NCBI GenBank assembly: GCA_964590575.1
Contig: CAZPWM010000078.1
Location: 1 to 14,768 of the forward strand
Origin: an uncultured archaeon
GTDB lineage: Archaea > Asgardarchaeota > Thorarchaeia > Thorarchaeales > Thorarchaeaceae
Direction: 5' to 3'
DNA: 14,768 bases
Positions 1 to 14,768 of this stretch are shown here, piece after piece. The translations under genes and the position numbers were made by a program. Numbering within the stretch: position 1 is the stretch's first letter; each line of letters starts with the position of its first letter. Below the pieces are notes generated by a model. That model made no database searches. It had not been told where the DNA came from and worked only from the letters and a program-made list of their open reading frames with translations.

Positions 1-638
1 TTGTCGACTCCACGGATGCATTACAGGCAGGTCAACTCACAGAAGAACAGGCAGTAGATGGCCTCAAGAGACTCTTGGAGAATGACGACTTTGTTGAGGG
101 TGCTAAGATTATAGAGGTCCGTGTCAATACAAACCCCGTGTGTAGAATATCAAACATTGACAGTCTGCTACAGCAGAGTCAATCCAGAGAGCCTCTTAGA
201 TGGACTCGTCGAATGAAGATCGGGTTTGTTGTGTCCCTTGTGACAACTCTTGGCGTCTATATCGCGATGATCGGTCTGCAATTGTGGGAACCCATTCGAT
301 CACTGTCTTGGCTTGTCATCGGCATTGCTTCCTGGATCTTGCTCTACTACCTCATTAAACAAAATTCCCCCACATTCTATAGAGTGATGTGGCCCTTGGG
401 ACACGCCTGCATCTTTGCAATGGGTTGGTTTATTCTGATAATACCCCTCGGGCCATTTTTTAGCTCTGTCTTCCCTCCCTCGCCCGACATCTCATACCGC
501 TTTTTCGCCGTATTCGTGTTTTGGATTGGTCTTGGGTCTTGTATGGTGATAGGTGGCATCCTGGGTGACCGCCTAGGAAAGAAACGGAACTACAGACCCT
601 ACATGTTGCAGACCGGTGAAGCAAAATGGAACGAATAA
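1..638 (+). CDS. Hypothetical membrane protein, 5'-partial; tandem paralog of 626..1399 (soluble head + ~4 TM)
   Basis: Frame is open from base 3 (VDSTDALQAGQLTEEQAVDGLKRLLENDDF...) and aligns ungapped with the next ORF (40/57 aa identical by hand count). The listed start at 75 is therefore internal. About four hydrophobic segments; tail GDRLGKKRNYRPYM. Confidence 0.88.
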   Translation, partial: VDSTDALQAGQLTEEQAVDGLKRLLENDDFVEGAKIIEVRVNTNPVCRISNIDSLLQQSQSREPLRWTRRMKIGFVVSLVTTLGVYIAMIGLQLWEPIRSLSWLVIGIASWILLYYLIKQNSPTFYRVMWPLGHACIFAMGWFILIIPLGPFFSSVFPPSPDISYRFFAVFVFWIGLGSCMVIGGILGDRLGKKRNYRPYMLQTGEAKWNE

Positions 639-1399
639 ATACACAGACCGTGTACGAGCTGGTCAAGGAGTGGACATTTCAGCCTTGGGATGGAACGCGA
701 TATAGTCACATCGTTGAAACACTATGGGATTCCATTGAGGCTTGTGGACTTATTGAAGGACCATTTGGTATGGCCATGACTCTGCTTGAGTCATATGTTG
801 TTGATTCCGCCGAGGAAGTAGACGCAGGATTGCTCAATATGAATCAGGCAGTAGAAGGTCTATTAACACTGTTGCAGAATGATGACTTTGCCAGGGGTGC
901 GAAAATCATAGAGGTCTCCGTCGAAACAAATCCAGTGTGCAGAATATCAAACATCGACAGTTTGTTGCAGAAAGATTGGCCAATCGGTCCTCAGAAACCT
1001 CAGTGGTGGAAACGAAGCGTTCGGAGTTACTGGCTTTCTGTGGGAGTCGTTTCCTTTGCCGTAATGGCCATCATCTACGTCATTCTGATTGGCTTTGGAA
1101 TACTGCCACCTGTACAGCTCTTCCTAGCCGTAGCAGTTGGCATTCCAATGTACGCAATGAGTTACTATATCCGTAAAGTGGCTACCAAGAGAATGTGGAG
1201 AACAGTGTTCATTATGCTTGGAGCTAGTGGTATAGGATTCTGGTGCTTGATAGTTCCTTCGACTTTCCTCTTCGCCCCAGTCATTCGATTGATTCCCTGG
1301 TGGATAGGAATGCCCCTTCTTACGATTCCATCTACAGTCATCGGAGCATTCATAGGCGACTGGATAGGCAAGCGTCGAGATTATCGACCTTACATGTGA
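626..1399 (+). CDS. Hypothetical membrane protein, 257 aa (~115-aa acidic soluble head + ~4 TM + GKRRDYRPYM tail)
   Basis: ATG preceded by GGTGA (615-619), 13-nt overlap with upstream paralog, clear paralogy. No known family recognised. Confidence 0.9.
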   Translation: MERINTQTVYELVKEWTFQPWDGTRYSHIVETLWDSIEACGLIEGPFGMAMTLLESYVVDSAEEVDAGLLNMNQAVEGLLTLLQNDDFARGAKIIEVSVETNPVCRISNIDSLLQKDWPIGPQKPQWWKRSVRSYWLSVGVVSFAVMAIIYVILIGFGILPPVQLFLAVAVGIPMYAMSYYIRKVATKRMWRTVFIMLGASGIGFWCLIVPSTFLFAPVIRLIPWWIGMPLLTIPSTVIGAFIGDWIGKRRDYRPYM

Positions 1400-1493
1400 T
1401 GTATGACCTGCAAAGGTGCTCCAACCCCGAATCCTTCCTTCAGTAAGAGCGATAATCTTCGGCACTAGGAACAATGTTTCGAGCGAAGGTATA

Positions 1494-1519
1494 ACCGCCA
1501 GATGATCCCCATCTGTGGT
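1494..1519. terminator. Possible hairpin between convergent genes
   Basis: ACCG-C-CAGATG-atccc-CATCTG-TGGT: 6-bp stem extended by 4 bp past a bulge. Function is inferred from position only. Confidence 0.25.
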
Positions 1520-1587
1520 ATTAGAATGACAGAAAGACTCAAACCAAAGTGTGTATGATGAAGTGGACGGTTTGGGAGATTCATAAT

Positions 1588-2379
1588 CTACTCACTAAAC
1601 CAAATATACACTTCATCCACATAATCAGGATCTTGGAGTTCAAAATCAATATCGTAATCCGAGTATAGATAGAAATCGAGATCCTCAGAAGTATCCTTGT
1701 AGTAGTATTTGACTTCCAATTTGGTTGTGGTTTCTGACTCTATGTGAACCCCCGCGGAGAACGCCACTCCTTTTAGGCTTATTTCAAAACCCAGTGATGT
1801 ATAGTAGAGATTTGTCCATTCATACTCTAATAAATCGTAACCACTACAACCATGGTCAACAAGTCTATGATAGCTGTAATCTCCTGCAATACCTGTTCTA
1901 TCATCTGCCCATACTTCAAAGTTTTCTAAGTTGTCAAATCGTTTAATTCCTTTTCCATCCAGAGCCTCAGAATCCACTAGAATCGCTTTGTAAAATACTC
2001 TTCTTGGCGTTATGTAGCAATACACATCCCAAGTAAGTCTATACTCATAACAAATGACACAGCTCATCTGCTCATCATCTGGTGTTCCCCAGCCTTCGGT
2101 GTGCGCTAAGCTTGCATCAAAACCTCCGGTGGCATAATTTCCTAACCCTCCTCCGCCAAATTCCAAATGAACCGATGTAGTTCTAGACTTAGTTAAAAAC
2201 GCATAGCTTTCATTGCCAGGAGGGTCATAAAGTGCGAAAACAGGAATCCATGAGTCCTTAGTTTCCCTTCCAAGGTACTCAATCCATATAGCATCTCCTT
2301 GTTGAGCTGGGGTAAGAACGACCAATGACATAACAGCAAAGAGAACGAGTAGTTGAAGCGATCTCGCTTTAAGCTTCAT
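1588..2379 (-). CDS. Secreted hypothetical protein, ~263 aa, acidic, Tyr-rich, beta-rich
   Basis: Start moved to ATG 2379, which follows a GGAGG SD. N-terminus MKLKARSLQLLVLFAVMSLVVLTPAQQGDA looks like a Sec signal peptide. No C-terminal anchor. Confidence 0.85.
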   Translation of the reverse strand: MKLKARSLQLLVLFAVMSLVVLTPAQQGDAIWIEYLGRETKDSWIPVFALYDPPGNESYAFLTKSRTTSVHLEFGGGGLGNYATGGFDASLAHTEGWGTPDDEQMSCVICYEYRLTWDVYCYITPRRVFYKAILVDSEALDGKGIKRFDNLENFEVWADDRTGIAGDYSYHRLVDHGCSGYDLLEYEWTNLYYTSLGFEISLKGVAFSAGVHIESETTTKLEVKYYYKDTSEDLDFYLYSDYDIDFELQDPDYVDEVYIWFSE

Positions 2380-2403
2380 GAAACCTTTCCTCCAACCCAA
2401 CAA

Positions 2404-2500
2404 TCAGTTGCTTAATTATGTATAAATCATGTGTCAATTTGAATATACATACATTTGAAAGATAAAACATTCAATTTAAAAGTGCCTTCACGGTAATTAA
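2404..2500. promoter_or_regulatory. AT-rich divergent promoter region
   Basis: Lies between divergent genes; contains TATA-like TGTATAAA and ATTTAAAA and two copies of ATTTGAA. Confidence 0.45.
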
Positions 2501-2530
2501 TGAGAAAGGTGTTTCAAGTGGGTATGCATC

Positions 2531-3337
2531 TTGACGAGTAAGATAACTAGAACACACGCAGGGTTAGTGGCAGGCTTCTGGATCATATTCACCATCGTAG
2601 CCACTCTGGTCGGTCTATTAGTCTTGGACCTGGTCGAAGAGAGTCCCTGGCCGCTGGAAGACTCCATAACAGTTGAGCACACGGATGGAACAGCGGTGAG
2701 GAGTAGCTCTGACCGTGTCGAGGTCAGCATTGATGAGAACCCGGAGACCAACGTGACAACCATACTGACATCCATTGAGTTCTCGTTCAATGTCTCATCA
2801 CGCTCGCGACGTTTCAGCTTTGGGATGAACTCCACTCATTTCACGCCGGGGAGCAACTACATAATCAATGATTACAGGGAAGTGGTCCTTTATTCAACTA
2901 CCGACTCCAAGAGCTGGGATTTGCATTATGAACCTCCTGGAACCTGGATGGCAATAACTATTGGGTTCGAAAAAGAGTATCTCTTTAATGAGAGTAACCA
3001 GGAAGAGTTCACGTTCCATCTTGAATGGAACTCAACTTTGAGTCTTCTTAACATACTCAATCGGACCTCTGACTTCACTATTCTCATGCATTTCGCAATG
3101 AATCTTGAGGAGATGCTTGAGCCCTATATCCCGCTAGCAAGATTGTCACAAGTGTTGGCTACAGTCGGAATAGGGGGGGTTCTAGGTGTGATTTCAGTGC
3201 TCATACTGATGGACGACTATGGTGAGTCTCATAATATGGGGAAGTCAAGAGGTGGCGACAAAACCATTGCGAAACATCTTTCGAATCACGTAGTCGGTGA
3301 AGGTCCCCATCTGAGGTCAAAGTCTACGCCTTCTTAG
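2531..3337 (+). CDS. Hypothetical membrane-anchored protein (N-terminal TM, S/T/N-rich extracellular domain, C-terminal TM)
   Basis: 268-aa ORF with TTG start. Hydrophobic segments AGLVAGFWIIFTIVATLVGLLVL and VLATVGIGGVLGVISVLILM; many N-x-S/T sequons between them. Confidence 0.8.
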   Translation: MTSKITRTHAGLVAGFWIIFTIVATLVGLLVLDLVEESPWPLEDSITVEHTDGTAVRSSSDRVEVSIDENPETNVTTILTSIEFSFNVSSRSRRFSFGMNSTHFTPGSNYIINDYREVVLYSTTDSKSWDLHYEPPGTWMAITIGFEKEYLFNESNQEEFTFHLEWNSTLSLLNILNRTSDFTILMHFAMNLEEMLEPYIPLARLSQVLATVGIGGVLGVISVLILMDDYGESHNMGKSRGGDKTIAKHLSNHVVGEGPHLRSKSTPS

Positions 3338-3870
3338 ACTAGTAGGAAGGGGATTCACTAGTTCCTTCTCCCGTTGGAACGGAGGAAAGGTGATATGATC
3401 CGTATTAAACTGAATCCAAAACTTTTTGGCTCGTGTTAGGTAATATGTCAGTGATTGCATACGACTGCTTGAGTCTATTCTCATTGTCTGATAAGACGGT
3501 TGCGATTCTCATAGTTGGTTGAATATTTCTACCACGTCTTCGTATGCTCTACCATAGCTGTAAGCGTGAATTGTGCTCTGTTTATCTATAGTGTTTCTAA
3601 TTTACATAAATTCATATTATCGGTCCTAAGGAAACATGGATATACTGTGTTGAACCTAATTGAAATACGAAGACCGTGGAAAGGAGAAGTAGTATCCAGC
3701 AAGATGCATGTTGGGGCTCACGAGTTTGATTATTGATTTCTGATAGTATTCGCATCCTAGTGAGCAGAAGAGTCGCGGTAGTTGTATTTTCCCTCTTCGA
3801 CAAGGAGGCTTTGTAGTAACTGAAATTGAGTCAATACCTTGGGAATAGAGTGAACACCAACTGTCAGGCG

Positions 3871-3903
3871 AAAAAGATATATGTAAAGTTTACTTTACGT
3901 ATA
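3871..3903 (+). promoter_or_regulatory. BRE/TATA-like element overlapped by a 12-2-12 palindromic operator
   Basis: AAAAAGATATAT at 3871-3882; TATATGTAAAGT-TT-ACTTTACGTATA at 3878-3903 with one mismatch between arms. Confidence 0.7.
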
Positions 3904-3962
3904 ATAGGCTTTACATCACACAGACCCACGAAGTCAGTGTGAAGCCTGAAGGATGTTGAAAC

Positions 3963-4094
3963 ATGAGGGTGAGGATGACGAGAGATAATCATATTGTTGC
4001 GCTATTATCTGGTGCCATTAGTGTTACCTTAGTCATTCCAATTGCTATCAAGTATAAGTCAAGTGTTGAGGAAGCGAAACAATATGACCAGTAG
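3963..4094 (+). CDS. Small single-TM protein (43 aa; 39 aa if ATG 3975 is used)
   Basis: Hand translation MRVRMTRDNHIVALLSGAISVTLVIPIAIKYKSSVEEAKQYDQ*. Contains a 19-aa hydrophobic stretch followed by KYK. Stop overlaps the ATPase ATG (4084) by 11 nt. Confidence 0.55.
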   Translation: MRVRMTRDNHIVALLSGAISVTLVIPIAIKYKSSVEEAKQYDQ

Positions 4095-4854
4095 AAAAAT
4101 CGAGATAAAAACCAAAGGACTTTCCAAGTCTTTTGGAAGTGTCGTGGCACTCGATAACCTCGATCTAGAATTATTCACAGCCAGCAGGTTCGGATACATT
4201 GGACCTAACGGAGCTGGGAAGACGACCACCGTTCGAATACTCTCAGGGCTACTCAGACCAACAAGTGGTGATGCGACCGTCTGTGGCTTTGACATTCGCA
4301 AAGAAACAAATAGAATCAAAGCCGTGACTGGTTTGTTGCCTGAAACTCCAGGACTTTACTCAAAGTTGTCAGCTGTGGAGTTCCTCGAGTTCATCGGTGC
4401 TCTGTATCATATAAGCGATGAAGTCTTGGACTCTCGAATCAATAGGCTCCTCTCGATATTGGGTCTAGAGGGGAGACAGGACGACCTATTGGAATCATAT
4501 TCTTCTGGTATGAAACAGAAAGTTCTCGTGGCATCCACGCTCATCCACGAACCTCGATTGGTATTTCTCGATGAACCAACCTCTCGTCTTGACCCAGCAG
4601 TCAGTGCTCTGGTCAAGGACCTTATCCTGGCTCTAGCCAAGGAAACTGAAACGACGTTCTTCATTTGCACGCACATGACCGATTTTGCTGAAGATGTATG
4701 TGACGTTGTTGGCATACTCAACATGGGTAAATTGGTGGCCTTAGGCGCTCCCGAACAGATTGTAACTGACACTGGTGCCAAGGATCTTGAGGATGCATAT
4801 CTCAAGATTATTGGTGGTAAAATTGATAGAGAGAAGCTCCTTGATTGGAGGTAA
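4084..4854 (+). CDS. ABC transporter ATP-binding protein (DrrA/CcmA-like exporter ATPase)
   Basis: Walker A GPNGAGKTT, signature YSSGMKQK, Walker B LVFLDEP, H-loop CTH. Start placed at ATG 4084. Confidence 0.95.
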   Translation: MTSRKIEIKTKGLSKSFGSVVALDNLDLELFTASRFGYIGPNGAGKTTTVRILSGLLRPTSGDATVCGFDIRKETNRIKAVTGLLPETPGLYSKLSAVEFLEFIGALYHISDEVLDSRINRLLSILGLEGRQDDLLESYSSGMKQKVLVASTLIHEPRLVFLDEPTSRLDPAVSALVKDLILALAKETETTFFICTHMTDFAEDVCDVVGILNMGKLVALGAPEQIVTDTGAKDLEDAYLKIIGGKIDREKLLDWR

Positions 4855-4859
4855 GAGGT

Positions 4860-6518
4860 TTGACCCGACACTGGATGGTCATAGCGAAGACTGATTTTCT
4901 CGTATGGAGTTCTAAGGCGAAGGGCAAGAGAGCTCCAATCTTTGCAGGCATTCTCCTGACTGGTGTTTTATGGGCGTTCTACGTAGTCCCAGAGATTTGG
5001 CGATTCGTCATCAGTGGCAACCTGCCAATCTACTCCCTGTTGATGGTGGCACTGCCAGAACTCATTCGAATAGCCATGCTACTCTTGTGGATGCTTGTCT
5101 TGATCTACCCCATTTTATACGCGCTTCAGGAGATCAAGATAGGCCAGTGGGAGATAATCCTTAGCTGTGACGTTTCGACGAGGTCTCTGCTTGTGGGGAC
5201 TTTCGTGGGAAAGATACCCAGTTACGGACTGATGGTGTTGTTTCTCGCGCCTGTATTGATTTCGCCATTCATACTCGCATATCAAGTGACTCTTCTTGGT
5301 CAGATACTAATGTATAGTTCAATCCTGCTGGTCTCATTGTCGACACTGTGGATGTCCAACTTCGTCGCACTCGCAGTCCAGGCAAAGCTAGGAGAGTCGC
5401 GACGTGCAAAGGATCTGGGAAAGGCGCTCTCAATGGTGATTGGATTAGCTGCTGGTCTGCCAATCTACGCGCTGGTATACTTTGCCGGGCCTCTGACAGG
5501 CATTCTAGGGATGAATGTATTTCTTCTATTCCCTTTCATATGGGGTGCAGACATGACATCATGGGCGGCAATCCTGTTCAGTCCAAATGTCACTCCAGAG
5601 ATGCTCCCCCTCTTCAAAGCTGTTCTTGGTTTTGACATCCTGACTGATGTGCTGTTGCTATCTTTATTCACATTACTTCTCGTGGGTGTTGCGTTCAGAG
5701 CAACAGACAGAGTATTCACCTTTAGACTGGGAGTGAGAACTGAAACAGTCACAACTATTGTCCGGGAGAATGTTGTGATTCGCGGGGTTAGAAGGCTCTT
5801 CCCAGGACATTTTGGTGTTCTGGTGGTCACGAGTCTGAAAGACTTCTTCCGGAAGGCAGAGAATCTATCAAGACTTGGGTTTATGCTCATGATGACAACG
5901 GTCATGCCTCTTGTGCTGAATTTCTCATCACCGGAACCCCCCACTGATGATCCAATCTTTCGAGTACTCATGCTGATGATTCCTGGAGCGATGATGCTCA
6001 TGGTGGTCGGAACAATGACATTTGGTGGTGTAGGCTTCATTGAGAGCAAGGACCACCTTTGGATAATAAAAAGTGCACCTCACGGTTCGATTGAATTTGT
6101 GGAGGCGAAACTTGTCAGTTTCTTCATCACAGCTACGCCCATGGCACTGATACCAACTATTGTGGTAGGGCTACTAACGGGTCTTGAAGTGCAGTTCATC
6201 ATTCTAATGTTCATCTATGATTATTGTCTGTTATGCTGCTCAATCATGGTATCGGTTGGTGTAGTATCATTCAATCCCACCTTTGAGAACACTAAATCCC
6301 GCTCTTACATCTTGAACAGTCTTGCAACAGGACTCATCATCTTGAGTACACTAATTACCTCACTGTTAATCGGAGTCTTTTACTTCGGACCAGCATTACT
6401 GGAAGGTTTAGGTCTTTTGGGAAGCATTGTGCTACTCACAATCGTACCTCTGGGGATAATTGGGCCTCTTCTAAGCAGAATGGGTGCTAGACGTCTGGGG
6501 CATCCTAGCAAATCATAA
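4860..6518 (+). CDS. Large ABC exporter permease (~12 or more TM, two-halved)
   Basis: Directly follows the ATPase. Two permease-like halves (IAKTDF...WEIILS...GK and TSLKDF...LWIIKSAP...AK). TTG 4860 follows GGAGGT (4847-4852); alternative start 4845. Confidence 0.88.
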   Translation: MTRHWMVIAKTDFLVWSSKAKGKRAPIFAGILLTGVLWAFYVVPEIWRFVISGNLPIYSLLMVALPELIRIAMLLLWMLVLIYPILYALQEIKIGQWEIILSCDVSTRSLLVGTFVGKIPSYGLMVLFLAPVLISPFILAYQVTLLGQILMYSSILLVSLSTLWMSNFVALAVQAKLGESRRAKDLGKALSMVIGLAAGLPIYALVYFAGPLTGILGMNVFLLFPFIWGADMTSWAAILFSPNVTPEMLPLFKAVLGFDILTDVLLLSLFTLLLVGVAFRATDRVFTFRLGVRTETVTTIVRENVVIRGVRRLFPGHFGVLVVTSLKDFFRKAENLSRLGFMLMMTTVMPLVLNFSSPEPPTDDPIFRVLMLMIPGAMMLMVVGTMTFGGVGFIESKDHLWIIKSAPHGSIEFVEAKLVSFFITATPMALIPTIVVGLLTGLEVQFIILMFIYDYCLLCCSIMVSVGVVSFNPTFENTKSRSYILNSLATGLIILSTLITSLLIGVFYFGPALLEGLGLLGSIVLLTIVPLGIIGPLLSRMGARRLGHPSKS

Positions 6519-6550
6519 CTGAGAAGAACGGAAAGTCAGATCAATCTAGT

Positions 6551-6570
6551 GGAAAGAAAAAACAAAAAAC
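6551..6570 (-). terminator. Oligo-T archaeal-type terminator for the minus-strand ABC operon
   Basis: Minus strand reads GTTTTTTGTTTTTTCTTTCC about 50 nt after the stop at 6622. Preceded by the inverted repeat CAAGAAC-N10-GTTCTTG (6590-6613). Confidence 0.55.
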
Positions 6571-6621
6571 GCCTCAGATTGCAGATGGGCAAGAACAAGC
6601 CAATGCGTTCTTGATCCCCCC

Positions 6622-7128
6622 CTAGTTAATAGTAGATTGTATAGCCTTGTGGAATGACTGGCTCTTCTCTAGAATTTTAATTGGAACCATAAGCGCGATT
6701 CCAAGAAACATGGTTACCAACCCATAAGCAAACAACCCAGAATCGGGCGAAACAGGATCTACTTCAATTTTGTATTCTGCTGTTTCGTTGTGAGTTGGCG
6801 TAACAAGAACACCATACCAACCGGGTGAAAACGTTTCTACTATAGTTTCATAATAAAGGGTGTTCTCTGCAACATAGATAGGGCTCACGTTCTCCAGCGA
6901 TGCATCTCTTATAGCTCTCAGTATATCTTGCCCTGTCAGAACAAAAACAGTGAGTTCAGTCCCCTGTTCAGACGACACCACTAAATGAAAGCTACCGCTT
7001 GTTCGGAACATACAACCCTCGTAGTCGTCTAGATCAACATACGAGCCTATTCCGAAATTGTAGTAACTTAGTAAGGATGATGCGATGACAGCAATACCAA
7101 GAATGACCAATGTTCTAGCTAGTTTCAT
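6622..7128 (-). CDS. Hypothetical two-TM protein with beta-rich extracellular domain (ABC operon accessory)
   Basis: GGAGG SD, ATG 11 nt after the permease stop, hydrophobic helices at both ends. Confidence 0.85.
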   Translation of the reverse strand: MKLARTLVILGIAVIASSLLSYYNFGIGSYVDLDDYEGCMFRTSGSFHLVVSSEQGTELTVFVLTGQDILRAIRDASLENVSPIYVAENTLYYETIVETFSPGWYGVLVTPTHNETAEYKIEVDPVSPDSGLFAYGLVTMFLGIALMVPIKILEKSQSFHKAIQSTIN

Positions 7129-7139
7129 ATTTCATCCTC

Positions 7140-7955
7140 CTAAACTTCTATTTGCTCAAAGTATACAATACAAATCATCAGTAAAGAGATTGCAATCGCG
7201 ATTGTTCCGATAACATACATCGCTAGTTCGCTGAAGACAACATCCGTCACCCAATGGAAGTTGAAGAAATCATTGATAGGCGGCATCGGATTGAGTAGAT
7301 TCTCCAAAGGTGTGAATTCTTTTGGTAACAATTGCATCACTCCGATTCCCAACCAGAATGGGACTCCTATGAGCACTCCCACTAGAGACTTCTTGACCAA
7401 GAGTGCAATCAAGGTGGATGACGTTATGACTAGGAGCATGAAAGCCCACAATGCTCCCAGTATCAAAAACACATGATCAAAACGAGGAATTCCCGGACTA
7501 ATAATGCACACAGCTACAAACATTGACATGGATGTCATTAAACCAAACAGTCCGAGCGTAGCAACTACTCTGGTCAATAGTAATCTACTTCTTCCGATTG
7601 GGTAGGATAGCTGAGTCTGGAATGAACCATCCTCGAATCCCCTTGCTATGCTGAACATGACAAGTGTTGGCAGCATAAAAGCCACTATGCTAGCCAGCCC
7701 CAAAGCAGAGGTGGAGTAGACTGAAACTGCAGCTCCGCCAATTAGCTCAATATAGTGTTCATAAGCCTCAACAGCATTCCATGTAGGGTCGGATGAAATC
7801 CATATTCCTGGTCTAATATTGAATGTAGTGTTTTTCACTAGTGTGATGCACAAAAAGAGGACGAATGCCGCAATTGCCTCCAGAAGATTGTATCCAAAGG
7901 TGACCTCAATCTCAAAAGCTAAACCAGCCCAAATGTTACTGACCTTGTTCTTCAA
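7140..7955 (-). CDS. ABC-2 type exporter permease
   Basis: About 6 TM; motif SIARGFEDGSFQTQLSYPIGRSRLLLTR matches the ABC-2 E.GT...LS.P..R pattern. GGAGGT SD; overlaps the ATPase stop. Confidence 0.9.
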   Translation of the reverse strand: MKNKVSNIWAGLAFEIEVTFGYNLLEAIAAFVLFLCITLVKNTTFNIRPGIWISSDPTWNAVEAYEHYIELIGGAAVSVYSTSALGLASIVAFMLPTLVMFSIARGFEDGSFQTQLSYPIGRSRLLLTRVVATLGLFGLMTSMSMFVAVCIISPGIPRFDHVFLILGALWAFMLLVITSSTLIALLVKKSLVGVLIGVPFWLGIGVMQLLPKEFTPLENLLNPMPPINDFFNFHWVTDVVFSELAMYVIGTIAIAISLLMICIVYFEQIEV

Positions 7956-8871
7956 TTCTCATTACCTCCTTGTACGCATCCTCAAGTGTGCCCGCATGCT
8001 CGAATGCATAGACCCTAATCCCAAGCAACTTAGCAATCTCCTCTACTTTGGTCTGGACCACTTCCATTTTGCCTTCTTCAACTGTCACTGAAATTGTATT
8101 TGCTCCTGAAACGATTGCTTCAACAATTCCCGATACCTCTTTCAAAGCCCCAAAGAGAGCTTTAGAATCCGACGTGACAATTCTGAACCTGTATTTCGTA
8201 TGTTCATCGATAATATCAAGAACCGCCCCATTCTCCACAAGTTGTCCTGCTCTGATGAACGCTACTTTGTGACATGCTCGCTCCAACTCCGAGAGAATAT
8301 GAGATGAGATGAAAAACGAAACTCCCAGTTCTTGATGCAGTTTAATAATCAAACGAATAACCTCATCTCGTCCTAACACATCGAGGTTGGATGTTGGCTC
8401 ATCGAGGAACACCAGCTCAGGATTTCCTATCAGGGCTTGGGCAATTCCCAATCGTTGATGCATTCCAGCAGATAGATTACCAATCTTGCGACTACTTGCG
8501 TCTGAGAGACCCACAAATGATAGTAATTCAGTAGGTTCTCTACTTGAGCCATACAGTTTGCCAACTCTTGTGAGATATCTCTCAGCTGTCATATTTGTTG
8601 GAAACTTAGGACGCTCATGCAGAACGCCAACTCTCCTTCTGATTTTCAAAGATTCTTTGCAAGAATCATGGCCTAGAACTGATGCTGTACCTTGGTCAGG
8701 ACTGATCAGTCCAAGTAACGTACGAATCAGAGTGGTTTTTCCAGCACCATTTGGTCCAATGAGTCCGAATATACCAGGAAAAACCTCAAGGTCAAACCCG
8801 TCTAGGGCTTTGACTTGGCCAAATCTCTTGTGTAGGTCTGTCACCTGAATTATGGTCGAGCTATCTGACAT
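7936..8871 (-). CDS. ABC transporter ATP-binding protein (DrrA/BcrA-like, with C-terminal extension)
   Basis: Walker A GPNGAGKTT, signature LSAGMHQR, Walker B LVFLDEP, H-loop SSH. Start moved to ATG 8871 (MSDSSTII), since the longer start runs through the promoter. Confidence 0.95.
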   Translation of the reverse strand: MSDSSTIIQVTDLHKRFGQVKALDGFDLEVFPGIFGLIGPNGAGKTTLIRTLLGLISPDQGTASVLGHDSCKESLKIRRRVGVLHERPKFPTNMTAERYLTRVGKLYGSSREPTELLSFVGLSDASSRKIGNLSAGMHQRLGIAQALIGNPELVFLDEPTSNLDVLGRDEVIRLIIKLHQELGVSFFISSHILSELERACHKVAFIRAGQLVENGAVLDIIDEHTKYRFRIVTSDSKALFGALKEVSGIVEAIVSGANTISVTVEEGKMEVVQTKVEEIAKLLGIRVYAFEHAGTLEDAYKEVMRIEEQGQ

Positions 8872-8888
8872 TGTGATTCCCCGCACAC

Positions 8889-8942
8889 TATATATCGCTT
8901 TACATAGTATGTTATACGTAGTAGTATGCAAAACGATATATA
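8889..8942. promoter_or_regulatory. Symmetric divergent promoter/operator (18-18-18 inverted repeat)
   Basis: TATATATCGCTTTACATA (8889-8906) and TATGCAAAACGATATATA (8925-8942) are reverse complements at 16/18 positions. Each arm contains an outward-facing AAA.CGATATATA. Confidence 0.72.
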
Positions 8943-9000
8943 CATATTGGTCATTGATGTAGAAGTCCTGAGAGGTGTTATTGACTCCGGAGGTCACACT

Positions 9001-9378
9001 ATGTCAGAGGAAGTAAGGGCTGGAAGCCCAGAATTGGAGTACGAGAAATGGTCCGTCCAGATTAGACGGGGGGCTCTTTCCATGGCCATTCTTACAATCA
9101 TCCTAGATGGCGAGTCCTATGGCTATGATATAATGAAGAAACTGGGTCAGGAGGAATATTTGGCACTTCAGGTTGAACCTAGCACTACTTATCCTCTTCT
9201 TCGTAGACTTGAAGATAGGGGAATCCTTGAGGGAAAATGGTCAGACACCTCAGGCAAGAGACGACGGCTCTACTATATCACAAAAGGAGGGAGACTAATC
9301 CTACGCCAGATGGTTACTGCATGGCGAACCCTGAATGACCAACTCATGCAATTAGTGAAGGAGGCTGGTCTTGAGTGA
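9001..9378 (+). CDS. PadR-family transcriptional regulator
   Basis: Motifs QIRRGAL, YGYDI, STTYPLLRRLEDRG, W...GKRRRLYYITKGG and a C-terminal W helix. GGAGGT SD before ATG 9001. Confidence 0.95.
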   Translation: MSEEVRAGSPELEYEKWSVQIRRGALSMAILTIILDGESYGYDIMKKLGQEEYLALQVEPSTTYPLLRRLEDRGILEGKWSDTSGKRRRLYYITKGGRLILRQMVTAWRTLNDQLMQLVKEAGLE

Positions 9379-11126
9379 GCGAGGACCCGCTAACGATAAT
9401 CGAGGCGTATCTGGTTCATGTGAAAGTGCAATTACCGGAGGCCAAGGCTGACGTAATCATTACAGAGCTCCGTGGGTACATGATTGAGATGACTGAAGCG
9501 CTATCAGATGGAACTATGAACGCTACATCAGCGAAGAAAGTAGTTGCTAGGTTTGGAGCACCATCAGAGCTAGCTAAGGAATATAGCTCGGACTTGTCAG
9601 AAAGTGTCATGGAGGGGTTTGACCGGGAATTCGAGGAAGACTTACCAGACCAACAGGAAGATGTGTCGCCAGCTCGCTATACGACAACATTTCTCAAATT
9701 CGTCACAATCACCATGCTTTGGTTAGTCATTTGTTGGGCATCAGTCACTCCCTTTGCGTATTGGTGGATGGGTTCACTAGCTATTCTTGCACCAGTCCTC
9801 CAGTTTGGAATAGTGACGATTGCGTTCTCTGCACGTCTGCTAAGATTCAAGATTAAAAAAGTACAATTGAGAGATGTGATATTTGGAAACTGGTCGGGTT
9901 TTCAAAAGTGGGTCACGCTACCTGAGAATTTAGCAGTTGAAACCAATAGAGCAAAAGTCTTGGGTGACATTGGACTTACGATATTAACAGCACTTGGGTT
10001 TGTAGCATTCAATAATTACAGCGACGGTGCTTTTCTGATATTCTTTTCATTTCCAACGTGGTTATTCTTGTTGGCTCATCTTCATTATGCAATCCGCAGA
10101 ATTCGGAATTCTGATCCTGCTTCATTCATCAGACGAGAATATGTGGTGAACATCGGACTAGTACTGCTCCTTAACGTCACGATTGCGTGGGGCTTTTATC
10201 CATGGAGGATGGGACTTGCGGTGAATGTATTCCTTGTTTGGATTTCACTTGGTTACAGTATGCTCAATCTGTATCAGATAGTGGCGCGGATGCAAGACCT
10301 TTGGTTGGTGGCTGCAAAGATTCCAGACGGTTATTCTGAAAAATCATCAAAACTCTCACCAGAGGCAAAGCGCAAGATGCTAGATCAAACAAAGAGAACT
10401 GCTCTAAGAACTATCGGTGGAATAGGTGCAACGTTCTCTGCAATTGTTATCACTATACCTCTTATTCTGTTCATTACACAAACTAGCATCTCTTGGAGCC
10501 GATGGAATACGCATGGCATCTTCATAGTTTTATTCGCTTCATTCGCCGCATTAGTATCGATTGGATTAGCGTCTGGATATTTCGGAACGCGATACTATTT
10601 AATCCGGTCAAGAGGACACACATCAGTCTTTGGTAAACGAACCAGAGGAGAGGCTGTTTTTGACCTAATCATCGTAGGAGCAGCATTGTTCATTGTACTT
10701 TCTAGTTGGTCTTACTGGGCTGGACACCTCGTGAGCGAAACAATTTATCAGACTTCTGGAGCAAATCCCATGATTCGATTATTACTCGATACTGCAATTG
10801 TAGCATGGGGGCAGTTCTTGGTCATCGCAATAATAGCCCGTATAGCTGCGGACATTGGTAACCTCAGAGAGCATAATAGTAACTTCACGCAAGAGGCTAT
10901 GGCATTCTCTGGGGATTTATTCTTAATCGACGCGTTACTCATGACAGGAATTTACATCATGCTACTTACATACCTAGAATTATATCAACCAATTTTGAAT
11001 GAGATGTTTGCGATTCTGATGCTTTCTTATACAACTTTAATCTTCTTTGCATTTCAAAAGTCCACAGCAAGTATAAAGCTGAAATGGAAGAAAGAGTCTC
11101 ACCGTACTTATCAGGACAGGCAATAA
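9375..11126 (+). CDS. Multi-TM protein with N-terminal HAAS/DUF1700-like domain
   Basis: GTGA overlap with the PadR gene. N-terminus IEAYL...LP...IITELR...FGAPSELAKEY matches the HAAS pattern, followed by an acidic linker and ~10-11 TM. Confidence 0.85.
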   Translation: MSEDPLTIIEAYLVHVKVQLPEAKADVIITELRGYMIEMTEALSDGTMNATSAKKVVARFGAPSELAKEYSSDLSESVMEGFDREFEEDLPDQQEDVSPARYTTTFLKFVTITMLWLVICWASVTPFAYWWMGSLAILAPVLQFGIVTIAFSARLLRFKIKKVQLRDVIFGNWSGFQKWVTLPENLAVETNRAKVLGDIGLTILTALGFVAFNNYSDGAFLIFFSFPTWLFLLAHLHYAIRRIRNSDPASFIRREYVVNIGLVLLLNVTIAWGFYPWRMGLAVNVFLVWISLGYSMLNLYQIVARMQDLWLVAAKIPDGYSEKSSKLSPEAKRKMLDQTKRTALRTIGGIGATFSAIVITIPLILFITQTSISWSRWNTHGIFIVLFASFAALVSIGLASGYFGTRYYLIRSRGHTSVFGKRTRGEAVFDLIIVGAALFIVLSSWSYWAGHLVSETIYQTSGANPMIRLLLDTAIVAWGQFLVIAIIARIAADIGNLREHNSNFTQEAMAFSGDLFLIDALLMTGIYIMLLTYLELYQPILNEMFAILMLSYTTLIFFAFQKSTASIKLKWKKESHRTYQDRQ

Positions 11127-11132
11127 AGATTT

Positions 11133-11225
11133 TCAAGGGTAGCAGTTATTCAATATATCTGCACCTCCAGCTTCAAACGCTTTCTCTCAAATCTCAGCAA
11201 GCTTGCCAAACGATTCCTTTGACAT
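11133..11225 (-). pseudogene. Probable 5' remnant of a SnoaL/NTF2-like gene
   Basis: GAGGA SD, then MSKESFGKLAEI*EKAFEAGGADILNNCYP*. Resembles the W..AF..GD...L...Y.ED start of NTF2-like proteins, with TGA at the Trp position. Confidence 0.4.
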
Positions 11226-11370
11226 GGTGAGGTCCTCACATTATATCATGGTCTGTGTCGCTTGTTCTGAATGTTCTGTTGCCTTGGTAATTCATCAAAT
11301 ACAGACTGTAAACGCGCGTTTCTTCACATCTGTGGATATTCCTATAAGTTACGTTACGTGCTTCATACCC

Positions 11371-11628
11371 ATGGCCAGAAAGACCTATCGAGATGCCCAA
11401 GGATATCTCAGGTTCATTAACTCCGGAAAACTTGTCCATCGTTGGAAAGCAGAGAAAAAGCTGGGTAGAAGTCTCAAGCCTGGAGAAGTAGTCCATCATC
11501 AGAACAAGATCAAGGGGGATAATCGGTATGGTAATCTTAGGATATTCGATTCTCGCAAAGCACATCAAGCCCACCATATTAAAGAGGCATGGACACGAAC
11601 AAGACGAAGCAGAACTTTGAAACGCTGA
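11371..11628 (+). CDS. HNH endonuclease (HNH_3-like), 85 aa, free-standing
   Basis: GY...VHRWKAEKKLGRSLKPGEVVHHQNKIKGDNRYGNL...H...H matches the phage-type HNH consensus. CTATAAG about 25 nt upstream and no SD, so probably leaderless from ATG 11371. Confidence 0.88.
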   Translation: MARKTYRDAQGYLRFINSGKLVHRWKAEKKLGRSLKPGEVVHHQNKIKGDNRYGNLRIFDSRKAHQAHHIKEAWTRTRRSRTLKR

Positions 11629-11638
11629 CAAATGCGAA

Positions 11639-11675
11639 ATATCAAAATATTTTAATATCGCGATTATTCGATAAT
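11639..11675 (+). promoter_or_regulatory. Putative ars promoter with ArsR operator(s)
   Basis: ATATCAAAATATTTTAATAT (11639-11658, palindrome with one mismatch) and TATCG-N8-CGATA (11656-11673) upstream of acr3-arsR. Confidence 0.55.
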
Positions 11676-11728
11676 TGATTACATTGTGATAGAGAGTAGA
11701 TATCGCAAGAGAGCCCGGTGATAGGAAA

Positions 11729-12775
11729 GTGGCAGCTGAAGAATTCAACTCTGTTCCAAAGAAAGAACTTAGCACCTTTGAGAAGTATTTGCCAGTCTGG
11801 ATTGGTATCTGTATGATTCTGGGAATCGTTCTATCTTTACTGGTCCCAGAGTTAAGTGAAGCTATTAATTCATGGCAAATAGCAGGAATATCTGTCCCTA
11901 TTGGGATCTGTCTCTTCTTGATGATGTATCCAGCTATGTTAAACATCCAGGTTTCTGAGTTGAAGAAGCTTGGACGAAATCCAAAGCCCATTATCCTCAC
12001 ACTAGTATCGAATTGGATTGTTGCTCCAGTTGTAGGATTTACATTGGCTCAAACTTTTCTTCAAGGAAACGAGCAGCTAATTGTGGCGGTTATTCTATTA
12101 GCATCAAGCCCCTGTACAGCGATGGTATTGGTCTGGGGGTATCTTGCAGAGGGCAATCAAGAACAGAATGTAATTAATACGACTTTGAACACAATAACCA
12201 TCCTTGTCCTTTTCGCACCTCTAGTTGCATTGCTTACGGGAATCTCCAACATATCTATTGACCGGTTATTATTGGTCATTTCAGTTATGGTGTTTATCGG
12301 AATCCCTTTGGTGGTGGGAGGAGTCACAAGAAAATCACTTGTGAATTTGAAAGGAAACGATTGGTTCCAGAACAAGTATCGTCCAGCTGTAGGGAACTTA
12401 GCCCTCATAGCACTTCTAACTACATTGGTAGTGCTCTTTTCGCTAAATGGAATGGTGATGCTCGAACACCCAGACCTACTTGTACTCGTGTCAATCCCAC
12501 TTTTACTTGGATTTGCCATAGTAGTAGGTTACAATCTTCTCATAACACGTTTAGCTGGATTAGCCTATCGAGAGGCTACAATCACTGTCATAATCGGATC
12601 GTCAAGTCACTTCGAAATCGCCATTGCAACTGCGATCTCAATTTACGGAGTCGGGTCCATTGCAGCGCTCGGTACAACAATGGGTTTGTTTTGGGAAGTT
12701 CCAATAATGCTTGGACTAGTATACCTAGCTAAGTATTTACGAAAGAGAGAGTTCTGGACAGGTAAGCCTATGTGA
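11729..12775 (+). CDS. acr3: ACR3-family arsenite efflux transporter
   Basis: FEKYLPVWI, LFLMMYP, LVSNWIVAP, SPCTAMVLVW (conserved Cys), SSHFEIAIA and EVPIML motifs; ~10 TM. Confidence 0.95.
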   Translation: MAAEEFNSVPKKELSTFEKYLPVWIGICMILGIVLSLLVPELSEAINSWQIAGISVPIGICLFLMMYPAMLNIQVSELKKLGRNPKPIILTLVSNWIVAPVVGFTLAQTFLQGNEQLIVAVILLASSPCTAMVLVWGYLAEGNQEQNVINTTLNTITILVLFAPLVALLTGISNISIDRLLLVISVMVFIGIPLVVGGVTRKSLVNLKGNDWFQNKYRPAVGNLALIALLTTLVVLFSLNGMVMLEHPDLLVLVSIPLLLGFAIVVGYNLLITRLAGLAYREATITVIIGSSSHFEIAIATAISIYGVGSIAALGTTMGLFWEVPIMLGLVYLAKYLRKREFWTGKPM

Positions 12776-12788
12776 TGGAGGTCAATTA

Positions 12789-13085
12789 ATGCTAAATGAT
12801 AGATTAGTCACTTGGAGACTCGAGTTCCACAAAGCTTTGGCCAATCCAATCCGGCTTCAGATTGTAGATTTTCTTGCTGATGGTGAGCAATGCCAGTGCG
12901 ATATCTTTCCGAGATTTGGCTTTGCACAATCAACTATCTCGGCATATCTCACCAAATTAGTAAAAGCAGGGATTCTGAACTATCGAAGGGATGGCACTCG
13001 AAAAGTGTACAGTATCGCAAGTCCAGAAGTCATGAGCATTATCGAGAAGATACGGATTATCGCGGACAGTTACACATCCAGATAA
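12789..13085 (+). CDS. arsR: ArsR/SmtB-family metalloregulator
   Basis: KALANPIRLQI, EQCQCDI (ELCVCD-type site), QSTIS..L..L.KAGI and RRDG...Y motifs; GGAGGT SD; adjacent to acr3. Confidence 0.9.
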   Translation: MLNDRLVTWRLEFHKALANPIRLQIVDFLADGEQCQCDIFPRFGFAQSTISAYLTKLVKAGILNYRRDGTRKVYSIASPEVMSIIEKIRIIADSYTSR

Positions 13086-13097
13086 TGATTGAGAGAA

Positions 13098-13994
13098 TCA
13101 GGATTTCCCCTTCATCTCCGACTGCACGTAGGTTACTTTAGCAAAAATATTCTTGTCAACATGACTGTACGCATCTTTGACGTTTAATTCACGGAGATCA
13201 TAACCAAGCTTCTGGCACGCCCAGTCAATCCATGCTTCACGGGCTTCACGTGCAATTATGCTTGCAGCTGCAACAGCAATCTCATCTTCAGCCTTTGGAC
13301 GTTGTACCAACTCAATCCTACTGAGGTCGAGTTTCAATCTAAGAAGCGCTTCAGTTTTGACCCGAGCGAACTGGTCAATGACAATCTTGATGGGCTCTTT
13401 TCTGGCTTTAACAGTTTCATAGACTTCTGCTATTACCTTAGTATGCGCCCATGCTAACATATCGTTGAGGTTCTTTCCCTCTTTTCGGAATTCTTCAATT
13501 TGAGAGTTGAACTTTTCAGGAGAAATGAGTAACGATTCTACTTTGAGAGCATTCCTGCGCACAGTTTTGGAGAGTTCTGCTATTCGTACGGTAGACAAAC
13601 TCTTACTGTCCATAACACCGAGTGCCCTCAACATTGTGGTCTGTTCTGGAGTTAGAGCAACTGCAGCGACTGTCATTGGACCAAGCCACTCTCCTTTACC
13701 AGCCTCATCAGACCCAATGATCAAGGTCGTACCAGAAGATGAGTCCACCTCCAAGATTGCATTCTGAACTGCAGCTGCTGAATGAGGCCCATTGCTGACT
13801 ATCTTCCCACTTGTATATCCGATGATTGCCTCCCCAGCGAACATTATTCGGAAGGCTTCATATTCGCTTTTTGTAGCAAGATCAGACGACTCATTGGAGT
13901 CAAGAAGTCTTCTGTGAAGCTCCTCTATCTGTGCCGAGTCAATCTTGATTACATTTGGCTTCAATATATTCTCCCCAACATATCTCCTCGTCAA
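13098..13994 (-). CDS. rnhC: Ribonuclease HIII
   Basis: IGSDEAGKG..GP, GVMDSK, IDQF, KAE and VAAASIIAR motifs. N-terminal TBP-like domain (FRI...YTSGKIVSNG). Alternative start TTG 13964 after GGGGAG. Confidence 0.88.
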   Translation of the reverse strand: MTRRYVGENILKPNVIKIDSAQIEELHRRLLDSNESSDLATKSEYEAFRIMFAGEAIIGYTSGKIVSNGPHSAAAVQNAILEVDSSSGTTLIIGSDEAGKGEWLGPMTVAAVALTPEQTTMLRALGVMDSKSLSTVRIAELSKTVRRNALKVESLLISPEKFNSQIEEFRKEGKNLNDMLAWAHTKVIAEVYETVKARKEPIKIVIDQFARVKTEALLRLKLDLSRIELVQRPKAEDEIAVAAASIIAREAREAWIDWACQKLGYDLRELNVKDAYSHVDKNIFAKVTYVQSEMKGKS

Positions 13995-14020
13995 TGTGTA
14001 TTATGTCTTAAGGTGCTCTT

Positions 14021-14768
14021 CTAGAATTTGTGAATCACCGTACTGAGTTCCTTTGAAGAATCATCAATCGATAAGACTCCATAGAACCCATTCATGACTG
14101 CGGAAATTACAACGCACCTTGTTCTGTTAACCAGAAATTCGTGATGCATGTGATAGTGCCCAGATAATGAGAGGGAAACCGGATTTTCTTCGAGGAAACT
14201 ATTGATTGCTCTGCTCCCTGTAGATACTCCTATGGAAAAACCAGGGACGATTCCGGGCTCATAAGGTGGAACATGCGAAAGCATAATCTGAATGGACGCT
14301 CCCTCAATCTGGGAAAATGCAGTCGCAAGAATCTCGTGTATCCTTTCCTCTGAGAGCTCGAAGGGACTGGTATATATATCCAAAGCAGAGAAGTCCGAAT
14401 CAGACCATTCTGTGACCACAAACTTACCGTTCTCGTAAGAGATACCAAATGTGCTTAGGGTTTCCATTGCTCGATTGTCAGGCGCTAAGCTTGATGTATC
14501 CTCAGTCTTGAAAAACTCACGGACCTCGGAAATGGTAATCGAAGTCTCTTGGATGCCTCCGACTCCGAAGAAACCGATGTCGTTCAACCTTTTTCCTTTA
14601 CAGTGAAGGTTTATTCCGAGTTCATCAAAAAATCCTCGTACTTCTGGGAGTGGTCCGTTACCAGGTATTGCGACCATCCAGTTACTTGCTTCTTTGATCT
14701 TAGTCAGATAATCAATCGATTGAGGGGAGAACTTCCTGAATGTCATCAAGTCACCCAAGAATAACACG
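14021..14768 (-). CDS. Calcineurin-like metallophosphoesterase, N-terminally partial
   Basis: LGDL, AIPGNG, LSHVPP and SGHYH motifs in order. The first DxH motif would lie beyond the window edge. Confidence 0.88.
   Translation of the reverse strand, partial: VLFLGDLMTFRKFSPQSIDYLTKIKEASNWMVAIPGNGPLPEVRGFFDELGINLHCKGKRLNDIGFFGVGGIQETSITISEVREFFKTEDTSSLAPDNRAMETLSTFGISYENGKFVVTEWSDSDFSALDIYTSPFELSEERIHEILATAFSQIEGASIQIMLSHVPPYEPGIVPGFSIGVSTGSRAINSFLEENPVSLSLSGHYHMHHEFLVNRTRCVVISAVMNGFYGVLSIDDSSKELSTVIHKF

Follow-up and report, generated by a model that had tools for sequence, protein, structure and literature searches.

The closest described logic for the gene arrangement analysed here is that of the HAAS-PadR dyad, in which a stand-alone PadR-like wHTH protein is encoded beside a membrane protein, and which has been proposed as an alternative to two-component systems (PMC11237479). 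In the HAAS membrane proteins described there, a helical domain at the cytoplasmic N terminus is joined to multi-TM modules of various kinds, among them 4TM (PMC11237479). On that description, the dyad and the present locus have in common a stand-alone HTH gene that adjoins the gene of a protein with a cytoplasmic helical head and a multi-TM region. On the other hand, when a profile of the head found here was compared by hhalign with a HAAS profile (19 Thorarchaeota sequences), the probability was 1.9%; HAAS (PF22564, DUF1700) was absent, at E values up to 10, from a Pfam scan of protein B and 29 head sequences; and the conserved GP pair of the head (G45, P46) differs from the GxP motif carried by a kinked helix of the three-helix HAAS core. 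The regulators differ as well, the known one being PadR and the present one a possibly Tfx/sigma-4-like protein with a Cys/His motif. A canonical HAAS-PadR copy lies in the same stretch of DNA, with PadR at 8926-9378 and the HAAS-TM protein at 9375-11126.

Other described systems are relevant to the regulator. ZAS anti-sigma factors carry the motif HxxxCxxC (PMC3961337). The HTH of Tfx proteins is sigma-70 region-4-like (EnfR/TON_1525, PDB 8HNO; PMC10570040), and Wbl proteins bind a [4Fe-4S] cluster through Cys-X14-22-Cys-X2-Cys-X5-Cys (PMC5462746).

The window, that is, the whole stretch analysed, covers contig C78 from base 1 to base 14,768; the contig belongs to a 3.4-Mb MAG in 194 contigs. 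Two paralogous genes, both on the + strand, open it. The 5' end of gene A (3..638) is cut by the contig start, leaving 211 aa, and A-class orthologs at full length mostly have 260-276 aa. What remains of A begins with the C-terminal half of the cytoplasmic head (3..176), which aligns with B residues 59-116 and contains, next to the membrane, the cysteine motif TNPVCRISNIDSLLQ (129..173, placed by pair alignment with B). A membrane core of the A class with about four TM helices (210..545) and a conserved cytoplasmic tail, VIGGILGDRLGKKRNYRPYM (546..605), follow. The gene ends with a read-through extension of 10 residues, LQTGEAKWNE, and a stop codon (606..638). Gene B (626..1399) is complete and encodes a B-class protein of 257 aa, made up of a cytoplasmic head (residues 1-115; 626..970) that ends in its own copy of TNPVCRISNIDSLLQ (926..970), a membrane core (1019..1336) and a tail, VIGAFIGDWIGKRRDYRPYM (1337..1396). 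Further downstream, the window genes at 1588-2403 and 2531-3337 have no counterpart in the related loci compared, and the idea of a conserved link between A/B and the downstream genes was dropped for this reason.

A and B are paralogs, with 38% identity over 213 columns (BLASTP, E 3e-39). When the regions were counted on a MAFFT pair alignment in B numbering, the head (59-115) was identical at 40/57 positions, the linker (116-131) at 3/13, the TM core (132-237) at 24/98 aligned positions, and the tail (238-257) at 13/20, which confirms the constant head and tail around a diverged core that the initial annotation had reported for this pair. Its statement that the shared peptide differs only synonymously is also correct: the 15 residues of TNPVCRISNIDSLLQ are encoded with differences at 7/45 nt, all of them synonymous because the two peptides are identical. 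All regions of the pair are saturated, or close to it, at synonymous sites (pS 0.62 in the head, 0.78 in the TM region and 0.87 in the tail). This implies that the shared head is no recent copy and that the duplication is old.

The full-length AF2 model of B has a pLDDT of 81.8, and the head modelled alone reaches a pLDDT of 87.4 and a pTM of 0.81. The head, about 115 residues long and acidic (pI 4.1), is modelled as helices 9-16, 23-39, 46-66, 72-83 and 86-92 with short strands, followed by a helix at 110-115, and it ends in the cysteine motif NPVCRIS, whose C105 lies 27 residues before TM1. The membrane helices are modelled at 132-156, 163-185, 188-215 and 225-250. The K+R counts of B are 4 before TM1, 5 in the TM2-3 loop and 4 in the tail, as against 0 and 1 in the outer loops, so that by the positive-inside rule both termini are predicted to be inside. 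Consequently, all the conserved non-membrane parts (the head, the TM2-3 loop and the tail) would face the cytoplasm, and only two outer loops of 6 and 9 residues would be exposed on the other side. The tail is basic, with the consensus G-D-x-x-G-K-[KR]-R-x-Y-R-P-Y-M.

The initial annotation recognised no family, and none was found for head or core in Pfam, NCBIfam, PADLOC or the PDB. The best Pfam match of A was CPP1-like (E 0.013, 15.5 bits against a threshold of 28.4) and that of B was M_C (E 0.21); NCBIfam, PADLOC and PHROGs gave nothing significant for either protein. The head-4TM protein thus belongs to no curated family at the thresholds of Pfam, NCBIfam, PADLOC and PHROGs. Foldseek searches of the PDB returned 0 matches at E <= 0.001 with the B model and likewise with the head model. 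In the VIA wide comparison, B reached a best Z of 7.3, with helical hairpins only and no channel fold matched, and the head a best Z of 6.6 (3faj_A, rmsd 3.5, 88 aligned), a range that is common for helical bundles. The best ESM Atlas score, 0.77, was under the level counted as a lead. The head profile also matched HEAT, influenza HA2 and epsin helices weakly among PDB sequences (E 0.002-0.03), and these matches were judged compositional.

Word-indexed searches gave 105 relatives for B and 126 for A. These have no Pfam domain on record, all the named ones are called hypothetical, and, except for one marine sediment metagenome entry, the named ones come from Candidatus Thorarchaeota or Promethearchaeota MAGs. 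From both lists and P0107, 149 non-identical full-length proteins of 245-340 aa were taken for class analysis, and their membrane cores fall into three discrete classes and one singleton. Class B (82 sequences) has a within-class identity of 0.62 in the core and 0.67 in the head, class A (58 sequences) 0.66 and 0.76, and class C (8 sequences) 0.81 and 0.79. Between classes, core identity drops to 0.21-0.28 and head identity is 0.64-0.73, so that the pattern of like heads and unlike cores seen in the pair extends to the family; the heads form one pool with identities of 0.64-0.79. A separate comparison among orthologs gave core identities of 0.58 and 0.75. The core is therefore not hypervariable; its remodelling separates the classes, and each class has since kept its own form. 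The concentration of divergence in the core, as originally described, thus applies between classes, whereas within each class divergence is uniform, the outcome that the initial annotation had named as refuting its reading. Within the genus the heads carry class signatures, except for two mosaics: the first 35 residues of L011_A are B-like, and the head of L013_B is A-like. There is no support for continuing gene conversion between the heads of A and B, as head identity is 0.61 within the same locus and 0.59 across loci (6 loci), and the two mosaics point to occasional exchange.

When 1.84 billion representatives were searched exhaustively with phmmer, 40 matches were obtained. They include proteins that consist of the 4-TM part alone (about 130-170 aa) and others that consist of the head alone (about 110 aa). 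The family profile matched 55 of 400 genomes of the phylum. Full-length forms are confined to the window's own family f1, where they are present in 24/85 genomes (10/27 in the genus). Most of the 4-TM-only forms are in family f22 (25/135 genomes), and head-only forms occur in two genomes (G327 and G328). The f22 proteins have neither head nor Cys. The stand-alone 4-TM proteins often lie in 2-3 nearby copies and keep the cytoplasm-facing motifs WW[KR] before TM1, YYIR after TM2 and G-x3-G-x3-G-K-[KR]-R at the end. All 47 of the 47 stand-alone sequences that scored did so best with the B-class core HMM, which suggests that the stand-alone form is nearer to B than to A or C, although most were found by the B query, which biases the test. 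The alternative that one head was fused independently to three pre-existing 4-TM families was rejected on this result, with the same bias.

Related Thorarchaeota MAGs have the operon order HTH, A, B (NCBI locus tags ACTSSE_18170, _18175 and _18180). With duplicates counted once and five loci excluded because a contig end truncates them, 20 distinct head-family loci had sufficient upstream sequence to be judged, and in 13 of these the HTH gene lies directly upstream of the first family gene. Each locus holds 1-2 copies of the head-4TM family; three relatives of B occur on one 54,436-base contig. The HTH gene and the first family gene are joined by a 13-nt overlap, ATGGATCGAATAG, on contig C67 of the window genome and in L011, L012, L015, L018 and L021. 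In the window, A and B themselves overlap by 13 nt (626-638), and the junction between them, AAATGGAnCGAATAnATACA (623..644, including the ATG of B at 626), matches the HTH/first-gene junction of C67 at 20/22 nt. The A/B junction is thus a copy of the HTH junction, which places the start of the duplicated unit within the 3' end of the HTH gene. The A/B overlap noted in the initial annotation is real but peculiar to the window genome among the relatives checked: in all five relatives compared (L016, L011, L019, L020 and L014), A ends in YRPYML and a stop codon 14 nt before the ATG of B, and in the window this stop codon reads CAG, which extends A by 10 residues.

It had also been suggested that an array might continue to the left of A. 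Since the window starts at base 1 of C78, the open left side is a contig-end effect, and an HTH gene bounds the supposed array on that side. A third piece was indeed recovered: at the end of C67 (G000:C67, 3-656, - strand), an A-type gene is present with its N-terminal 218 residues, preceded by the HTH gene (156/159 aa); with 1-2 copies per locus, this does not amount to a growing array. The piece at 3-656(-) is likely to be the missing 5' part of A. The C67 end overlaps the first 318 nt of the window with 291/318 identical, and a mismatch of this size means that the C67 and C78 ends are not one molecule. The closest relative (L004, the same locus as L016) has a single locus HTH, A, B that is collinear with C67 (84% nt) as well as with the window (89% nt). 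The simplest reading is that the two contig ends are one operon broken by strain variation. A second HTH-linked copy is present in the relatives G352 and G364.

The first gene of the operon encodes a 156-aa protein with an HTH and a C-terminal H-x3-C-x2-C-x5-C motif, a putative metal-binding site. The protein is conserved (49-92% identity over 66 matches), C107, C110 and C116 are invariant, and H103 is nearly so. Its HTH half is basic (pI 11.6) and its C half near-neutral (pI 6.8). By sequence, the HTH appears weakly Tfx/sigma-4-like: TIGR00721 (Tfx) matched residues 11-57 only, at E 0.017, with a score of 15 bits where the cut-off is 60.25; in the PDB, the HTH profile matched EnfR best (8hno_A, E 0.009), over residues 7-57, the HTH alone; and the one other family hit was HTH_23 at E 0.004. 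Pfam gave no PadR or Whib match and, at E values up to 10, no Sigma70 family match, and neither the protein nor its neighbours matched PADLOC or PHROGs. The family has no family name in Pfam or NCBIfam. It was found in 105/400 genomes, with up to 8 copies per genome, and is common in f1 (72/85), f11 (12/22) and f14 (16/19) and absent in f22 (0/135).

Compared with Tfx, a basic N-terminal HTH of the sigma-70 region-4 type would be shared, judging by the available text of PMC10570040; on the other hand, the score is far below the cut-off and the C-terminal domain is unmatched, and that text describes no membrane partner or Cys motif. With the ECF sigma/ZAS pairs, the locus has in common a co-transcribed DNA-binding protein and membrane-spanning partner, a cytoplasmic N-terminal segment followed by a TM helix, and HxxxCxxC somewhere in the pair. 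However, that motif lies in the membrane partner in ZAS and in the DNA-binding protein here, the present host is an archaeon without sigma factors, and Pfam shows no Sigma70 match in the DNA-binding protein, where an ECF sigma factor has sigma-70 regions 2 and 4. With Wbl proteins, the C-x2-C-x5-C spacing is shared by 24/24 HTH paralogs, whereas a Whib sequence match is lacking, the first Cys stands at x27 in 21/24, outside the 14-22 range, and this first (fourth) Cys is not invariant in the HTH subfamily linked to A/B. The likeness of H-x3-C-x2-C-x5-C to the ZAS and Wbl motifs appears to be one of spacing only.

Pairing with a membrane protein is a general property of the HTH family. It was followed in 24 HTH-paralog loci from 11 genomes, which were hand-picked rather than random (multi-copy genomes plus 1-2 loci from several others), with the start of the downstream gene taken as the first ATG/GTG/TTG of the frame. 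At all 24, the next gene overlaps the end of the HTH gene or starts within 6 nt. In 23 of the 24, the downstream gene encodes 1-8 TM helices as predicted by our own hydropathy script, in unrelated architectures; the 24th was read only partly. One partner has NosD/beta-helix domains, located between its two predicted TM helices, and another has bPH_2. Despite this variety, 23/24 partners have one N-terminal Cys motif, like [AVIF]-C-[PRQKL]-x-x-P, about 20 residues before TM1 (for example RVCPLPP and ACRIPKK). On the regulator side, the full H-x3-C-x2-C-x5-C is present in 23/24 paralogs and a fourth Cys lies 27 residues upstream in 21/24. The paralog on C96 is the sole one without the His and also the sole one whose partner is without the Cys. 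A similar co-variation is found among the 20 head-family loci: the head Cys and the upstream HTH gene are both present in 13 and both absent in 4, the Cys alone is present in 3 (L017/L025, L007 and L029), and the HTH gene alone in 0 (Fisher's test, p 0.007, a value that is overstated since related genomes are not independent).

Based on the results presented above, A and B may well be membrane partners or sensors of the upstream HTH regulator, a reading that we hold at about even confidence. A and B would hold the regulator at the membrane or release it; the shared head with NPVCRIS would be the docking side, and the 4-TM core would be the part that differs in what is sensed or in the assembly partner. 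This regulator-partner reading is supported by the conserved HTH-A-B operon, by the shared 13-nt overlap, which suggests translational coupling, by the pairing seen across the 24 loci and by the Cys/HTH co-variation in the head family. The acidic head opposite a basic HTH half, together with the cytoplasmic position predicted for head, loop and tail, is consistent with it, as is the finding that in f22, where the HTH family is missing, the 4-TM proteins lack both head and Cys. Other results count against it. The HTH assignment is weak, and three loci keep the Cys without an upstream HTH gene. The HTH protein has its own His and 3-4 Cys, so that the Cys of the partner is unneeded for a metal site. 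The head motif VCRISN, which precedes a helix, and the proline-rich CPLPPGP of other partners are only loosely alike beyond the Cys. The HTH gene may simply be the operon's own regulator, and the choice of the 24 loci by hand and the TM counts from our own script also weigh on this side. The signalling module proposed in the initial annotation stays plausible, as a regulator-membrane partner pair more than as a specificity array.

A more far-reaching version, which we consider doubtful, is that the locus represents a large, undescribed family of Asgard signalling dyads in which a sigma-4/Tfx-like HTH protein with a His/Cys3-4 metal centre is tethered via the single conserved juxtamembrane Cys of a membrane sensor. 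Such dyads would range over Thorarchaeota and neighbouring families, with up to 8 copies per genome. The metal centre might be Fe-S or Zn, and the Cys of the partner might complete or touch the site; the redox state or a conformational change of the sensor would then lead to release of the regulator. The dyad would be a functional counterpart of the ECF sigma/ZAS anti-sigma pair with no detectable sequence relationship, and A and B would be two sensor classes for one common regulator.

A different view, somewhat unlikely but with an appreciable chance of being right, is that A and B build up a small membrane assembly, homo- or hetero-oligomeric, for instance a channel, pore or membrane-stress protein. 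The head would then serve in gating or assembly, and the HTH protein would act only as the transcription regulator of the operon, with no direct contact. The 4-TM module does exist alone, often in 2-3 nearby copies with its motifs kept, and the tail carries G240-x3-G244-x3-G248, of which all three glycines are invariant or nearly so in 68 sequences. Helices that oligomerise or form channels often contain glycine zippers, and a tail and zipper shared by all classes, combined with a core particular to each, would be suited to heteromers. However, this account leaves unexplained both the Cys motif of 23/24 unrelated membrane partners of the HTH family and the Cys-less heads that lack an HTH neighbour. 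In addition, the only charged residue in the membrane helices is D245, where TM4 reaches the cytoplasm, and no channel fold was matched by the B model.

Less probable still is an accessory conflict or addiction module, in which the HTH protein would be an antitoxin or sensor and the small membrane proteins would be membrane-damaging effectors. The patchy occurrence in the genus and family and the overlapping genes with the HTH gene first would fit such a module. Short contigs also account for many of the matches, and contig ends often fall within these genes, but such breaks are expected wherever paralogs share near-identical stretches. Moreover, A, B, the HTH protein and the neighbours have no PADLOC or PHROGs match, other HTH partners are large proteins, of which the one with NosD/beta-helix domains is not toxin-like, and every core class is conserved across genera. 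The receptor or immunity array of the initial annotation, in which a membrane part that varies rapidly would be joined to a constant module and which perhaps extends further, draws on the like heads and tails, the very different cores and the mosaic head exchange, but it is largely refuted by within-class core identities of 0.62-0.81 in only three discrete classes. The 1-2 copies per locus with the HTH gene as boundary and the outer loops, too tiny to offer much surface for external recognition, also speak against it, and we regard it as very improbable.

Asgard archaea are the closest known archaeal relatives of eukaryotes, and their signal transduction is poorly charted; a literature text search on Asgard/Thorarchaeota regulators found no description of such an HTH-membrane system. 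If the regulator-partner model is true, the locus would exemplify a widespread system of regulators with membrane partners. The model offers a testable candidate docking motif, Cys105 in NPVCRIS, and the family provides a natural experiment in which the same head is combined with two or three membrane-core classes. Should the model prove wrong, the head-4TM proteins would still show cleanly how a burst of divergence between paralogs can be specific to one domain.

The window carries two ABC transporter modules. The first, on the forward strand (4042-6518), consists of an ATPase (4042-4854) followed by a 557-aa permease for which no Pfam match was obtained; the second lies on the reverse strand (6622-8997) and comprises an ATPase (7936-8997), an ABC-2-like permease (7140-7955) and a 168-aa protein (6622-7128). 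At L030/L009, this second module also adjoins a gene of the head-4TM family; ABC transporter genes are near family genes in L028 as well as in L030/L009. Another contig of the same genome (L041, G000:C96:374-1615 and 1682-3093, on the reverse and forward strands, respectively) encodes a distantly related HTH paralog, together with a membrane protein and divergent ABC genes. This paralog is 26% identical to the HTH protein; it has CxxCx5C but lacks the His at position -4, and the gene downstream encodes a 244-aa, 2-TM protein with a bPH_2 domain. Judged by eye, the divergent ABC ATPase and permease closely resemble those at window 4042-6518.

Beyond the ABC modules, a canonical PadR regulator (8926-9378, forward; PF03551, E 5e-16) is followed by a HAAS-domain multi-TM protein (9375-11126, forward; PF22564, E 8e-5), the stop of the former overlapping the start of the latter. 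HAAS is present in all 41 of the genomes searched from the window's family and occurs four times in the window's own genome. Further along are an HNH_3 endonuclease ORF (11203-11628, forward), an SBF-family transporter and then an ArsR-type HTH (11729-13085, forward), an RNase HII-like protein extended at its N terminus by some 90 residues (13098-13994, reverse), and a metallophosphoesterase truncated by the window end (14021-14767, reverse). Between gene B and the first ABC module, a 271-aa protein (1588-2403, reverse) has an N-terminal hydrophobic stretch that looks signal-peptide-like by eye, and a 268-aa protein (2531-3337, forward) has hydrophobic stretches at both termini; neither matched any family, and counterparts of their genes are absent from the related loci.

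The head of B matches 14 stretches of P0111 over B residues 22-56 (E 1e-15); P0111 is a 2086-aa protein with 16 HYR_4C repeats, and the match probably reflects sequence composition or the repeats. Stand-alone heads, in which the motif Cys is absent, were observed at L035:1675-2929 and L036:8107-8907, where the neighbour is not the HTH protein; instead, these heads adjoin small, zinc-ribbon-like proteins (86-101 aa) that carry two CxxC pairs.

At the 3' end of gene A (window 604-638) the usual stop is missing: relatives have TAG or TAA after YRPYML, whereas the codon here is CAG, which results in a 10-residue extension terminating at a relic of the HTH gene's stop. In a related genome (L017/L025, G373:C27), no HTH gene lies upstream of the family gene; however, the final 3' codons of an HTH gene (..WKWIE*) persist ahead of the family gene's ATG, and this remnant suggests that the HTH gene was recently deleted at this locus.
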